Shown one piece after another: positions 1-64,000 of a stretch of 64,000 nt of DNA (the stretch's first letter is position 1; the number at the start of each line of letters is the position of its first letter). The stretch lies in the IMG/VR virus record IMGVR_UViG_3300037261_000012, positions 1 through 64,000 of that record. One strand, written 5' to 3'. The DNA is from a virus. The notes beneath the pieces are model-generated. The model saw nothing but the letters and a program-made list of their open reading frames with translations, did no database searches and was not told where the DNA came from. The translations under genes were made by a program, and so were the position numbers.

Positions 1-183
1 CAGCTAAACAAGCTATGGAGTGTCCGCATAACAATCTTTCTTACGCTGCTGGCGGGGTCTGATCAGATTCTTGGGCTTTTTCAACTGTATATTCCACCTG
101 TGGTTTATTCCTTGCTGGGTATAGCTATCGTTATAACCCGCTTGGTGTATCAACCTAAATTATATGCCAGTGTTAATACCTGA
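1..183 (+). CDS. Holin-like membrane protein (5'-truncated at window edge)
   Basis: Manual frame-1 translation QLNKLWSVRITIFLTLLAG...SLLGIAIVITRLVYQPKL...* has two hydrophobic segments and overlaps the start of the lysozyme gene. Confidence 0.65.
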   Translation, partial: QLNKLWSVRITIFLTLLAGSDQILGLFQLYIPPVVYSLLGIAIVITRLVYQPKLYASVNT

Positions 184-646
184 ACAACATCAGAAGAAGG
201 CTGCGTGGATAACACTTTGTGTGGCGTGTGTAGCTGGCTTCGAAGGCTTGCGTACAAGTACGTACTTCGATGTAGGTGGAATCCCAACAGTATGCTTTGG
301 AGAGACCAAGAATATAAAAGTAGGAGACAAGTTCACACCAGAACAATGCAAGAACATGCTTGGAGACAGGCTGATAAGAGATTTTGGGCCAGGAGTGGAC
401 AAGTGTGTACATCACCCACTCCCTCCACCAAGAAAAGCGGCCTACACCAGCTTTGCATACAATGTTGGTATCAAGGCGTTTTGTGGTTCCACAGCAGCTA
501 GGAAAGAAAATGCAGGAGACATAGAAGGTGCTTGTAATGCCTTGATGTCTTGGAATAAAATACGAGTTGCAGGGGTAATGGTGTATTCCCCTGGATTGAA
601 TAACCGCCGTGAAGAAGAACGGCAACTTTGTCTTACTAAGGAGTGA
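164..646 (+). CDS. Endolysin, GH24 phage lysozyme, probably SAR type
   Basis: E-x8-D-x5-T catalytic triad (FEGLRTSTYFDVGGIPTVCFG), SFAYNVG, GLNNRREEE; weakly hydrophobic N-terminal segment. Confidence 0.92.
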   Translation: MPVLIPEQHQKKAAWITLCVACVAGFEGLRTSTYFDVGGIPTVCFGETKNIKVGDKFTPEQCKNMLGDRLIRDFGPGVDKCVHHPLPPPRKAAYTSFAYNVGIKAFCGSTAARKENAGDIEGACNALMSWNKIRVAGVMVYSPGLNNRREEERQLCLTKE

Positions 647-1257
647 CCATGAATAACGCCCCAAGCAAGCAGCGTGGAGTAATTGCCGCTATTTGGTTGT
701 ACGCCATAGCTGCAATTGCCATTCTAGCTATGTTTACAGCCGCAATCTCTGCCTGGCACAGCTATACCGACGGGTTGGTAAAGAAAGGGCATGATGCTGG
801 TGTTGCAGAGGAAAAAGCCCTGTACCTGGCTAGGGACAACAAACAACTTCGTGATGTTGAAGCAGCCAAGAAAGTGGTAGAAGCAAGGGTAGAAGCACTT
901 GAAGCACAACTTGCCGTATTACAAGCTACGGCCCTACGGAAATACAACCAAGGAGTAAAAGATGAACAAGCTAAAACTAACGCTGCTGTTGCTGCCGCTG
1001 TTGCTGGCACTCTCGTCCTGCGCGACCCAGGAAAAAGTGGAGCCAGCACCCCCTGTAATAGTGTCGATGCCAAAGGCCAAAGCACCTGCGGTACCGGAGG
1101 AAGTGATGGTAAGACGGGAGCCGTCCTTTCAACAGAGGCTGAAGTCTTTCTTCTCCAACTCACAGGAGAAGCCGACGAAGTAGTGAAACAATTAACCTTG
1201 GCTCAAGACGAAATAGACATACTGCAAAAGACTATAAAAGACTTACAAAGTCCATGA
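643..1257 (+). CDS. Rz-like inner-membrane spanin
   Basis: N-terminal TM helix, coiled coil, C-terminal ADEVVKQL; follows the lysozyme and contains a nested lipoprotein ORF. Confidence 0.8.
   Translation: MTMNNAPSKQRGVIAAIWLYAIAAIAILAMFTAAISAWHSYTDGLVKKGHDAGVAEEKALYLARDNKQLRDVEAAKKVVEARVEALEAQLAVLQATALRKYNQGVKDEQAKTNAAVAAAVAGTLVLRDPGKSGASTPCNSVDAKGQSTCGTGGSDGKTGAVLSTEAEVFLLQLTGEADEVVKQLTLAQDEIDILQKTIKDLQSP
962..1183 (+). CDS. Rz1-like outer-membrane lipoprotein spanin nested in Rz (+1 frame)
   Basis: Signal peptide with lipobox LALSS-C, Pro-rich mature part, upstream AGGAG. Confidence 0.8.
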   Translation: MNKLKLTLLLLPLLLALSSCATQEKVEPAPPVIVSMPKAKAPAVPEEVMVRREPSFQQRLKSFFSNSQEKPTK

Positions 1258-1445
1258 CCAGGTGGGAGACTGCCTTGAGTGAGGTAAATAACTTCATTTT
1301 ACACCAGCAAGTTATTGCTTTAGAAACCAAGGTGGATAAGTTGGCAGGGTTCGTCCGTCATAATCTGAACTGCAAGAGCTTAGTGCCAGGAAAAGAAGAA
1401 GGGTACGTTTGCGATTGCGGGTTATGGGATGCCCTTTACAAGTGA
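1254..1445 (+). CDS. Hypothetical protein
   Basis: ATGA-coupled ORF with HxxxC...CDCG. Confidence 0.55.
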   Translation: MTRWETALSEVNNFILHQQVIALETKVDKLAGFVRHNLNCKSLVPGKEEGYVCDCGLWDALYK

Positions 1446-1453
1446 GGGTTAAA

Positions 1454-1714
1454 ATGTCAGACATGAAAGCAAAATTGCAGGTAGGGTTTGTACAAGAACA
1501 GCATTATGGGGCTGGAAAGAGCAAGTCTGGGGAGATGCTTACCATGCACGCTGTAGCAGCCCATGAATACCCAGAAGATGGGCACGATGATGATAACACC
1601 TATGCTAGATGGTCTCCAGGGGCTAACCTTCAGATAAATATCGTGAATCCAGCCCTGTGGGGTAAGTTTGTGGTTGGTGATAAGTATTACGTTGATTTCA
1701 CAAAGGCTGCATGA
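1454..1714 (+). CDS. Hypothetical phage protein
   Basis: GAGG upstream of ATG 1454; ends YYVDFTKAA. Confidence 0.65.
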   Translation: MSDMKAKLQVGFVQEQHYGAGKSKSGEMLTMHAVAAHEYPEDGHDDDNTYARWSPGANLQINIVNPALWGKFVVGDKYYVDFTKAA

Positions 1715-1993
1715 TGTTTTTGCAAGCTGATCAGGAATTAACACAAGTGCCTTTCATGCCTGAAAGGAGAGTACCTCCTGTATTAAAAGACCTTAGTACT
1801 GGGGTATTAAGGCAGGCAAGATCAAAATACAGACACAATGTGTGTGTGTGGAGGGTACACCACTAACTTGTGGGTTTCAAAATCAGATGTAGAAGGGCAA
1901 AAGTTCAACGGAGTTATATACTGTGCAGTTTGTAAAAAGCATAAGCCTATACTGGAATTCAAGTGGATGGATGGAACTACCGTAGGTAATTAA
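1711..1993 (+). pseudogene. Small Cys/His (Zn-binding-like) protein gene frameshifted in a (TG)6 tract at 1839-1850
   Basis: ...RQARSKYRHNVC continues in the +1 frame as GGYTT...YCAVCKKHKPILEFKWMDGTTVGN*; span is 3n+1. Confidence 0.55.
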
Positions 1994-2308
1994 GTGAAAC
2001 TTTCTTCAATAATAGCCGCTCTTGCTTTTCTGCCAGGTTGTGCGTTTGCAACCTATATCTACAATGATCACTATCCATCAACATTAACAACAGTAAAAGT
2101 TGAAATTGAGTGGTTTGATTCTGAGGTAGAGTTAAATGAGATGTGCTGGCGTATTGGGTTGGACAGTCGAAACCATTATACCGGGTGCTCCATAAAGGTT
2201 AAGGATATTGGGTACATATATGTGGTTAAACCAAAAGACTTTAATGATCATTTCAGGTTAGAAGTTCTCGGGCACGAGTTGTATCACATGCTTGGGGCAT
2301 ACCATTGA
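1994..2308 (+). CDS. Secreted HEXXH metallopeptidase-like protein
   Basis: Signal peptide; LGHELYHMLGAYH. Confidence 0.6.
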   Translation: MKLSSIIAALAFLPGCAFATYIYNDHYPSTLTTVKVEIEWFDSEVELNEMCWRIGLDSRNHYTGCSIKVKDIGYIYVVKPKDFNDHFRLEVLGHELYHMLGAYH

Positions 2309-2375
2309 TCGGCACTTACCAGCAAGGTACACTGTTGCCTGAACACTGCAATCAATTGCAATCTGAGGAACGCAC

Positions 2376-4718
2376 ATGAAAATCTACGACTCTCTCAACC
2401 CAACATTTTCCGCAGCCGAAGCACTTGGTGTGGTCACAGTCTCCGCCAACGCCCAAGGTGCCCCTCTTGATCTGGCTCCTGCGACCAGCAATGCCACTCG
2501 TTTGCCGCTGGTTACAGTGCCCAAAAATCTGTATCAGCCTGACCAGAAAAGCTATACCATCACCCCAACAGGAGTACATACCGGGGACACAGTTACCATC
2601 AATGGGCGGGTATTCACGGCCACCGGTAGCACGGCTGACGTGGGCAAGATTGTATTCACTAATAATTTCTCAGTAGCAGATACCGTAACAATAAATGGTG
2701 TGGTTTTCACAGCTATAGATGGTGCCTATGCAACAGGGAAGATTGTCTTCACCGGCAACTTCAGTTTGTGGGATACCATTACCTTGAATGGAAAGGTCTT
2801 TACTGCCATTACTACTGCCGCACCCGCTGTTGGTAAATTGGTATTCACTGGAAATCTGCTTGCTGGAAACACCGTAACAGTAAATGGAAAGGTGTTTACG
2901 GCTGTGGGGATTGCGGCTCCCGCAGTAGGTAAGATTGTATTCACCGGGAACTTCCTGAATGGTGATACGGTTACCTTCAACGGTGTAACTTTTACTTGCC
3001 ATAAAGCAGCCCCATCAGTTGGGAGTATTGCCTTCACTGGGAATATTGCTCCTGGAGAAACAGTAACAGCCAATGGAATAGTATTTACCTGCATGGCATC
3101 AGGTGCAGCCGGTGATCAGTTCAATGTTGGAGCAAGTCTTTCCGTTACGTTGGATAACCTAGTAACTGCCTTGAATGCTCACGTTGGAGCAGCAGTTGAT
3201 TTCGCTACTTGGAGCAAAACTGGAGGTAATGCAGCGGTCACTGGAACGTCTGATACCAATGACGCAACCCAGAATGGTCGTACCTTCAGTTCTACTGCCT
3301 CACCAGCCCCAACTATCACGGCCTTTGCTAATGGTGTGACTGCTGCCAGTGGTGAACTTCAGTTTGACTGGGATACAACTTTATCTCTGTCTTTGGATGC
3401 CTTAGTCACCAAGCTACAGGCTTGCAGTGATGTTCTTATTTCATATGCGACATACACCAAAACAGATACCAATACAGCAGTAACTAGCACTTCTGACACA
3501 AATAACAGTGCTCAGAATGGGTTGGTATTTACTAGCACGCACGCTACTGTGGTGGTGACTGCCCCTGTTGGTGGAGTAAGTGCCCCGGCAGGTGAATTCC
3601 AGTTTGCGATTGACACCACACTTAGTCTGTCGATAGATAATCTGAATACAGCCTTGAATGGGTGTACAGATGTTGCTGTATCTTATGCAACATACAGCAA
3701 GACCGATGGCAATACAGCAGTTACATCCACTTCAGATACAAATAACAAAGTTCATAACGGGGTGGCTTACCCAGGTGGAACAATTGTTCTTGCTAGTAAC
3801 CACAGCACTGTAGTCATTACCCAGCCTTCTGGGGGAACGGCAGCAGCTACAGGTGAATTTGAATTCACTATTGCTGGAAGCCTGTCCCTGTCTTTGGACG
3901 CCCTGGTGATTGTGTGTAATGCTTGTACTGATCCCTTGATTACCTATGCTACATATGACAAGTCTGATACCAATACTTCTCTTAGGAGCATAGCTGATAC
4001 ACATGGTACGGCTTACAATACTCCAACTGTTGTGTTTAGCTCTACACACTCAACTGTGGTGGTGACTCAACCAGTTGGTGGAGTAGATGATACAGATGGA
4101 AGTGCTGCTCAATTTGATGTTAAGGCAACCCTGGCTCTGACTTTGGCGGCTTTAGCAGCAAAATTGACTGCCAGCGTTGTTGCAGCAGTGGCCATCGCTG
4201 ATTACACGGTTACTGATGGAGATACTGCCATAACAGTCACCTTAAATCGCTTGCGCGGGTCTGCCGGTGATGCAATTGTATTAGCAAGTAATCATAGTAC
4301 AGTGGTTGTGACTCAGCCAACTGGAGGTTCAGATACCACTGCATACAACACCACAACCTTCTGCACAGGAGCACCATCTGATGCTGAGACTGCTGCAAAC
4401 CTGAATTCAGCAATAAATACTTGGAAAGCCAATGCAGGGGCGGCATTCCAGCTACATGATGGTAAAGTAGCCATGACAGCCACCAATGTAGCTTCTTCAG
4501 GCGCTGCTGTTACTACTTTTGATCTTCAAGTTAGTACTGATGGGGTTAATTACATCCAGCACCCTGAAGGAAGTAACCCAACTCTATCCTTGAATCAAAC
4601 ACCTGGTGAAACAAAGACCACACCTATGTATACAGCCTACCCATTCGTTCGGGCTAAGTGCCTGACTAAAACAGGAACCAACGCAGAAGCACAAGCGTAT
4701 ATTGCAACAGCCATATAA
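2376..4718 (+). CDS. Virion-type structural protein with six nested repeat domains
   Basis: T/A/G/V-rich; six GKIVFTGN..GDTVT.NG.VFT segments followed by six QF....LSLSLD.L...LNA.....ATY segments; C-terminal LQVSTDGVNY...PFVR. Confidence 0.75.
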   Translation: MKIYDSLNPTFSAAEALGVVTVSANAQGAPLDLAPATSNATRLPLVTVPKNLYQPDQKSYTITPTGVHTGDTVTINGRVFTATGSTADVGKIVFTNNFSVADTVTINGVVFTAIDGAYATGKIVFTGNFSLWDTITLNGKVFTAITTAAPAVGKLVFTGNLLAGNTVTVNGKVFTAVGIAAPAVGKIVFTGNFLNGDTVTFNGVTFTCHKAAPSVGSIAFTGNIAPGETVTANGIVFTCMASGAAGDQFNVGASLSVTLDNLVTALNAHVGAAVDFATWSKTGGNAAVTGTSDTNDATQNGRTFSSTASPAPTITAFANGVTAASGELQFDWDTTLSLSLDALVTKLQACSDVLISYATYTKTDTNTAVTSTSDTNNSAQNGLVFTSTHATVVVTAPVGGVSAPAGEFQFAIDTTLSLSIDNLNTALNGCTDVAVSYATYSKTDGNTAVTSTSDTNNKVHNGVAYPGGTIVLASNHSTVVITQPSGGTAAATGEFEFTIAGSLSLSLDALVIVCNACTDPLITYATYDKSDTNTSLRSIADTHGTAYNTPTVVFSSTHSTVVVTQPVGGVDDTDGSAAQFDVKATLALTLAALAAKLTASVVAAVAIADYTVTDGDTAITVTLNRLRGSAGDAIVLASNHSTVVVTQPTGGSDTTAYNTTTFCTGAPSDAETAANLNSAINTWKANAGAAFQLHDGKVAMTATNVASSGAAVTTFDLQVSTDGVNYIQHPEGSNPTLSLNQTPGETKTTPMYTAYPFVRAKCLTKTGTNAEAQAYIATAI

Positions 4719-4727
4719 GGAGTACGT

Positions 4728-5078
4728 ATGAAGGCAGCACTGAAGGTAGTGAAGGTTGAGAATTTTTATGACGTGGCTAGTGGAAATCGAAGCTCCAGGG
4801 TGATCCTGGAGTCCACAGCCAAATCTCTAACGGCAATAGGGCCAAAACCTGAGACCAGGGTGGAGATTACCGTAAAAGGAAATACCGGCATTGATATGAC
4901 CAGGATTAAAGATTACGTTATAACCTTGGTTTCAAATGAAGACCTACTGAAGGCCGAGGCCGAGGTCAAGGCAGAGCCAAAGGCTAATAATGGGCCTGCG
5001 AACTTTCTCGATGGAGGGGAAATAATCCCTCTAAATGGTGGGGTGAGCATATCCTCAGAACAGCTTCGGGGCCTGTGA
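4728..5078 (+). CDS. Hypothetical protein
   Basis: AAGGAG RBS; 116-aa ORF. Confidence 0.65.
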   Translation: MKAALKVVKVENFYDVASGNRSSRVILESTAKSLTAIGPKPETRVEITVKGNTGIDMTRIKDYVITLVSNEDLLKAEAEVKAEPKANNGPANFLDGGEIIPLNGGVSISSEQLRGL

Positions 5079-5488
5079 TGTTGCTACAGGCTGAACGAGA
5101 GCAGTGCATAAGAGCAGCAGTGTTACATGGTGTAGTAGATGATGACTCTCTACGGTCGGCCCTTGACGATGCTGATGACCTTCTGGAGAGTCTAGTTAAT
5201 ATCTCTCTGGCTTTCCACCATAAAGTGGCGTTGATTGGCCTGGCTGCTGATGTTCTGCGTGGAAGGGTAGATGGTGATCTTGAAGGTAGTAAGTTGATTG
5301 ACCTTCTTAATCAAGGACAGCTTCAACTGGCTGCTGCGGAATTTCAGAACTGGTGTAGGGTGGATGGATGCATGGTACTGTCCATGTATCAAAAACGTCT
5401 GGATGAGATGAGGGTGTTCCAAGGGGATTGTAATGATCTCCACAAGTGGGCTACCGGCCACGGTAAAAAAGAACTGTTCAATAGTTAG
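5075..5488 (+). CDS. Degenerate GH24 lysozyme-like protein lacking the catalytic N-terminal lobe
   Basis: SKLIDLLNQGQLQLAAAEFQNWCRVDG...QKRLDEMRVF resembles the lysozyme C-terminus; no E-x8-D-x5-T triad. Confidence 0.55.
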   Translation: MMLLQAEREQCIRAAVLHGVVDDDSLRSALDDADDLLESLVNISLAFHHKVALIGLAADVLRGRVDGDLEGSKLIDLLNQGQLQLAAAEFQNWCRVDGCMVLSMYQKRLDEMRVFQGDCNDLHKWATGHGKKELFNS

Positions 5489-5556
5489 AAAGGGCTTGAC
5501 AGTCCGGCAAATTGTGTTATACTTTGCAATCAAGTGCAGTAAGCAATGGAGTGGTT

Positions 5557-6732
5557 ATGTTCGAATTGTCTTACAAATCCCATATTCCCATTATCGGCGT
5601 GCAAACAGATGACGTTGTGAATGTTGAGGCTGTGTTGCAAACAATCACGGGAATGAAGACCCAACCTTTCCCGAAGGTGAAGATGGGGCAACTTGGGCCG
5701 TATCTATATTGGACTCAGGACATAGAGGTAGTCACTGCCGATAATTATAAGAATCTGGTGAAAACTGAGCATCAATTGGTGGTGATCAATTGCCATCATA
5801 ATTCACTGGTATTCGAAACAGGGCCATTGCTTACACCAAAATCAATGATCACGGCATATCTGGAAGACTTTGCCGAGGCTGAAAAGATACCCCACTTGCT
5901 GGAGGTTCTGAAAGGATTAAGCCTGAAGACTGCTAGTGAGATTGTGCAGCTAACCATGGCCAGTACTGGAGGAATCCTACCACAGGATGTGCGTAGAACC
6001 AGAACCAGATTGTCTGTTGGTGTTCGTGGATTACTGCCGTTGGATACGGAAATGGATTTCTACATCATGCCTCCGGTGTTGAAACAGTGGATTGACCTTA
6101 ACACCAAGTTCTTCCTGGATGACACTACACCATACCAGCTTCGCCCTAGAGGTCTGATGATGGCTGGTGAACGCGGCGTCGGCAAAACGATGGGTGCACG
6201 GGCAATAGCTTCAGCTTGGAATATCCCGTTGTACCGTTTGAATATTCCTACATCACTGGATAAGTACATAGGGGTATCCGAAGGGCGCATTGAGGACAGC
6301 CTGCTGCTGCTTGAGCGCGAAGCTCCATGCGTTGTTTTACTGGATGAGGTCGAAAAAATCTTCACCGGAAGTGATGAAAGTGGAGTAACTAAAAGAATAT
6401 TGAGCCAACTACTGTGGTGGTTGGCCGAGCACAGAAGCAAGGTTATTACGGTAATGACCACCAACGACCTGAAAAGCCTGCCCTCAGAGCTATACAGGGA
6501 AGGAAGGTTGGATAAGGTATTGCAGTTACCAATGCTTACCACGGCTGAATCAAAGGTCTTTGGTGTGGAAGTCTACAAGGGTGTTACTGGTTTTACCACC
6601 GTTGGCATGAAGGTTCAGAATTCCATAAGAAGTGCCGTGGAAGATGTTAATGCTCAGAATATGAGCCACGCTGAAGTATCAGGATTGGTGTATAACCTGA
6701 TCAAAAACCATCCATGGATGTTAGGAAAATAG
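5557..6732 (+). CDS. AAA+ ATPase (Ycf46-like)
   Basis: Walker A GERGVGKT, Walker B VLLDEVEK, TTN sensor, LPSELYREGRLD; start chosen at the ATG after the GGAG RBS. Confidence 0.88.
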   Translation: MFELSYKSHIPIIGVQTDDVVNVEAVLQTITGMKTQPFPKVKMGQLGPYLYWTQDIEVVTADNYKNLVKTEHQLVVINCHHNSLVFETGPLLTPKSMITAYLEDFAEAEKIPHLLEVLKGLSLKTASEIVQLTMASTGGILPQDVRRTRTRLSVGVRGLLPLDTEMDFYIMPPVLKQWIDLNTKFFLDDTTPYQLRPRGLMMAGERGVGKTMGARAIASAWNIPLYRLNIPTSLDKYIGVSEGRIEDSLLLLEREAPCVVLLDEVEKIFTGSDESGVTKRILSQLLWWLAEHRSKVITVMTTNDLKSLPSELYREGRLDKVLQLPMLTTAESKVFGVEVYKGVTGFTTVGMKVQNSIRSAVEDVNAQNMSHAEVSGLVYNLIKNHPWMLGK

Positions 6733-6814
6733 TTCAGAAAGTACTTGACAGACTGACTGAATGTGGTAAAATTGGTATGAATAACCCGATAAACAACGCA
6801 AAGGAGTTGCACGC

Positions 6815-7330
6815 ATGAAGCAGTTCAGAGGAACAGGTGACTTTTACACGGTAGTTGCGGAAGATGAAGGCATTGCACTTGGTTGTCGCGTAACTATCTC
6901 TAATATGGAGACCATTACTGTACGTTTTGCAGCAGCCATCCAGGCTATCAAGACAGCCCCAACAAAGGAACCTCAGCATTTTGGATGTAGGCACAAAACA
7001 GCCTTCATTGGTGATGATCATGAGCCACACTTTGGGTGGAACTTGGACAAGACGGACATCCCGGTGTTCGAAGACCCGGCTACCATAGCGGACTGGCAGG
7101 CCGCGCAGGCTACCAACAACATCACCACCACGGTCGTAGGATGGATCATCGAACAGGTCAAGCTTGGTGGATTCACCATTACGAACTCCACCAAGGAGAC
7201 TGTGCTGGATATGGTTACCAGGGCGTTCCCGGTGCTGAAGGTGAAATTCGTTAAGCCCAAGAACATCTTCAACGAGCTGAAGATCACCGACAAGGCTATC
7301 TCTGATGATACAGGGGCAGCAGAGGAATAA
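6815..7330 (+). CDS. Hypothetical protein
   Basis: Promoter and AAGGAG RBS upstream. Confidence 0.7.
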   Translation: MKQFRGTGDFYTVVAEDEGIALGCRVTISNMETITVRFAAAIQAIKTAPTKEPQHFGCRHKTAFIGDDHEPHFGWNLDKTDIPVFEDPATIADWQAAQATNNITTTVVGWIIEQVKLGGFTITNSTKETVLDMVTRAFPVLKVKFVKPKNIFNELKITDKAISDDTGAAEE

Positions 7331-7372
7331 TCTTACCGCAGTAAAACTGAAGTAACTTACAAGGAGATTGGA

Positions 7373-7975
7373 ATGCAAGCAACAGGGAATTTTCGTACTA
7401 CCAGCCGTGGCACTCCAGAAGTAATCGACGGACGTACCACCAACCAGTCCTACATGATCATCGCAGCCTTGGCAGCAGCAGCGTCATGGAATGCCGTGGT
7501 TGCTATGGACGCAAAACACAACGGCAACGCTCATAGCATCAAGATGAAGTTCTACCCAACCGCCGACTTCTTCCTCAATGAGGATATGATGAGAGAGCAA
7601 TTCGGTGCTCATGACTGGCGCAACCGTTACCCTGGGGATAGGGATTTCCCAGGCGCGGGTTACCAGCGTTTCTACCTGACCAAGGAGAACCTGGTGAAGT
7701 TCATGGAATGGATGTGGGATCAACCACAGTTTGTCGTCGCTCCGGTGAAGCTGGCGTTCGAGAAGCTCGGCTACACCCTACCCGGAAACCAGACCTTCGA
7801 CTTCGACAGCAAAGGCAGGCGCTTCAGCTTGGTCGCCGAGGATGACCCGCGCCAACACGCGCACTACAAGAAACTGGCCAGGGCGTTGAACAAGAACCCG
7901 AAACCAACATTGCCGCCGACTGCGACTGAAAAGCAAGGTCGTCACTTCAAGACAGCCGGGGAAATGGCCAGCTAA
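7373..7975 (+). CDS. Hypothetical protein
   Basis: AAGGAG RBS; biased codon usage. Confidence 0.7.
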   Translation: MQATGNFRTTSRGTPEVIDGRTTNQSYMIIAALAAAASWNAVVAMDAKHNGNAHSIKMKFYPTADFFLNEDMMREQFGAHDWRNRYPGDRDFPGAGYQRFYLTKENLVKFMEWMWDQPQFVVAPVKLAFEKLGYTLPGNQTFDFDSKGRRFSLVAEDDPRQHAHYKKLARALNKNPKPTLPPTATEKQGRHFKTAGEMAS

Positions 7976-8982
7976 TGCCATGGAAAAAGGCCGTTGCTGA
8001 TTGCACGGCCACTGGAATCAAGCGGGAGTACAAGCTGGTCACTGGAGATTGGAACAGTGCCAGCCTACTCTCGCAAATCATTTACTGGCGTTCTGATGGT
8101 TCAGACGGTACGCCAAGAGCAAAAGTTTGGAGACAGAACAGATTTTGGGTAGCAGACCCCATTAAAAAATGGACGGATTCCTGCATGATAACAGACGCCG
8201 AGTATAGACGGAGCGCAAAGTTATTAGTAGACCGTGGGCTGGTAGTAACAGCCGTATTCAAGTTTCGTGGCATTAACTGCGTTCATTTCTCCATAGAGGA
8301 TGAATCTCTTGCCAACGCACTTGCTGCTGCAATTTCTGGTAATCCTCCTAAAGTGGTTAATTCACATTTTACAAAATGCGATATTAACAGTTCTCAAAAT
8401 GCGAATACAGCAGTTTCTTATACTACTGATTCTGCTTTAGATTCTGCTTTAGATTCTAAAACAGCGATTGACATCGCGGAGACAAGTGTGGATGCCCAAG
8501 AGACCTTAAAAGCTCATAAGGAAAAGCAAACCCAAGTACTACCAGGGGCTAGCTTGGCATTCCTATGGAAGAAGCGTTATACCACGATTTATGGGGGTTT
8601 CATAAAAGGGTTTACACAGAAAGAAATGGGGCAGTTCAAGAAGCTGCGGGAAGCCCTTGGGGAAAACGGTGCGCCAGTTATTGAGTATGTACTGGCAAAC
8701 TGGGGAAAATTCGCTTATAAGGTGGCAGGGGACAAAGGTATACACAATACACCTGAAAAGCCTGTTGTGGGCTTTGTCCTAGCCCATTATGATGTGGCAC
8801 TGCAATTGATTGCAGAACCTAATGTGCCCCACCCAACATACAAGCCAAAACAAGTTGTGTACACTGTGGCACCTGCTACCGAATCCCCGGTTAAAGGTTT
8901 AGAAGAGCCTGCGTTCTCCACGGAACAAATTAAATTGGTGGAGCATTTCAAGGCAAAAGCCGACGCCGCAAAGGAGTTGTGA
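7975..8982 (+). CDS. Replication initiator-like protein (N-terminal winged HTH)
   Basis: LLSQIIYW...W...LLVDRGLV wHTH pattern; internal iteron-like repeats; upstream of DnaC-like and DnaB genes. Confidence 0.6.
   Translation: MPWKKAVADCTATGIKREYKLVTGDWNSASLLSQIIYWRSDGSDGTPRAKVWRQNRFWVADPIKKWTDSCMITDAEYRRSAKLLVDRGLVVTAVFKFRGINCVHFSIEDESLANALAAAISGNPPKVVNSHFTKCDINSSQNANTAVSYTTDSALDSALDSKTAIDIAETSVDAQETLKAHKEKQTQVLPGASLAFLWKKRYTTIYGGFIKGFTQKEMGQFKKLREALGENGAPVIEYVLANWGKFAYKVAGDKGIHNTPEKPVVGFVLAHYDVALQLIAEPNVPHPTYKPKQVVYTVAPATESPVKGLEEPAFSTEQIKLVEHFKAKADAAKEL
8365..8458. repeat. Putative replication origin repeats inside the initiator gene
   Basis: CAAAATGCGA x2 and GATTCTGCTTTA x2.5 (8428-8458) in an AT-rich stretch. 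Confidence 0.4.
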
Positions 8983-9587
8983 TGGCTGATAAGATAGAGG
9001 TCACAAAGACAGTAAAGACTGTGGACACTCATATTGTAGAAACTACCTCTACAGTGGAAACTACTTCCATGTTGGACGCGGTGGAACATAAGAGGATTAT
9101 CTCCGACATGGAACACGTTCTTACCACGGCAAACCTGCCTGAAAAGTACCTGCACGAAAGCATGATTCCTCATTGCCACTCAACGGAAGTTAATTGGGTA
9201 CGGAATTTCCGTGCTTTCAGAAAGACCCATGCTGGTCTGATAATAATCGGTGGGGACGACCCGGAAACCAGATGTCATGCAATTTGTGGGGCGCTTATCA
9301 GAAACTTCATTGACGCTAGGATAATCACGTTGAACACCGTGATTGAGAATATGGACACTGGAGATATACCAAACCCAACGGTATTGATCATGCCTAATTT
9401 GTTTGTTGAAATGCATGGTAAGGGTCTAACAAGCTGGCAAACACAAGGTATGTATGACGTGTTTCTTGCAAGATACTCCTCTAGACGCCCGAGCATAATG
9501 TACGTCCAATCAATGGAAAAGCTTGAAAAAGCCTATGGGTCGGTATTTGCTGGCCATCTAAACACTCACTACTGCTTTTCCTTATAA
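8979..9587 (+). CDS. Degenerate DnaC/IstB-like helicase loader
   Basis: ANLPEKY, GLIIIG (eroded Walker A), YDVFLARY..RRPSI; lies between initiator and helicase. Confidence 0.55.
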   Translation: MMADKIEVTKTVKTVDTHIVETTSTVETTSMLDAVEHKRIISDMEHVLTTANLPEKYLHESMIPHCHSTEVNWVRNFRAFRKTHAGLIIIGGDDPETRCHAICGALIRNFIDARIITLNTVIENMDTGDIPNPTVLIMPNLFVEMHGKGLTSWQTQGMYDVFLARYSSRRPSIMYVQSMEKLEKAYGSVFAGHLNTHYCFSL

Positions 9588-9599
9588 GAGAAATAAACT

Positions 9600-10868
9600 A
9601 TGTATGCTATTGGTATGAAAGCTATGCTACGGTTGTGTCAACACCAATCAGCGTTGGCTTGGCATAAGGCAAAATTATCACCAGTGCTGTTCAAGCAGGA
9701 TGAAGTTGCGGCTTTCCTGTGGGTTGATCAGCATGTGAAGCTCCACCATCAACTTCCACAGGTGGAGACCTTACTACAAGCATTCCCGTTATTCAAGGGG
9801 GTGGAGGTGCCGGAACCACCAAGCTACTACCTTAAACTGCTGGAGAATAAGTACTTCTACGAGCGCATAAACCAGGCGAACATTGCCAGCCAAGAACTTC
9901 TTAAAAGCGATAAGGATGCACATGATAAGGCAATGATCCTGCTTCAAGAAGCAATAAATGATTGTAAGTACCAGAAATACCGAGCTAGGATCATGGATGT
10001 TGGCTTTGAAGCACCAGGGGTAGTTCTTGCTGCCTACCATGATGTGTTGAAGCAAGAGGAGTTCCTGGAGTTTGGTTGGCCCCACATGGACTCCACTGGT
10101 GGGGTGATGCCAGGAGATGTAATTTCTATAGTTGGAAGGCCCGCAGCCGGGAAAACCTGGATGATGCTGTACATAGCACTGTATAACTGGATGCGTGGTA
10201 GAAACAGCTTGTTGGTGAGCATGGAGATGAGTCCACTGCCAATTGCCCAACGGGTAACCAGCATGTATGCACATACTAACATCAGTCAGTTGCAAGAGGC
10301 TGGCTATTCAATGTTTCCAGCAGGAGGAACCTACGCTAAGTTCGTACAGGGTCTCCAAAAACTGGAGAATGAGAAAGCCAAGCTGTACATAGTGGATGGG
10401 AACCTGGCGGCCAGTGCTGAAGACGTATTTATCTTGGCAGATCAATTAAAATGCAAGAACATATTGGTAGATGGGGCATACCTGTTACGCCATAAGAATG
10501 TTAGGCTGGACAGGTATACCAGGGCTGCTGAAAACGTGGAGTTGATGAAACGATCCTGCACTGACAGTGAAGCCAGTTGTTTTGCAAGCTGGCAGTTCGC
10601 CAAAACTGCTACTACTAAAGCCAAAGCACATAAAGGGCAAGGCGATCTTGAGGATATTGGATACACGGATGCAATAGCCCAGATTAGCTCTATTGTTCTT
10701 GGGTTGTTCCAGGAGGATGGGGTAGAGACTATGAAGAAGCGAAAGGTCAGTGCTTTGAAGGGACGGTCAGGACAGACGGGGGAGTTCAGTATTTTCTGGG
10801 ACTTCCTGAATATGGATTTCTCACAGGTTTTCGAGACTTTAGTACACGGCCCTCTGTCATTTGTATAA
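9600..10868 (+). CDS. dnaB: DnaB-like replicative helicase
   Basis: GRPAAGKT, VSMEM, ILVDGAY, SWQ, DIGYTDAIAQ, KGR. Confidence 0.88.
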   Translation: MYAIGMKAMLRLCQHQSALAWHKAKLSPVLFKQDEVAAFLWVDQHVKLHHQLPQVETLLQAFPLFKGVEVPEPPSYYLKLLENKYFYERINQANIASQELLKSDKDAHDKAMILLQEAINDCKYQKYRARIMDVGFEAPGVVLAAYHDVLKQEEFLEFGWPHMDSTGGVMPGDVISIVGRPAAGKTWMMLYIALYNWMRGRNSLLVSMEMSPLPIAQRVTSMYAHTNISQLQEAGYSMFPAGGTYAKFVQGLQKLENEKAKLYIVDGNLAASAEDVFILADQLKCKNILVDGAYLLRHKNVRLDRYTRAAENVELMKRSCTDSEASCFASWQFAKTATTKAKAHKGQGDLEDIGYTDAIAQISSIVLGLFQEDGVETMKKRKVSALKGRSGQTGEFSIFWDFLNMDFSQVFETLVHGPLSFV

Positions 10869-10929
10869 AAAGGTGTTGACAAATCGACAAAGTGTGTTAC
10901 ACTCGTAGTAAGTTCAATAGCAGTATCTC

Positions 10930-11421
10930 ATGGAGGATAGTATGGCCCTTACAATTGAAAAGATTGTGCAGGTTCAGGAACAGGCACCAGTGCAAGCACA
11001 GAAGCCTGCCGTGGCGGTTGCCATGGTGGCTCAAGACGCTGGTTCCTTACTGGCCGATGAGTTGATCAATCTGGAGCTAAAACTGAGAGGTATTGAGTAC
11101 GCGAAGATCATCGCCAGGCAGAAAGAAATAAAAGACCTGCTCGTTGGTATGGCTAACGCCAACTACAAGTCTGATGTGCCAGTGACGTTCAGCGGCACCC
11201 TGGGGGACGTGAACCTTACCAAGTGTGCTTCAAAGACAGTGGTTAAAGACCCATTGAATCTATTCCAGACCTTACAGAATAAATTCAACCTTGAGATTGC
11301 TATGAGTTGTGTCAACTGGAATCTCACTGGCTTGGCTAAAGTTCTCAGTGAGAATGAACTGGAAGTTTTCACCAAGAAGGAGGAAGGTAGTCGTAGTACC
11401 AAAATTGTGCCAAAGGTGTAA
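10930..11421 (+). CDS. Hypothetical protein
   Basis: Promoter at 10876; GGAGG RBS suggests a start at 10942. Confidence 0.7.
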   Translation: MEDSMALTIEKIVQVQEQAPVQAQKPAVAVAMVAQDAGSLLADELINLELKLRGIEYAKIIARQKEIKDLLVGMANANYKSDVPVTFSGTLGDVNLTKCASKTVVKDPLNLFQTLQNKFNLEIAMSCVNWNLTGLAKVLSENELEVFTKKEEGSRSTKIVPKV

Positions 11422-11424
11422 TTA

Positions 11425-11652
11425 GTGGTAAGGATAATTGAAATGCAAGTGCTGGAGGGGGAGCGTTCACCTACTGGCAGAGAAATTCACATGGAGGAGA
11501 GTAGTCCATTCTTTTCCACTGTGGCTGGAGGGATGCGCGCCATAGAATTGGGTTTTCTGGCCGTGAACATCTCTTTATTTGAACAACTCAGAATGATCAT
11601 CGAAGAAGCAAATGCCACAGAAAATGAACTTCCTGAAGGTGGAACAAACTGA
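11425..11652 (+). CDS. Hypothetical protein
   Basis: ORF within the operon. Confidence 0.45.
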   Translation: MVRIIEMQVLEGERSPTGREIHMEESSPFFSTVAGGMRAIELGFLAVNISLFEQLRMIIEEANATENELPEGGTN

Positions 11653-11818
11653 CGAGCTATGGGTACAGAAAGACGGAACCTCCATACCAGTGGGGTTGAT
11701 GGAGGTACACCACCTCAAGAATGCCCTTCGTAAAATGATAAAATGGCGCAATCAATTGCAGAAGAACATGGAAGCATTGAAAGAGGAAGAAACAGGCCAA
11801 CCTGGAGACCATAATTGA
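11612..11818 (+). CDS. Hypothetical protein
   Basis: WVQKDG..IPV..M...HLKNA, a common small phage protein pattern. Confidence 0.55.
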   Translation: MPQKMNFLKVEQTDELWVQKDGTSIPVGLMEVHHLKNALRKMIKWRNQLQKNMEALKEEETGQPGDHN

Positions 11819-12780
11819 ATGCTGAACAAGGCATCCTTTTTTTGAAGGCTATTGGAGCCAAGAATCTCCAGGTAAGGGAGCAGTGGATAACAGCATCGTG
11901 TCCTTTGGCATTTCTAACCCATAAAAATAATAAAGATAGCAACCCATCCTTTGGTTTGTCCTTAGGCACCAAGAGTTTCTATAATTGTTTTGCCTGTGGT
12001 AGAGGTAGCGCCGTCCAGTTATTGCAATCAATTGCAGCTAATGGTGAAGGTGTGGATATTCCCCTTGCTACTGCGTTGCTTGAGCAAGAGGCATCAACAA
12101 TAGCTTTTCTACCTGGGTATTCTGAGTTTGCGAATAACGAAACTACAGAGTTCTCTGCCTGGCCTGAATACTGGATAGACAGTTTTTTGTTGGCAGGGAT
12201 GAATACAGAAGCAGCTTTATACCTGGGTAAGAGAGATGATATAGGAGTGCCTGTGTATCAGTGGGAGAAGTTTGAACTTCATTATGATACTGCCAGGCAC
12301 ATGATAGTTTGTCCTTTCAGGAACGTGTGGGGAGAGTTAGCAGGGGCCAGAGGTAGGTTTATAGGTAAGAAGGATAAGGATACCCCTAGTTGGCAAGTAC
12401 ATTTTGACTACGGGTGGAACAACATCCGTAATACAAGAATGGTATGGTACAACGAGCAAGCATTACAGTTGGATGGGTGGGTGGTAGTAGTTGAAGGGCA
12501 ATTTGACTGTATGAGAATAGATGAGAAATATAAAAAGGTGGTGGCCAATCTAACGGCCCTTCCAACACACCCAAAGCTTATGAAGTTGCTTCAGTCTGAT
12601 GGGGTAATACATATACCAGATAATGATATGACGGGTGAAAAGAGTGTAGTTGAGTACCAAGAATTCTGTAAAAGTCATAAACTTAGGTATAAGAAATTGA
12701 GTCTGCCTGATGGAATAAAGGATGCTTCAGAGTGTAATCCTGACTATATTTTCGACAGGATTATGGAGTTACACAGTTGA
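11815..12780 (+). CDS. DNA primase (Zn finger + TOPRIM)
   Basis: CP...H..DSNPSF...CFAC; VVVEGQFD; DND; KDASE. Confidence 0.9.
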   Translation: MNAEQGILFLKAIGAKNLQVREQWITASCPLAFLTHKNNKDSNPSFGLSLGTKSFYNCFACGRGSAVQLLQSIAANGEGVDIPLATALLEQEASTIAFLPGYSEFANNETTEFSAWPEYWIDSFLLAGMNTEAALYLGKRDDIGVPVYQWEKFELHYDTARHMIVCPFRNVWGELAGARGRFIGKKDKDTPSWQVHFDYGWNNIRNTRMVWYNEQALQLDGWVVVVEGQFDCMRIDEKYKKVVANLTALPTHPKLMKLLQSDGVIHIPDNDMTGEKSVVEYQEFCKSHKLRYKKLSLPDGIKDASECNPDYIFDRIMELHS

Positions 12781-12864
12781 CAAAGACTTGCTCTACTGGT
12801 ATAGTGTTATTGTCTCATTGAGACAGGCTTAATCCTGCTAGGGATAACTTATAGGAGTTAAATC

Positions 12865-13668
12865 ATGATTTCATGGATGAAGAAAGGCGCTGAAAGCGTA
12901 GCCGCAGTAAAACAAGATGCAGTAGAGTATGAAGCACGCAAGCTAGAAATAGGAAAGATGTGGCGCTTCTTCCTTCGATGGAAGGGAGACCCCAAGGTAA
13001 AATCAGAATCAGACTGGAAGGCCCAGATAACCTTTGTGGATGGTGACCTATCACCAGAAGGGTTTCTTCTACCGCCAAGGTTCTACGAACATGGTTTGAT
13101 GCTGAATGGACAAGTCTCAAACATTGTTTGCCCTGAAAAGACTAACCCAAGTGGTGGGGAAGACATGAAGTGCCCACTATGTGAGGGTGGAGACCGGCCA
13201 ATGCTGGTGGCAGTGTTCACTATCATTGACCACCGTATGCAATCCAGCAAGGATGGCACCAAGCATTACAAGGACACCAAGAGGTTATTGGTGGTGAAAA
13301 GTAACACGTTCGAGCAGTTGAACATGATGGCGATCAAGCGCGGAGGTCTTGCAGGATGCAAGTTTGATGTCATGCGCGTTGGTGAGAAAGCAGCTAACGT
13401 AGGTGACGTATTCGACTTCTGTGATAAGAAGCCGGTTGCCGAACTCCAGGCTATGTACATGGATGAGGTAGTTGACCCTAAGACTAATGCCAAGTCCATG
13501 GTGACTCGTTTCAAGCCAGCAGACTATGAGAATGAAATCGTGTTCCGCAGTGGCAAGGAACTTCGTGCAGCAGGGTTCGGTAAGCCACAAGTGGGAATGA
13601 CAGGTTTTGCCAACGCCGCAACTAGCGGTGGTGAAGCTAGTACTACTGACTACGCTAAGAACCTGTGA
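12865..13668 (+). CDS. Single-stranded DNA-binding protein (gp32-like)
   Basis: FYEH...CP...CPLCE Zn site; position in the replication block; own promoter. Confidence 0.65.
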   Translation: MISWMKKGAESVAAVKQDAVEYEARKLEIGKMWRFFLRWKGDPKVKSESDWKAQITFVDGDLSPEGFLLPPRFYEHGLMLNGQVSNIVCPEKTNPSGGEDMKCPLCEGGDRPMLVAVFTIIDHRMQSSKDGTKHYKDTKRLLVVKSNTFEQLNMMAIKRGGLAGCKFDVMRVGEKAANVGDVFDFCDKKPVAELQAMYMDEVVDPKTNAKSMVTRFKPADYENEIVFRSGKELRAAGFGKPQVGMTGFANAATSGGEASTTDYAKNL

Positions 13669-14991
13669 GCCAGATAGTCTCAGTCATCCCGGAATTCTCG
13701 GGGGCGTATTCTGTACTCCCCTGGAGTCCTGGGCTGGCTGAGGCTTACCGCTTTAAGGATGCTTTCGGGGAACCAGTTAATATGGCCAGAAGGATGGGAA
13801 ATGCCCTATGGGTTCCAAGGAATAGTTGTCCAGTATCACCACATGATGGACGAGTAGTAAAACCCTACACTGCAATCAATTGCAGTTTTACTCCAGCAAA
13901 TAGTGAGCAAGCCCCGTTGGCGGATATGTCTCTTTCCCTGCTTCGTAGTGGGAGAGATCACATATTTGAAGCACCAACGGGGTGGGGATAAAACCGTTGT
14001 AGGAAGTCTCATTGCAGCTAAGTTAGGGCAACCAACGCTGATCGTCGTGACTAAGAACGACCTTACTGTGGCGTGGAAACAAGCGTTAAACCAAATTCTA
14101 GGAATTCCTCTGAGCATGATAGGGCAAGTCCAGCAAGATATGTGCGATTGGAAGGGCAAGCAGTTCGTGATAGGTATGTTACATTCCCTCATAATTGAGG
14201 ATCGTTACCCGGAGGAAATGTACCGTCACTTCGGTCTGATGATTGTGGATGAAGTGCATTTGGTTGCAGCCGAACATTTCCAGGAAATATGTTGGAAAGT
14301 ACCAGCTAAACATAGAATAGGTTTCAGTGCCACCCCAACTAGGAAGGACGGCAGGGATAGACTACTCAAGGCGCACATCGGAGAAACTCTGGTAAAAGGG
14401 TATCTTGTGCCAATGAAGCCTAAGGTGCTTGTAAAGAAAACTGGCTGGCAGATACCTATGTATAGGGATAGAGAAACAATGGGGTTGGTGAAGATACCTC
14501 ACCAACCTGGTAGGATGATGGGTGTGGTGAAGGCCCAGGCAAATAACCAGAATAGGAACTTGTTAATCCTGGAGTTCGTGCTGGCCACGTTTAAGAACGG
14601 GCGTAGAACTGTTATAATGGCTGATACCTTAGATCATCTTGACAGGTTATTCCAGATATTTACCAGTGGTGGTATCAGTGGAGACAAGATTGGTTTCTAT
14701 GTGGGGCAGATGTCTCAAGCTGATCTGGACTTCAACAAGGAAAAGCCTGTGATATTGGCGACATACCGTATGGTTTCAACAGGTACGAATGTCCCAAAAT
14801 GGGATACCTTAGTGTTGGCTACTCCACGCTCAGATGTTAAACAAATGATAGGTAGGGTACTACGATTTTTGACTGACAAGAAACAACCTGTCATCCTGGA
14901 TTTGCTTGACGATGATAAGTTGTTGCACAATTTTCACCTATCAAGATTACGTCAATACTACGCTGTAGGGGCAGAAATTGTATATGTTTGA
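13665..14991 (+). pseudogene. SF2 (UvsW/XPB-like) DNA helicase interrupted by one extra nucleotide in Walker A
   Basis: ORF1 ends EAPTGWG*; the +1 frame continues KTVVGS...DEVH...SAT...QMIGRVLR. The joined motif is EAPTGWGKT. Confidence 0.85.
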
Positions 14992-15002
14992 GGGGTTTGG
15001 CT

Positions 15003-15413
15003 ATGGGAAAAACTTTTCGTGATTGGTACAACGGTGGTGGGGATAAAAAGCTTTCTAGAGAGCGTAAGGAACGTTATGCCAATGATCCGGTTTACCGCCA
15101 GACGGTGATTGATAGGGCTAAGGCTCAAAGAGATAAAAGAGTAAGTGAGCCTCCCCCATTAGGATATGATTTCACTATGGCGGAAGCAGCAGAGCATGTG
15201 GGTGTGACGATCTGGACTCTACGTGAGTGGCGTAAGAAAAACTACTTCCCGGAACCAATGGATTACAAGGGAAAGAAGCTATTTACCAACGGGCAACTCA
15301 CCTTGCTAGGCAAGATTAAGGATTTCCTCACCTCCTGTGGGACTCGCATGAGCAAGTCCCATAAAGAGCAGTTGGACAACGTAGTGGGACTTATATATAG
15401 CAACTGGTCATAA
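15003..15413 (+). CDS. MerR-type HTH DNA-binding protein
   Basis: FTMAEAAEHVGVTIWTLREWRKK. Confidence 0.75.
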   Translation: MGKTFRDWYNGGGDKKLSRERKERYANDPVYRQTVIDRAKAQRDKRVSEPPPLGYDFTMAEAAEHVGVTIWTLREWRKKNYFPEPMDYKGKKLFTNGQLTLLGKIKDFLTSCGTRMSKSHKEQLDNVVGLIYSNWS

Positions 15414-15429
15414 CGGCACGGAGGCCAGT

Positions 15430-15798
15430 ATGAGTATCAATTTCGGAACTAAAGCTGGAGATGGTTATAAGGCTCATCTTGGGCCAGATAGCGGGTTGGT
15501 CAGTACACCAGTCACTGGAACAGTTTTGGCGGAGAAAGGAAGCAAGAGCAAAGGCTTCTCTGTCTACAAAAACAGTGAAGAAACAATAAACAAAGGAGTA
15601 TTAACATCAGAAGCTGAATTGATCATGATGGAAGTAGGTGGTGGTCGGACAGTCAACCTTGGAAACTTTGAGTCAGCCAGGATTGACGTTCATCTGAAAA
15701 TACCATCTACTATGGAAACAATGGAAGAAACGTATGAGTTCGCCACGAAGTGGGTTGGTGACAAAATCAAAGAGGCAGTGGACGGGGCAAAAGGGTAA
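15430..15798 (+). CDS. Hypothetical protein
   Basis: GGAGG RBS; TVNLGNFESARID motif. Confidence 0.7.
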   Translation: MSINFGTKAGDGYKAHLGPDSGLVSTPVTGTVLAEKGSKSKGFSVYKNSEETINKGVLTSEAELIMMEVGGGRTVNLGNFESARIDVHLKIPSTMETMEETYEFATKWVGDKIKEAVDGAKG

Positions 15799-15800
15799 CT

Positions 15801-16967
15801 ATGATCAAAATTGAAGGCACGCCAGCACCAAAGGTGGTGACTGTAACCCCAAAGAAATCTGGTGAATTAGCTGGAATTCTTTCGGCTATAAAGAAAGAGA
15901 AGGGTGACAAGGTGGTGATGGCTGGCTCAGATATTCACCCAGTAGAACGTATTGCTACTGGTATGTTTGAAGTAGACATAGCCATAGGTGGTGGTTTTCC
16001 AAGAGGAAGGTATAGCATCATATACGGGCCTGAAGGTTCAACCAAGACTAACGTCTGTTACTGTGCAATAGCTACTGCCCAACGTATGCCGCCCCCATGC
16101 AATAAGGCAGTATTCGTTGATCTTGAAGGTACATTTTCTCCAGATTGGGCTGCTAGGTTCGGTGTGAACATAGATGAGTTGGTGCTGGTGAAACCTGCTT
16201 TCGGTGAGGAGGCTGTTGATCTAATAGATGCCCTTGTAAGGGCAGATGATGTGGCTATCTTGGTGGTTGATTCCCTAGCGGTTGTTGTGGCTAGTAAAGA
16301 AATTGCTCAAAGCACAGAGAAGTTCGATGTTGGTACAACCAGCATTCTTATAAAAAGATTGTGCAATAAGATGGTGATTGCCCTTTCCATTGAGAGTCGT
16401 CGCAACCACACACCGGCAGTTATCTTCATTAACCAAACTCGCTTCAAAATTGGGGTGATGTTTGGTGATCCAGAAACAATGCCTGGTGGCCAGACTATGA
16501 AGTTCCTGTCCAGCCTCACAGTGAGGGTGTATGGGAAGAACTTGATGGATAAGCTGGTGAGTACTACGCTACCTGCGTTCAAGACTGTTCATGCCGTGGT
16601 GAAAAAGGCAAAAGTTCCTATCACCAAGATTGAATTTGATTACGATATGTGTGTGTATCCACATGATACGCTGAAGGTAGGTCAAACCCGCAGTTGGGGG
16701 TTGGTTAGCAACAACTTGAAACAGATAGGAAAGCTGGAAAACACGGGTAAGGGATGGAAGCTGGAGGGAACGGTTTATCCTACCCTTGTGGTTATACAAG
16801 ATAAATATGAGAATGATAAAGACTTCTGCAATCAATTGCAGAAAATAGTGCTGGATTCACACAAAGGAAATATGTTCTATTGTAAAGACCCAGACGAGCT
16901 AAAAGGTGAGGAAGCTCTAGCTAAAGGTGTGATTGACTTAGAAACTGGGGAGATCGTAGGAAAATGA
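15801..16967 (+). CDS. recA: RecA/UvsX recombinase
   Basis: GGGFPRGR, YGPEGSTKT, VVDSLA, FINQTRFKIGVMFGDPETMPGG. Confidence 0.95.
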   Translation: MIKIEGTPAPKVVTVTPKKSGELAGILSAIKKEKGDKVVMAGSDIHPVERIATGMFEVDIAIGGGFPRGRYSIIYGPEGSTKTNVCYCAIATAQRMPPPCNKAVFVDLEGTFSPDWAARFGVNIDELVLVKPAFGEEAVDLIDALVRADDVAILVVDSLAVVVASKEIAQSTEKFDVGTTSILIKRLCNKMVIALSIESRRNHTPAVIFINQTRFKIGVMFGDPETMPGGQTMKFLSSLTVRVYGKNLMDKLVSTTLPAFKTVHAVVKKAKVPITKIEFDYDMCVYPHDTLKVGQTRSWGLVSNNLKQIGKLENTGKGWKLEGTVYPTLVVIQDKYENDKDFCNQLQKIVLDSHKGNMFYCKDPDELKGEEALAKGVIDLETGEIVGK

Positions 16968-17272
16968 GTCCAGATTTCTTTAACGGATTGTTCGAAGCAG
17001 TAGCTGGCCTACTTGTGTTTAATAATTGCCGAGCCGTTTTGAGAGACAAGCAGGTAAAAGGAGTTAGTATTATCAGCACTGCCATATTCACAAGCTGGGG
17101 ATTTTTCAATATTTATTACTACCCAAGCCTGGATCAATGGTGGAGTTTCAGCGGTGGTTTGGTAATTGTGTCAGCCAATTCTCTGTGGGTGTATCTGATG
17201 GTGAGATACACTGGAGGCTGGCCGCTGTTGTGGTTCCGCACCAAGATGTGGTTTGGAGGTATGCATGTCTAA
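16964..17272 (+). CDS. Small 3-TM membrane protein (PQ-loop/SemiSWEET-like)
   Basis: Three hydrophobic helices; KQVKGVS. Confidence 0.55.
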   Translation: MSPDFFNGLFEAVAGLLVFNNCRAVLRDKQVKGVSIISTAIFTSWGFFNIYYYPSLDQWWSFSGGLVIVSANSLWVYLMVRYTGGWPLLWFRTKMWFGGMHV

Positions 17273-17663
17273 CCCCTTCCTTGAACGTGTGGCCAAGAAG
17301 GGCCAGATCGGACATGGTGCCCTCTCCGAGAAGCGTGTAGGTCTCAGCCTTGCAGCTAGGATGCAGCCCGCCAGCGGGGCTATGGCTAGTGCCAAGAGCG
17401 ACTTTAAGATAAAGATCGGAACTAAGAAATTCCGTGGTGAATCAAAGAGCACGGTCAAAACTACCATGCCTTTGGACTTGGCTTGGCTGGAGAAGATAAG
17501 TCAGGAGTCAGCATCCGATGGGAGTATACCAATACTGACTTTGAGTTTTGTAACTCCAGAGGGTAAGCCAAGAACAAAAACTAACGCAGATTGGGCTTGT
17601 ATTCCTATGGTCTTTTTGAAAGAGCTATTGGATAATACGAAACGTCGGGAGCACCTGACTTGA
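17265..17663 (+). CDS. PD-(D/E)XK nuclease, Hjc-like resolvase
   Basis: G..SEK, PASGA, SD...GESKST. Confidence 0.7.
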   Translation: MSNPFLERVAKKGQIGHGALSEKRVGLSLAARMQPASGAMASAKSDFKIKIGTKKFRGESKSTVKTTMPLDLAWLEKISQESASDGSIPILTLSFVTPEGKPRTKTNADWACIPMVFLKELLDNTKRREHLT

Positions 17664-18541
17664 GTTCATGGCTTAAATCAGCAGTGATTGACGCAAATTC
17701 TGCAACCTACACAATCTTGGATGTTTTGAAAAAGAACATAGGTGGGTACAGGAAAGCCAGGTCAAGACAGCTTGTTCATGCAAGTGACGCAACTAAGCCT
17801 GGATTTTGCCCAAGGGAATGGGCCTTGATGGATTACTACAAGGTAACGCCACCAGATGAATTCATAAGTGCGGGGCTTCAAGCTACTTTTGATGTTGGGT
17901 TGATGACCGAGCATATCTTCGTCAACAAGTGGATAGGCAACCATGCTGTTGGAACTTGGGCTTGTACCAGGTGCGGGGAAGTTAAACACATGGTTACCAA
18001 GCCTGGCATGGGGTGTACTAAGCATCAGAAATGTCAGTGGGAATATCAGCAAGCTGTTTTTGTAAGCCAAGAGTATGGTGTGTCTGGAGCATTAGATTTG
18101 TTGGTGAACCTTGGCGCTCCAAAGTTATTTGTTACTGAAATAAAGATCATTAAGGTAGAGGATTTCGCTGAATTGCTAGTGCCTTTGCCAGAACATAGAT
18201 TGAGAACCGGAATTTATCTCAAACTGATTTCTGATAGCACAAATCCGCTAAAAGATGCTATCAACCTACAGGAGGCTAGAGTATGTTATGTGAGCAGGGG
18301 GTTCGGTAAGAAAAATGTGTCTACAGGAACTATCCTTCCTTTCAAAGAATTTGTTATAAAAAGGGACGATTCTGTGTGTTTACCTATCTTGAACAGAGCA
18401 AAGAAAGTGAAGATATTTCGGGAGACTGGCGCATTTCCTTGCGGTATTTGTAATACTGCATTAGATACTAGAGCTAAGAATTGTCCTGTAAATAAGCAAT
18501 GTTTCGGAGGAGCGCATCCACCAACACAAATCAAGGAGTGA
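17660..18541 (+). CDS. Cas4-like PD-(D/E)XK exonuclease with Cys cluster
   Basis: HAS...CPR, GALD, EIK, C-terminal C..C...CP...C. Confidence 0.7.
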   Translation: MSSWLKSAVIDANSATYTILDVLKKNIGGYRKARSRQLVHASDATKPGFCPREWALMDYYKVTPPDEFISAGLQATFDVGLMTEHIFVNKWIGNHAVGTWACTRCGEVKHMVTKPGMGCTKHQKCQWEYQQAVFVSQEYGVSGALDLLVNLGAPKLFVTEIKIIKVEDFAELLVPLPEHRLRTGIYLKLISDSTNPLKDAINLQEARVCYVSRGFGKKNVSTGTILPFKEFVIKRDDSVCLPILNRAKKVKIFRETGAFPCGICNTALDTRAKNCPVNKQCFGGAHPPTQIKE

Positions 18542-18543
18542 TT

Positions 18544-19248
18544 ATGGAATACCCTAAGCAAAAAGTACTAGATTTTGGTTACGTCAAGTTGATCGAAACC
18601 TGGGGTAAAGGTGAGGCTGATGTACCAGAGGCAGGTATAATTGAAGCCGCCCGCCAGAGTACCCAAGGAAGTTTCCGTGGTTGGGAGCAAGATGAGAAGC
18701 TTTTGAAGCATCTTTACAACAACAAGCATAGCACTCCTTTTGAGTTTGCTGGAATGGTGGTTGAAGTCCAGGCGCCTATCTTTGTGTTCAGGGAGTGGCA
18801 CCGCCACAGGACACAGGGATATAATGAAGCTAGTGCTAGATATTTGCCCTTACCAGATTTGAACTACCTGCCAACATACAACAGATTGCTCACAGTACAA
18901 ACGGCTAATAAACAAGCTCAAGGAACTGGTCATGTACTGGAGACTCTTGAAGCTCAGGTATGGTTGAAAGAATTGGAAGGCTTGTATGAACATGCTCAGA
19001 AAGTGTATGCTCGCGGCTTGGAAGCAGGGGTGCCTAAGGAACTAGCTAGGCTTGCAGTACCAGTGGCAAGGTATAGTAGGATGCGAGCTACCACTTGTCT
19101 ACGAAACTGGCTTGGATTCATGACTTTAAGATGTGATCCTAATGCCCAGTGGGAAATAAGGATGTACGCAGATGAAGTGTCTACCCTTATAAGCCAGCAT
19201 TTTCCTAAAACCTGGGAACTGTGGCGTAAGGAATTTGATAAAGAATGA
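18544..19248 (+). CDS. thyX: Flavin-dependent thymidylate synthase
   Basis: HSTPFE, RHRTQGYNEASARY, LRCDPNAQWEIR. Confidence 0.95.
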   Translation: MEYPKQKVLDFGYVKLIETWGKGEADVPEAGIIEAARQSTQGSFRGWEQDEKLLKHLYNNKHSTPFEFAGMVVEVQAPIFVFREWHRHRTQGYNEASARYLPLPDLNYLPTYNRLLTVQTANKQAQGTGHVLETLEAQVWLKELEGLYEHAQKVYARGLEAGVPKELARLAVPVARYSRMRATTCLRNWLGFMTLRCDPNAQWEIRMYADEVSTLISQHFPKTWELWRKEFDKE

Positions 19249-19308
19249 TCTCAATAGGTATTGACTCCGAGAACTATAGTAGTATAGTAGTTAATATACA
19301 AGGAAACC

Positions 19309-19794
19309 ATGATTTCCATAGGAATTGATCCAAGCACATGGACTGGCATAGTACGCATTGAAGGTACTGAATCAGTAGGTAAAGTGGTCAATTTCAAGGA
19401 TTTCACTGGTTGGAAGCGTCTGCACTTGATTGCAGAGGAAGTAACCAGAACCCTCAAACTGTGGTCTGGAGAAAACACAATAGTCACAATTGAGGATTAT
19501 GTAATAGGGCATGTAAGTTCTGTTGTGAAAGTAGTTGAAATAGGCACTGTATTGAGGTATAGTCTTTTTAAGAGTGGCATAAATTGGTATGAAGTAAAGC
19601 CAAGCACCTTGAAAAAATGGTGTACAGGTAAGGGTAATGCTAAGAAGCCAGATATGGCTCTTGCAGTTAAAGAAAGATGGGGCTATAGTAGCCCTTCAGA
19701 CGATATTGTCGATGCGTACTGCCTCGCTAAACTAGGCGAGCATGTATGCAACAATGGAGTGGGTGACCTGAAAGGTGTTCACCTTGGTTTTTAA
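19309..19794 (+). CDS. RuvC-like Holliday junction resolvase
   Basis: IGIDPS, IED, KK..TGKGNAKK, DDIVDA. Confidence 0.88.
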   Translation: MISIGIDPSTWTGIVRIEGTESVGKVVNFKDFTGWKRLHLIAEEVTRTLKLWSGENTIVTIEDYVIGHVSSVVKVVEIGTVLRYSLFKSGINWYEVKPSTLKKWCTGKGNAKKPDMALAVKERWGYSSPSDDIVDAYCLAKLGEHVCNNGVGDLKGVHLGF

Positions 19795-19818
19795 TCGCTT
19801 CTAAGGAGTAATACTATT

Positions 19819-20526
19819 GTGGATATCTCAACCTACAGACGTAACGTAGTAAAAACGATGCCGGTGAAGCCTGCCAAGGCTGCTCTCCGGTACGTTACCA
19901 GAAACACTCAACGCACGAACATGCTGCACGCAGCCATTGGAGTGGCCACCGAAATGGGGGAACTGATCCAAGGGGTGGAGAATTACCTGTTGATCGGTAA
20001 GACCACAGACCTTGAAAAGCTACAAGCCAAGGAGGAGCTTGGGGACTTCGCGTACTACCTTACGGCCCTGGCTAAGGCAGTGAAAGCCAAAATGCCTGGT
20101 TCTGGCAAGAAGCTGAAGCTGGTAGGCACACGCGGGAAGGCACTGCTTGACTTGCAAAACCTAGTTCTAGGTCACGGTGGAATCCTGGACATCATGAAGA
20201 AATCCATTGCTGGTGGAATAGCTACCAAAGGTGTTCCGGTTGCGGCTAAGACCAGGAAAGGGAAAGATGGGAAACCTATCATTATTCCAGCCCATGAAAC
20301 CCAGGTTCTTGACGTTGAACTCCAGAAAGCAGAGGATGTGGTACTGGTGGTGAAGATGAAAGAAAAGGTTGAGGCAGTAATCGACCTGTACTACCGTCTT
20401 TGTTATGAGATGTTCAACGTCCCACCGGCTGTTGTATTCCAAGCCAACATCGACAAGCTGGTGGCCAAGTACCCGAAACTGGAGTTCGAGCAGCAGAAAG
20501 CACCAGCCCAAGCAGCAACTGCCTAA
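19819..20526 (+). CDS. MazG-like all-alpha NTP pyrophosphohydrolase
   Basis: LHAAIGVATEMGEL, KEELGD, NIDKLVAKYP. Confidence 0.75.
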   Translation: MDISTYRRNVVKTMPVKPAKAALRYVTRNTQRTNMLHAAIGVATEMGELIQGVENYLLIGKTTDLEKLQAKEELGDFAYYLTALAKAVKAKMPGSGKKLKLVGTRGKALLDLQNLVLGHGGILDIMKKSIAGGIATKGVPVAAKTRKGKDGKPIIIPAHETQVLDVELQKAEDVVLVVKMKEKVEAVIDLYYRLCYEMFNVPPAVVFQANIDKLVAKYPKLEFEQQKAPAQAATA

Positions 20527-20593
20527 AGGGATTGACAGACGACGGAAAAGTGGTACAATTGAGATTGTAAGACCTACATAAAGGAGTAATAAG

Positions 20594-21370
20594 ATGAGTA
20601 CAACTGCACAAGCGGCTGCCGAAGTGGTAGCCATCAAACCGAAGGCCAAGGAGACCAATCTTATCCTGGTCATCGCGCAAGAAGTGGAGTCAATGACCAA
20701 GACCAAGGCGCTTAATTCAGCGGAGAAACTTGCCGAGGACATTGAAACCAACTACTTCAAACTCGGCGGCGTGCTGAAACTGATAGGAGACAATAGCTGG
20801 TTCGAAGGATTCGAAAGCTTTGGAAGCTACGTCTACGAGAAATTCGGCTTCCAAGAGCGCAAGGCCCGTTACCTGATGGGCATCTACACCGACCTGGTGA
20901 GCAAACAGATTCCGTGGGAAAAGGTCGGACATCTGGGTTGGACGAAGCTGAAAGACCTGGCTCCACTACTTACCTTGGAGAACGTAGATGAGTGGGTGGC
21001 CAAGGCTGAGAAGTTGACCGTGATTGAACTACAGGCAGCCATCAAGGCTACAATGGCCCCTACCGGTGACACGTCTTCTACGACCACTGATGACGTGTCC
21101 ACCCTTAAGTTCAAGGTCAAACAAGACCAGAAGGAAGTGATCCAAACTGCGTTGGCCAAGGCCAAAGGAGAGTTGGGAACGGAATTCGACAACGTGGCTC
21201 TTGAAAATATTTGCGCTGGATACGTAGCTGGTAATATCGGTGGCAGTCCAGCGGCTGATCCAAAGTCTGTTATTCAGGCAGCGGGTTGGCAGCAAGTCCT
21301 GACCATGGTATCGGAGCTTTGGCCTGAGATTGACATAAATCTCAAAATCCCTGAAGGGTATAACAAGTAA
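20594..21370 (+). CDS. Conserved hypothetical phage protein (possibly DNA-binding)
   Basis: Own promoter and RBS; GFESFGSY...GF..RKARYL...GWTKL. Confidence 0.7.
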   Translation: MSTTAQAAAEVVAIKPKAKETNLILVIAQEVESMTKTKALNSAEKLAEDIETNYFKLGGVLKLIGDNSWFEGFESFGSYVYEKFGFQERKARYLMGIYTDLVSKQIPWEKVGHLGWTKLKDLAPLLTLENVDEWVAKAEKLTVIELQAAIKATMAPTGDTSSTTTDDVSTLKFKVKQDQKEVIQTALAKAKGELGTEFDNVALENICAGYVAGNIGGSPAADPKSVIQAAGWQQVLTMVSELWPEIDINLKIPEGYNK

Positions 21371-21393
21371 GGTCTGCTGATGAAGACGAGATC

Positions 21394-21424
21394 GCAGGGT
21401 GGCCGCAAGGTTGCCCTGCTCTTT
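21394..21424 (+). terminator. Rho-independent terminator
   Basis: GCAGGGTGGCC-GCAA-GGTTGCCCTGC followed by TCTTT. Confidence 0.65.
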
Positions 21425-21443
21425 CCATCCTAATGGAGTAGGT

Positions 21444-21920
21444 ATGGCTCTGATTATTGAAGAAAAGAAAGTACCTTCTGTAACTGACCAGCTTATCACC
21501 TATCAACAGATTGGTGTGGATTTTTCAGCCGGTGGCTTGCACATAGAGACAGTACCAAAGCAGCCGTGTCCTATTTGTTGTGGCATGGAGTGTTGCTGCA
21601 ATAGCACAGACCACGGAGACCAGGTAGTGACGTGCCACGCCTGTACTAAGAATGTTGATAGTACAACGCTGATTAACGGCATGGAATTATGTCCTGATTG
21701 CGTAGAGAAAACCAAATATTCAATACTTGATGCGCTGAAAGACCTGGAGACAAGTAAGAAAGTCCTGATGTTGGTGCGGCTGTCCGATGGTGAATCTTAC
21801 GTTGTAAAATCTCATGACCCAGAAACAAAAATAACCGTACTTCAAGGTAGTCATGGGAAGTCCGTGCGAGTTAAGCTTACCAACAAAGAATATTTACTGT
21901 ACAAGCCAGTCTTCCGCTAA
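21444..21920 (+). CDS. Cys-rich hypothetical protein
   Basis: Several CxxC pairs; GGAG RBS. Confidence 0.6.
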   Translation: MALIIEEKKVPSVTDQLITYQQIGVDFSAGGLHIETVPKQPCPICCGMECCCNSTDHGDQVVTCHACTKNVDSTTLINGMELCPDCVEKTKYSILDALKDLETSKKVLMLVRLSDGESYVVKSHDPETKITVLQGSHGKSVRVKLTNKEYLLYKPVFR

Positions 21921-21949
21921 GTTTGGAATGTATTTGAACGGGTGAGAAA

Positions 21950-22171
21950 ATGATCCTTGGTCTGACAGACAATGAAGTAAAGACCTTGAAAAAGGTGCTT
22001 GATAGAGCCTGGAATTATCCAGCAATAACATTTGATGGAGTTAAGATAACTGTGCCTGAGAAACGTGGTATCACCAGCATTTTGCGAAAGCTAAACACTG
22101 CAATCAATTGCAGTAAGGCTTACCCTCTACCGGAGTTCCTACGACAGGGAAACCATGAGAACACCAAATAA
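21950..22171 (+). CDS. Hypothetical protein
   Basis: ORF within the operon. Confidence 0.5.
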   Translation: MILGLTDNEVKTLKKVLDRAWNYPAITFDGVKITVPEKRGITSILRKLNTAINCSKAYPLPEFLRQGNHENTK

Positions 22172-22619
22172 GTGGGACTACCGCTACCTTTGTTTGGCAA
22201 AGCATGTGGCTGGCTGGTCCAAAGACCCGAGCACAAGGGTAGGGGCAGTCATAACCCTTGATAATCATGTGGTGTCCTTGGGATTCAATGGCCTACCAAG
22301 AGGTGTGCAGGATACTCCAATGCGCTTGCAAGCACGGGAGTTGAAATATAAGCTGATAGTCCATGGGGAGATGAATGCCATGAACTTTGCAAGCTGTCCT
22401 TTGAAGGGAGCCACGTTATATACTTATCCTTTTATGCCATGCAGTGTTTGCGCGGGAAGCGTAATCCAACATGGTTTTAAGGAAATAGTAGCTCCTTATT
22501 CAGATAATCAACGATGGAAAGAATCATTTGACCTGACTGAAATGATATTGCGAGAGGCTGGGGTAGAACTACTATTAGTACATGGAGACATCATAGAGTA
22601 CGACTTGGTGGTGCCATGA
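22155..22619 (+). CDS. dCMP deaminase
   Basis: SKDPSTRVGA, GFNG, HGEMNA, PCSVC. Confidence 0.93.
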   Translation: MRTPNKWDYRYLCLAKHVAGWSKDPSTRVGAVITLDNHVVSLGFNGLPRGVQDTPMRLQARELKYKLIVHGEMNAMNFASCPLKGATLYTYPFMPCSVCAGSVIQHGFKEIVAPYSDNQRWKESFDLTEMILREAGVELLLVHGDIIEYDLVVP

Positions 22620-22933
22620 AGGTATTACCAGCACCAAATGGAGTATTGTGGTTTGCAATAATGCCAAGCCAAATAGCCTTCTTAATATCACAGCTATTTG
22701 GTGGGAATATTGGGGCTATTGGTGTGCGGCCCCTAAACGGACGTGAGTTGAAGAACTATGCTATTTCCCAAAAAGCCAAGAAAGACTGTTAAACAGATAC
22801 GCCAGGAGAGTTTTCTGGCTGGCATGGAGCGGGCCGCTCAGATAATAGAGGGTGGTCATTTCCTCCATACAGATTCACCAGCATACAGGTTTGCCAAGGA
22901 AGCAGCGGCAGCCATACGTAGGGAGAAAAGTAA

Positions 22934-23302
22934 ATGATTAACAGAGAACAATTACAAAGAGCAAGGAACGATGTATTCAAAGCCGTGGAGTTGCTGCGGA
23001 ATGTTGAGTCCGTGCTTGATGCCACCCTCAAAGAAAGCAAAGAGCCAGTAATTAACCCAGTTTTGGCCTTAAAACAAGCAATAACAGGTGGGCCATTTGG
23101 TTCAGCTAGAGAGGTAGATGAGCTTTCTTTTGCAACAGCAGCAACCAAGTTCCCAGGTATAGTTGCTGGGCCTGTAAGATCAGATTGGTTAAAGGATGGA
23201 TTTCATGCCAACATACCTGAATTAAAACAATACAAGCTAGAAGTACACTTCAATCAGTTGATTGCTAAGTACACGTATTATTTAGTGCTAATAGAGCACT
23301 GA
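22934..23302 (+). CDS. Hypothetical protein
   Basis: GGAG RBS; 122-aa ORF. Confidence 0.55.
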   Translation: MINREQLQRARNDVFKAVELLRNVESVLDATLKESKEPVINPVLALKQAITGGPFGSAREVDELSFATAATKFPGIVAGPVRSDWLKDGFHANIPELKQYKLEVHFNQLIAKYTYYLVLIEH

Positions 23303-23367
23303 GGTTGCAACTACCTAAGGAAGGGTATAAACTTGTGACACTACAAACCTCCTATTAGGTAGTTCCC

Positions 23368-24180
23368 GTGCCATTAAGTATAGCCCACAAAATAGAACCA
23401 ACCAAAAAAGCAAGAGATTTAGCTAGAAAAGTGCTGGCTGGGGGCGAGCTAAGCAGAAGTTCCTTAGAACGTATCCAAAAGGTACTAACAGATCAAAAAG
23501 AACTAGATTCTCAAGGCTTCCTCCAATGCATGAGGGAAAACAGTAATAAGACTGATGATGAACTCCTGCAAGACCTCCAAACAGTACTAGAGAGTAAGAC
23601 CTCCAGAGAGGGTAGGCCAGTAGGTACGGTAGCCACCCAGAGAATGAACGAGCGTGTGCTCCTGTCTTGGAGACTGCAACAACGTGGCCTTACCTATGAT
23701 CAGATAGGTGAGCAGCTTAAATGTAGTAATGCTCAAGTTGGCACGTACATTTCCCGCGCCAAATCCATCCTCCGTGTAGACCCAATGAAGATCAATCTCC
23801 CGCAACAGATAGGGGAGAGTCTGAACTTCTATGAGGATTTGAAACAGATGGCGCTCTTTATTGCAAGCGGCCAGCAAAGTAGCAAGAAAGACAAACTTAC
23901 TGCCATGAGCGTGGCCTTAGGAGTGGAAAGAGATAAGAACGAGTTCCTTACCAAGGTAGGTGTGTACAGTCCAAGTGTGGTTGATTCATTCAAGAGTCTT
24001 GTTCTACAGCAAGTGACGGTGTTGATGGGTAACACCGAGAAGCCTGTAACACCTGAGAACCAGGTTGATCTGTTCTTTTCAAATGTGGCCGCGCAATTAC
24101 TGGACTGCGCCAGGTCTGACCACCCACCACTGCAATCAATTGCAGAAGACGTGGAGTACGTCGATGCTCCTCCCAAGTAA
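23368..24180 (+). CDS. HTH protein, probable terminase small subunit
   Basis: GLTYDQIGEQLKCS HTH; overlaps the terminase large gene. Confidence 0.6.
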   Translation: MPLSIAHKIEPTKKARDLARKVLAGGELSRSSLERIQKVLTDQKELDSQGFLQCMRENSNKTDDELLQDLQTVLESKTSREGRPVGTVATQRMNERVLLSWRLQQRGLTYDQIGEQLKCSNAQVGTYISRAKSILRVDPMKINLPQQIGESLNFYEDLKQMALFIASGQQSSKKDKLTAMSVALGVERDKNEFLTKVGVYSPSVVDSFKSLVLQQVTVLMGNTEKPVTPENQVDLFFSNVAAQLLDCARSDHPPLQSIAEDVEYVDAPPK

Positions 24181-26119
24181 CGTCCAAGACACGGTGACGC
24201 TGATTCAGCGCAACGTCCATGTGATTGCTGCTGGAGACCCTGAATGGGGTGCAGCGTTCGAGAGAGCAATACCAAATTACCTGTCGAAGAAAGAAGTATT
24301 CGAACTTCCATACCTTATACAACTACGACGTTACCCAGTGGATGTAGATACGTTTGTTCATGGCAACATTTATTTGAACAAACCACGGGGAGAAATCTAC
24401 CCGGCAGTTCTGGAAGAACTAAGTAAGATCAATAACCCTGGTGGTGTACGGGTAGTCAACCCTTATTCAGAGGCAGTCTTTACTGGGGGCATTGGATCAA
24501 CCAAGTCCACTACTGCCTTGTACACAGTGGCGTACCAACTGTATGTCCTAAGCTGCTTTAAGAATCCACACCAGGTGTTTGGGTTGGATACAGCTTCTGA
24601 AATTCTGTTTATTTTTCAGGCTATTGGAGACACGGCAGAGAGTGACTACCAGCGTTTCTTGCATATGATTAAGGCCAGCCCGTACTTCAATAACGTATAC
24701 CCATGGGATAAGCGTATTCAGAGTAAGCTAAAATTCCCAGGTAGAGTGGAGGTCAAGCCCATAGAGTCTGATACTGGCACTATTGGTCAGAACGTCCTTG
24801 GAGGTATGCTGGATGAAGTAAACTGGATGGCTGTAACAACCTTTAGTAAGAAATCTCTTGATGGGGGTATCTACGATCAGGCAAGGACTATTTATAACAG
24901 TATAAGTAGACGGAGAAAGAGCCGGTTCTTAAAACAAGGTAAAGCGCCTGGAATACTGTGTCTAGTGTCATCCAAGAGATACCCAGGGGAATTCACGGAT
25001 GTAAAGATTGTGCAGAGCAAGAACGACCCAAGCATCTACGTGTTTGAAAAGAACGTATGGGATATGAAGCCGCCAGGTACGTTCACTAATGGGTACTTCA
25101 GGCTATTCAAAGGAGACCTGCTGAGGAAGGCCAGAGTTGTCAATGAAGGTGAGAGCCTGGACAGGCACGCTGAGATCATAGCCGATGAGTACCTCCAAGA
25201 GGATGAGGTACAGCTTACGATGTTGGTGCCTAACGACTTCCTTGGGGAATTCAAGGAGGATATGATTGGTTCCCTGAGGGACATCGCTGGCGTGAGTGTA
25301 ACCGCCAGATACCCATTCATTACCAATGGTGAGGCTGTTAATGAGATGTTCCAAGGAGGAGAATCCATACTGAATCTGGAAGAAACAGATATGGAGTCAA
25401 CCACTTTGCAGTTCTTTCCCAGCAAATTTAAGAACAAAGAGTGGCCGCGCTGGGTACATATTGACCTTGGGTTGACTTCTGATAGTGCAGGTGTATGTTG
25501 TGGGTATGTACCAAAGTTTGTGTTCACTGAAGACGGATTATTAATGCCGCAGATCAACCTGGACTTCCTACTGCGGGTGAAGCCACCGCCAAACAAGGAG
25601 ATTCAGTTTTACAAGATAAGAAATCTGCTGGTAAAGTTGAAAGAATCAGGGATTCCTATCCAATATGTGACGTTCGACCTATACCAATCTGCCGATTCTA
25701 TACAATTATTGAGGCATTTGGGTTTTAGCACTGGTAAGATAAGCACTACAACAGGTTTGATGCCGTACATGGTGTGTAAGACTGCCATATACCAGAGAAG
25801 GATAAAAGGTACGCCAAGTAAAAGGTGCCATGGAGAGTTGCTCTCACTAGAAATGTACACAACAGTAGGAAAACATGGTGTGATTGATCATCCCCCAGGG
25901 GGAAATAAGGATTTGGCCGATGCTTTAGCCTGTGTAGTATATGGCCTGACCACCAGGAGAGAAACCTGGCTGACACATGGTGTGCCAATTACACAAGCTG
26001 TGGCTGCATTTAAGGAAATAAGTACAACTGAAGGAGTAAAAGATGGAACAGACCCAGACGCTGATGACGGACAATCAATCAAGCCTTTTGAGCACGCCCA
26101 GAAGACCAGTTTTGCGTGA
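24164..26119 (+). CDS. terL: Terminase large subunit
   Basis: GGIGSTKST Walker A, MLDEV, VSS, nuclease HIDLG..SD, TFD, DH....KDLADA. Confidence 0.9.
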   Translation: MLLPSNVQDTVTLIQRNVHVIAAGDPEWGAAFERAIPNYLSKKEVFELPYLIQLRRYPVDVDTFVHGNIYLNKPRGEIYPAVLEELSKINNPGGVRVVNPYSEAVFTGGIGSTKSTTALYTVAYQLYVLSCFKNPHQVFGLDTASEILFIFQAIGDTAESDYQRFLHMIKASPYFNNVYPWDKRIQSKLKFPGRVEVKPIESDTGTIGQNVLGGMLDEVNWMAVTTFSKKSLDGGIYDQARTIYNSISRRRKSRFLKQGKAPGILCLVSSKRYPGEFTDVKIVQSKNDPSIYVFEKNVWDMKPPGTFTNGYFRLFKGDLLRKARVVNEGESLDRHAEIIADEYLQEDEVQLTMLVPNDFLGEFKEDMIGSLRDIAGVSVTARYPFITNGEAVNEMFQGGESILNLEETDMESTTLQFFPSKFKNKEWPRWVHIDLGLTSDSAGVCCGYVPKFVFTEDGLLMPQINLDFLLRVKPPPNKEIQFYKIRNLLVKLKESGIPIQYVTFDLYQSADSIQLLRHLGFSTGKISTTTGLMPYMVCKTAIYQRRIKGTPSKRCHGELLSLEMYTTVGKHGVIDHPPGGNKDLADALACVVYGLTTRRETWLTHGVPITQAVAAFKEISTTEGVKDGTDPDADDGQSIKPFEHAQKTSFA

Positions 26120-27305
26120 TCAGAGGCCCTTGTATAGTGGGCTTGGCTTTCACCCATTCAATGTGGTTGAAGCGGCCAAGGCACGCATACGCTGGCTGGT
26201 GCGCCGTTTCGATGATGTGATCGTGTCGTTCTCTGGTGGAAAAGACAGCTTGGTGTGTCTTGAGTTAGTTGACCAGGTATACAAGGAACTCGGTATACAT
26301 AAAAAGGTGAAGTTCAAATTCATGGATGAGGAGCTTGTGTGCGACAGCATCATTGATTTTCTTCAGAAGCAGTATGAGTGCGGGCGCTTCGAGGGCCAGT
26401 ACTACGCACTACAGATGTACGTGGGATTCTTCGTCATGGGTAGGCATGAGAAGTTCCTGTCCTGGGACACCAAGAGGAAGTGGCATAGGCAACCGCCCCC
26501 CTATGCGATAATGACCATGGGGCATGACACTTCTATTCACAATGAGAACACGATAAGTAAGCTTATGCATCCAGATACTAGTAGAAAAATCTGTGAGATA
26601 GTCGGTGTGCGGGCGCAGGAAAGCATGAAGCGTAAGCAAGCTATAAGTCGTGGGGGTCTTACCATAGGAGGACAACCTAACTACCTGTCATGTGAGGGTA
26701 TGGATCATATATGGAGCGCCAAACCAATATTCGACTGGTCTGAGTTAGATGTTTTCAAATTCTTCAGGGATTACAATATAGAATACTGCAACTGCTATGA
26801 TGCTCAAGCATGGACTAAAGCCCCCTTGCGCGTGGCAAGTGCCCTACACGAAAGAGCAGCCGGGCAGTTCTTCAAGATGAAGGAGATAGAGCCGCTGTTC
26901 TATGAACAACTTCGAAGTCTTTATCCAGAGATTGAAACACACTTCCGCTATTGGAAGGAAGTTGATCCATACACTACTATGTATCGCTACCCCAGGACTT
27001 TCGAAGGCATAAGACAGTACATAAGAGAACAGTTGGATGAATCCCACCGGGATACAGCATTGAAGTTTGTGAACATTGCTGAGGGGCGTCGCACTAAGAG
27101 AATGAAGCTTGATCCTACCTCTGTACTTGGAGACATGCCTGTGCTACAAGTATTTAGAGAAGTAATTGGCGGCAAATTTGTGAAAGGCGCAGCCTTCAGG
27201 TGTAACGTCAGTCAGGCCGATGTGGATTATGAAGAAGGGCGGGGCGGCCCAAACTTACCACTGCAATCAATTGCAGAACCTACGGTGGACTTTGGAGGTG
27301 CATGA
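26043..27305 (+). CDS. PAPS-reductase-like PP-loop protein (IbrA/YbdN-like)
   Basis: VSFSGGKDS, DEE, VGVRAQES..R, PIFDWS..DV, LRVAS. Confidence 0.85.
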   Translation: MEQTQTLMTDNQSSLLSTPRRPVLRDQRPLYSGLGFHPFNVVEAAKARIRWLVRRFDDVIVSFSGGKDSLVCLELVDQVYKELGIHKKVKFKFMDEELVCDSIIDFLQKQYECGRFEGQYYALQMYVGFFVMGRHEKFLSWDTKRKWHRQPPPYAIMTMGHDTSIHNENTISKLMHPDTSRKICEIVGVRAQESMKRKQAISRGGLTIGGQPNYLSCEGMDHIWSAKPIFDWSELDVFKFFRDYNIEYCNCYDAQAWTKAPLRVASALHERAAGQFFKMKEIEPLFYEQLRSLYPEIETHFRYWKEVDPYTTMYRYPRTFEGIRQYIREQLDESHRDTALKFVNIAEGRRTKRMKLDPTSVLGDMPVLQVFREVIGGKFVKGAAFRCNVSQADVDYEEGRGGPNLPLQSIAEPTVDFGGA

Positions 27306-28519
27306 TGGATAAAAATCTTTTAGGTATGTTGGTTGGGAAAAAACCCAGTGTAGTACAAAAAGGTGCCCCATATGGAAATATGAACTGGAAAGGAGGTAAT
27401 GGGGTTACTAGGGACTTCAGCACTGGAGATAAGGGTAAATCTACATTACCGTTGGTTGGTAAATCTTTAGCACTCAGAGGTAGTGAGTATGATTGGAAGA
27501 CTGGATCACAGAGAACGGATGCTGATTGGCATTCCACTAATAAAGAAGAAATACAAAGTAAGAATGATGCTCTTGTATCAGACTTATCCAAGGCAGGGTT
27601 TACTAAGGTAGGTGAGGAAACTAAACTAGGGGGACAATTGTGGAGGTCAGCAGACGGACATACTGAGGTAAGTACTAGGTTTATTACTTCCTTACCTAGT
27701 GCGGCTGGGGGACAAACTACATATGGAGCTATTGCAAGTGTGTATGTTGGTGGGGCTAAACCTCCAAAAGACCCTGAAATGAAAGGTGAAGGTGAGCCAA
27801 GAAAGTACAGTACTGACGAAACTCCAAGAGGAGATGAGAACCAGTATTTCTCAGCATGGATGGACAAGAAAACCAGTGAAAACTCCGACTTAACTCCTGC
27901 TCAGCGTGATGCTTCATTGAATTACACCACGGCTTACTTAGATATAAATCCATTTCTAAGAGGCACTGGAATACCAGAAGGGCATGATGGGCATAAATAC
28001 CCATTATCTGCTGAGGAGCGGGATACTACTATAAAAACACTTGATGGTATGATGCAACCTCTTGGAAAAGATGTAGTGTTGGGTAGAGGTGTTGGGCCTG
28101 AGCCTGCAAGAGATTTGGTGCAAGCATTTAAGGATGGGACATTGATAGGTAGAACCTTTGAGGATAAAGCCTATCTAAGCACTACTTATAACACCTCCCA
28201 AGGTCTTGGGTTCTTTGCTACTAAAGTGCCTTATAAAGATGGAAAGGAGGTTATTGTTACTATGAAAATACATGCTGACCGTGAAGTTAAAGGACTTTTT
28301 ATGCCTGGGTCTAATGATCTTACTGGAGAAGATATGGAAGTAGTTCTTGCCCGTAATACTCCTGTACATATCACGGGTGCTTCTCTGAAAAATGGAGTGT
28401 TAGAGTTGCAAGGACATGCTGGTGATTACATAAGTAAGAAAGCTGAAAACACTTATATAGCTTGGGGTGATCCTATGTATAAGGAGAAAAATCATGATCA
28501 AATCAGTAAAGAAGGTTGA
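27302..28519 (+). CDS. ADP-ribosyltransferase (VIP2/Alt-like, R-S-E class)
   Basis: YT..Y..INPFLR, VLGRGV, KAYLSTT, EDMEVVLARNT. Confidence 0.8.
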   Translation: MMDKNLLGMLVGKKPSVVQKGAPYGNMNWKGGNGVTRDFSTGDKGKSTLPLVGKSLALRGSEYDWKTGSQRTDADWHSTNKEEIQSKNDALVSDLSKAGFTKVGEETKLGGQLWRSADGHTEVSTRFITSLPSAAGGQTTYGAIASVYVGGAKPPKDPEMKGEGEPRKYSTDETPRGDENQYFSAWMDKKTSENSDLTPAQRDASLNYTTAYLDINPFLRGTGIPEGHDGHKYPLSAEERDTTIKTLDGMMQPLGKDVVLGRGVGPEPARDLVQAFKDGTLIGRTFEDKAYLSTTYNTSQGLGFFATKVPYKDGKEVIVTMKIHADREVKGLFMPGSNDLTGEDMEVVLARNTPVHITGASLKNGVLELQGHAGDYISKKAENTYIAWGDPMYKEKNHDQISKEG

Positions 28520-28620
28520 GGAAGCCCAACCTATGGGAGGAATCCAGTCTAAGGTTCCATCTGAGCAGTACCGACAAAATTGGGAACGCATCTTCGGTAA
28601 GAAACAACAGGAGAAGAAAG

Positions 28621-29196
28621 ATGTCAAGCACGTTCAATGATCCTGCCATACTAGCTGATTGGAAGGACAATGGCAGGTGGCCAGCCATCCATGGAAAAAT
28701 AGCATACGCCGCTAGTGAGTTCATGAAATCAAGTAGAATACTGGACTTATGTTGTTCTTTTGGTCTTCTTGGTGAGCGCCTGCACAAGCATCACCCGCTA
28801 CATCCATTCGTAGTCGGTGTAGATTGTGATGTTAAGGCCATGAGAGCAGGTAAAGAAGCAGGTATATGTGTGCCTATGTTTAGTGTGCGGATAACCCGTG
28901 AGACAGTACAAGATTTGTTTCTCATCATTGACACCCACAAGATTACAGGAATAGTGGCCAGGAGAGCATTTCCTGAGTTATTCAGTGATGACCATGAGTT
29001 TGGACGAGAGTTTGCAATCAATTGCAGAGCACATGGCATTACCGAGATTCTTCTGGAGGGAAGGGTAGAGAGTAAGAGGAGCAGTAACAGCTTGTGCGGG
29101 GTAGATTTGGAAGTCCAACTCCTGGCTGGCCTGTACTACCAGACAGCAGGTTATGATAAGTGCGCCTATCTACAACCAGTTAAAGCAAGTAGCTAG
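28621..29196 (+). CDS. SAM-dependent methyltransferase-like protein
   Basis: ILDLCCSFG motif I, VVGVD. Confidence 0.65.
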   Translation: MSSTFNDPAILADWKDNGRWPAIHGKIAYAASEFMKSSRILDLCCSFGLLGERLHKHHPLHPFVVGVDCDVKAMRAGKEAGICVPMFSVRITRETVQDLFLIIDTHKITGIVARRAFPELFSDDHEFGREFAINCRAHGITEILLEGRVESKRSSNSLCGVDLEVQLLAGLYYQTAGYDKCAYLQPVKASS

Positions 29197-29256
29197 AAAT
29201 AGCTTGACAAATCAATAACTTGTGTTATACTTGAGTATAACTGAGGAGTGGAATGC

Positions 29257-29832
29257 ATGGGTATGGGAGCGTATAACGGCTGGTCTGGGTTAATCAGAAC
29301 TGAGCGTGGAAATTTGCAGTACAACATGATCAGGAGTGGCAAGTACCCAATGACCGGAAAGTGTGAGTTGTGTGGACACGACAAAGGGTTGACCGTACAC
29401 GCAGAAGAATATGGGAGTACCTGGGAAGCTTTTGTAGCTAGCAGTCATGAGCTATGTCCGGTGTGCCATGGGCTTATCCACATGAGATGGAAACTACCAA
29501 ACAGGTGGAAGCGTCACAAGCAACGGTTGTTGGCAGGTCAATACCAGGAAGTGATCAGGCTCCCAAGCTTAGGTGCGTTCTTTGGAATATGCCGAAATAT
29601 CCGAGACTTGCCATTCATAGAAGACTGCAAAACAGGGATAGAGTGGGTGGATGGCATCACTATGGAAGGCTGGAAGGACAAGCCTCCTAAGGTAGCGTTG
29701 ATAATAGACAAGGAAGGGGTATTCAGGCCCGACCCAAAGGTATATACTAACGTCAGTTCCCTGCACGGAGTGCGCTGGGATCACGAAACAAAACAAGCAT
29801 ATGACTTTGCATATGGAGAGCCGCCAAAGTGA
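29257..29832 (+). CDS. HNH-like Zn-binding protein
   Basis: CELCG...HAEEY...LCPVCHGLIH. Confidence 0.55.
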   Translation: MGMGAYNGWSGLIRTERGNLQYNMIRSGKYPMTGKCELCGHDKGLTVHAEEYGSTWEAFVASSHELCPVCHGLIHMRWKLPNRWKRHKQRLLAGQYQEVIRLPSLGAFFGICRNIRDLPFIEDCKTGIEWVDGITMEGWKDKPPKVALIIDKEGVFRPDPKVYTNVSSLHGVRWDHETKQAYDFAYGEPPK

Positions 29833-30500
29833 CTGAAACAACACAGGCCATACCTGGTGTGATGGGAAATATAGTATTTGGCACAGAAGTTTCTACCCAA
29901 GAAACTAACGCTCCAAGAAGTATAACTCAACCATCACTGCAATCAATTGCAGACCCCTCCGGCCATCCTGTAAATAACATCCAATGGCTGGATGTAAATG
30001 ATCTAACAGCTAACGATTACAATCCAAACCATGTGATGGAGCCAGAGATGCAGTTGCTGGCGTTGTCATTACTGAAGCAAAAGTGGATACAACCTATCCT
30101 GGTGTGGCCAGACCCAAAGACCGGAAAGTACGTGATTATTGACGGCTATCACCGTACCATGGTGGTCAGATCAAATAAGCAAGTGTGGGCTATGACTAAT
30201 GGGCGCGTACCTGTAGTAATTATGGAAATGACTGTTCCAGACAGGATGTTACTGACCATACGAATAAACCGTGCTAAGGGCAATCACGCTGCCATCAGGA
30301 TGCACGCTATAGTTCATTCTCTCATCAATGATTGGAATTACAGTCCTGACCTTGTAGCTACCGAAATTGGCGCGGACATTAGTGAGATCAACACGCTTGT
30401 TGCGGAGAACGTGTTTGAGATCAAGAAAGTTGACGAGATGAATTACAGCAAATCCTGGTTCCCCAAATCAGTGGTAGAACATGGAATGGAGTTCGAATGA
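29829..30500 (+). CDS. ParB/Srx N-terminal domain protein (IbrB/YbdM-like)
   Basis: ANDYNPN, QPILV, IIDGYHR, TIRINRAKG.H. Confidence 0.88.
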   Translation: MTETTQAIPGVMGNIVFGTEVSTQETNAPRSITQPSLQSIADPSGHPVNNIQWLDVNDLTANDYNPNHVMEPEMQLLALSLLKQKWIQPILVWPDPKTGKYVIIDGYHRTMVVRSNKQVWAMTNGRVPVVIMEMTVPDRMLLTIRINRAKGNHAAIRMHAIVHSLINDWNYSPDLVATEIGADISEINTLVAENVFEIKKVDEMNYSKSWFPKSVVEHGMEFE

Positions 30501-31075
30501 GCAAGATCGGAGTACAGCAAGAATCTTCAGATCAGGCATTTGGGCAAGACCCAATGACCTTCCCTGTAAAATACATGAGTCCTACTGCTGTGCTTCCGTA
30601 CTTCAGAAATGCCAAGAAGCATGACCGCCGCCAAATAACCTTGCTGGCAAAAGCCATACGTACAAGTGGATTTGACCAACCAATCGTAGTGGACAAAGAC
30701 CTTGTAATTATCAAAGGACATGCTCGCCGCCTTGCAGCATTAGAACTAAAGATGGATTTAGTACCGGTGGTAGTACGTGATGACCTGTCCCCAGAGGAGT
30801 GCGTGGCCAGCCGCATAGCTGATAATCAAGTAGCTACCATGACTAGTGTGGATAAAGCCATGGAGCAGCAGGAGATTCTGGATTACGTTGGTGCAGGAGG
30901 GCATGATGCGGCGATATTTTTCGATTTCATGGACACAAGTAATTCTTATGGAAAGCAAGCTAAAGTTCTTCCAGGGGCTGCTACACCTGCTCCAGCCCCA
31001 AAACCTAATCCTGTTGCTGGGAACTTAGAAACTTGTCCTAAGTGCGGCCATACATTCATGGAAATACCTAAATAA
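30497..31075 (+). CDS. ParB/Srx N-terminal domain protein
   Basis: PYFRNAKKH, GFDQPIVVD, IIKGHARRLAA, RIADN; C-terminal CPKCGH. Confidence 0.88.
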   Translation: MSKIGVQQESSDQAFGQDPMTFPVKYMSPTAVLPYFRNAKKHDRRQITLLAKAIRTSGFDQPIVVDKDLVIIKGHARRLAALELKMDLVPVVVRDDLSPEECVASRIADNQVATMTSVDKAMEQQEILDYVGAGGHDAAIFFDFMDTSNSYGKQAKVLPGAATPAPAPKPNPVAGNLETCPKCGHTFMEIPK

Positions 31076-31290
31076 TGGATTCAGTGTACCTTGCTGGTAG
31101 GACGTTGAAGGTGCTCATGCATGATGCGTGGGTGCCAACTTTATGGACTCATCTGTGGAGTGGAGATCGTTTCCGCATGTATGAGGGTGATAAGTTAATA
31201 GCCAGTGGGGTGGCAGAAAGCAATGCAACTGATTGCAAGCCAGCAGGAAATATGAGTTTCATAGCCACACTTGATAAGGTGCCAATTTGA
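31075..31290 (+). CDS. Hypothetical protein
   Basis: Translationally coupled ORF. Confidence 0.5.
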   Translation: MDSVYLAGRTLKVLMHDAWVPTLWTHLWSGDRFRMYEGDKLIASGVAESNATDCKPAGNMSFIATLDKVPI

Positions 31291-31748
31291 ACATACTGAT
31301 GAAAGACCCGCTGACGTTGATTCCTTTTCCAGCCAACAGCAAGGCACACACGGAAGAACAAATAACGGCGCTTGCTGAGACCATTAAGCACTTCAAGTTC
31401 GACCAGCCGGTAGTGGTGGATCAAAATCTCGTTATTATTAAGGGGCATGGGCGCACGCTTGCGGCGATAAAGCTTGGCATGAAATTCATCCCGGTGATAG
31501 TCAGCAACGTATCTGACGCGGAGGCCCGTCTTAATAGGGTCTTGGATAACCACCTGGTAAGCCAGGAGTACGATCCTCATAGCTTGCGAGAAGACTTGCT
31601 GGATTTGAAATCTACCGGGCACTTGTCCTTGAGCCTGTTTGACGAGAAGATGATACCTGAGGTGTATACAGCGGTAAGTCGGGTGGAAGCCACGTTATTC
31701 AGCTTGGTGACCAAACATAAGTGCTCCCAATGTACCTATAAATGGTGA
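31287..31748 (+). CDS. ParB/Srx N-terminal domain protein (paralogue of 30497)
   Basis: PFPANSKAH, FDQPVVVD, IIKGHGRTLAA, RVLDN; C-terminal CSQC. Confidence 0.88.
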   Translation: MNILMKDPLTLIPFPANSKAHTEEQITALAETIKHFKFDQPVVVDQNLVIIKGHGRTLAAIKLGMKFIPVIVSNVSDAEARLNRVLDNHLVSQEYDPHSLREDLLDLKSTGHLSLSLFDEKMIPEVYTAVSRVEATLFSLVTKHKCSQCTYKW

Positions 31749-32605
31749 TTAAAATTCCTATTTGGGGAACATTTTCAGTTGAAGGCTCGCGCAAGGATAG
31801 GATTATGAGCACATTAATTTCGGTTGACACTGTGATCAGGAAGAACACTGGGTTTGACACCTGCCTGGGCATAAGTGAGTGCAATCAATTGCAGGAACCA
31901 GAGTTGCTGGTGATCGAACCATTCTTCACTAACTTCAAGGCCGCCAACAACGATCAACTAGGGGCTATATTCAAGGTAGCTGCTGAATGTGCGGTTGCCG
32001 GAAAACCTATGCCGCGCACTATTGTTGTAAATATAAGCTACAGTAAGATAAATGCAGTAACTATCAAAGGATACCTGCTGGATGTAGTGGAGCATTTTAA
32101 GGGTATGGGCTACAAGAACTTTACAAGCGTACATATCCCGTTTGAATCCTATGGCTGCCCGATGGTTGGTTCGGTGTTGAGCCTTATTTTTTGTAAAGAT
32201 CGTATTGCATACCTGCCAGTGGCAAGGACTGTACTACCAGGAGCGGCCTTTGAAGGACTGCTTTATCACGCTATGGCAGGAAGAATGAGGGGGAGCGTCT
32301 ATGCCGGAGCCGCCGACGTAAGCGGGTTCCTCAACAGTAACAGGTCATTCCTACCTGATCTAAGTGTCTGGGCAGAGGAGGGTTTGCGCGCCGAATATCG
32401 TAAGGACAACAGTAGTGTAAGTACTGTCTTTAAGGATGAGCATGTACATGAGCTATTTGGAGTAAGCTCGTACATGCACCCACTTGATTTGCACTTGTGT
32501 ACACCGCCGGTTATTCTTGCTACTTTTCTGAACAACTTAAAGCAATTGAATGACCTTACAGACACCATGAAAAAGGATGCTGCGGAAACAAATAGTCAAA
32601 AATAG
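31742..32605 (+). CDS. Hypothetical protein, possibly a degenerate C5 DNA methyltransferase fold
   Basis: F..MGY...SYGCPM weakly recalls C5-MTase motif VIII; no PC catalytic motif seen. Confidence 0.4.
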   Translation: MVIKIPIWGTFSVEGSRKDRIMSTLISVDTVIRKNTGFDTCLGISECNQLQEPELLVIEPFFTNFKAANNDQLGAIFKVAAECAVAGKPMPRTIVVNISYSKINAVTIKGYLLDVVEHFKGMGYKNFTSVHIPFESYGCPMVGSVLSLIFCKDRIAYLPVARTVLPGAAFEGLLYHAMAGRMRGSVYAGAADVSGFLNSNRSFLPDLSVWAEEGLRAEYRKDNSSVSTVFKDEHVHELFGVSSYMHPLDLHLCTPPVILATFLNNLKQLNDLTDTMKKDAAETNSQK

Positions 32606-32676
32606 TTCAGAAAGTGCTTGACAGACTGGCCTGATTGTGGGAAACTTCAATCATACCGAACGCAATGGAGTGCGAG

Positions 32677-32811
32677 ATGAAAGCAGAATACGAAGATTAC
32701 CTGCTGGAGATTCAAGGCCAAGAGCCTATGAGTTTTCAAGAGTATTGCCGCTGGGTGGTGATGTCAGTGGAATTCGAAATCCGATCCAAACTTGCAAGGA
32801 GTGCAAAATGA
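32677..32811 (+). CDS. Small early protein (44 aa)
   Basis: After promoter 32618 and GGAG RBS; MKAEYEDYLLEIQ... Confidence 0.5.
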   Translation: MKAEYEDYLLEIQGQEPMSFQEYCRWVVMSVEFEIRSKLARSAK

Positions 32812-33080
32812 GCTTCAATGTTGTAATCCAGTTTAGCAAGCTAAGTCAGGAGGATAAAGAGACCTGCCGCGCAATGTTGGCTGGTGCCGTTCGTCACTAC
32901 GCTGACACCCATTATGAAAAGGGTTGGGACATCGTGGTGGAGTGCTTTAGCGATCAGGACATCATCGCCGTAATCGGTGGTGCTCAGACAGTCAACGGTG
33001 CCCTTCGCAAGATGTACCAAGATCAGATCAAACCCCACAACGAAGCACGGCTCAGGCACGAAGCAGCCGCAGGAGTCTGA
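32808..33080 (+). CDS. Hypothetical early protein
   Basis: AAGGAG RBS; HYEKGWDIVVEC. Confidence 0.65.
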   Translation: MSFNVVIQFSKLSQEDKETCRAMLAGAVRHYADTHYEKGWDIVVECFSDQDIIAVIGGAQTVNGALRKMYQDQIKPHNEARLRHEAAAGV

Positions 33081-33081
33081 G

Positions 33082-33348
33082 ATGATCAACACTGAAAAGC
33101 CTCTGATGAACGCGGAATTCATACAAGCTGTTTCACACGCCATCCACTCCGTATGGGGAGACATTGCACAAGATGCTTGGGAGTTGGGTGAAATGAATAA
33201 TGCTGGTGCATTGGAGTTGGTGTTAGATGCAGACAGGTTGCAAACTGGTGGGTACAAAGAAGCTGCTGACCTGCTGGAGGCAGCATACAAAGCCTGGACG
33301 TACAAGACAGTGGCCAGGTACCTCAACCGTCAAATCAAGCTGGTGTGA
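33082..33348 (+). CDS. Hypothetical early protein
   Basis: AGGAG RBS. Confidence 0.6.
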   Translation: MINTEKPLMNAEFIQAVSHAIHSVWGDIAQDAWELGEMNNAGALELVLDADRLQTGGYKEAADLLEAAYKAWTYKTVARYLNRQIKLV

Positions 33349-33530
33349 TGAAACCTAAATTCTACTGGGTAAAGTTTGATGATGAGCTTACCTGGGCGGT
33401 TAAAGATGAAGAAGATAGTGTTTATCCATACCAAGTCATAGGCAGTGATGAAATCTTTGCTGAGCAAGAGATTGAAGTTCTTGCTGGTCCATTCACAGAA
33501 GAAGAAATAGCTAATTTAGTGAAGAAATAG
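33345..33530 (+). CDS. Small acidic protein (paralogue of the broken gene at 56620)
   Basis: FYWV...VIGSDE...EVLAGPF shared with 56620-56834. Confidence 0.6.
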   Translation: MMKPKFYWVKFDDELTWAVKDEEDSVYPYQVIGSDEIFAEQEIEVLAGPFTEEEIANLVKK

Positions 33531-33628
33531 TGATAAATTTAGCAAATTTAGTGCTGCAAGTACTTGACAGACTGTGCGTATTGTGGGATACTCCAATCAT
33601 ACCGAATCACATGACAAGGAGTGTCAAA

Positions 33629-33793
33629 ATGTGCCAAACAACCAAAGCCCCGCTGAAGCCCTACATAGCTATAGTGTATGGGACTGTCCGGGGCATCCCC
33701 TTCGTGCGGTACGCCAAGACCCTGCAATCAATTGCCAGGATCGAGCGTACCTGCCGGTCAGTTGAAATCTTTCCAATGAGAAAGGCGGCGTGA
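33629..33793 (+). CDS. Small early protein
   Basis: CAAGGAGTGTCAAAATG start after promoter 33564. Confidence 0.55.
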   Translation: MCQTTKAPLKPYIAIVYGTVRGIPFVRYAKTLQSIARIERTCRSVEIFPMRKAA

Positions 33794-34059
33794 TGGCACT
33801 AAATACATTCAAGAGTTATGAAGATACCGCAGCGTCGGTGCGACTATATGGAGACAAGCAAGCTGGTGTTGCTCCAACCATTAAAATGCGTACGGGGTGG
33901 AGTAAAACTCTTGCTGTGATGACTGAGCAGGAGATGGCGGATTACCTGCGGTTGAAGAAAATCTGGTCAGTCAACGGAGCGATCAAGCACTTCGAAAGCC
34001 AGGTGTCCCAACGGGCTGTCGGTAGTACCCCTGTCATTAAGCCATACAAGGTGGCGTAA
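33790..34059 (+). CDS. Hypothetical protein
   Basis: Coupled ORF. Confidence 0.55.
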   Translation: MMALNTFKSYEDTAASVRLYGDKQAGVAPTIKMRTGWSKTLAVMTEQEMADYLRLKKIWSVNGAIKHFESQVSQRAVGSTPVIKPYKVA

Positions 34060-34247
34060 TGGACAACATTCTGAAAGTAAAGCTAACTGCCATTGGAGCT
34101 AACCAATGGAATGCATATTGGGAAGCCAAGTACGCTGGTGGTGAGCCTCACTGGAATTCAGTAACAGAAGGGTATGAGGTGACTGCCAAGGAAAGCGTGC
34201 TTCTCAAAATCCTGGACACTCTGCAAGAAACCACGGTGCAACTATGA
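34059..34247 (+). CDS. Hypothetical protein
   Basis: Coupled ORF. Confidence 0.5.
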   Translation: MDNILKVKLTAIGANQWNAYWEAKYAGGEPHWNSVTEGYEVTAKESVLLKILDTLQETTVQL

Positions 34248-34654
34248 AAGTAGGATTCACAGGGACACAGCATGGTATGACTGGAGAGCAGGCACTATTG
34301 TTGAATCAGTTGCTCCATCAGCTAAAGCCAACAGAATTCCATCATGGGTGTTGTGTAGGTGCTGATGAAGTAGCCAACAGGATGGCCAACGCCTTTGACA
34401 TACCTACCGTGGCTCATCCTCCGCTGAATGAGATCAAGATGGCCTTGAACTTGATTAACGTCACTACCCTGCCGCCGAAGGAATACCTAGAGCGCAACAT
34501 GGACATCGTTGATGCAACTGATTGCCTGATAGCCACACCCTGGACTACTCAAGAGGTACTGAGGTCAGGAACCTGGGCTACTGTCCGGTATGCCAGGCGC
34601 AAAGGCCGCACAATATACCTGTTATTTCCTCACGGTGAGGTACGAAAGGAGTAA
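34244..34654 (+). CDS. SLOG (DprA/YspA-like) nucleotide-binding protein
   Basis: VGFTGT, HHGCCVGAD, RN..IVD, RSGTWATVRYA. Confidence 0.75.
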   Translation: MKVGFTGTQHGMTGEQALLLNQLLHQLKPTEFHHGCCVGADEVANRMANAFDIPTVAHPPLNEIKMALNLINVTTLPPKEYLERNMDIVDATDCLIATPWTTQEVLRSGTWATVRYARRKGRTIYLLFPHGEVRKE

Positions 34655-34656
34655 CC

Positions 34657-35199
34657 ATGGAAGCACCTGAGTTTGTAGAATTTGCAAAGATTGCACGCCT
34701 TAGTCGCTTATGTGTAGTGACTGAGAAAATTGATGGCACCAATGCGAGTATCTTCATCGGAGAGGACGGTGGATTCCTGACAGGTAGCCGCACGCGCTGG
34801 ATCACGCCCGAGGACGACAACTTTGGCTTCTCAAGATGGGCACATGAACATAAAGAAGAACTGCTTACCCTTGGGCCTGGGCACCATTTTGGTGAGTGGT
34901 GGGGGCAAGGAATACAGAGAAAGTATGATTTGAAAGAAAAAAGATGGAGTCTGTTTAACACTAGCAAGTGGACTGATCCTGCGGTTCGTCCGGCTTGTTG
35001 CCATGTTGCCCCTGTACTAGCCTCTGGGTTGTTCTCTGCTTTTGATTGGAACGACTTGTTGGAAGGATTAAAGATAAATGGGAGTCTTGCGGCTCCTGGT
35101 TTTATGAAGCCAGAGGGTATTGTTATCTGGCATGAACATGCTAGAACGTACTTCAAGAAGACTATTGAGAAAGATCAAGAGGGCAAATCATGGAAGTAA
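34657..35199 (+). CDS. RNA ligase (Rnl2-like nucleotidyltransferase)
   Basis: TEKIDGTN, GSR, FGEWWG.GIQ, PEGIV, K. Confidence 0.85.
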   Translation: MEAPEFVEFAKIARLSRLCVVTEKIDGTNASIFIGEDGGFLTGSRTRWITPEDDNFGFSRWAHEHKEELLTLGPGHHFGEWWGQGIQRKYDLKEKRWSLFNTSKWTDPAVRPACCHVAPVLASGLFSAFDWNDLLEGLKINGSLAAPGFMKPEGIVIWHEHARTYFKKTIEKDQEGKSWK

Positions 35200-35474
35200 A
35201 TAAACAAGGGCATATGATTGTCCTGGTGAATTCAGACAGTGGCGACAAACAGTATAGAGTGGACTTGACTGCCCAAAAATGTAGTTGCCCTGGGTGGATA
35301 TTCAGTAAAAATTATCCGCGAAATTGCAAGCACCTTCGTAGACTGGGTTATAGTGATGAAGTGCTTCTTGAGCAACAAGAAGCCGCAGGTAAATACCCAA
35401 ATCAAATAATCAACAAGCCGGAAGCCCAGCATTACACAAAGGAAGAACTGAAGGAGATTGCTGAAAAGCTATAA
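35190..35474 (+). CDS. SWIM zinc-finger protein
   Basis: CSCPGW...CKH. Confidence 0.75.
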   Translation: MEVNKQGHMIVLVNSDSGDKQYRVDLTAQKCSCPGWIFSKNYPRNCKHLRRLGYSDEVLLEQQEAAGKYPNQIINKPEAQHYTKEELKEIAEKL

Positions 35475-36027
35475 GGAGGATTATAATGGTGTATGGACGA
35501 ACTCCTACGCCAGTTAGATGTGAAAGCCAGGTTGTATGGAGACCTTAGCTTGGAGGCTCGCGCCGCCCTAAGAGTAAGAGAATTAGAAAGCCAAGTAAGT
35601 AACCTTCTGGCCAGCAAGAACATGCGCAAGATAGACATGGCGGTTTTCAAACGTAAGTAACTGCAATCAATTGCAGTCCAAGGAGTAACATGCAACGCAT
35701 TGAGTTGATAGATATAGTGCTATACACGGATATAGCATTATGTATTCTTATCTTAATTTCTTCAATTATTCAATGATGCTGTACTACCCTTGTATTACCC
35801 ATGTGTTTACAGGCAAAATCCAGCAGAAGGTTGGTGAGGCCATGACTCTTGCGGAGGCAACTCTCTTTCTTGTGAAACATTATCACTGTAAGTGGGTTAA
35901 TTGTGAAGCTATTCCACAACCAGTAAATCATGAATATTTTCAGAAATAGTTCAGAAAGTGCTTGACAGACTGCGCCGATTGCGGTAAATTGTAGTCATAG
36001 ATCGCAAATACGACAAGGAGTGTCAAA

Positions 36028-36219
36028 ATGTGTGAGTATACCGAATATGCTGACAACGAAGTAAAGGAAATGCGGGAAGATGACTTTACTGCCGATAGCT
36101 TCACCAACCAGGATGAGGTGGACTTTCTGCAAGGAAAGAAAGTCCAGGTAGACTGCCACCAGACCATGGAACCATCAGAGGAATATGAAACTCTGATGAA
36201 AGATTTGGAGTTCGCATGA
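36028..36219 (+). CDS. Small highly acidic early protein
   Basis: First gene after promoter 35962; D/E-rich. Confidence 0.6.
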   Translation: MCEYTEYADNEVKEMREDDFTADSFTNQDEVDFLQGKKVQVDCHQTMEPSEEYETLMKDLEFA

Positions 36220-36419
36220 GCAAGCTCTCTGATCGTGCAGTTACTGCGATTGAGGCTGCCTTGGATCAATCCAAATACAGGTTCATACGGGAGGAAACAG
36301 CCGCTGTGGTGCTGGATGAGGCTACCGGAATCCATGTGGATTTCAACGAATTCCCAGGCATTATACAATCCTTGGGGTTCCGCTGCACGGATGGTTACGT
36401 GTGGGAAGACCCAGCATGA
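36216..36419 (+). CDS. Hypothetical protein
   Basis: Coupled ORF. Confidence 0.55.
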   Translation: MSKLSDRAVTAIEAALDQSKYRFIREETAAVVLDEATGIHVDFNEFPGIIQSLGFRCTDGYVWEDPA

Positions 36420-36899
36420 GCTTCAGGGTGTGGGTGGTGTTCATGCCTGGTGTGCCCACCTTCAAAGGGGTAGGTTCGTGGAGGGTGATTTGCTGCCTTA
36501 AAGCCAAACCTGCAAGCCCTTACGCATGTGATGGAATACTGATAAGCTGTGGTGAACTGAGCTTTACTAGCAATAGTCCAGTAAAGCCAGGGCAGTGGTG
36601 CAACCCAGCCAAACTGGCCTTGGAATACCAAAGGACAAAACATGATTAGCTGGTGGCAACATCTGAGTTTCTCTCAAGCTGGATCACTGTTGATAATCCT
36701 GATCTTGGTTATTCTTACCGCCAGGTATGGCTGGAAGAAGGGTGGGGATGATTAAGCATCACGCAACTAGGGAACAAGTAGGCAACCTATTCATGGTGTT
36801 TGCCAAGCTCGTTGAAACGAAACATGAGGGGTATGCTTGTTCTTGTTGGAGTATGCCTGACTGGCTAATAACTATGTACTACACAGCAAAGGAACCAGA

Positions 36900-37724
36900 A
36901 TGGACAAGAATGACGAGCTGGCGCTGAAGATTTACATTGAAATGAATTGCGACGGTACTATACCGTGGGAGCCAGATGGTGTTTATTGGTATCAAGAATT
37001 CGCCAGCCGCCTTCGCGCAGCGTGGCAGGGGGAGCCTCTGTTTGTTATCTTTGACGGGCCACCTAGCCATGAATCAGGACGTTTCATTGAAGTTGAAACG
37101 GAAGACGGTAAATCACGCAATGTTGGGCATTGGGAACTGTATCCGGGCCAGCCTGGATTATGGCGTCTTGGCCCACTCTACGCCGCCCCAACGGGCAACG
37201 AGTCCGCAACTCCGAAGGTGCCTGAACCCGCGAGGGAAGGGCCGGAGAGCTTCGCTCCGACGAATTCACCTTTGGATGCTGCGGCCACGCCGAGCCAGCC
37301 TGTTCTCGATAATCCTTGGCCGCTTGATATTGACGGTGAGCGATATACTCCTGCGCCCGAGACTGCGGCTACGGATGACTATGAAGATATTGCGAGGTTG
37401 ATGGAACGCCGAAACTGCGCGATCTGGGCGAAGATGCTGCGCGAATTGGTATCTGTTCTTGCAGCAGCAGCCAAGGAGATAGCCGAACTCCGCGCCGCGA
37501 CTCCTGCGGCAGCGAAACTGGAGGAGTGGTCTAGGCAAGTTCGCATCACAATTCGCGGCATTGATGGCCAAGCTGAAATGTTAGTTGGGCCGCCGCCGCT
37601 TTCAAACTGGAAAGCGGAAGAAATCGTTGTTGGGTACAAACTCAATACAGGGCTATGGCATCGGCTGCTTGGATTGCTCGCGTGCTGTCCGGTAAGCGAA
37701 GGTGCCGACACCTGGCGCATGTAA
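36900..37724 (+). CDS. GC-rich mosaic hypothetical protein (probably recently acquired)
   Basis: Visibly higher GC/CpG content than the flanks; FDGPPSHESGRFIEVE module. Confidence 0.6.
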   Translation: MDKNDELALKIYIEMNCDGTIPWEPDGVYWYQEFASRLRAAWQGEPLFVIFDGPPSHESGRFIEVETEDGKSRNVGHWELYPGQPGLWRLGPLYAAPTGNESATPKVPEPAREGPESFAPTNSPLDAAATPSQPVLDNPWPLDIDGERYTPAPETAATDDYEDIARLMERRNCAIWAKMLRELVSVLAAAAKEIAELRAATPAAAKLEEWSRQVRITIRGIDGQAEMLVGPPPLSNWKAEEIVVGYKLNTGLWHRLLGLLACCPVSEGADTWRM

Positions 37725-37860
37725 AACGTTAACCACAACTTAAGCGCCATAAACGGCAACCATCACATGCGGATTAGGTTACGCCCTTAGGCTCTTATGG
37801 CCTTTTAATTTGTACGGTAGATTGTAGGAGAGTAATCTGTATTCTCACCTGGAGAATACC

Positions 37861-38049
37861 ATGGATGTCTTAATGCTTATATTTGCAATGAGTTTTTTTG
37901 GGGAATCAGCAATGATGGCCGTTCAGTTTCCAACCATGGAAAAGTGTGAAGCAGCCATAGGGGGAGTACTACAAGGGTTTGCTGATGACAACAATGCTAA
38001 ACTTTTTCAAGCAGTATGTGTGAAACCAATTGCTGGGAAAGCAGCGTAA
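37861..38049 (+). CDS. Small hypothetical protein
   Basis: GGAG RBS; FPTMEKCEAA...AVCV. Confidence 0.55.
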   Translation: MDVLMLIFAMSFFGESAMMAVQFPTMEKCEAAIGGVLQGFADDNNAKLFQAVCVKPIAGKAA

Positions 38050-38184
38050 GCCCAGAGAAATGGTGGGTTGGTGTTAGGAAAGAACATAATGAGTTCTGGA
38101 GTTTTATTTGCCGAAAGTCCTTGACAGACTCGCCAAATTGTGGGAAACTTGGCAATCAATTGCAGTCAAGCAAAGGAGTGCAGT

Positions 38185-38387
38185 ATGTTGACATATGGAC
38201 ATCCAAACTCTAAGATCAGTTTACCTGCTTTGCCTGAGGTCAGGCTTGGTATTTCCCACTGACTACCAACAAGGTAGAGGCAGAGATTCATATACAAGAA
38301 ACTGGGGAAGAAATCGCTGTAGGCTCTGGAGACACAGTAGCAGAAGCCATGGCCGAATGCTTGAAGATGTTGGAGCAGCCAGCGTGA
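38185..38387 (+). pseudogene. Small gene with a 1-nt deletion at about 38253 (ATTTCCC)
   Basis: RBS-ATG frame MLTYGH...RLGI continues in the -1 frame as PLTTNKVEAE...MLEQPA*. Confidence 0.45.
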
Positions 38388-38617
38388 AACAGCTTGAAAT
38401 CAGCGACCAACCTGATGGTTTCCTACACTCGGTGTACCATGTGGAGAATGAGGAGGAGGTGCAGTTGCTGATGAAGCAAGCACGCTCCAATGGCCTTAGT
38501 GGGTTCCAGGTGTTTGACAAGATTGATATACCAGAAACTGATCCAGGTTGGCGCGAGACCCCAATATACCCGGCTTTGCTGGCTAAACACCGTGAAGAAG
38601 TACTGAGGAAACCATGA
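38384..38617 (+). CDS. Hypothetical protein
   Basis: GTG start overlapping the previous stop. Confidence 0.5.
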   Translation: MKQLEISDQPDGFLHSVYHVENEEEVQLLMKQARSNGLSGFQVFDKIDIPETDPGWRETPIYPALLAKHREEVLRKP

Positions 38618-38796
38618 GCATCACCATACCAGGGTCTGTTTATACAGGCCCGCACTCACCAGCAGAGACAGCCAGACCGTTGTCTCCCAAGCAACAAGAT
38701 GGTGTCGTAGAGTACGAAAGTTGGTTAAATTTATTGCAAATAATGACGAAATAGTTCAGAAAGTACTTGACAAACTGCGCCGATTGCGGTAAATTG

Positions 38797-39225
38797 GGGA
38801 ATTACATACTTAACTCCCTCTGACCAAGAGGGACAACTGGAGAACAACGATGAGCAAGCAACTGACGTTCGATGAGTTTCGCGCTGCCAACGTGGCGCGC
38901 TGCCTCAAGTGGAATCCACAAGGGATTGAATCGTGGTCGCCGTCCGACTGGCTTACAGCCGTTACTGGCGAGCTTGGCGAACTGGCCTCGCTGTTGAAGA
39001 TGCGCAACCGTGAACGAGACGGCCTTCCCGGTAACAAATTCAGCCCAACCGACAAGCAAGTAGCTGACGAGATAGCAGATGTGCTCACCTATCTCGACCT
39101 GCTGGCCGCTGCGCTGGGCGTTGACTTGGGTTTCGCTGCGGCACAGAAATTTAACGAGGTAAGTGAGCGTGTAGGGTTCCCCGACCGCATCGAAATGGCG
39201 TGAGGGAGTTATGTATATAAGTCCC
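38797..39225. mobile_element. Non-autonomous mobile insertion cassette (IS1595-family-like ends) carrying mazG
   Basis: 22-bp TIRs (19/22 match) GGGAATTACATACTTAACTCCC / GGGAGTTATGTATATAAGTCCC; 8-bp direct repeat GTAAATTG at 38789-38796 and 39226-39233; no transposase. Confidence 0.85.
38850..39203 (+). CDS. MazG-like NTP pyrophosphohydrolase (cassette passenger)
   Basis: GELGELA, DEIADVLTYL, KFNEVS. Confidence 0.85.
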   Translation: MSKQLTFDEFRAANVARCLKWNPQGIESWSPSDWLTAVTGELGELASLLKMRNRERDGLPGNKFSPTDKQVADEIADVLTYLDLLAAALGVDLGFAAAQKFNEVSERVGFPDRIEMA

Positions 39226-39257
39226 GTAAATTGTAGTCATAACGGAGAAACCAGGTG

Positions 39258-39314
39258 TATTCGCCTACCAATTTAGGCATTAACGGACTTAACGCCTAAT
39301 TTGGTAGGCGAATA
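39258..39314. repeat. 57-bp near-perfect inverted repeat
   Basis: 26-bp arms, 24/26 complementary, 5-nt spacer CGGAC. Confidence 0.85.
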
Positions 39315-39417
39315 ATGATGAAATAGTTCAGAAAGTACTTGACAGATTCACTGGATTGTGGGAAACTCTAGTCATAGGTTGAAGATCAGAAGTTAAACCC
39401 AGACAAGGAGTGTCAAA

Positions 39418-39636
39418 ATGGAAACCAGCAAAACCCTGAGCGCCCAAGTAGTTCTTCGTGGCAACAGCCTGTACACTATCGTCACGATGCCCAGCACAAG
39501 CAACCTCGACAAGTCCTACCGCGTGGATGTAACTAATGGTCGTTGCGACTGCCCGGCCTGGAAATTCTCGAAGGGCCATACCAAGGTTTGCAAGCACCTG
39601 CAAGCACTGGGCTTCAAACAGCGCGTAGCAGCCTAA
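39418..39636 (+). CDS. SWIM zinc-finger protein (paralogue of 35190)
   Basis: YRVD...CDCPAW...CKHL. Confidence 0.75.
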   Translation: METSKTLSAQVVLRGNSLYTIVTMPSTSNLDKSYRVDVTNGRCDCPAWKFSKGHTKVCKHLQALGFKQRVAA

Positions 39637-39689
39637 GCCTGAGCCGGTGGGCGTCACCGACTTGACAGGGTGGAACAGACACCCTTAGG

Positions 39690-40223
39690 ATGGGAATGAG
39701 CACTAACAGAATATTGCGGGCCGCTACCTTTGCCGTGCAAGCACACGGAATCCAGGTACGTAAGTATACTGGTGAGCCGTATGTGCGGCATGTGTTCGAA
39801 GTAGCTGAAATAGTGGCTAGTGTAACTACCGATGAGGACACGATCATTGCCGCCATGCTGCATGACGTGCTGGAAGACACCAGTATGGAGCCATCGGATA
39901 TATCATTGCGGTTCGGATTTATAGTACTTGATCTGGTGATGCAATTAACTGATTCCAAAGTAGAACCTGGGATCAATCGCGCTGCCAGGAAAGCCAATGA
40001 TTGCTCTCGTTTGTCATTATCTAGTCCAGCAGCGGCTACGATCAAACTGGCCGACTTGATGAACAACACAGAAAGCATCGTCAAGTATGCTCCTAACTTT
40101 GCCAAGGTGTATTTGGCAGAGAAGATGCTGGCACTCACGGTGTTGAGTCATGGCCATGCTGGGCTGTATCATCTTGCCAAAGAACAGGTCTTCAGTGCAT
40201 TGGAAAAGCTGGGACCAAAGTGA
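39690..40223 (+). CDS. HD-domain hydrolase (Mesh1/SpoT-type (p)ppGpp hydrolase-like)
   Basis: AH..Q.RKYTGEPY..H, LHDVLEDT, IKLAD...N. Confidence 0.85.
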   Translation: MGMSTNRILRAATFAVQAHGIQVRKYTGEPYVRHVFEVAEIVASVTTDEDTIIAAMLHDVLEDTSMEPSDISLRFGFIVLDLVMQLTDSKVEPGINRAARKANDCSRLSLSSPAAATIKLADLMNNTESIVKYAPNFAKVYLAEKMLALTVLSHGHAGLYHLAKEQVFSALEKLGPK

Positions 40224-40374
40224 GTTGGTTACTTCACATGAAAATCCTTAATCTGCCTCTTAGCGCCGGGCAGGTACTATACAATTCAGACACGCTTGTT
40301 GTGGCTATGGTGTGGCAAGCCTGGGTGATTATTGCCATTGTGTTGGTGTGGGTTGTTATTATGTTGAGAACGAA

Positions 40375-40617
40375 ATGAGTGGTGGTAGTTTTGATTATGC
40401 TTATCTGAAGACCAAGACTTTCGCAGATGAACTGGAAGCCAAGCTCCATATGACGGAGTATGAGTTCAGTGATGAAGTTCGGGCCAAGCTAAACTTAATA
40501 TTGGATCAAACCAAAAAGACAGCTTTTATGATGAGGGAAGTAGAGTGGCTGTTCTCCGGCGACACAGGGGAAGACAGCTTCCTTGAAAGAATTGCAGAAT
40601 ACAAGAGGAAAGCATGA
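40375..40617 (+). CDS. Hypothetical phage protein
   Basis: MSGGSFDY...EWLFSGD.GEDSF. Confidence 0.7.
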   Translation: MSGGSFDYAYLKTKTFADELEAKLHMTEYEFSDEVRAKLNLILDQTKKTAFMMREVEWLFSGDTGEDSFLERIAEYKRKA

Positions 40618-40935
40618 ATCTTGAAAACAAAGATTGCATATGCAAGGGTATAAGGTTCAAAACCTGTCCTGCATGTGGATTACCACAGAACAGTTTCCAT
40701 GATTTTCGTGACTACACCCCTCCGGTAACCGATGACCACTGGGTACATGGGAAAGAACAACCAGCTTGGAGTGGGAGATGACAACGGTAACCTGGGATAA
40801 ACCTATGTTGGAGAAATTCAAGAAGGTGTATGCCAAGGCTGTCAGGAGCGAAGCACAGGAGTTTTCTTTCCAAGGGCAAACATATTTAGTAGCCTATGCT
40901 AAGTATATGATTGAGTATTTGGAGGTAAGACTAAG

Positions 40936-41185
40936 ATGAGTAGGAAAGAGGATTTAGGTCATCAATTTGATGACATGAAGTATGGGTGGTTAAAAAGAAC
41001 TCAAGGTGGGTGATATAGTCACTCGTAACATGGGTGGTGTTAAGATGCAATTGAAAGTTACTGGTATAGTTGGCCGAAGGATAATTTGTGGGCCTTGGGA
41101 ATTCAGTAGTAGAAATGGAGCCGAGCTTGATGACATGCTTGGCTGGGATGAACAACAAACAGGTTCTATGTTGATAGATAAATGA
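40936..41185 (+). pseudogene. Small gene with an extra A in an A5 run at 40992-40996
   Basis: MSRKED...GWLK continues in the +1 frame as ELKVGDIVTRNMGG...GPWEF...GAELD. Confidence 0.5.
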
Positions 41186-41309
41186 CTTGACAGATCGGCC
41201 TGATTGTGGGAAACTCGGTTCTGATAGGCTGCAATCAATTGCAGAAATGTACTAAAGGAGAAGGCGGCCCTCCTAAATGGGTCGTCAAACAAGCAAGGAG
41301 TGTATCACC

Positions 41310-41411
41310 ATGGCAAAGTCCGTTAGCAAGAGCAAGAAAACTACCGTCAAGAAAGCTGTAAAGCGCACGACTATCAAAGCCGCGCCCCGCAAGGTCGCTC
41401 AACGCCAGTAA
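41310..41411 (+). CDS. 33-aa very basic peptide
   Basis: AAGGAG RBS; MAKSVSKSKKTTVKKAVKRTTIKAAPRKVAQRQ; followed by a hairpin. Confidence 0.6.
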   Translation: MAKSVSKSKKTTVKKAVKRTTIKAAPRKVAQRQ

Positions 41412-41488
41412 CCTGGCCTGCCATCAACATGGCAAACGGGTGGCCGGAGTACCGTCGCCCGTCCTTTCTATAAGATCATGGAGGAATT

Positions 41489-42457
41489 GTGCGAGCATCA
41501 GCAATGAGGTTACATGGTGGGGTAACAGAGGAGCCATTAGTAACAGGAACCAAGCTGCCATACAAGTTGGGCATTGAACTAACAATGCAGTCACCACTTG
41601 CTATTTGCAAGAATGTCCAGGATGAAGGTGATCGGGTAATTTATACTAGCTTGAGCAGAATACTCTCAACAGTAGCTGGACTAAAGAGAATCAAATCCTA
41701 CGGGATAGACCGAGATGGTGGTTGTGTGGAAGCCAGTTCTCCTATTCTGACAACACATGAAGAAACCGAAAAGTGGTACAAGGGTATGTCAGGTCTGATG
41801 CTCCAATTGGGCATGACACCTCACCATGACAAGATGATCAGTGGTGGAGGCCATCTTCATGTGGGGCCACTGCCGTTAAAGACTGCAATCAATTGCATAC
41901 GGGACATGCAGAACCGCCCGTACCTGCTATGGATATTCAACGAACCTGACAATACACTTGCATCTGACTTATTTACAGGAGACCTTGTTTCATTAAAGCC
42001 CTCACTGGTTAAAGCTGCTCAAAATGCTACTTTTGACCCAACGGTGTTTGGTGAACCTTCAATGGAAGGTAGGACAGCATTGACCTTCTATGGCAACCCG
42101 AAGTATGTGAAACATGACTGGCTGCCTGATGATAAGAACCGGATGGCCAGGTGGCTAGGTGGTGGGGGTGGCCGGATGGAATTACGCTTGTTCGAAGCCC
42201 CTATGAACTGGGAGGAGCAGAAAGCCCACCTAGATTTTACTTGGGCTTACATAAAGTACATCGAGACCACATACAAGACCGAACATGCTGTGACCACCGT
42301 AAATAGTATGGTTGAGCAGCGGAAGTTCACGCTTGAAATTTGCCGGGCGGAATTCCTGAAGTTTCTTACTATATTGGGCTTGAAACCAGAGCCATACAAG
42401 CGTATGCTGGACGAGAATCTAACCACAAAACTTCAACGTCTGAAAGTGGTGCCATGA
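41489..42457 (+). CDS. Amidoligase-like (COOH-NH2 ligase fold) protein
   Basis: GIELT, EASSPIL, GGGHLHVG, MELRLF. Confidence 0.7.
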   Translation: MRASAMRLHGGVTEEPLVTGTKLPYKLGIELTMQSPLAICKNVQDEGDRVIYTSLSRILSTVAGLKRIKSYGIDRDGGCVEASSPILTTHEETEKWYKGMSGLMLQLGMTPHHDKMISGGGHLHVGPLPLKTAINCIRDMQNRPYLLWIFNEPDNTLASDLFTGDLVSLKPSLVKAAQNATFDPTVFGEPSMEGRTALTFYGNPKYVKHDWLPDDKNRMARWLGGGGGRMELRLFEAPMNWEEQKAHLDFTWAYIKYIETTYKTEHAVTTVNSMVEQRKFTLEICRAEFLKFLTILGLKPEPYKRMLDENLTTKLQRLKVVP

Positions 42458-42702
42458 TCCTGGAAGAAGGGAAGAAGCACGTAGACCGGTTGATCAGCCA
42501 GAACAACACCGGTCTTCTTGCCTTGAAGAAGGCTACCAGATCGGGGGATAAGCTGGCCGCCATGGGTCTACGTTTAGCCTCAGATAGAGGTAAGTCCTTG
42601 GTGGCCTTGCGTAAGATGTTGAATACCATGCCGGAGAAATTCAGCCTCCAGACAGGGGAGTTGATACAAACTCTAGCGGATAAATCAAATGCAGCTAACT
42701 GA
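42454..42702 (+). CDS. Hypothetical protein
   Basis: Coupled ORF. Confidence 0.5.
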   Translation: MILEEGKKHVDRLISQNNTGLLALKKATRSGDKLAAMGLRLASDRGKSLVALRKMLNTMPEKFSLQTGELIQTLADKSNAAN

Positions 42703-42964
42703 GGAAGAACGCAAGAAAGTCCTTTATTGGTTGTTTTCTTTAGAGAACAAACTTGCATTTGACGTTGCAGCAGAAGTTCCTGCGGAGGTACTGAACGCCA
42801 TTCTAAAGGCTGGTGATTATCCACGCCCGTATGTCCTGCCATTTAAGGAAGGCATATATGACCGTGCCTTGGCTATGAAACTCATACTCCTATGCAGGGA
42901 GAAGATTGGTAAAGCTACTGATCCAGTGAGTGCTAAGGTCATACCAATAAGGAAGAAAGCATGA
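42689..42964 (+). CDS. Hypothetical protein
   Basis: Coupled ORF. Confidence 0.5.
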   Translation: MQLTEEERKKVLYWLFSLENKLAFDVAAEVPAEVLNAILKAGDYPRPYVLPFKEGIYDRALAMKLILLCREKIGKATDPVSAKVIPIRKKA

Positions 42965-43288
42965 GCCTTGAACAAGCTATCTGGCTGTTTGCGGCTGGTG
43001 ATGTTGGTACCAGTAGGTATCTTGCTATTATTGTTCAAGAAATAATCATCTAAAGAGCTTGACAGATCGCCAGAATTGGGTTAAAGTCTTGCAATCAAGT
43101 GCAATAACAGACAAAGGAGTGTCAAATGTACATCGTTGAATACCTGAGGCTAGGACGTTGGCCCACCATGATGGGCAAGAGAGTGTTCATCAGTTTGTGG
43201 GGCGCAAACAAACGAGCTAAGCGAGCATCCACCTTGTTTCGTGTAGTGACCATGGTGACTAAAATCTCCTAAGGTGCGATAATGTTGG

Positions 43289-43516
43289 ATGAATACCAAA
43301 ATCAGATGGTTAGGCACAATCCTGTACTTCATGGGAATGGGCCTTACCAGTTTCAATTTCTACCCTTACAACCTGTTCTTTATGACCAGTGGGGCGTTCT
43401 TCTGGTGTAGAGCAGGTTGGCAAGTCAATGACCAGCCGTTGGTACTGGTAGAGGGTGTGGCCTTCACAATATATGGAGTAGGTTTGGCTATGGCCATATA
43501 CAAATTCGTATTCTAA
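43289..43516 (+). CDS. Small 3-TM membrane protein
   Basis: Hydrophobic; W.GT...N.YP.N pattern. Confidence 0.6.
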   Translation: MNTKIRWLGTILYFMGMGLTSFNFYPYNLFFMTSGAFFWCRAGWQVNDQPLVLVEGVAFTIYGVGLAMAIYKFVF

Positions 43517-43527
43517 GGAGTAGCAGC

Positions 43528-43770
43528 ATGAAAATTCGTAAAACAGTACTGGCTGTGGTTATCTTGTCCAAGGGTGGGGAACAACTGGAGTTTGATGACT
43601 TGGAAGAACTTGGCAGGATGATCAACGATGGGGAGGCTAGTGGGGAGCTTATTGGCAAGCACACGGAAGCCGACTCAGTGGTAATAGAGAAGATCGAGCG
43701 CATCCAGCAAGAACTCACCAAGATCGGGGATGATGGCACGTTCTTTGGAGACCTTGACCTAGATGACTGA
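43528..43770 (+). CDS. Small acidic protein
   Basis: AAGGAG RBS. Confidence 0.6.
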   Translation: MKIRKTVLAVVILSKGGEQLEFDDLEELGRMINDGEASGELIGKHTEADSVVIEKIERIQQELTKIGDDGTFFGDLDLDD

Positions 43771-44044
43771 GCAAATTGATTGGGGCAGCTTGCCTATGGT
43801 GATTGAAGTCACCTTACCAGGAATGTACTCCAATGAGAACCTTGCAGGCTGGTCGGCCTTGGCTATGAAACTTGAGAAAGAGGGCATACCCTGCGGGGTG
43901 GAGATGAGCACCCAGCCGTTGGTCATGGTGTTTTCTGAAAACCCCAAGGAGTACGCCACGGGAGTTGCTGTTTTCAAAGGGCACTTGACCAAGACGTACA
44001 ACATAAAGGCCGACAACACGACATTCACCTGGAGCAACAAGTGA
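43763..44044 (+). CDS. Hypothetical protein
   Basis: Coupled ORF. Confidence 0.5.
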   Translation: MTEQIDWGSLPMVIEVTLPGMYSNENLAGWSALAMKLEKEGIPCGVEMSTQPLVMVFSENPKEYATGVAVFKGHLTKTYNIKADNTTFTWSNK

Positions 44045-44355
44045 AAATATACCAGTTTGGATTTAATAATAGTGTGGGTAAGGTTCCTCCAGGGCTACCT
44101 ACTTTGGATTGTAGAGTTATTCCAAACCCACACCACCTGCGGGATGCTGTTGCCAAACGCCTGGCAGTTAGGTCTAGCCCGTTCTTTACTCCTTTGGTAA
44201 TGCAGGGGGTGGAAATGCTTGCCGCCAACAGTAAGATTGCTGTAGGATGTGCATATGGGCATGATCGTAGTGGGCAGGTGGCTCAGGCTATAATGATGGC
44301 CATGGCAGAAAAAGGAATTTACGTACAGATAGAGAAACTTTCAAAAGGAGCGTGA
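44041..44355 (+). CDS. RapZ C-terminal-like domain protein
   Basis: YQFGF, LDCRVIPNPH, IAVGCAYGHDRS. Confidence 0.7.
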   Translation: MKIYQFGFNNSVGKVPPGLPTLDCRVIPNPHHLRDAVAKRLAVRSSPFFTPLVMQGVEMLAANSKIAVGCAYGHDRSGQVAQAIMMAMAEKGIYVQIEKLSKGA

Positions 44356-44358
44356 AGC

Positions 44359-44775
44359 ATGGTGGAGCCTTTATCATCAGCACTCTTATGTATTTCTCTC
44401 AATGTTTATTTTGAGGCCAGGAATCAACCTGAGGAAGGCCAACTAGCAGTAGCTTACGTGACGTTGAATCGTTCTAAGAAGTCAGGAAAGTCAGTGTGTA
44501 ATACTGTGGTAGAACCAAAGCAATTTAGCTGGGCAACAGGCCGTTTTTTGAAGGATAATGGCTTCTGGTTGCGCGCAGACTCTTTTCCAGTAGAATTAGA
44601 TGCTTGGATAAAAGCCAGGAGAATCGCTAGGATGGCCATGGCAAGGCTATCGCCAGACCCTACCCACGGGGCTACCCACTACCATGAACGACGGCTACAT
44701 CCAGTTTGGGCGACCCGAATGCAGAAGGTAGTCATCATCGCCCAGCATGTATTCTACAAACCAAGGAGCGCCTGA
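44359..44775 (+). CDS. SleB-like cell wall hydrolase (Hydrolase_2)
   Basis: VYFEARNQ..EGQLAVAYVTLNR, QFSW, DPTHGATHYH, HVFY. Confidence 0.9.
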   Translation: MVEPLSSALLCISLNVYFEARNQPEEGQLAVAYVTLNRSKKSGKSVCNTVVEPKQFSWATGRFLKDNGFWLRADSFPVELDAWIKARRIARMAMARLSPDPTHGATHYHERRLHPVWATRMQKVVIIAQHVFYKPRSA

Positions 44776-44976
44776 TGCCGCGTGAGATGTACAATCCAGA
44801 ACTTGAGGAGTTCGTACAGGAGTACCCAGACTATGAGAAGGGTCTGCACGCTGATAATAGTACACGGCATACAACAGATAAAGCTCGATGTGAGCATATT
44901 ACCTGTATATGGTGTTTCCCAAAGAGACTCATAAAGTGGTACTTGAAAGGTAGAATAGCACCATCTAAAATGAGGC

Positions 44977-45198
44977 ATGTGCAGCCAAATCGTAATGCTG
45001 GACGACCTGCGTGATTGGAAGGCCCGCAAGAAGTATGAATTAGAGTACTATAATAAAGAGCTAAATGCTCTCCTGATAAAGATGGGATACTTGAAAGCTG
45101 AGATTAATCTAACCACAAGAATAATTCAAATGGTGGAGCAAGACAAGATAACTTGTATTAGACGACAACTGCAATCAATTGCAGTAGAGGCAAGCTAG
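44977..45198 (+). CDS. Small coiled-coil protein
   Basis: ORF within the operon. Confidence 0.5.
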   Translation: MCSQIVMLDDLRDWKARKKYELEYYNKELNALLIKMGYLKAEINLTTRIIQMVEQDKITCIRRQLQSIAVEAS

Positions 45199-45240
45199 TG
45201 TTAATATCAAGCTTCATTCATAAATTCTCTGGAAACCCAC

Positions 45241-45804
45241 ATGCATTATTTCGATGGCCGTACAGGCAAAACACTCAAATTTGATGATACAGTGCAGAAA
45301 GGAGGCCCAGGGAGTGGTGTGTATGAGCGTTCTCATGGGGCACGCGCTAACGCAGCAAAAGATTATCATGAGTGGAGAGGTCCATCTGGTGCTAAAGATA
45401 CTCCAGAGAACAGAAAAGACTTTTTAGCTCAATCACATGCCCAAGGACAGCACAAAGGAGTTTCCGCTGAACAATTAGGGCATACTCGCGCTTGGAGTGG
45501 AGAAGGGGCAAGCTCCCACGCCGATGCTGTAGCAAGCGCAACTGGGGGCAAAAAGGTCTCTGATGGAGACACACATTATGTGGAGTCTAGTCATTCGAAT
45601 AGAGCCTCTGCTAATGCTGCTGGTGAGAAAGCAAAAGCTGAGCTAGCTAATAGTGGATACAAGGAGGGGAAAAGCTATAAGATTAGTGATGGTGGAATGC
45701 ATGTAACGGAATTCACTCACCCTAATGGCCATACAGCAGAAGTGGCAGTGTCTTCTGGAGGGGGTGGGCGTCATAGTGTAAACACTGTTGTAAAGAATAA
45801 ATAA
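45241..45804 (+). CDS. QKGGPGSG-motif protein (candidate packaged internal protein)
   Basis: TVQKGGPGSGVYERS; G/S/H-rich. Confidence 0.7.
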   Translation: MHYFDGRTGKTLKFDDTVQKGGPGSGVYERSHGARANAAKDYHEWRGPSGAKDTPENRKDFLAQSHAQGQHKGVSAEQLGHTRAWSGEGASSHADAVASATGGKKVSDGDTHYVESSHSNRASANAAGEKAKAELANSGYKEGKSYKISDGGMHVTEFTHPNGHTAEVAVSSGGGGRHSVNTVVKNK

Positions 45805-46139
45805 TGTTGGAAGATGGTAAACTGTTGTCAAAGCGTAAGCGCCGGGCAACGCAGTCAACACCTATGGATATAGGAAGAATAAACGATGAGCTTGCCTCCA
45901 CTACCAAGACTGACATTAGGAACGTACTTGGTAAGTACAGTGTTCCTCATAGTCATGGTGATCATATTGCTTACCATGGTACTGAGACTGCTCTTGTTGG
46001 GCGTGTGGGTAGGGTTTACGACCCTTATGGGGAACACAAGACTAGCCCTAACGTGCCTGTTCATTTCTATCCTAGCTCTAACCATATGTTTAGCCGGAGA
46101 GAAATTCTTCCAGTAGCACACCTCAGAAAATTAGTCTAA
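45804..46139 (+). CDS. Hypothetical His-rich protein
   Basis: Coupled ORF between the two QKGGPGSG genes. Confidence 0.5.
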   Translation: MLEDGKLLSKRKRRATQSTPMDIGRINDELASTTKTDIRNVLGKYSVPHSHGDHIAYHGTETALVGRVGRVYDPYGEHKTSPNVPVHFYPSSNHMFSRREILPVAHLRKLV

Positions 46140-46149
46140 AGGAGCGATC

Positions 46150-46584
46150 ATGATTGAAACTGGTATATTGATTAGCAAACGTGAATTTGCCTTGGCCCAG
46201 AAGGGTGGCCCTGGGTCGGGGGTATATGAGCGTAGTGGAACCAAGTCCTTGTCAGGTTTAGGAACCGCCAAGGATATTATTGACAAGCATGGTAAAACAG
46301 GGGATGTTAAGGCATCACAAGGAACTGCTAATACTGAGAAACAAGCAGCCAAATTTAGTGGTTCTTTCCCTAAAGATAAATTTGATGCGGTGCATAAAGA
46401 CTTTATGGCTGCTGGGTACTCGCATGTTCGTAGTGATCCTAAGTACTCTGCGGTGGACTACCATACGTATACAAAGGATCATGGGGATCACACCTCTAGT
46501 GTAATGTTATCTGATCTTCAGAATGGTCGCATGGGAGTTAGAGCCAATGCTTCTAATATTAGCCAGCGTATGGCGAAGGTTTGA
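46150..46584 (+). CDS. QKGGPGSG-motif protein (candidate packaged internal protein)
   Basis: LAQKGGPGSGVYERS; AGGAG RBS. Confidence 0.7.
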   Translation: MIETGILISKREFALAQKGGPGSGVYERSGTKSLSGLGTAKDIIDKHGKTGDVKASQGTANTEKQAAKFSGSFPKDKFDAVHKDFMAAGYSHVRSDPKYSAVDYHTYTKDHGDHTSSVMLSDLQNGRMGVRANASNISQRMAKV

Positions 46585-46658
46585 AATAAATAGTTCGGGT
46601 GGTCTTGACAGACTGCCCGAATTGCGGTAAAGTCCAGTATCAGTCCAAGGAGTGGAAC

Positions 46659-47600
46659 ATGTTCAGTCCGACCCTAGCAATAACAGCAAAGAATGAGGAT
46701 GTACTTTATCCTTGTATTGCCAGCCCAAAGTTAGATGGTTTGCGCGGGTTAATTCATATTGAAGGGCTTCGCAGTAGGAGCATGAAGCCCTTCACCAACG
46801 TAGCTACTGTTGACACCTTCAGCATTCCTGAGTTCCTGGGGTTTGATGGGGAACTGGTGGTGGGCAGCCCTACAGCCAAGGATGTATTCATCAAGAGCAC
46901 TAGTGGCCTCCGCACCACAATCAACAATCCTGGCGCAGTGTTCTACGTGTTTGATCTGCACAGCACGGAAGGCGCTTTCATAGATAGGTGGAAAATTCTA
47001 TCCCAGCGTGTGGAATCCTTGCCAGAACACTTGAAAAGCAGGGTAGTCTTGCTTGAACAGCGTTGGATAGAGAATCTTGAACAATTACTGGCTTATGAAG
47101 ACCAGTGCCTTGAACAAGGGTATGAAGGTCTGATCATTAGGAATCCACAAGCCAAGTACCTGAATGGTAGGTCTGGTCTGGGCAAGAATTGGGTGATGCT
47201 TAAATTAAAGAGATTCACCGATTCAGAAGCCGAACTGGTCGGAATGATCGAGCTAATGGTTAATGACAATGCGGCGCAAACAAACGAGCTAGGTAATACC
47301 TTCCATTCCAGTCATAAAGAGGGATTGAAACCAGGTGGAATGATGGGGGCGCTGCTGCTGAGAGACCTGACAACTGGAGTAGAATTCTCGGTTGGAACAG
47401 GGTTTGACCACAAAACTCGTAAAAAGTATTGGTCAGAAAGAGGCTACATACAGTACGATGGTGTGTTCGCTGGCCAGAAAGTGGTATACTACCAGCATCA
47501 GGAAGCCAAGATCATCAAGTACAAGTACTTCGCTATTGGGTATGATAAAGTACCTAGATTTCCAGTATATCTAGGTGAGCGTCTGCCGGTGGACTTATGA
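46659..47600 (+). CDS. ATP-dependent DNA ligase
   Basis: SPKLDGLR, FDGEL, VFD, EGLIIR, LKLK, VGTGF, PRFPVY. Confidence 0.93.
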   Translation: MFSPTLAITAKNEDVLYPCIASPKLDGLRGLIHIEGLRSRSMKPFTNVATVDTFSIPEFLGFDGELVVGSPTAKDVFIKSTSGLRTTINNPGAVFYVFDLHSTEGAFIDRWKILSQRVESLPEHLKSRVVLLEQRWIENLEQLLAYEDQCLEQGYEGLIIRNPQAKYLNGRSGLGKNWVMLKLKRFTDSEAELVGMIELMVNDNAAQTNELGNTFHSSHKEGLKPGGMMGALLLRDLTTGVEFSVGTGFDHKTRKKYWSERGYIQYDGVFAGQKVVYYQHQEAKIIKYKYFAIGYDKVPRFPVYLGERLPVDL

Positions 47601-47845
47601 AAATCCAAATTGGTGACAATGGGCCATGGAAGGAAGTGGATGTCATACGGGTGTGGCATGACCTTGAAAACCAAGAAGGTGAGAGGCTGATGTTGACCTT
47701 GGCTGATGACTTCGTGCAGGTAGACAAGTTCGGGCCAGGACACCTGCTTATTATCAGTGGAACAGTACCTACCTGTGATTTCCTAGACAAGGTAGAAGAT
47801 GGTAGCTTCGACATTCATGAGGGCATGATCCCTATAAGCGGGTGA
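47597..47845 (+). CDS. Hypothetical protein
   Basis: Coupled ORF. Confidence 0.5.
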   Translation: MKIQIGDNGPWKEVDVIRVWHDLENQEGERLMLTLADDFVQVDKFGPGHLLIISGTVPTCDFLDKVEDGSFDIHEGMIPISG

Positions 47846-47860
47846 CTGCAATCAATTGCC

Positions 47861-48286
47861 ATGGCCAAGATAAGCACAAAAGCAAGGGTAGCTAGGGAGA
47901 CCAGGTGGTTATATCGCGTGGAGTGGAAGATATTGAATCTCAACCGTGAAGCTGTGAAAGACAGAAAGATTGGTTATCTTAGAACTTTAGCGCAAGAGGT
48001 GTGGGCTAACGAAGCTCCAGGTGGAAGGACAATGCCCACAATTTTGGCAAGTAAAGGCATTAAATATTCTAGGGGGTGGTACAGTTACTGTGAGGGCTTC
48101 ACCAAGATTGTGCTATCAAGACGCCAGAGAAGTATCATGGTGTTGTTGCATGAGCTTACTCATGCTTTAGGGCCGTGCATACATGGAAAGAGATTTGTTA
48201 CCCTGTATTTCTATTTACTGCATAAATATGCAGGATATAATCGTTTTTTCTTGCAGCACTTGCAGGAGAATAGCCCAGCAAAATAG
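47861..48286 (+). CDS. SprT-like HEXXH metalloprotease
   Basis: VLLHELTHAL...HGKRF. Confidence 0.7.
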   Translation: MAKISTKARVARETRWLYRVEWKILNLNREAVKDRKIGYLRTLAQEVWANEAPGGRTMPTILASKGIKYSRGWYSYCEGFTKIVLSRRQRSIMVLLHELTHALGPCIHGKRFVTLYFYLLHKYAGYNRFFLQHLQENSPAK

Positions 48287-48358
48287 TTTCGAAAGTGCTT
48301 GACAGACTCTCGGAATTGTGGGAAAATCCAGTATTGATAGTCCAATGGAGTGGAAAGC

Positions 48359-50335
48359 ATGTTCCTGACTAAAGACTCACAAGAGATTCAGAACCTTTCT
48401 GATGAAGACCTTCGCATACTCCTTGGTGGTAAAGGAGCAGGGCTGGTGCAAATGATTAATGCCGGTGTTAATGTTCCTCCCTTCGTAGTTTTACCTACTA
48501 CTGTGTGGAAGGAGTACAGCAAAGCACCAAAAACAACTATGAAGGCTATATCTCAGGAGATTAACTCAATACTTACTAATTTCAAGAAGCAAATTGGGTA
48601 TATCCCTTTAGTATCTATTAGGTCTGGTGCGCGTGTAAGCTGCCCCGGAATGTTAGACACGATCTTGAATGTTGGGCTTGATATTACAACCCAGGACTTC
48701 TGGATGAGCAAGCTTGGCAAAGAGTGCTACGAGAACAGCCTGCACCGGTTGGTTACCATGTATGGTTCAGTGGTGAAAGGAATCGACAGGAAGGAATTGG
48801 AGCAATGCACTCCTGCTGCTGCGTTCGAACTCTATCAGCGCCGGTCTGGTGAGGTGTTCCCATTCGTGAAGTACCAGATCATCGGAGCCATAGAAGCCGT
48901 GCTAAAAAGCTGGAACAACGAGCGCGCAAAGTATTACCGCAAGATGCACAATATTCCTGAAACATGGGGTACAGCCGTGGTAATACAAGCCATGGTGTTC
49001 GGCAATCTTAATGATCAATCAGGTACGGGAGTTCTTTTTACACGCAATCCTGATAGTGGTGCCAATGCTATCACAGGGGAATTCTTGATAAACGCTCAAG
49101 GTGAGGACGTGGTTGCTGGGATCAGGACTCCGATGCCGTTGCACAAGCTGGCTGAGTGGAACAAGCTGGTGTCTGACGAACTTGCTTCAGTTGTGGAGAA
49201 ACTGGAGAAATCCAAGCAGGATGTTCAAGACGTGGAATTTACGATCCAGGATGGCAAGCTGTTCATTCTGCAAACTAGGAATGCCAAGCGGAGTGCCAAA
49301 GCAGCCATCAGGATTGCCCTGGACATGGTGAAAGAGGGCTTGATTTCAGCAAATGTGGCCGTAGGTCGCGTGACTGCCAGAGATATGGATTTGGTGCAAA
49401 TGAATGTGATTAGCCCGAAATTCAAGAATGTACCTGCCTTTACTGGAATAGGAGCGTGCAGTGGAGTAGTTACTGGGGTGCCAGTGTTCAGCACGGCAGA
49501 TGCGGTAGCCAGCAAGGTTCCGTGTATCCTCATTACCCAAGAAACCACGCCGGAAGACATCGCAGGAATGGATGCAGCGGTTGGAATACTGACTATGACC
49601 GGTGGAACAACCAGCCACGCTGCTGTTGTTGCGCGGGGGATGAACAAGCCATGTGTAGTGGGTTTGGGCGTTGGCCTTAGTGAATTAGCCAATTATGCAT
49701 GGGAGAAGGTTAGCATCTGCGGTGAGACAGGACGAGTGTGGTTCATGGAAGTTCCTGTTACTAATGGCAGCCAGAATGGAGACCTTGCTGAGTTCAAGGC
49801 CATGGTGATTGCTGCCCTTGGAATCATTCCGGTGGTTACTGATCCTACCACTCAGTGCAAGGAAATGATGCTTGATTTGAGCAATGAAACAAACATAGCC
49901 AGAGCACAATTGCTGGTGATGAAAGCGGCTGGTATGTGCGAGATGCTGTACGTGGACTTCCGCAAGGAGAACTTGCCGGAAGCCAGCCAGTCCTTCAACC
50001 GGATGTACGGGTCAACTACATTAGAGCAATCTATAGTGGATGCTGTCTGCAATCAATTGCAGTCCGTAGCCCCCTCTGGGTGGGAAGTCCACATCAAGGT
50101 AATGGTGAGCAATGGGATCAAAACAACCATGCCAATGATCGGAACTATGGACGACATCAAGAGTCTGATTCTTGCTAAAGGTAGTGTGGTGGTTGGCGGG
50201 GAAGACCTGGATGCGGCCACTAAGAAAGTGCTTGAGTGGAAAAAGGCTGAAGGGTTGGAGTTAATGTCAGTTGGAGGGTACATGCCTGGAGTCAAATCTG
50301 TCCTCTCAATTGAGCAGGCAATGCAGATAGAGTAA
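48359..50335 (+). CDS. Pyruvate phosphate dikinase-like protein lacking the PEP/pyruvate-binding barrel
   Basis: LGGKGAGL, VSIRSGA..SCPGMLDTILN, QAMVFGN, NAQGEDVVAGIRTP, DVEFT..LQTR, phospho-His GGTTSHAAVVARG; unrelated C-terminus of about 190 aa. Confidence 0.9.
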   Translation: MFLTKDSQEIQNLSDEDLRILLGGKGAGLVQMINAGVNVPPFVVLPTTVWKEYSKAPKTTMKAISQEINSILTNFKKQIGYIPLVSIRSGARVSCPGMLDTILNVGLDITTQDFWMSKLGKECYENSLHRLVTMYGSVVKGIDRKELEQCTPAAAFELYQRRSGEVFPFVKYQIIGAIEAVLKSWNNERAKYYRKMHNIPETWGTAVVIQAMVFGNLNDQSGTGVLFTRNPDSGANAITGEFLINAQGEDVVAGIRTPMPLHKLAEWNKLVSDELASVVEKLEKSKQDVQDVEFTIQDGKLFILQTRNAKRSAKAAIRIALDMVKEGLISANVAVGRVTARDMDLVQMNVISPKFKNVPAFTGIGACSGVVTGVPVFSTADAVASKVPCILITQETTPEDIAGMDAAVGILTMTGGTTSHAAVVARGMNKPCVVGLGVGLSELANYAWEKVSICGETGRVWFMEVPVTNGSQNGDLAEFKAMVIAALGIIPVVTDPTTQCKEMMLDLSNETNIARAQLLVMKAAGMCEMLYVDFRKENLPEASQSFNRMYGSTTLEQSIVDAVCNQLQSVAPSGWEVHIKVMVSNGIKTTMPMIGTMDDIKSLILAKGSVVVGGEDLDAATKKVLEWKKAEGLELMSVGGYMPGVKSVLSIEQAMQIE

Positions 50336-50391
50336 GTTGTAGGTAGTTACATTTTCGAGTACAATTGGTAGGATAAAGTAGGAGTCCTACC

Positions 50392-50859
50392 TTGCGAACG
50401 GAGTGCCCGAAGTGTGCTAGTGAAAGTGCCCATTATATAAAGAGTGGGCCTGATTTGGTGCTTCGCTGTATGTGTGGGTATTACAAAGTAGTCTTCACTA
50501 TGTTGGGTACCATACAGACAGCTACTGTGGAGTCAGGTATAGATGTGAAGTTGCCGAAACCGAAGTCAAATCTACATAAGACTTTAATGGTGGTTTCAAT
50601 ACTGGATGAGCCTTCCAGTGCAGAGGCAACAGAAAGAATGCAGGATTTGGGAGTATATCGTAATGTGTCTGATGTGAGTTCCTACCTTACGATATTACGC
50701 TCAAAAGGATTGGTTGAAACCGTGGTAGTCAGACGCGGGATGCTTGGAGGCTCCACTTGGAGATTGACGGCAGCCTCATTGAAGTTGCTGAACATAGAGT
50801 GTGCAAGGAGTGAAAATGGCGCTTACACAAGACAAGCTGAGAGAGCTAACCAAGTATGA
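50392..50859 (+). CDS. Zn-ribbon + winged-helix DNA-binding protein
   Basis: CPKC...CMCG; SDVSSYLTILRSKGLV. Confidence 0.7.
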   Translation: MRTECPKCASESAHYIKSGPDLVLRCMCGYYKVVFTMLGTIQTATVESGIDVKLPKPKSNLHKTLMVVSILDEPSSAEATERMQDLGVYRNVSDVSSYLTILRSKGLVETVVVRRGMLGGSTWRLTAASLKLLNIECARSENGAYTRQAERANQV

Positions 50860-50876
50860 CCTAGTAGGGGTTTATC

Positions 50877-51380
50877 ATCGCTCTTACTAAAGAAAGACTT
50901 AAAGAACTAATAACATATGATCCCATAACTGGGGTTATGACTTGGCTTGTTTCACCTAGAGCAAATGTAAAAGTAGGAGACATTGCTGGTTCTGTAGATG
51001 GCAACGGCAGGCTTATGATTATGATTGATCAAGTAAGTTATTATGCGAGCCGATTAATTTGGTTGTATATGGTAGGGCAGTGGCCTGTAGGTGATGTTGA
51101 TCACAAAGATAGAAAACCATTAAATAATAAGTGGGATAATCTTCGGGATGTCCCACATGCAATCAATTGCCAGAATCGATCATTAGCGGTAACCAACAAA
51201 TCAGGACAGACAGGGGTGTATTGGAACGCTCTTGAAAAGAAGTGGAAAGTACAGATTAAAGCCAATAAAGTGAAAAGAAACCTTGGAACCTTTTCTGAGT
51301 TTGAGGGTGCTGTTGCGGCTAGGCTTGCTGCTGAAGCTAAGTATTTTCAACCTGTTTATGGAGAATATCTTGGCTCTTAG
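50877..51380 (+). CDS. HNH endonuclease with AP2 domain (homing endonuclease-like)
   Basis: RLIWLY..G.WP...VDHKD....NNKWDNLR; SGQTGVYW...W.VQI; the family N-terminus LTKERLKELITYDP extends to an ATC codon at 50877. Confidence 0.85.
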   Translation: MALTKERLKELITYDPITGVMTWLVSPRANVKVGDIAGSVDGNGRLMIMIDQVSYYASRLIWLYMVGQWPVGDVDHKDRKPLNNKWDNLRDVPHAINCQNRSLAVTNKSGQTGVYWNALEKKWKVQIKANKVKRNLGTFSEFEGAVAARLAAEAKYFQPVYGEYLGS

Positions 51381-51636
51381 CATAGGAGTTACGAGAGGCA
51401 GTAGGATTAGAGTTGGCCAGTCCATGGTCAAGGTAGAGGAGATCGTTCAGGATGTGGCGGTCACTCTATCAGTGGATGGCGGCAAGAAATTCATGATCAC
51501 GGACTCCGAGCGCACGCAGATTATCCCTGAGGTGTTCGTCCAGCTTGGACTGAATCACCGCAGTAGTGGAACAAACAGTAGTCGCCTTGCGTTTGAAGCC
51601 CCCTTTTCTATAAAAATAAACAGAATAAGACAATAA
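51370..51636 (+). CDS. CsrA-like protein
   Basis: LSIGVTRGSRIRVG...RLAFEAPFSIKINR resembles the CsrA strands; TTG start after GGAG. Confidence 0.5.
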   Translation: MALSIGVTRGSRIRVGQSMVKVEEIVQDVAVTLSVDGGKKFMITDSERTQIIPEVFVQLGLNHRSSGTNSSRLAFEAPFSIKINRIRQ

Positions 51637-51769
51637 TGGACGCACGTTTCTACAGTTTGGAGTTCTGCGTTATCCTGGCTTGTATCCTTCCTGACGACCC
51701 GTTAATTGTGGTAGGGACAGGTGAAGAACTTGGAATTATCATGGATAACATCGCGCAGGATGACAACCT

Positions 51770-52063
51770 ATGAACATCGGGCCAAGAGTCCTGGAGGTGA
51801 TGCAGCACTATGGCATCAGCAAGGACGAGCTTGAGCAGATGGTGCAGAGAGCAGCTATTACCAGTCAGGAAGGTGGCAACAGGAAATTCCATACCTGGAT
51901 ATTCAACGTCCATGATGGTGCTGTGGTAAGCATGAGACCAGTTGAAAAGACCGTGGTAGGAAAGGACAAAGGTAATGGAGTCCAGCACGAAGACTGCGAT
52001 AAATGTGATGGATTCGGGTGTAAAGATTGCGGGTGGTGGGGACACATAATTAGGTACATTTAG
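51770..52063 (+). CDS. Hypothetical protein with C-terminal CxxCxGxG
   Basis: CDKCDGFGCKDCGWWG. Confidence 0.6.
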   Translation: MNIGPRVLEVMQHYGISKDELEQMVQRAAITSQEGGNRKFHTWIFNVHDGAVVSMRPVEKTVVGKDKGNGVQHEDCDKCDGFGCKDCGWWGHIIRYI

Positions 52064-52170
52064 GGCTTGACAGATCACCAGACTTGTGGGAAAATCACCC
52101 TAGATGACCAATGGAGTGTGTGTAAGTAACCGTGCAATCAATTGCAGTAATTACCAAGGAGTGGTATAAC

Positions 52171-52326
52171 GTGAGCTATAAGAGCACGCAGGACAAAGAG
52201 AAACTGGAATACCCATGGACTGCCCGCCAGAAGCGTGACAAGATCGGGCGTGGAGCTAAGAAGCGTGATAAAAAGATGCAGAAAGTAAAGATTAAGAAGG
52301 GCCAGGCTAAGACCAAGCCCAAGTAA
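52171..52326 (+). CDS. Small Lys-rich protein
   Basis: AAGGAG RBS after promoter 52067. Confidence 0.45.
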   Translation: MSYKSTQDKEKLEYPWTARQKRDKIGRGAKKRDKKMQKVKIKKGQAKTKPK

Positions 52327-52379
52327 AGAACTTGCAAAACGCCACGCGAAAAGGGTGGCAAAGAAAGCAAAGTAATTAT

Positions 52380-52456
52380 AGCGGGATAGCGCAGCATGGT
52401 AGAGCGCCAGGCTCATAACCTGGAGGTCGATGGTTCGAATCCATCTCCCGCTACCA
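52380..52456 (+). tRNA. tRNA-Met(CAT), initiator-like acceptor stem
   Basis: AGCGGGA/TCCCGCT stem, CTCATAA loop, GGTTCGAAT, ACCA. Confidence 0.92.
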
Positions 52457-52463
52457 GATTTAT

Positions 52464-52541
52464 AGTAAGATGGCAGAGTGGCCAAATGCAACGGACTGCA
52501 AATCCGTAAAGTCGTCGGTTCGAATCCGACTCTTACTTCCA
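52464..52541 (+). tRNA. tRNA-Cys(GCA)
   Basis: AGTAAGA/TCTTACT, CTGCAAA loop, U73, CCA. Confidence 0.92.
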
Positions 52542-52577
52542 AGATATTGTTGTAAGCCTTCTTATTTCGTCGTTCGA

Positions 52578-52920
52578 AGGCTGGAGTTGCTGAGATAGGT
52601 GTGCAAGAAGGCGGTTTGACTCCGCCCAGGTCCACCAGATGTGCATTGATTGGCTGAAGGGTTACCCAACAAGTCCAAAGGGAGATTAGTAAGCCTGTGT
52701 ACACAGGACGAACATCCTAGAGGTCAGGTAAGCATGGCAAGGTCAATGTACATCTGATGGGCCTGTCCCGATTTCGATTGTGCATCGACGGCAGTGAGGA
52801 CAACACGACAAGGGCGTATCCCGATCACCAATACCCGCCAACGATAGCGAGTATTTTCCGGCACTGCGTCTCGCGGCGTAAGACGGACGGGGTTCCCAGA
52901 ACCTTGTAACCAAAGATGGG
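52578..52920 (+). ncRNA. ssrA: Circularly permuted (two-piece) tmRNA
   Basis: T-arm plus CAGGTCC-A-CCA ends at 52637; the GGGCCTG 5' strand starts at 52759 (G3:U70); P2 GGTGTGCAA/TTGTGCATC; tag ANDSEYFPALRLAA* at 52837-52881; outer ends approximate. Confidence 0.9.
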
Positions 52921-52940
52921 TGGTGATGCCTCGAAAGAGG

Positions 52941-53050
52941 ACATCATCAGAAGTACAAATATAGGCTCACACCGGTAATGCGGGATTCAAAGCCCACCAC
53001 TGGTGCCACCCTGAAGCCTTTAGTAAGGTTGCTTTGTATTTCTGATGATG
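52941..53050 (+). ncRNA. Rod-like structured RNA (about 110 nt) between tmRNA and tRNA-Ser
   Basis: 18-bp closing stem CATCATCAGAAGTACAAA/TTTGTATTTCTGATGATG plus inner stems AGGCT/AGCCT and CACCGGT/ACTGGTG. Confidence 0.5.
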
Positions 53051-53141
53051 GAAAGTTGACCGAGTGGTAAGGTAGCGGTTTGCTAAACCGTAGTCGGCAC
53101 ATAATATGGCCGCACACGTTCGATCCGTGTACTTTCCGCCA
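53050..53141 (+). tRNA. tRNA-Ser(GCT)
   Basis: GGAAAGT/ACTTTCC, TTGCTAA loop, long variable arm, G73, CCA. Confidence 0.92.
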
Positions 53142-53146
53142 AGTAT

Positions 53147-53252
53147 TATGTTGGTAGGTAGTAGATGATATGGGTGGTAGTGCCAAGTTGCCCTTACGAT
53201 AAGCTACTGGTAGTCCAGCAAACCCGGTGCCTATGTGGGTGCCGGGAACATA
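53147..53252 (+). ncRNA. Multibranch structured RNA candidate
   Basis: TATGTT/AACATA closes hairpins including CCCGGTGCCT-ATGT-GGGTGCCGGG. Confidence 0.35.
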
Positions 53253-53318
53253 AGATAAGGAAAGTGTAGCTCAATTTTTAATGGAGTGAATCAATATTCT
53301 AAATTTGGAAAGAAATAT

Positions 53319-53403
53319 GGAGGATAGCGTCAGAGGGGACAAACAGACTTGAAATCTGTCGCCATCCGAAAGGTTGAGAGTTCGACTCTTTTATCCTCCA
53401 CCA
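53319..53403 (+). tRNA. tRNA-Ser(TGA) with 8/4-type acceptor/T stems
   Basis: GGAGGATA/TATCCTCC 8-bp stem, AGAG/CTTT T-stem, CTTGAAA loop, long variable arm, ACCA. Confidence 0.8.
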
Positions 53404-53411
53404 TGAACGAT

Positions 53412-53487
53412 GGTGACTGCAATGTGCTGGAGCGCAGGTTGGGCTGTGAACCCGACAGTTTGGGTTCAATTCCCAACAGCCACCCCA
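53412..53487 (+). tRNA. tRNA-His(GTG)
   Basis: G-1:C73, CTGTGAA loop, TTCAATT T-loop, CCA; atypical D-arm. Confidence 0.82.
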
Positions 53488-53494
53488 GGAACAC

Positions 53495-53569
53495 GGCTCT
53501 GTAGCTGAGACATGATTAGCGCGACTTTGAAAAGGTCGAGAGATTGGACGGTACCAATCGGAGCCACCA
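53495..53569 (+). tRNA. tRNA-Phe(GAA), aberrant T-loop
   Basis: GGCTCTG/CGGAGCC, TTGAAAA loop, 6-nt T-loop ACGGTA, ACCA. Confidence 0.78.
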
Positions 53570-53577
53570 AGTATTAA

Positions 53578-53648
53578 GCGGGTGTCATTGTGGAATGTAA
53601 TGGCCTTCCAAGCCAGGAAAGTAGGTTCGACACCTATCACCCGCTCCA
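53578..53648 (+). tRNA. tRNA-Gly(TCC), reduced D-arm
   Basis: GCGGGTG/CACCCGC, CTTCCAA loop, U73, CCA. Confidence 0.82.
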
Positions 53649-53667
53649 GTATTAGCAGTAGAATTAC

Positions 53668-53741
53668 GGGTTGGTAGCTCAATGGTAGAGCATCGGTCTC
53701 CAAAACCGAGGACTGAGGATCGTAACCTTACCGGCCTGCCA
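53668..53741 (+). tRNA. tRNA-Trp(CCA)
   Basis: CTCCAAA loop, G73, CCA; T-loop ATCGTAA. Confidence 0.88.
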
Positions 53742-53748
53742 AGTATTA

Positions 53749-53823
53749 CTGGGTGTAGCGCAGCCTGGTCAGCGTTTCCGGCCTGGAACCGGAAGGTCGT
53801 TGGTTCGAATCCAACCACCCAGA
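53749..53823 (+). tRNA. tRNA-Pro(TGG) with C33 and A37, no encoded CCA
   Basis: CTGGGTG/CACCCAG, loop CCTGGAA, GGTTCGAAT. Confidence 0.85.
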
Positions 53824-53945
53824 CACGACCGAAATCAGACTCTCAATGGAGAAGTCGATGAAGAAGCAATTGCAGTTAGGCATGAGAAGTATTTGCGTAA
53901 TGGTAACTAAACAGCATTTTGTGATGTTCAACGCACGGAGGAAGT

Positions 53946-54356
53946 ATGAAAAGTACAGCAGTAGCAGAGTGGTCTTTCCCTACTGAGGTGAACCACCCTA
54001 AGAAAATAGCCGCAGCAATGGAGGCTGCGGTCAAGCATAGCCAAAAAATAGAGAGGAAGTATCTGGAGGAAGGGTGGGCAAAAGCTCATGGTCTTCAGTA
54101 TGTCCATCTGCGTGGATATGATATTTTTGGTAAACTGTGCTCAAATGGTGGATTGACCATAGCTTATGTAAAGCCCAAGCACGATTACCAGAATGTGGTA
54201 CTTATTTCCACCGGCTTGTGCAATCCAATTGACTCGTTCTACAAGGAAGATGGGCGTTTCTATGCCGCCAGGGAATTTGCATCTGGACATTACATAAAGG
54301 TGCGTGTTCCTGGTGGTTACGGGGTGGCAGAATATCTGATGCTCATGTTCGATTGA
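53946..54356 (+). CDS. Hypothetical phage protein
   Basis: GGAGG RBS; NGGLTIA...C...DSF....GR. Confidence 0.65.
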   Translation: MKSTAVAEWSFPTEVNHPKKIAAAMEAAVKHSQKIERKYLEEGWAKAHGLQYVHLRGYDIFGKLCSNGGLTIAYVKPKHDYQNVVLISTGLCNPIDSFYKEDGRFYAAREFASGHYIKVRVPGGYGVAEYLMLMFD

Positions 54357-54447
54357 TGGTCGAACAGTCGGTGAATCTGATTCATTTACTGGAACTCCAT
54401 TTGGAACCTGCCGATTATAAGCGTTTCCCCGGCCGGTCGCGGCACCA

Positions 54448-54524
54448 AGGCAGTGTAGCTCAGTTGGTAGAGCAAGAGCCTTCTAAGCTCTGTGTCGAAG
54501 GTTCGATTCCTTCACTGGCTACCA
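54448..54524 (+). tRNA. tRNA-Arg(TCT), irregular acceptor stem
   Basis: AGAGC-CTTCTAA-GCTCT, canonical D and T loops, ACCA; pairs best as 8/4 with a G.G mismatch. Confidence 0.82.
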
Positions 54525-54532
54525 GATTAAAT

Positions 54533-54607
54533 GGGCCGGTAACTCACTGGTGAGAGTTTCGTCCTCATAAGGCGAGAGGGGTGGATCGTAACCACCACGG
54601 CCCACCA
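54533..54607 (+). tRNA. tRNA-Ile2/Met(CAT)
   Basis: GGGCCG/CGGCCC stem (Ile2-like), CTCATAA loop, ACCA. Confidence 0.82.
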
Positions 54608-55010
54608 AGGTAAATAGTGAAGAAAGTGCTTGACAGATCGGGTGAATTGTGGGAAACTCCTCTATGAAGTGCAATCAATTGCAGTGCTAACCAAAGGAGT
54701 GGAAGATGAAGATTGTGTTTGGTAATATCCCGCCGAGAACAAAACTTCTAAGATTAACTGAGGTTGGTGAAGTTGTTATGCGTACAGGGGTTGGATGCAC
54801 ATAATCTAAATCTTTTAGTATTGGATGTCAAGGAGACATCATAATGCGGGCAGTAGCATGTGATGTTACACGAAAAGCCATTGAAAGAACTCGCAGTGAA
54901 CCATGGCGAGATACCTACGTTGTTAATCTTAAGACCGGCAGCGCCTGGTTTGCTGATGGCAACGAACAAGTCATTCCGATGAAAGCAGTCCTGGGCGTGG
55001 AGAAAGACCA

Positions 55011-55511
55011 GTGAAAGTAGGACTAGGTACACTAAAAATGCCTCTTTGGTTTGGGCGCTATGCTGTCGTTACTGGTGGCCCGTACTACGACTGCCCGCGC
55101 TATATGTTTGGCGTGAAGATGGCGGAAGAAATACGTGCGCCCAATCAAGTGAGTGTGCCTACTAGGGACTTTGGTGTGCCGAAGACCTCTGCCCTTGACA
55201 ATGGAGTAAAGTTGACCGTGCAAGCGGTATTGTCGGGGCAGCAGGTCTACGTTGGCTGCATGGGGGGTAAAGGAAGAACTGGATTGTTCTTAGCTGTGTT
55301 GGCCAAAGCTTTTGGGGTAAAGAACCCAGTTGAATATGTCAGAAAGCATTACTATGAACACGCGGTGGAAACCAAAGAACAGTATGCTTTCGTCACCCAC
55401 TATCAAGTGCCACGCCAGGTGCTTCTGAGTATCAGCCTGAGCAAGTGCCTGTCGTTCATGCGCCCAAAGAACATAACTTCCACTATCAATCACAATGATG
55501 ATTGGAAATAG
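55011..55511 (+). CDS. CX5R protein tyrosine/dual-specificity phosphatase
   Basis: RDFGVP, YVGCMGGKGRTG, AVETKEQ. Confidence 0.88.
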   Translation: MKVGLGTLKMPLWFGRYAVVTGGPYYDCPRYMFGVKMAEEIRAPNQVSVPTRDFGVPKTSALDNGVKLTVQAVLSGQQVYVGCMGGKGRTGLFLAVLAKAFGVKNPVEYVRKHYYEHAVETKEQYAFVTHYQVPRQVLLSISLSKCLSFMRPKNITSTINHNDDWK

Positions 55512-55585
55512 TTGCGAAAGTGCTTGACAGACGGGCCTGATTGTGGGAAACTGTCTTATGGTTATTTCAATACAATGGAGTGTTA

Positions 55586-56623
55586 GTGAAATACCTTCCT
55601 AAGAATACTAGGGCGTACTTCCAGGCAGCACCGCAATATGCGTTGCATAACCTCGCTGAAGTGCCCTGTTCTACCTTAGCGTTAGCTACCAGGAAATACC
55701 GTGGTGACACTAAAACAAAACCATCACCATTGCCTGATTGTGAGGCTGTGAATTTCTATGCCCTCAATCATTGCGCTGCCTTGGTAAGGAAGATGTTCAC
55801 GATGAATGAGGTTCTCCCATCTTGGGCAGAAAACGTGATGACCAACTACCAGATAGAACTGGTAGAGCAAGCAGAGCGACTTACCCATTACATCATTTGT
55901 GTAATAGTGCGGGAGGCTCGTCATTGGCACTCACCATCAATTAGTCTTTCAAAAGCCGTGGCCACCAAATTTGGCCAGCCGGTGTTGGACTTCCTGAACT
56001 TGAATCGCTCATCTACTGAGACTGCGTCGGTCAATAATTATATGAACAATCCCCCTGATACCACGCTGATAAAGCTGGTGGGGGGGTTGGCCCACATTTA
56101 TGACTTTGGACAATGGAGTGGTGGGTATGGTGGTAAAGCATGGGGCATGATAGCCAAGACTCTACTTTCAGTGTTGGAGGGCAAAACAACTATAGAAATG
56201 ATGGTGGACACTGCCTACACCTTGGCGCACAACAATGGCCCGATGTTCAACAAAGGGATGTTGTACCAGAATTACAATGGTAAGTACTTTATCATGATAC
56301 TGGATGTTCAGCGTAGTGGCCAAATACCTGAATTGATGCTGGAGAAAGGTGAGGTTGGCTTCGAGTACAATCCTTCAGTGGTGAATGTGATCAAGGAAGT
56401 GAAAGCTGCTGTGCCTGGAGCATTTGGAACTTACGTTGACTGGTTCAAAGTCACAGCCCTTGGTGCCGTTGGACATTATGGCCCGCAGCAAGCTAATCAA
56501 CAGAAAAAGCATCCGAAGGAAGTTGAATTCCCCAAGTTCCTTGGCCAGAAAGCCAAGAACATCGGAGAATGGGATGTATTCCCTGGTCAGTCCGTGCAGG
56601 TCTTCGAAAGGGTGAAAGCATGA
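55586..56623 (+). CDS. Conserved hypothetical phage protein
   Basis: Own promoter; FYALNH, REARH, GYGGKAW, DTAYTLAHNNGPMFNK. Confidence 0.75.
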   Translation: MKYLPKNTRAYFQAAPQYALHNLAEVPCSTLALATRKYRGDTKTKPSPLPDCEAVNFYALNHCAALVRKMFTMNEVLPSWAENVMTNYQIELVEQAERLTHYIICVIVREARHWHSPSISLSKAVATKFGQPVLDFLNLNRSSTETASVNNYMNNPPDTTLIKLVGGLAHIYDFGQWSGGYGGKAWGMIAKTLLSVLEGKTTIEMMVDTAYTLAHNNGPMFNKGMLYQNYNGKYFIMILDVQRSGQIPELMLEKGEVGFEYNPSVVNVIKEVKAAVPGAFGTYVDWFKVTALGAVGHYGPQQANQQKKHPKEVEFPKFLGQKAKNIGEWDVFPGQSVQVFERVKA

Positions 56624-56834
56624 ACACTCAATTTATTGGGTTAGGATCAGAGGCGGAGATGGTGAGTTTACGTGGTCTGCCAAAGATCAAGAGGATGTGT
56701 ACTTCCCATTTTCAGTTATTGGTAGTGACGAGTGTTTCGAGGAGGGGGTTAATGATGACCAACTTGAAGTGTTGGCCGGGCCTTTCAATGAAACTCAAAT
56801 TTTTGCAATGTTGCCTGAGGGTGGAATGTCATGA
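56620..56834 (+). pseudogene. Frameshifted paralogue of 33345-33530
   Basis: MNTQF continues in the -1 frame as YWVRIR...VIGSDECF...EVLAGPFNE; one T missing at about 56634. Confidence 0.6.
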
Positions 56835-57616
56835 GCAAGAAGCAGTATGAATTGAGTCAGGAAGACCAGTTCTTCCATGACATGTTTATGAAGGAAAAGG
56901 CCGATAAAGGACGACCAGACGACCTTAGCCCTACAAATTGGACTGCCCAGGATAAGAAATGCGCGCATTCACATCCGGCACTGAAGATAGTCGTTGGGGA
57001 CAAAACCTACGAAATATACGGTGGTGCCTGCGGAAGTCCGATACACAAATGCGACATCTATATAGGGCTGGACAGATACAGTATGGAGTACCATACCAAG
57101 CAGTACCCATGGCAGGACAAGGAAGTTACTACGGAAATAGACATACTATATCCTATTACTGATATGTCTCCGCCAAGTGATTCGGCGAATTTCAAGCTGA
57201 TGGTAGCCTGGATTTGCAATCAATTGCAGTCTGAAAAGAAAATCCACATCGGTTGTATAGGTGGGCATGGAAGAACTGGTACAGTGTTGGCGGCGGTGGT
57301 AGCCAATATGATGGGTGGAGAAGGAGCCATCCAGTATGTACGGAAGAACTACTGCGATCATGCAGTGGAGTCGGCTAGTCAAGTGAGTTTCCTGATGAAG
57401 CACTTCGGGTGCTCCAAGGCAGTTGGGTACAAAGAGCACGGTGGCCTTGGATTCGTGAAAGATTGGGGTTCGGCCATGAAGGGCAGCCAGTGGGTGTCCC
57501 AACCTCATCAAAAGGAAGGCCAAACCCAAATCTATAAAAGCAGCAAAGCAAAGACCAGTTTTTCTGGGGCCAAGAGGTCGTTCTCAAACGTAACCAGCCT
57601 GCGATCAATTTGGTAA
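56831..57616 (+). CDS. CX5R protein tyrosine/dual-specificity phosphatase
   Basis: PITDMSPP, HIGCIGGHGRTG, AVESASQ. Confidence 0.88.
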   Translation: MSKKQYELSQEDQFFHDMFMKEKADKGRPDDLSPTNWTAQDKKCAHSHPALKIVVGDKTYEIYGGACGSPIHKCDIYIGLDRYSMEYHTKQYPWQDKEVTTEIDILYPITDMSPPSDSANFKLMVAWICNQLQSEKKIHIGCIGGHGRTGTVLAAVVANMMGGEGAIQYVRKNYCDHAVESASQVSFLMKHFGCSKAVGYKEHGGLGFVKDWGSAMKGSQWVSQPHQKEGQTQIYKSSKAKTSFSGAKRSFSNVTSLRSIW

Positions 57617-57694
57617 AATAGATGCGAAAGTGCTTGACAGATCTCCGGAATTGCGGTAAATTGACTTATGAGTTCAAACGTCAATGGAGTGACT

Positions 57695-58540
57695 ATGCCA
57701 ATGAGTATCACCATGTTGGGTAAAGACGAATTCTTTCACAAAGTATTATCCCCAGAAGGTTTCATGATGTATGGGCATCTTCTGGCTGATGGAGTAAAGT
57801 TCACAACTGAACTCTACACAATCAAGGCCGAGAAGGGAGTAAAAGGCTGGCAGGTTAATCTGCCGGTAGTGGTTACTACCTTGTTAAAAACTACCGCTTC
57901 TGCTCAATCTGAGTTGGCTTGCAACATGGTCAACGAGTTTGTGAGCAAGCTGTACCAGGTGGTGTTGCCGGAAGTCACCAAGCCTCAAGAGCCTACTATT
58001 CATGAGGCCCCTATTAAGACAGCAGCAGAATTCTTTGAAAAAGCTGAAGATATTAAGAAAGAGGCTTCAGAAATAGAAGTGAGCTTGGGAGAGTTGCTGA
58101 AGAAAAAGCTGGCTGACGCTAAGACTGTGGCCCCAATACCTGATCCTGTGCCAGTGCCTCCAAAAGCCAAGATTCTTTCAGATGGGAAAATTAAAGCTGG
58201 AGTGATCCCTCTGTGTGATGCTGAAGTTGTAGGCCAGAAAGTGCGCGGCACTAGCAATGGGAGTGTGTACATCGCCGTGGCGGTTAATCCCCGTGTGAAG
58301 CTGGCCGCCAGAGTCAAAGGATCATCCATCAGCCTCCGTGTGGAATGTAAGGATGGAGTTACTGAAAAAGAAATGGATGCAATCAAGGGTCTGTTGCAGT
58401 GGCATGGGAACTATGGTTCTACTCACTTCGAAGCCGGTAACATACCGGTACAACGGGTGCTAGGTGCCGCAATCTACGGCATGGGTGTTCAATTTGATGA
58501 TGTGATCAAAGCAGGGGAGGCACTTCAGAGTGGAATTTAA
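57695..58540 (+). CDS. Hypothetical protein
   Basis: Promoter 57634 and GGAG RBS. Confidence 0.7.
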   Translation: MPMSITMLGKDEFFHKVLSPEGFMMYGHLLADGVKFTTELYTIKAEKGVKGWQVNLPVVVTTLLKTTASAQSELACNMVNEFVSKLYQVVLPEVTKPQEPTIHEAPIKTAAEFFEKAEDIKKEASEIEVSLGELLKKKLADAKTVAPIPDPVPVPPKAKILSDGKIKAGVIPLCDAEVVGQKVRGTSNGSVYIAVAVNPRVKLAARVKGSSISLRVECKDGVTEKEMDAIKGLLQWHGNYGSTHFEAGNIPVQRVLGAAIYGMGVQFDDVIKAGEALQSGI

Positions 58541-58686
58541 GGAGGTAAAGGTGGGGTGCTTATTCTATGACCCCATCTCCCAGGAGACCTTCAAGAAGGT
58601 CAATAAAAAAGAAGCTGTAATGGTTTCTGGTGAAGGTGATGGAGTAACAGGTGATGAGTTTGAGCCTGATGAACAGGTATTAATCA

Positions 58687-58929
58687 ATGGACGCTAACTC
58701 CAAGGAGGGGCAACTGCTTACTATGACCCTGGCTGAAGCCAAGATAGGCAAGGAAGTAAAAATTGGTATGCAGAGTTTCGCACCAAGGCTTTCACCAGAG
58801 AGGTGTCAAGCCATACTCACTAGTATCAGTGATAGACTGTGGTGTTTCACTATCTACTGGTTCTCCTTGAGAGTGGCTGAAGTGAGTATCGAGCGCCGCA
58901 AAAACGAATATATCTTTGAGGAACTATAG
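58687..58929 (+). CDS. Hypothetical protein
   Basis: ORF within the operon. Confidence 0.5.
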   Translation: MDANSKEGQLLTMTLAEAKIGKEVKIGMQSFAPRLSPERCQAILTSISDRLWCFTIYWFSLRVAEVSIERRKNEYIFEEL

Positions 58930-59136
58930 ATGAATTTCAATGTGTTTGTTGCTATAGCTGTGGTAGCTGATAGTAAAGAGGCCGCAGAGAATATTGTTGC
59001 TTGTATGCTTTCCAAAGAAATTGGCACTGTGATTATAGGTCATACTACTGAAGACATAGAGGAGTTCGATTCAGTGCAATCAATTGCAGTAAACCAACGA
59101 CCATGGCAGGATGCAGTTCGTAGAGGGGAGTACTAA
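58930..59136 (+). CDS. Hypothetical protein
   Basis: ORF within the operon. Confidence 0.5.
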   Translation: MNFNVFVAIAVVADSKEAAENIVACMLSKEIGTVIIGHTTEDIEEFDSVQSIAVNQRPWQDAVRRGEY

Positions 59137-59564
59137 TGCCCACTCAATTACTTTACCTAGCCGCTGACACCTTAGGTATGCCCCTGCATGAGGTGGAAGA
59201 TCATCTCATTCGCGGGGCCAGAACACATGAACTAAAGCTGGGGTTTTGGAAAATTCATGTGGATACTCTGGCCTGCTCAGATGAATTGAATACCCAAGAG
59301 GTGGGCATGGTGTGCCGCCTGAAGGGTGATGTCTGGATGTATCTGATAGTTCATGCTGATGGTACAGCAGCAGGACACCTGTTCGACGGTGGCACTTTGC
59401 AATTGAAATCAAAGGATGTAGCCAAGTTCGGCATGGGTTCTATCAAGGCTACCTTGAAAAAGATCAAGCCTCTGACTAAGGCAGTGTTATCATACAACCC
59501 TGCCCCAGGAAAAGAGAAATGGGAGGAGTGTGATGTCCCTGGTAATTTGGAGTACCAAGCCTGA
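59136..59564 (+). CDS. Hypothetical protein
   Basis: GAGGGG RBS; overlaps the polymerase gene. Confidence 0.6.
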   Translation: MPTQLLYLAADTLGMPLHEVEDHLIRGARTHELKLGFWKIHVDTLACSDELNTQEVGMVCRLKGDVWMYLIVHADGTAAGHLFDGGTLQLKSKDVAKFGMGSIKATLKKIKPLTKAVLSYNPAPGKEKWEECDVPGNLEYQA

Positions 59565-61944
59565 GGCTTATGTCCGGGCTGCTTTTGCTGTAGTTTTACA
59601 TGAGTTCCCTGATTTACCAGTAGTTGTTGTTTCTGATGTCACTGTCTTGCCTAAAATCCCTGGCATGACTACCTTGTTTGCGCTTGGCCAAGAACCTATT
59701 GCCATGCTCGCCAGCAACCTGGTAATACCAAAGAATAGAACAGCCACTAGCCTACGTGGAGTCCCGCACCTCATGACCATACCTTTTGTAGGTAAGGTCA
59801 ATGCCCTTGTATCCTATGATCCAGGTGTGCAGGATATGGATTATGGTAGGTATATCCAGCTTCAATGTGATCTCACATCAGCTATAAGGTTGGAGACTAC
59901 CGGAAGCCTATCCCCCGTGTATGGTAACTACGAGTACGTCCCTGACTTACACAGTTTCAGAGGAATGATAGAGGCTGTCTGGGAAGAATTCCCACTTCGC
60001 ATGGTTGATGTGGCCCTTGATCTGGAGACTGTAGGGCTAGACCCGTGGCTCTTACCAAAAGATAAACACCCAGGAGCATACATTGTTTCCATCCAAGTAT
60101 CAGCAGAGGAAGGCACTGCACAGGTTGTGTATTTTAACAATGCTAAGGAAGAACAAAACTGGTTCATGACATTGGAGTTTGTTGAAGACCTTATTTGGAT
60201 ACTCACTAATACAAAGATACGTCTGCGCGGGGCTAACCTAAAATATGATCTGACCTGGTTGTGGGTACGGGCTATGGTGGAGTGTACGAACTTCGTGTTC
60301 GATACGACTTTGGTTGGGTCACTTCTTGATGAAAATCGTAGCAATGCATTGGATGTTCATTGTAAATTATATGCCGCTCCACTTGGAGGATACTCAGATT
60401 TAGTGGATAAGACGGTAGATAAGGCCCGTATGGATTTAGTACCAAGAGATAAACTTCTGCCATATGCAGCAGGAGATGCTGATGCCACGTTAAGAGTGGC
60501 TAGGCAGATGAAAGGCCAGCTACTGAAAGACAAGCAGCTAACATCTTTTTATGTGAACATCTTACATCCGGCAGCAAGAGCTTTTGAAATAGTTGAACGT
60601 GGTGGGTGTTGTGTTGACCCCAAGGCTTTTGCTGAGCTAGAAGTTGACTTGGACAAAGAAATAGCTGGTCTGGTATGGAAAGCTCGTAATATTCTTGGTG
60701 GAAGAATCTGGGCTAAGCACGCAGACGAGGATAAGAATGGTGGCATGAACTTAACCAAGGCCAGTATGCTGTGTGATTTCATGTTCAGCCCAATGGGACT
60801 CAACCTAAAGCCACTAGAATTAACAGCAGGAGGTAAGGATGGAACTGGGCCAAAGCTACCAAGCACAGCCATAGATCATCTACTTCAGTTTAAGGATGTT
60901 CCTGAGGCAAGTGAATTTATCGCGCTGCTTGGAGACTATAGTAGTGCAAGCAAAACACTCAGCACGTTTGTCCGTGGCTTTCAGAAGCATATACGATCAG
61001 ACGGGAGGCTGCACCCTACCTATTGGTTCTTCGCAGGTAACAAAGATGAGGGTGACGGAGGAACTAATAGTGGTCGGCTCAGTGCCCGTGATCCTGCCTG
61101 GCAAACCCTTCCGAAACACACAAAATGGGCTAAAAGATTGAGGTATTGTTACATCGCACCTTCTGGTCATGTGGTAGTTGAGCGTGATTACAATCAAGGG
61201 GAGTTACGAGTTCATGCCTGCATAGCACATGAGCCAAACATGATCAAAGCATACAAGATGGGTATGGATTTACACGCCCTCACTAGTGGAGAATTCAGTG
61301 GGTACAATTATGAAGCCATGATGGAACTGAAGAAAACCAACAAGGCACTATTTGATGCCATTAGGCAGTTGGGAAAGGCTGGTAACTTCGGACTCCTGTA
61401 TGGCATGTCGGCAGGTGGCTTCTTCGTATATGCTGTTGAGAACTATGGGGTTAAAGATTTCACGATGGATAAGTCAGTCACATTCTGTGATGGCTTCTTC
61501 CAACGCTACCCAGGTCTGATAACATACAATGAAGCAACTAAGTTGCACGCTCACAAATATGGGTATGTTCGTTCACCATTAGGAAGAATCAGGCATCTGC
61601 CACTAATTAACAGTCCTAACAAGCAGATACAGAGCCAGGCTGAGCGTCAAAGCATAAATGCTCCAACGCAGGGATGTTTATCTGATTTATTGCTATGGAC
61701 TATATCAGAGGAGAATCATAATGGAATAAGTGCAGAAGCACCTTGTTTTGGAGCGTGCCACGATGCAGCCTATTCCTATGTGCTTGAAGACAAGGTAGCA
61801 CTATGGGTGCCTAAAGCATTAGGGGTTATGGAGAACCTACCATTCAATAAGGTAGGTTGGGAGCCTGAATTGAAATTCCTTGCAGACGCTAAATTTGGCC
61901 CGAATATGGGGAGTTTAACCGAGTGGAAAGGTGCTCACTCTTGA
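59530..61944 (+). CDS. Family A DNA polymerase with 3'-5' exonuclease
   Basis: DLET, NLKYD, YAAGDA; SGRLSARDP, DYNQGELR, RQLGKAGNFGLLYG, NAPTQG, CHDA. Confidence 0.95.
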   Translation: MMSLVIWSTKPEAYVRAAFAVVLHEFPDLPVVVVSDVTVLPKIPGMTTLFALGQEPIAMLASNLVIPKNRTATSLRGVPHLMTIPFVGKVNALVSYDPGVQDMDYGRYIQLQCDLTSAIRLETTGSLSPVYGNYEYVPDLHSFRGMIEAVWEEFPLRMVDVALDLETVGLDPWLLPKDKHPGAYIVSIQVSAEEGTAQVVYFNNAKEEQNWFMTLEFVEDLIWILTNTKIRLRGANLKYDLTWLWVRAMVECTNFVFDTTLVGSLLDENRSNALDVHCKLYAAPLGGYSDLVDKTVDKARMDLVPRDKLLPYAAGDADATLRVARQMKGQLLKDKQLTSFYVNILHPAARAFEIVERGGCCVDPKAFAELEVDLDKEIAGLVWKARNILGGRIWAKHADEDKNGGMNLTKASMLCDFMFSPMGLNLKPLELTAGGKDGTGPKLPSTAIDHLLQFKDVPEASEFIALLGDYSSASKTLSTFVRGFQKHIRSDGRLHPTYWFFAGNKDEGDGGTNSGRLSARDPAWQTLPKHTKWAKRLRYCYIAPSGHVVVERDYNQGELRVHACIAHEPNMIKAYKMGMDLHALTSGEFSGYNYEAMMELKKTNKALFDAIRQLGKAGNFGLLYGMSAGGFFVYAVENYGVKDFTMDKSVTFCDGFFQRYPGLITYNEATKLHAHKYGYVRSPLGRIRHLPLINSPNKQIQSQAERQSINAPTQGCLSDLLLWTISEENHNGISAEAPCFGACHDAAYSYVLEDKVALWVPKALGVMENLPFNKVGWEPELKFLADAKFGPNMGSLTEWKGAHS

Positions 61945-62022
61945 TTGCAATCAATTGCAGTCATAATTTGGCTAGGAGAATAATTTCTGATACACTGTGA
62001 GGAATACCACAGGAGAAACAGT

Positions 62023-64000
62023 ATGTCATTAAGCATAATCACTAGTCCTAAGGCAAAATCCTCTCCAGTCAAACCAACCAAATCCACTGTTTCCTATGTA
62101 CAGAAGACTATAGGTAACGATACTTGGCTGGTGATGGCTCAATCAGCTATTGAGTTGGAAGATGAGTTTGCCAACCTGTATTACACAACGCAGAATCAGT
62201 CAAACATCTTTATCCAACCTCCGTTTGAGCCTAAAGCCCTCAAGAATCTAGTAAATACTAATAATGTCCTTGGCCAATGCGTGGAAGCCATGGAGGTAAA
62301 CATTGATGGAACAGGTTATGACTTCGTTCCTATTGAGGAAAAGAAGCAATCGCTGTTAAAGCCACCAAAGAAGCCAATAACCCAACTTCCTCCCCCTCCT
62401 GGCCCACCTAAAGGTGTAGTTCCTCCAGGTCTAGCAGCCTTCCAAAAGAACAAGGGGGTTGCAGAAAAGCCACAACCACAGGAAAAGCCTCTTACTGAGG
62501 TTGTACCTGGTACTCCTGTACCTGTTAAACCAACACCTGAAGAAGTTCAAGCTCAAGCAGACCATCAGAAGTTGGTGGATGGACAGGCAGCAGAAGTATC
62601 AGACGCTGCTCAACAGCAATATGACGAAGATTTAGCCATATACAATGAAGAAAAAGCAAAAGAAGAAGCAGCAAATGCAGAAAAGGAGATAGCTAAGGCG
62701 TTCTTCAATGAACCATGTCCAGGAAAAACATTTATTGGTATTAGACGGCAGTTACGTAGGGATATGGAGTCCATTGGATATGCCTTTCTGGAAGTTCTAA
62801 GAAATGTGGCTGGTGATGTCGTTGGAGTGCGTAATATAGATACGTTCAACACCCGTATGGTGAAGTTGGATTCTCCTATATTGGTGGATCGTGATGTAGT
62901 GCGTCAAGGAAAGCCAGTTACCTTGAAAATATGGGAAAGGCAGAGAAGGTTTGCCCAGCGTGTGGCCTTGAAAGAGCTTGTTTATTACCGGGAGTTCGGT
63001 ACGGCCAGAGAAGTAGATAGGAAGACTGGGAAATGGGAAATACTGGATCAAGGGGAGCAGAACAATGTGGTGAAGCCGGAAGATCGTGGTACTGAATTGA
63101 TTATGTTTGGGATACACCCGGACGTAACTACTTCCTACTTCTTACCGCGTTGGATTAACCAGATGCCTTCCGTTGTTGGAAGTAGAAAAGCGGAAGAAGC
63201 TAACCTTGAATTCTTGGATGCTGGTGGTATGCCACCGTCGATTATCTTTGTTCAAGGGGGTACTCTTGGTAAGGATGCGGCAGATCAACTACGGATGTAT
63301 CTTTCTGGACAGAATAAGAACAAACACCGTGCTGTGGTGGTAGATGCACATTCAAGTGGTGGTAATTTGGATACGACTGCTGGGACAGTAAAAGTAACGG
63401 TAGAGCGTTTTGGGGCGGAACGAGCACAGGACGCGATGTTCATGAAGTATGATGATAGTACAGAAACGCATGTGGTGATGGGCTTCAGACTGCCATTTAT
63501 GTTCCTTGGGAAGGAAAAAGCCTTAAATTTCGCCACAGCTCAAGTAAGCTACATGATTGCTGAGCAGCAAGTGTTTGGGCCTGAGAGACTTGATTTCGAT
63601 GCCACAATCAATCGCACTATAATGAAAGAACTTGATATGAAGGTTGTCAAGTTTGAAAGCAAACCTGCGGTTATGGTTAATGCTGACAATCAGATTAAGG
63701 CTCTAACACTAGCCAAGGGTATTACTACCAATAAATCTCTGGTAGATGAGATAAATTCCCTGAATGGAAGTCATCTTGAGGCAACAGAGGGCACTATTGC
63801 TCCAGCAGCCCCTGTTGGAGGTAAGTCACCAATACCAAAGAATAACCCCTTCCAGTCATCTGATTCTGGTGGGGCACCTGCTGATTCCGCAGGGGATGGA
63901 AGCTATACTGGAAATGACAAAACCTCAAGTGAGTTGGTTACATTAGCCCAGGATTATGCGGCTATGCGCGGCCTCACCAAGAAACGTGAGATGAGTCCTG
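62023..64000 (+). CDS. Portal protein (PBSX-like), 3'-truncated at window edge
   Basis: AGGAG RBS; manual translation PPFEP..L...CVEAMEVNIDGTGY...RDMESIGYAFLEVLRN...YFLPRW...FRLP..FLG...NFATA; open to the end of the window. Confidence 0.88.
   Translation, partial: MSLSIITSPKAKSSPVKPTKSTVSYVQKTIGNDTWLVMAQSAIELEDEFANLYYTTQNQSNIFIQPPFEPKALKNLVNTNNVLGQCVEAMEVNIDGTGYDFVPIEEKKQSLLKPPKKPITQLPPPPGPPKGVVPPGLAAFQKNKGVAEKPQPQEKPLTEVVPGTPVPVKPTPEEVQAQADHQKLVDGQAAEVSDAAQQQYDEDLAIYNEEKAKEEAANAEKEIAKAFFNEPCPGKTFIGIRRQLRRDMESIGYAFLEVLRNVAGDVVGVRNIDTFNTRMVKLDSPILVDRDVVRQGKPVTLKIWERQRRFAQRVALKELVYYREFGTAREVDRKTGKWEILDQGEQNNVVKPEDRGTELIMFGIHPDVTTSYFLPRWINQMPSVVGSRKAEEANLEFLDAGGMPPSIIFVQGGTLGKDAADQLRMYLSGQNKNKHRAVVVDAHSSGGNLDTTAGTVKVTVERFGAERAQDAMFMKYDDSTETHVVMGFRLPFMFLGKEKALNFATAQVSYMIAEQQVFGPERLDFDATINRTIMKELDMKVVKFESKPAVMVNADNQIKALTLAKGITTNKSLVDEINSLNGSHLEATEGTIAPAAPVGGKSPIPKNNPFQSSDSGGAPADSAGDGSYTGNDKTSSELVTLAQDYAAMRGLTKKREMSP

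Follow-up and report, generated by a model that had tools for sequence, protein, structure and literature searches.

A promoter-inserted 429-bp cassette with IS1595-type ends and a single mazG-type gene in a phage genome

The phage genome represented by IMG/VR record IMGVR_UViG_3300037261_000012 carries, within one of its early-type promoters, a 429-bp cassette (38797-39225) that is very probably a non-autonomous derivative of the IS1595 family of insertion sequences, that is, a mobile insertion cassette (MIC); this assessment covers our preferred explanation as a whole, including the steps of insertion and expression proposed below. The limits of the cassette were read directly from the window, by which we mean the entire 64,000-nucleotide stretch of DNA analyzed here. 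The phage contig itself has a length of 94,883 bp and closes, with 127-bp terminal repeats at its ends. The class of elements to which the cassette belongs is known, and the cassette is ordinary within it; the place where it was found is unusual. Its parts and the landmarks around it are as follows.

35962-35999, + strand: paralogous, uninterrupted promoter, with TTGACA at 35962-35967, GTAAATTG at 35984-35991 and TAGTCATA at 35992-35999
38767-38772, + strand: TTGACA, the -35 hexamer of the early-type phage promoter interrupted by the cassette
38789-38796, no strand assigned: left target-site duplication (TSD) GTAAATTG, containing the -10 hexamer TAAATT (38790-38795)
38797-38818, + strand: left inverted repeat (IRL) GGGAATTACATACTTAACTCCC, 22 bp
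38819-38849, + strand: leader of 31 nt, with the Shine-Dalgarno sequence GGAG at 38839-38842 and the ATG 7 nt further on
38850-39203, + strand: cargo ORF of 117 aa, MazG-type (DCTPP1/RS21-C6-like), its TGA abutting the right inverted repeat
39204-39225, - strand: right inverted repeat (IRR) GGGAGTTATGTATATAAGTCCC, reverse complement GGGACTTATATACATAACTCCC, beginning on the base after the TGA
39226-39233, no strand assigned: right TSD GTAAATTG, a second -10 hexamer that lacks a -35 at the right distance
39258-39314, + strand: strong hairpin with 26-nt arms (-34.6 kcal/mol, z -8.0), downstream of the insertion site and ahead of the next promoter

The original prediction, made from the sequence alone, had described a 429-bp insert with 22-bp terminal inverted repeats matching at 19 of 22 positions, an 8-bp duplication of the target and a single ORF whose stop codon abuts the right repeat, and all of these components were recovered at the positions it gave. 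Compared as direct repeats the two ends still match at 16 of 22 positions, because each 22-mer is nearly palindromic. The duplication GTAAATTG is perfect over its 8 bp on both sides of the cassette. A search of the window that allowed three mismatches found IRL and IRR as the only 22-bp end sites (none expected, from 100 shuffles); the ends occur as this single pair in the complete 94,883-bp genome as well, where no second copy was found. A repeat search extended the inverted arms to 24 nt at 88%. Between the ends, 354 of the 385 internal bases belong to one intact and conserved ORF, which is the only long ORF of the cassette and does not encode a transposase. This coding content rules out the description of the cassette as a MITE. 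The GC content of the cassette is 55%, versus 46.9% for the genome; the gap is moderate, and some phage genes near the cassette reach 58-62%.

The IRL folds on its own into a weak hairpin (-4.1 kcal/mol) and the second 22-mer, the IRR, into a small one (-7.7 kcal/mol), and a 7-bp helix pairs the final bases of the IRL with the cassette leader. Either the IRL hairpin or the IRL-leader helix could dampen translation of mazG. Sequestration of GGAG by the CTCCC end of the repeat was considered as a family-wide trait and dropped, since most leaders in the family are too short to fold in this way.

The promoter that received the cassette provides the second line of evidence. A promoter scan called TTGACA-17-TAAATT at 38767-38795 with 10 of 12 matches, and the point of insertion lies one base past the -10 hexamer. 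The duplicated 8-mer GTAAATTG includes this -10, and its left copy retains the 17-nt spacing to TTGACA. Consequently, TTGACA-17-TAAATT is still intact, and the proposal that the duplication had preserved the -10 box is borne out by the location of the hexamer inside the 8-mer. The genome contains about 17 copies of this promoter on the + strand (consensus AAATAGTTCAGAAAGTGCTTGACA-N17-(G/T)AAA(C/T/A)T). Its uninterrupted twin at 35962, which reads ...GATTGCGGTAAATTGTAGTCATA, had been put forward as the empty-site counterpart. When the insert and one TSD were removed in silico from the 38767 promoter, leaving the predicted empty junction ...GCGGTAAATTG joined to TAGTCATAACGG, the restored site was identical to the 35962 promoter at 55 of 57 positions in one contiguous block, and among the ~17 copies 35962 is the closest to it. 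Note that this model of the empty site comes from elsewhere in the phage's own genome: it is a paralogue and not an allele.

The hairpin at 39258-39314 is flanked by tandem promoter blocks (38736-38793 and 39308-39365) that are 81% identical, and the next promoter downstream of it has its TTGACA at 39339-39344. The hairpin has neither a U-tract nor a gene, a 14-codon GTG ORF overlaps it, and an Rfam search of this segment returned only chance-level miRNA matches and no credible family. Without the cassette, the 38767 promoter would have had nothing but this hairpin to transcribe. The insertion therefore disrupted no gene.

Promoters of the window also differ in what follows the -10. Those at 5495-5560, 38120-38180, 41186-41250, 43058-43120 and 54629-54700 have the palindrome TGCAATCAATTGCA (or TGCAATCAAGTGCA) just 3' of the -10, a sequence that resembles the operator of a phage regulator, and the promoters at 35961, 38766 and 39338 have TAGTCATA in its place. 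Two SWIM zinc-finger proteins, one of 94 aa (35190-35474) and one of 72 aa (39418-39636), are each encoded behind a TAGTCATA-type promoter.

Membership in the IS1595 family had been proposed from the ends of the cassette, and the same ends in other genomes provide the evidence for it. A degenerate 22-mer of the cassette ends was used as query against IMG/VR and against a collection with one genome per prokaryote species, and it identified 68 viral loci and at least 120 bacterial loci. Scripted pairing of the 68 viral loci produced about 55 forward-reverse end pairs with spans of 222-2039 bp, 36 of which are flanked by perfect 8-bp duplications, as are 26 of 40 bacterial pairs among the matches listed. 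When all pairs are considered (the bacterial part again among the matches listed), perfect 8-bp duplications are present in 62 of 95, and their targets are 83% A+T. Ends of the IRL/IRR type also bound some 50 further segments of 0.2-1.2 kb, most of them with perfect, AT-rich 8-bp duplications. Beyond position 22 the ends abruptly cease to be conserved, and the targets of the family are AT-rich 8-mers that, in other genomes, are not tied to any set place relative to promoters.

Five viral elements of 1.8-2.0 kb (L021, L032, L042, L044 and L056) each encode a protein of 305-307 aa that matches the full profile of DDE_Tnp_IS1595 (PF12762, E 1e-41 to 1e-47) together with Zn_ribbon_IS1595 (PF12760), and that scores 197-207 bits on the NCBIfam IS1595 model NF033547, for which the cut-off is 75. 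Among the bacterial matches listed, about 25 elements with the same ends encode a transposase. The family assignment thus gains direct support from ends that flank IS1595 transposases in both viral and bacterial elements, and the autonomous partners and the cassettes with other passengers (methyltransferases, Mom, NUDIX and proteins of no recognised family) that the inverted repeats had been expected to reveal do exist in other contigs, the partners in 5 viral and ~25 bacterial cases among the matches listed. In addition, GGGAATTAT fits what we take to be the ISfinder end motif (ggnnatTAT), and the subgroup is probably that of ISNwi1.

Viral and bacterial members of the family differ in size and content. 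The median length is 425 bp in viral members versus 1874 bp in bacterial members among the matches listed. In nearly all of these listed bacterial members a transposase lies some 67 nt away from one end, with 0.7-2.1 kb of passenger DNA behind it, and passenger genes occur in every full-length relative among the matches listed; in viral members the transposase is mostly absent. The bacterial hosts of the ends, again among the matches listed, are mostly Terriglobia and other Acidobacteriota, Alpha-, Beta- and Gammaproteobacteria, and Planctomycetota, and their source assemblies are mostly from peat, bog, fen and soil. Note that some 'bacterial' contigs are binned phage contigs, such as the 95,161-bp record of L106 and L178. 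The exact IRL 22-mer, which is the end variant with C at position 9 (GGGAATTACATAC...), was found in 32 of 68 viral loci versus 4 of the 80 bacterial loci examined, and these four (L144, L146, L160 and L169) are all from Acidobacteriota. In the 94,883-bp phage genome itself, no match to PF12762 was found. Lacking an IS1595 transposase of its own, the phage would have received a cassette mobilised in trans.

Some of the loci present unusual arrangements of family members. One viral contig (L038:8154-9874) contains three family cassettes within 1.7 kb, two of which overlap by 3 bp (9099-9519 and 9517-9874), and its 358-bp cassette recurs in another contig (L047) at a different site. In the chromosome of an alphaproteobacterial MAG (L141:1140-2196), three identical 347-bp end-bounded elements lie in tandem, separated by CAATTAAA; this tandem is either an array-like amplification or an effect of assembly.

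The compact layout of the cassette recurs throughout the small members of the family. Oriented by their ORF, about 33 of 53 begin with an IRL and a GGAG-containing leader of 10-31 nt, and the ORF that follows has its stop codon within the IRR or at most one base away from it. Two of the three reading frames meet a TAA within the IRR, and in the remaining frame a TAG or TGA is completed by the first G of the repeat. The 31-nt leader of the present cassette is too short to hold a promoter, and cassettes of this kind would need one outside them. About 23 of 32 viral cassettes are co-oriented with flanking genes, by a crude strand-majority estimate that miscalls this window and constitutes weak evidence.

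Among 39 distinct viral passengers, Pfam and PHROGs recognised D12, Dam, N6_N4 and C5 DNA methyltransferases, two Mom-like proteins, one NUDIX hydrolase and the MazG described here; others are small proteins of no recognised family. The passengers of transposase-bearing bacterial elements, among the matches listed, include DNA methylases and are mostly genes of no recognised family. Within this sample the cargo pool looks enriched in DNA-modification and nucleotide enzymes. One further end pair (L009:3433-4595, also in L055 and L067) surrounds a 375-aa TnpB with OrfB_IS605 and Cas12f-like TNB domains; the 8-mers flanking the L009 pair differ, and the pair represents either one cassette or two separate ends.

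The cargo gene looks intact, and its predicted product belongs to the MazG (all-alpha NTP pyrophosphohydrolase) superfamily, in which it most resembles the dCTPase DCTPP1. The 117-aa protein scores below the gathering cut-offs of Pfam (21.5 bits for MazG-like PF12643, with a cut-off of 27, and 17.4 bits for MazG PF03819, with a cut-off of 22), and NCBIfam and PHROGs gave no match. Membership in the superfamily follows instead from a match to sequences of solved structures, from a conserved motif and from the predicted fold, and it is at this level that the label 'mazG-like' given to the gene was correct. A phmmer search of PDB sequences matched the human and mouse dCTP pyrophosphatase 1 (RS21-C6; 7mu5 for DCTPP1) with E 1.8e-7 to 8e-6, and also YpjD of B. 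subtilis; identity to DCTPP1 and the single-domain MazG enzymes is 27-30%. Residues E41, E44, E74 and D77 are invariant in an alignment of 31 sequences that reaches down to 34% identity, constitute the EXXE...EXXD metal-binding motif, and align with the motif of DCTPP1. An AlphaFold model of the cargo is a four-helix bundle (pLDDT 95.1) for which Foldseek returned DCTPP1, RS21-C6, YpjD, iMazG and the MazG of S-2L at probability 1.00 and TM 0.6-0.77, with a Bacillus MazG also among the best matches.

A large protein collection contains 549 homologues of the cargo, and the best 120 of the 549 are all at least 82% identical and carry the JGI name 'NTP pyrophosphatase (non-canonical NTP hydrolase)'. 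The nearest relatives, with up to 94% amino acid identity, are ordinary phage genes without the ends of the family. Three MazG proteins from short contigs (P0001, P0004 and P0017) have 117-118 aa and are 92-94% identical to the cargo. Twenty related mazG genes were located in IMG/VR, in higher-GC phage contigs of 7-65 kb, and family ends were found at none of the 20 loci. DNA homology to the closest relative (83% at the nucleotide and 94% at the amino acid level) extends exactly from the ATG to the stop codon. Consequently, the shell contains precisely one ORF of a gene family that normally resides in phage genomes. A tblastn search of the repeat-bearing loci for a second mazG found only a relative of 33% identity, in L027, outside the adjacent element.

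Solved enzymes of the DCTPP1 type act on dCTP and 5-modified dCTP, and dNTP pools are the target of other small MazG proteins from phages. By analogy, the cargo would most likely hydrolyze some (d)NTP early in infection. Its closest solved relatives are dCTP pyrophosphatases and not (p)ppGpp hydrolases, and no sequence tie between this MazG and (p)ppGpp was seen; the anti-alarmone role raised in the original prediction would be a possible alternative.

Two genes downstream of the cassette, at 39690-40223, lies a gene for a stand-alone 177-aa HD protein of the RelA/SpoT type (HD_4 E 6e-19; TIGR00691 region) that resembles alarmone hydrolases, which shows that the early region is involved in nucleotide signalling. 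The segments 26043-28519 and 48350-50335 of the window encode proteins that are PAPS-reductase-like (phrog_2302), ADP-ribosyltransferase-like (phrog_3895) and large and kinase-like (phrog_18609), and the phage also encodes DnaB, a UvsX-like recombinase and a family A polymerase.

The original prediction had asked for empty sites in related phages, and here the search came back negative: no orthologous empty allele was found in the viral and metagenome collections, and the only empty site found is the paralogue of the same genome. BLAST searches of the locus for near and distant relatives among GenBank phages gave no match, and no DNA-level relative of the phage was retrieved from GenBank phages, from viral contigs, or through neighbour proteins and promoters. 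Five viral contigs of 88-101 kb that share the ends were discarded as relatives, since only the ends match and no orthologous site is present. Searches for related loci with two neighbour proteins and with the 23-nt promoter consensus retrieved no usable relative, the latter returning one contig that shares only a single promoter-like 24-mer. Exact matches in metagenome contigs were absent for a 30-mer of the predicted empty site and for a 29-mer of the IRL-leader junction, searches from which diverged alleles and diverged copies would escape. No second copy of the mazG cassette was found in the viral and metagenome collections, and for this reason the mobility of this particular cassette is read from its TSD and from the behavior of its family.

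Taken together, these patterns are consistent with the following chain of events. An IS1595 DDE transposase that binds the two 22-bp ends, supplied in trans by a complete element either on the host chromosome or in a co-infecting phage, would have cut an AT-rich 8-bp target with staggered nicks, the target being the -10 of an early-type, sigma-70-like promoter. Repair of the gaps would have duplicated GTAAATTG, and with the left copy 17 nt from TTGACA the promoter would have remained intact. Transcription would start about 7 nt past the -10, inside the IRL, and would read through the leader and its GGAG into the cargo, itself presumably derived from a gene family that is widespread in other phages of higher GC content. 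The original prediction that the passenger is placed under a phage promoter agrees with this geometry; transcription of mazG from that promoter would be its expected outcome, as judged from the sequence. The substrate of the cargo and its benefit to the phage are matters that we infer. Because targets elsewhere have no fixed relation to promoters, we read the landing in a promoter as the product of AT-rich target preference and of the survival of an expressed and harmless insertion.

Several other histories would also place a gene behind this promoter. T4-type phages shuffle promoter-plus-stem-loop cassettes by recombination, and the present genome offers material of this kind in its ~17 scattered + strand promoter copies and in the tandem, 81% identical blocks with the strong stem-loop between them. 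That the gene was gained by homologous or illegitimate recombination between such repeated promoter modules, with incidental inverted repeats, is nevertheless very improbable: the junctions are made of a perfect 8-bp duplication and 22-bp inverted repeats, not of promoter repeats, and lie outside the promoter homology, and the same ends are found around IS1595 transposases and around dozens of unrelated cargos, in genomes that are likewise unrelated and where the promoter is absent. The inverted repeats themselves could be taken for regulatory hairpins that bracket a gene for RNA processing, termination or protein binding, given that each 22-mer is a near-palindrome that folds (at -4.1 and -7.7 kcal/mol) and that the family consensus contains a -10-like TATACT. 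We consider it highly unlikely that they are such hairpins and not transposon ends, in view of pairs that are consistently mutually inverted and flanked by 8-bp direct duplications of varied sequence, of longer pairs that enclose an IS1595 transposase, and of a conservation that ends at position 22, with duplications that are not part of a longer conserved motif.

A third alternative accepts the IS1595 cassette and questions its expression, its cargo being silent or driven by a promoter in or at the IRL and its position reflecting AT-rich preference only. The family does target AT-rich 8-mers in no constant relation to promoters, and the TATACT of consensus ends serves as -10 in phage promoters near 5495 and 29203. 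In this cassette, however, the corresponding hexamer is CATACT, and its distance of 32 nt to the -35 is too great, whereas the phage -10 is intact at 17 nt and the leader has no room for a promoter; the ORF is moreover intact and its catalytic residues are invariant. We therefore judge this alternative to be unlikely. The chance that a bacterial cassette was joined to the phage contig by chimeric assembly is close to negligible. The record is a metagenome-assembled virus and the GC content of the cassette (55%) departs from that of the genome (46.9%), but both junctions are exact, removal of the cassette restores the promoter to 55 of 57 identities with its paralogue, the target duplication is beyond what an assembler can create, and the contig closes with its 127-bp terminal repeats. 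Insertion of an IS1595-family MIC into a promoter that it left intact remains our preferred explanation.

The cassette resembles several known systems and differs from each of them. Siguier, Gagnevin and Chandler reportedly described the IS1595 family in 2009, in Res Microbiol, and are said to have included in it passenger-carrying 'transporter IS' forms. The present element shares with this family its ends, which are those of elements with DDE_Tnp_IS1595 and zinc-ribbon domains, and its 8-bp AT-rich TSDs, and the full-length relatives among the matches listed are indeed passenger-carrying 'transporter' forms; in contrast, this copy has only 429 bp, lacks a transposase, and resides in a 95-kb phage of lytic appearance. 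MICs such as MIC231, which derives from IS231, are known from the Bacillus cereus group. Like them, the cassette consists of IS ends around a coding passenger without transposase, is flanked by TSDs, and was presumably moved in trans. Unlike MIC231, it belongs to another IS family, sits on a phage replicon, and is packed to an extreme, its leader measuring 31 nt and its stop codon lying directly against the end, and the cargo pool of its family is dominated by DNA-modification and nucleotide-hydrolase genes.

Solved relatives of the cargo product (DCTPP1/RS21-C6, YpjD and the MazG of cyanophage S-2L, PDB 7ody) share with it the four-helix fold and the EXXE...EXXD motif, but the cargo is only 27-30% identical to them. 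Integron cassettes are similar in being promoter-less single ORFs that use an outside promoter, and they too can carry a small MazG (Vibrio iMazG, PDB 2q5z and 2q73); the present cassette differs in having no attC and no integrase, and in DDE transposition with a TSD instead of site-specific recombination. MITEs are common to prokaryotes and viruses (PMC11602168, Nucleic Acids Res 2024), in an account whose text mentions neither IS1595 nor passenger or cargo genes. They are likewise non-autonomous inverted-repeat elements of viral contigs and hosts that can be used as a link to the host, but the interior of a MITE is non-coding whereas the cassette is almost wholly one ORF. We found no description of IS1595 cassettes in phages in the literature, and the wider pool of IS1595-ended cassettes is still undescribed.

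The features of this pool allow a broader, tentative reading, which we rate as somewhat short of probable. The one-gene shells with IS1595 ends could constitute a gene-shuttle pool adapted to phages, similar to integron cassettes, but moved by a DDE transposase and devoid of promoters. Each shell would enclose a single ORF, with one end and its ribosome-site leader in front and the other end providing the stop codon. The shells would then have to land behind a promoter, as could have happened here. Genes for evasion of restriction (Dam, N4/N6 and C5 methylases, and Mom) and nucleotide-hydrolase genes (MazG and NUDIX) could spread in this way among unrelated phages of soil and peat bacteria. 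Under the same reading, the end variant with C at position 9 could be largely limited to viral contigs and Acidobacteriota.

To our knowledge, insertion sequences are regarded as rare in the genomes of lytic-type phages, and the way in which these phages acquire individual accessory genes is, as far as we know, mostly unexplained. The cassette represents one complete route of gene gain, in which a gene typical of other phages is enclosed in a 429-bp transposable shell that lands where a resident promoter can express it. Since the exact IRL variant was found in bacteria only in Acidobacteriota (among the 80 loci examined), it also provides a lead to the host of this phage lineage. Finally, the cassette family is a concrete system in which the exchange of genes one at a time, among phages as well as between phages and their hosts, can be tested.
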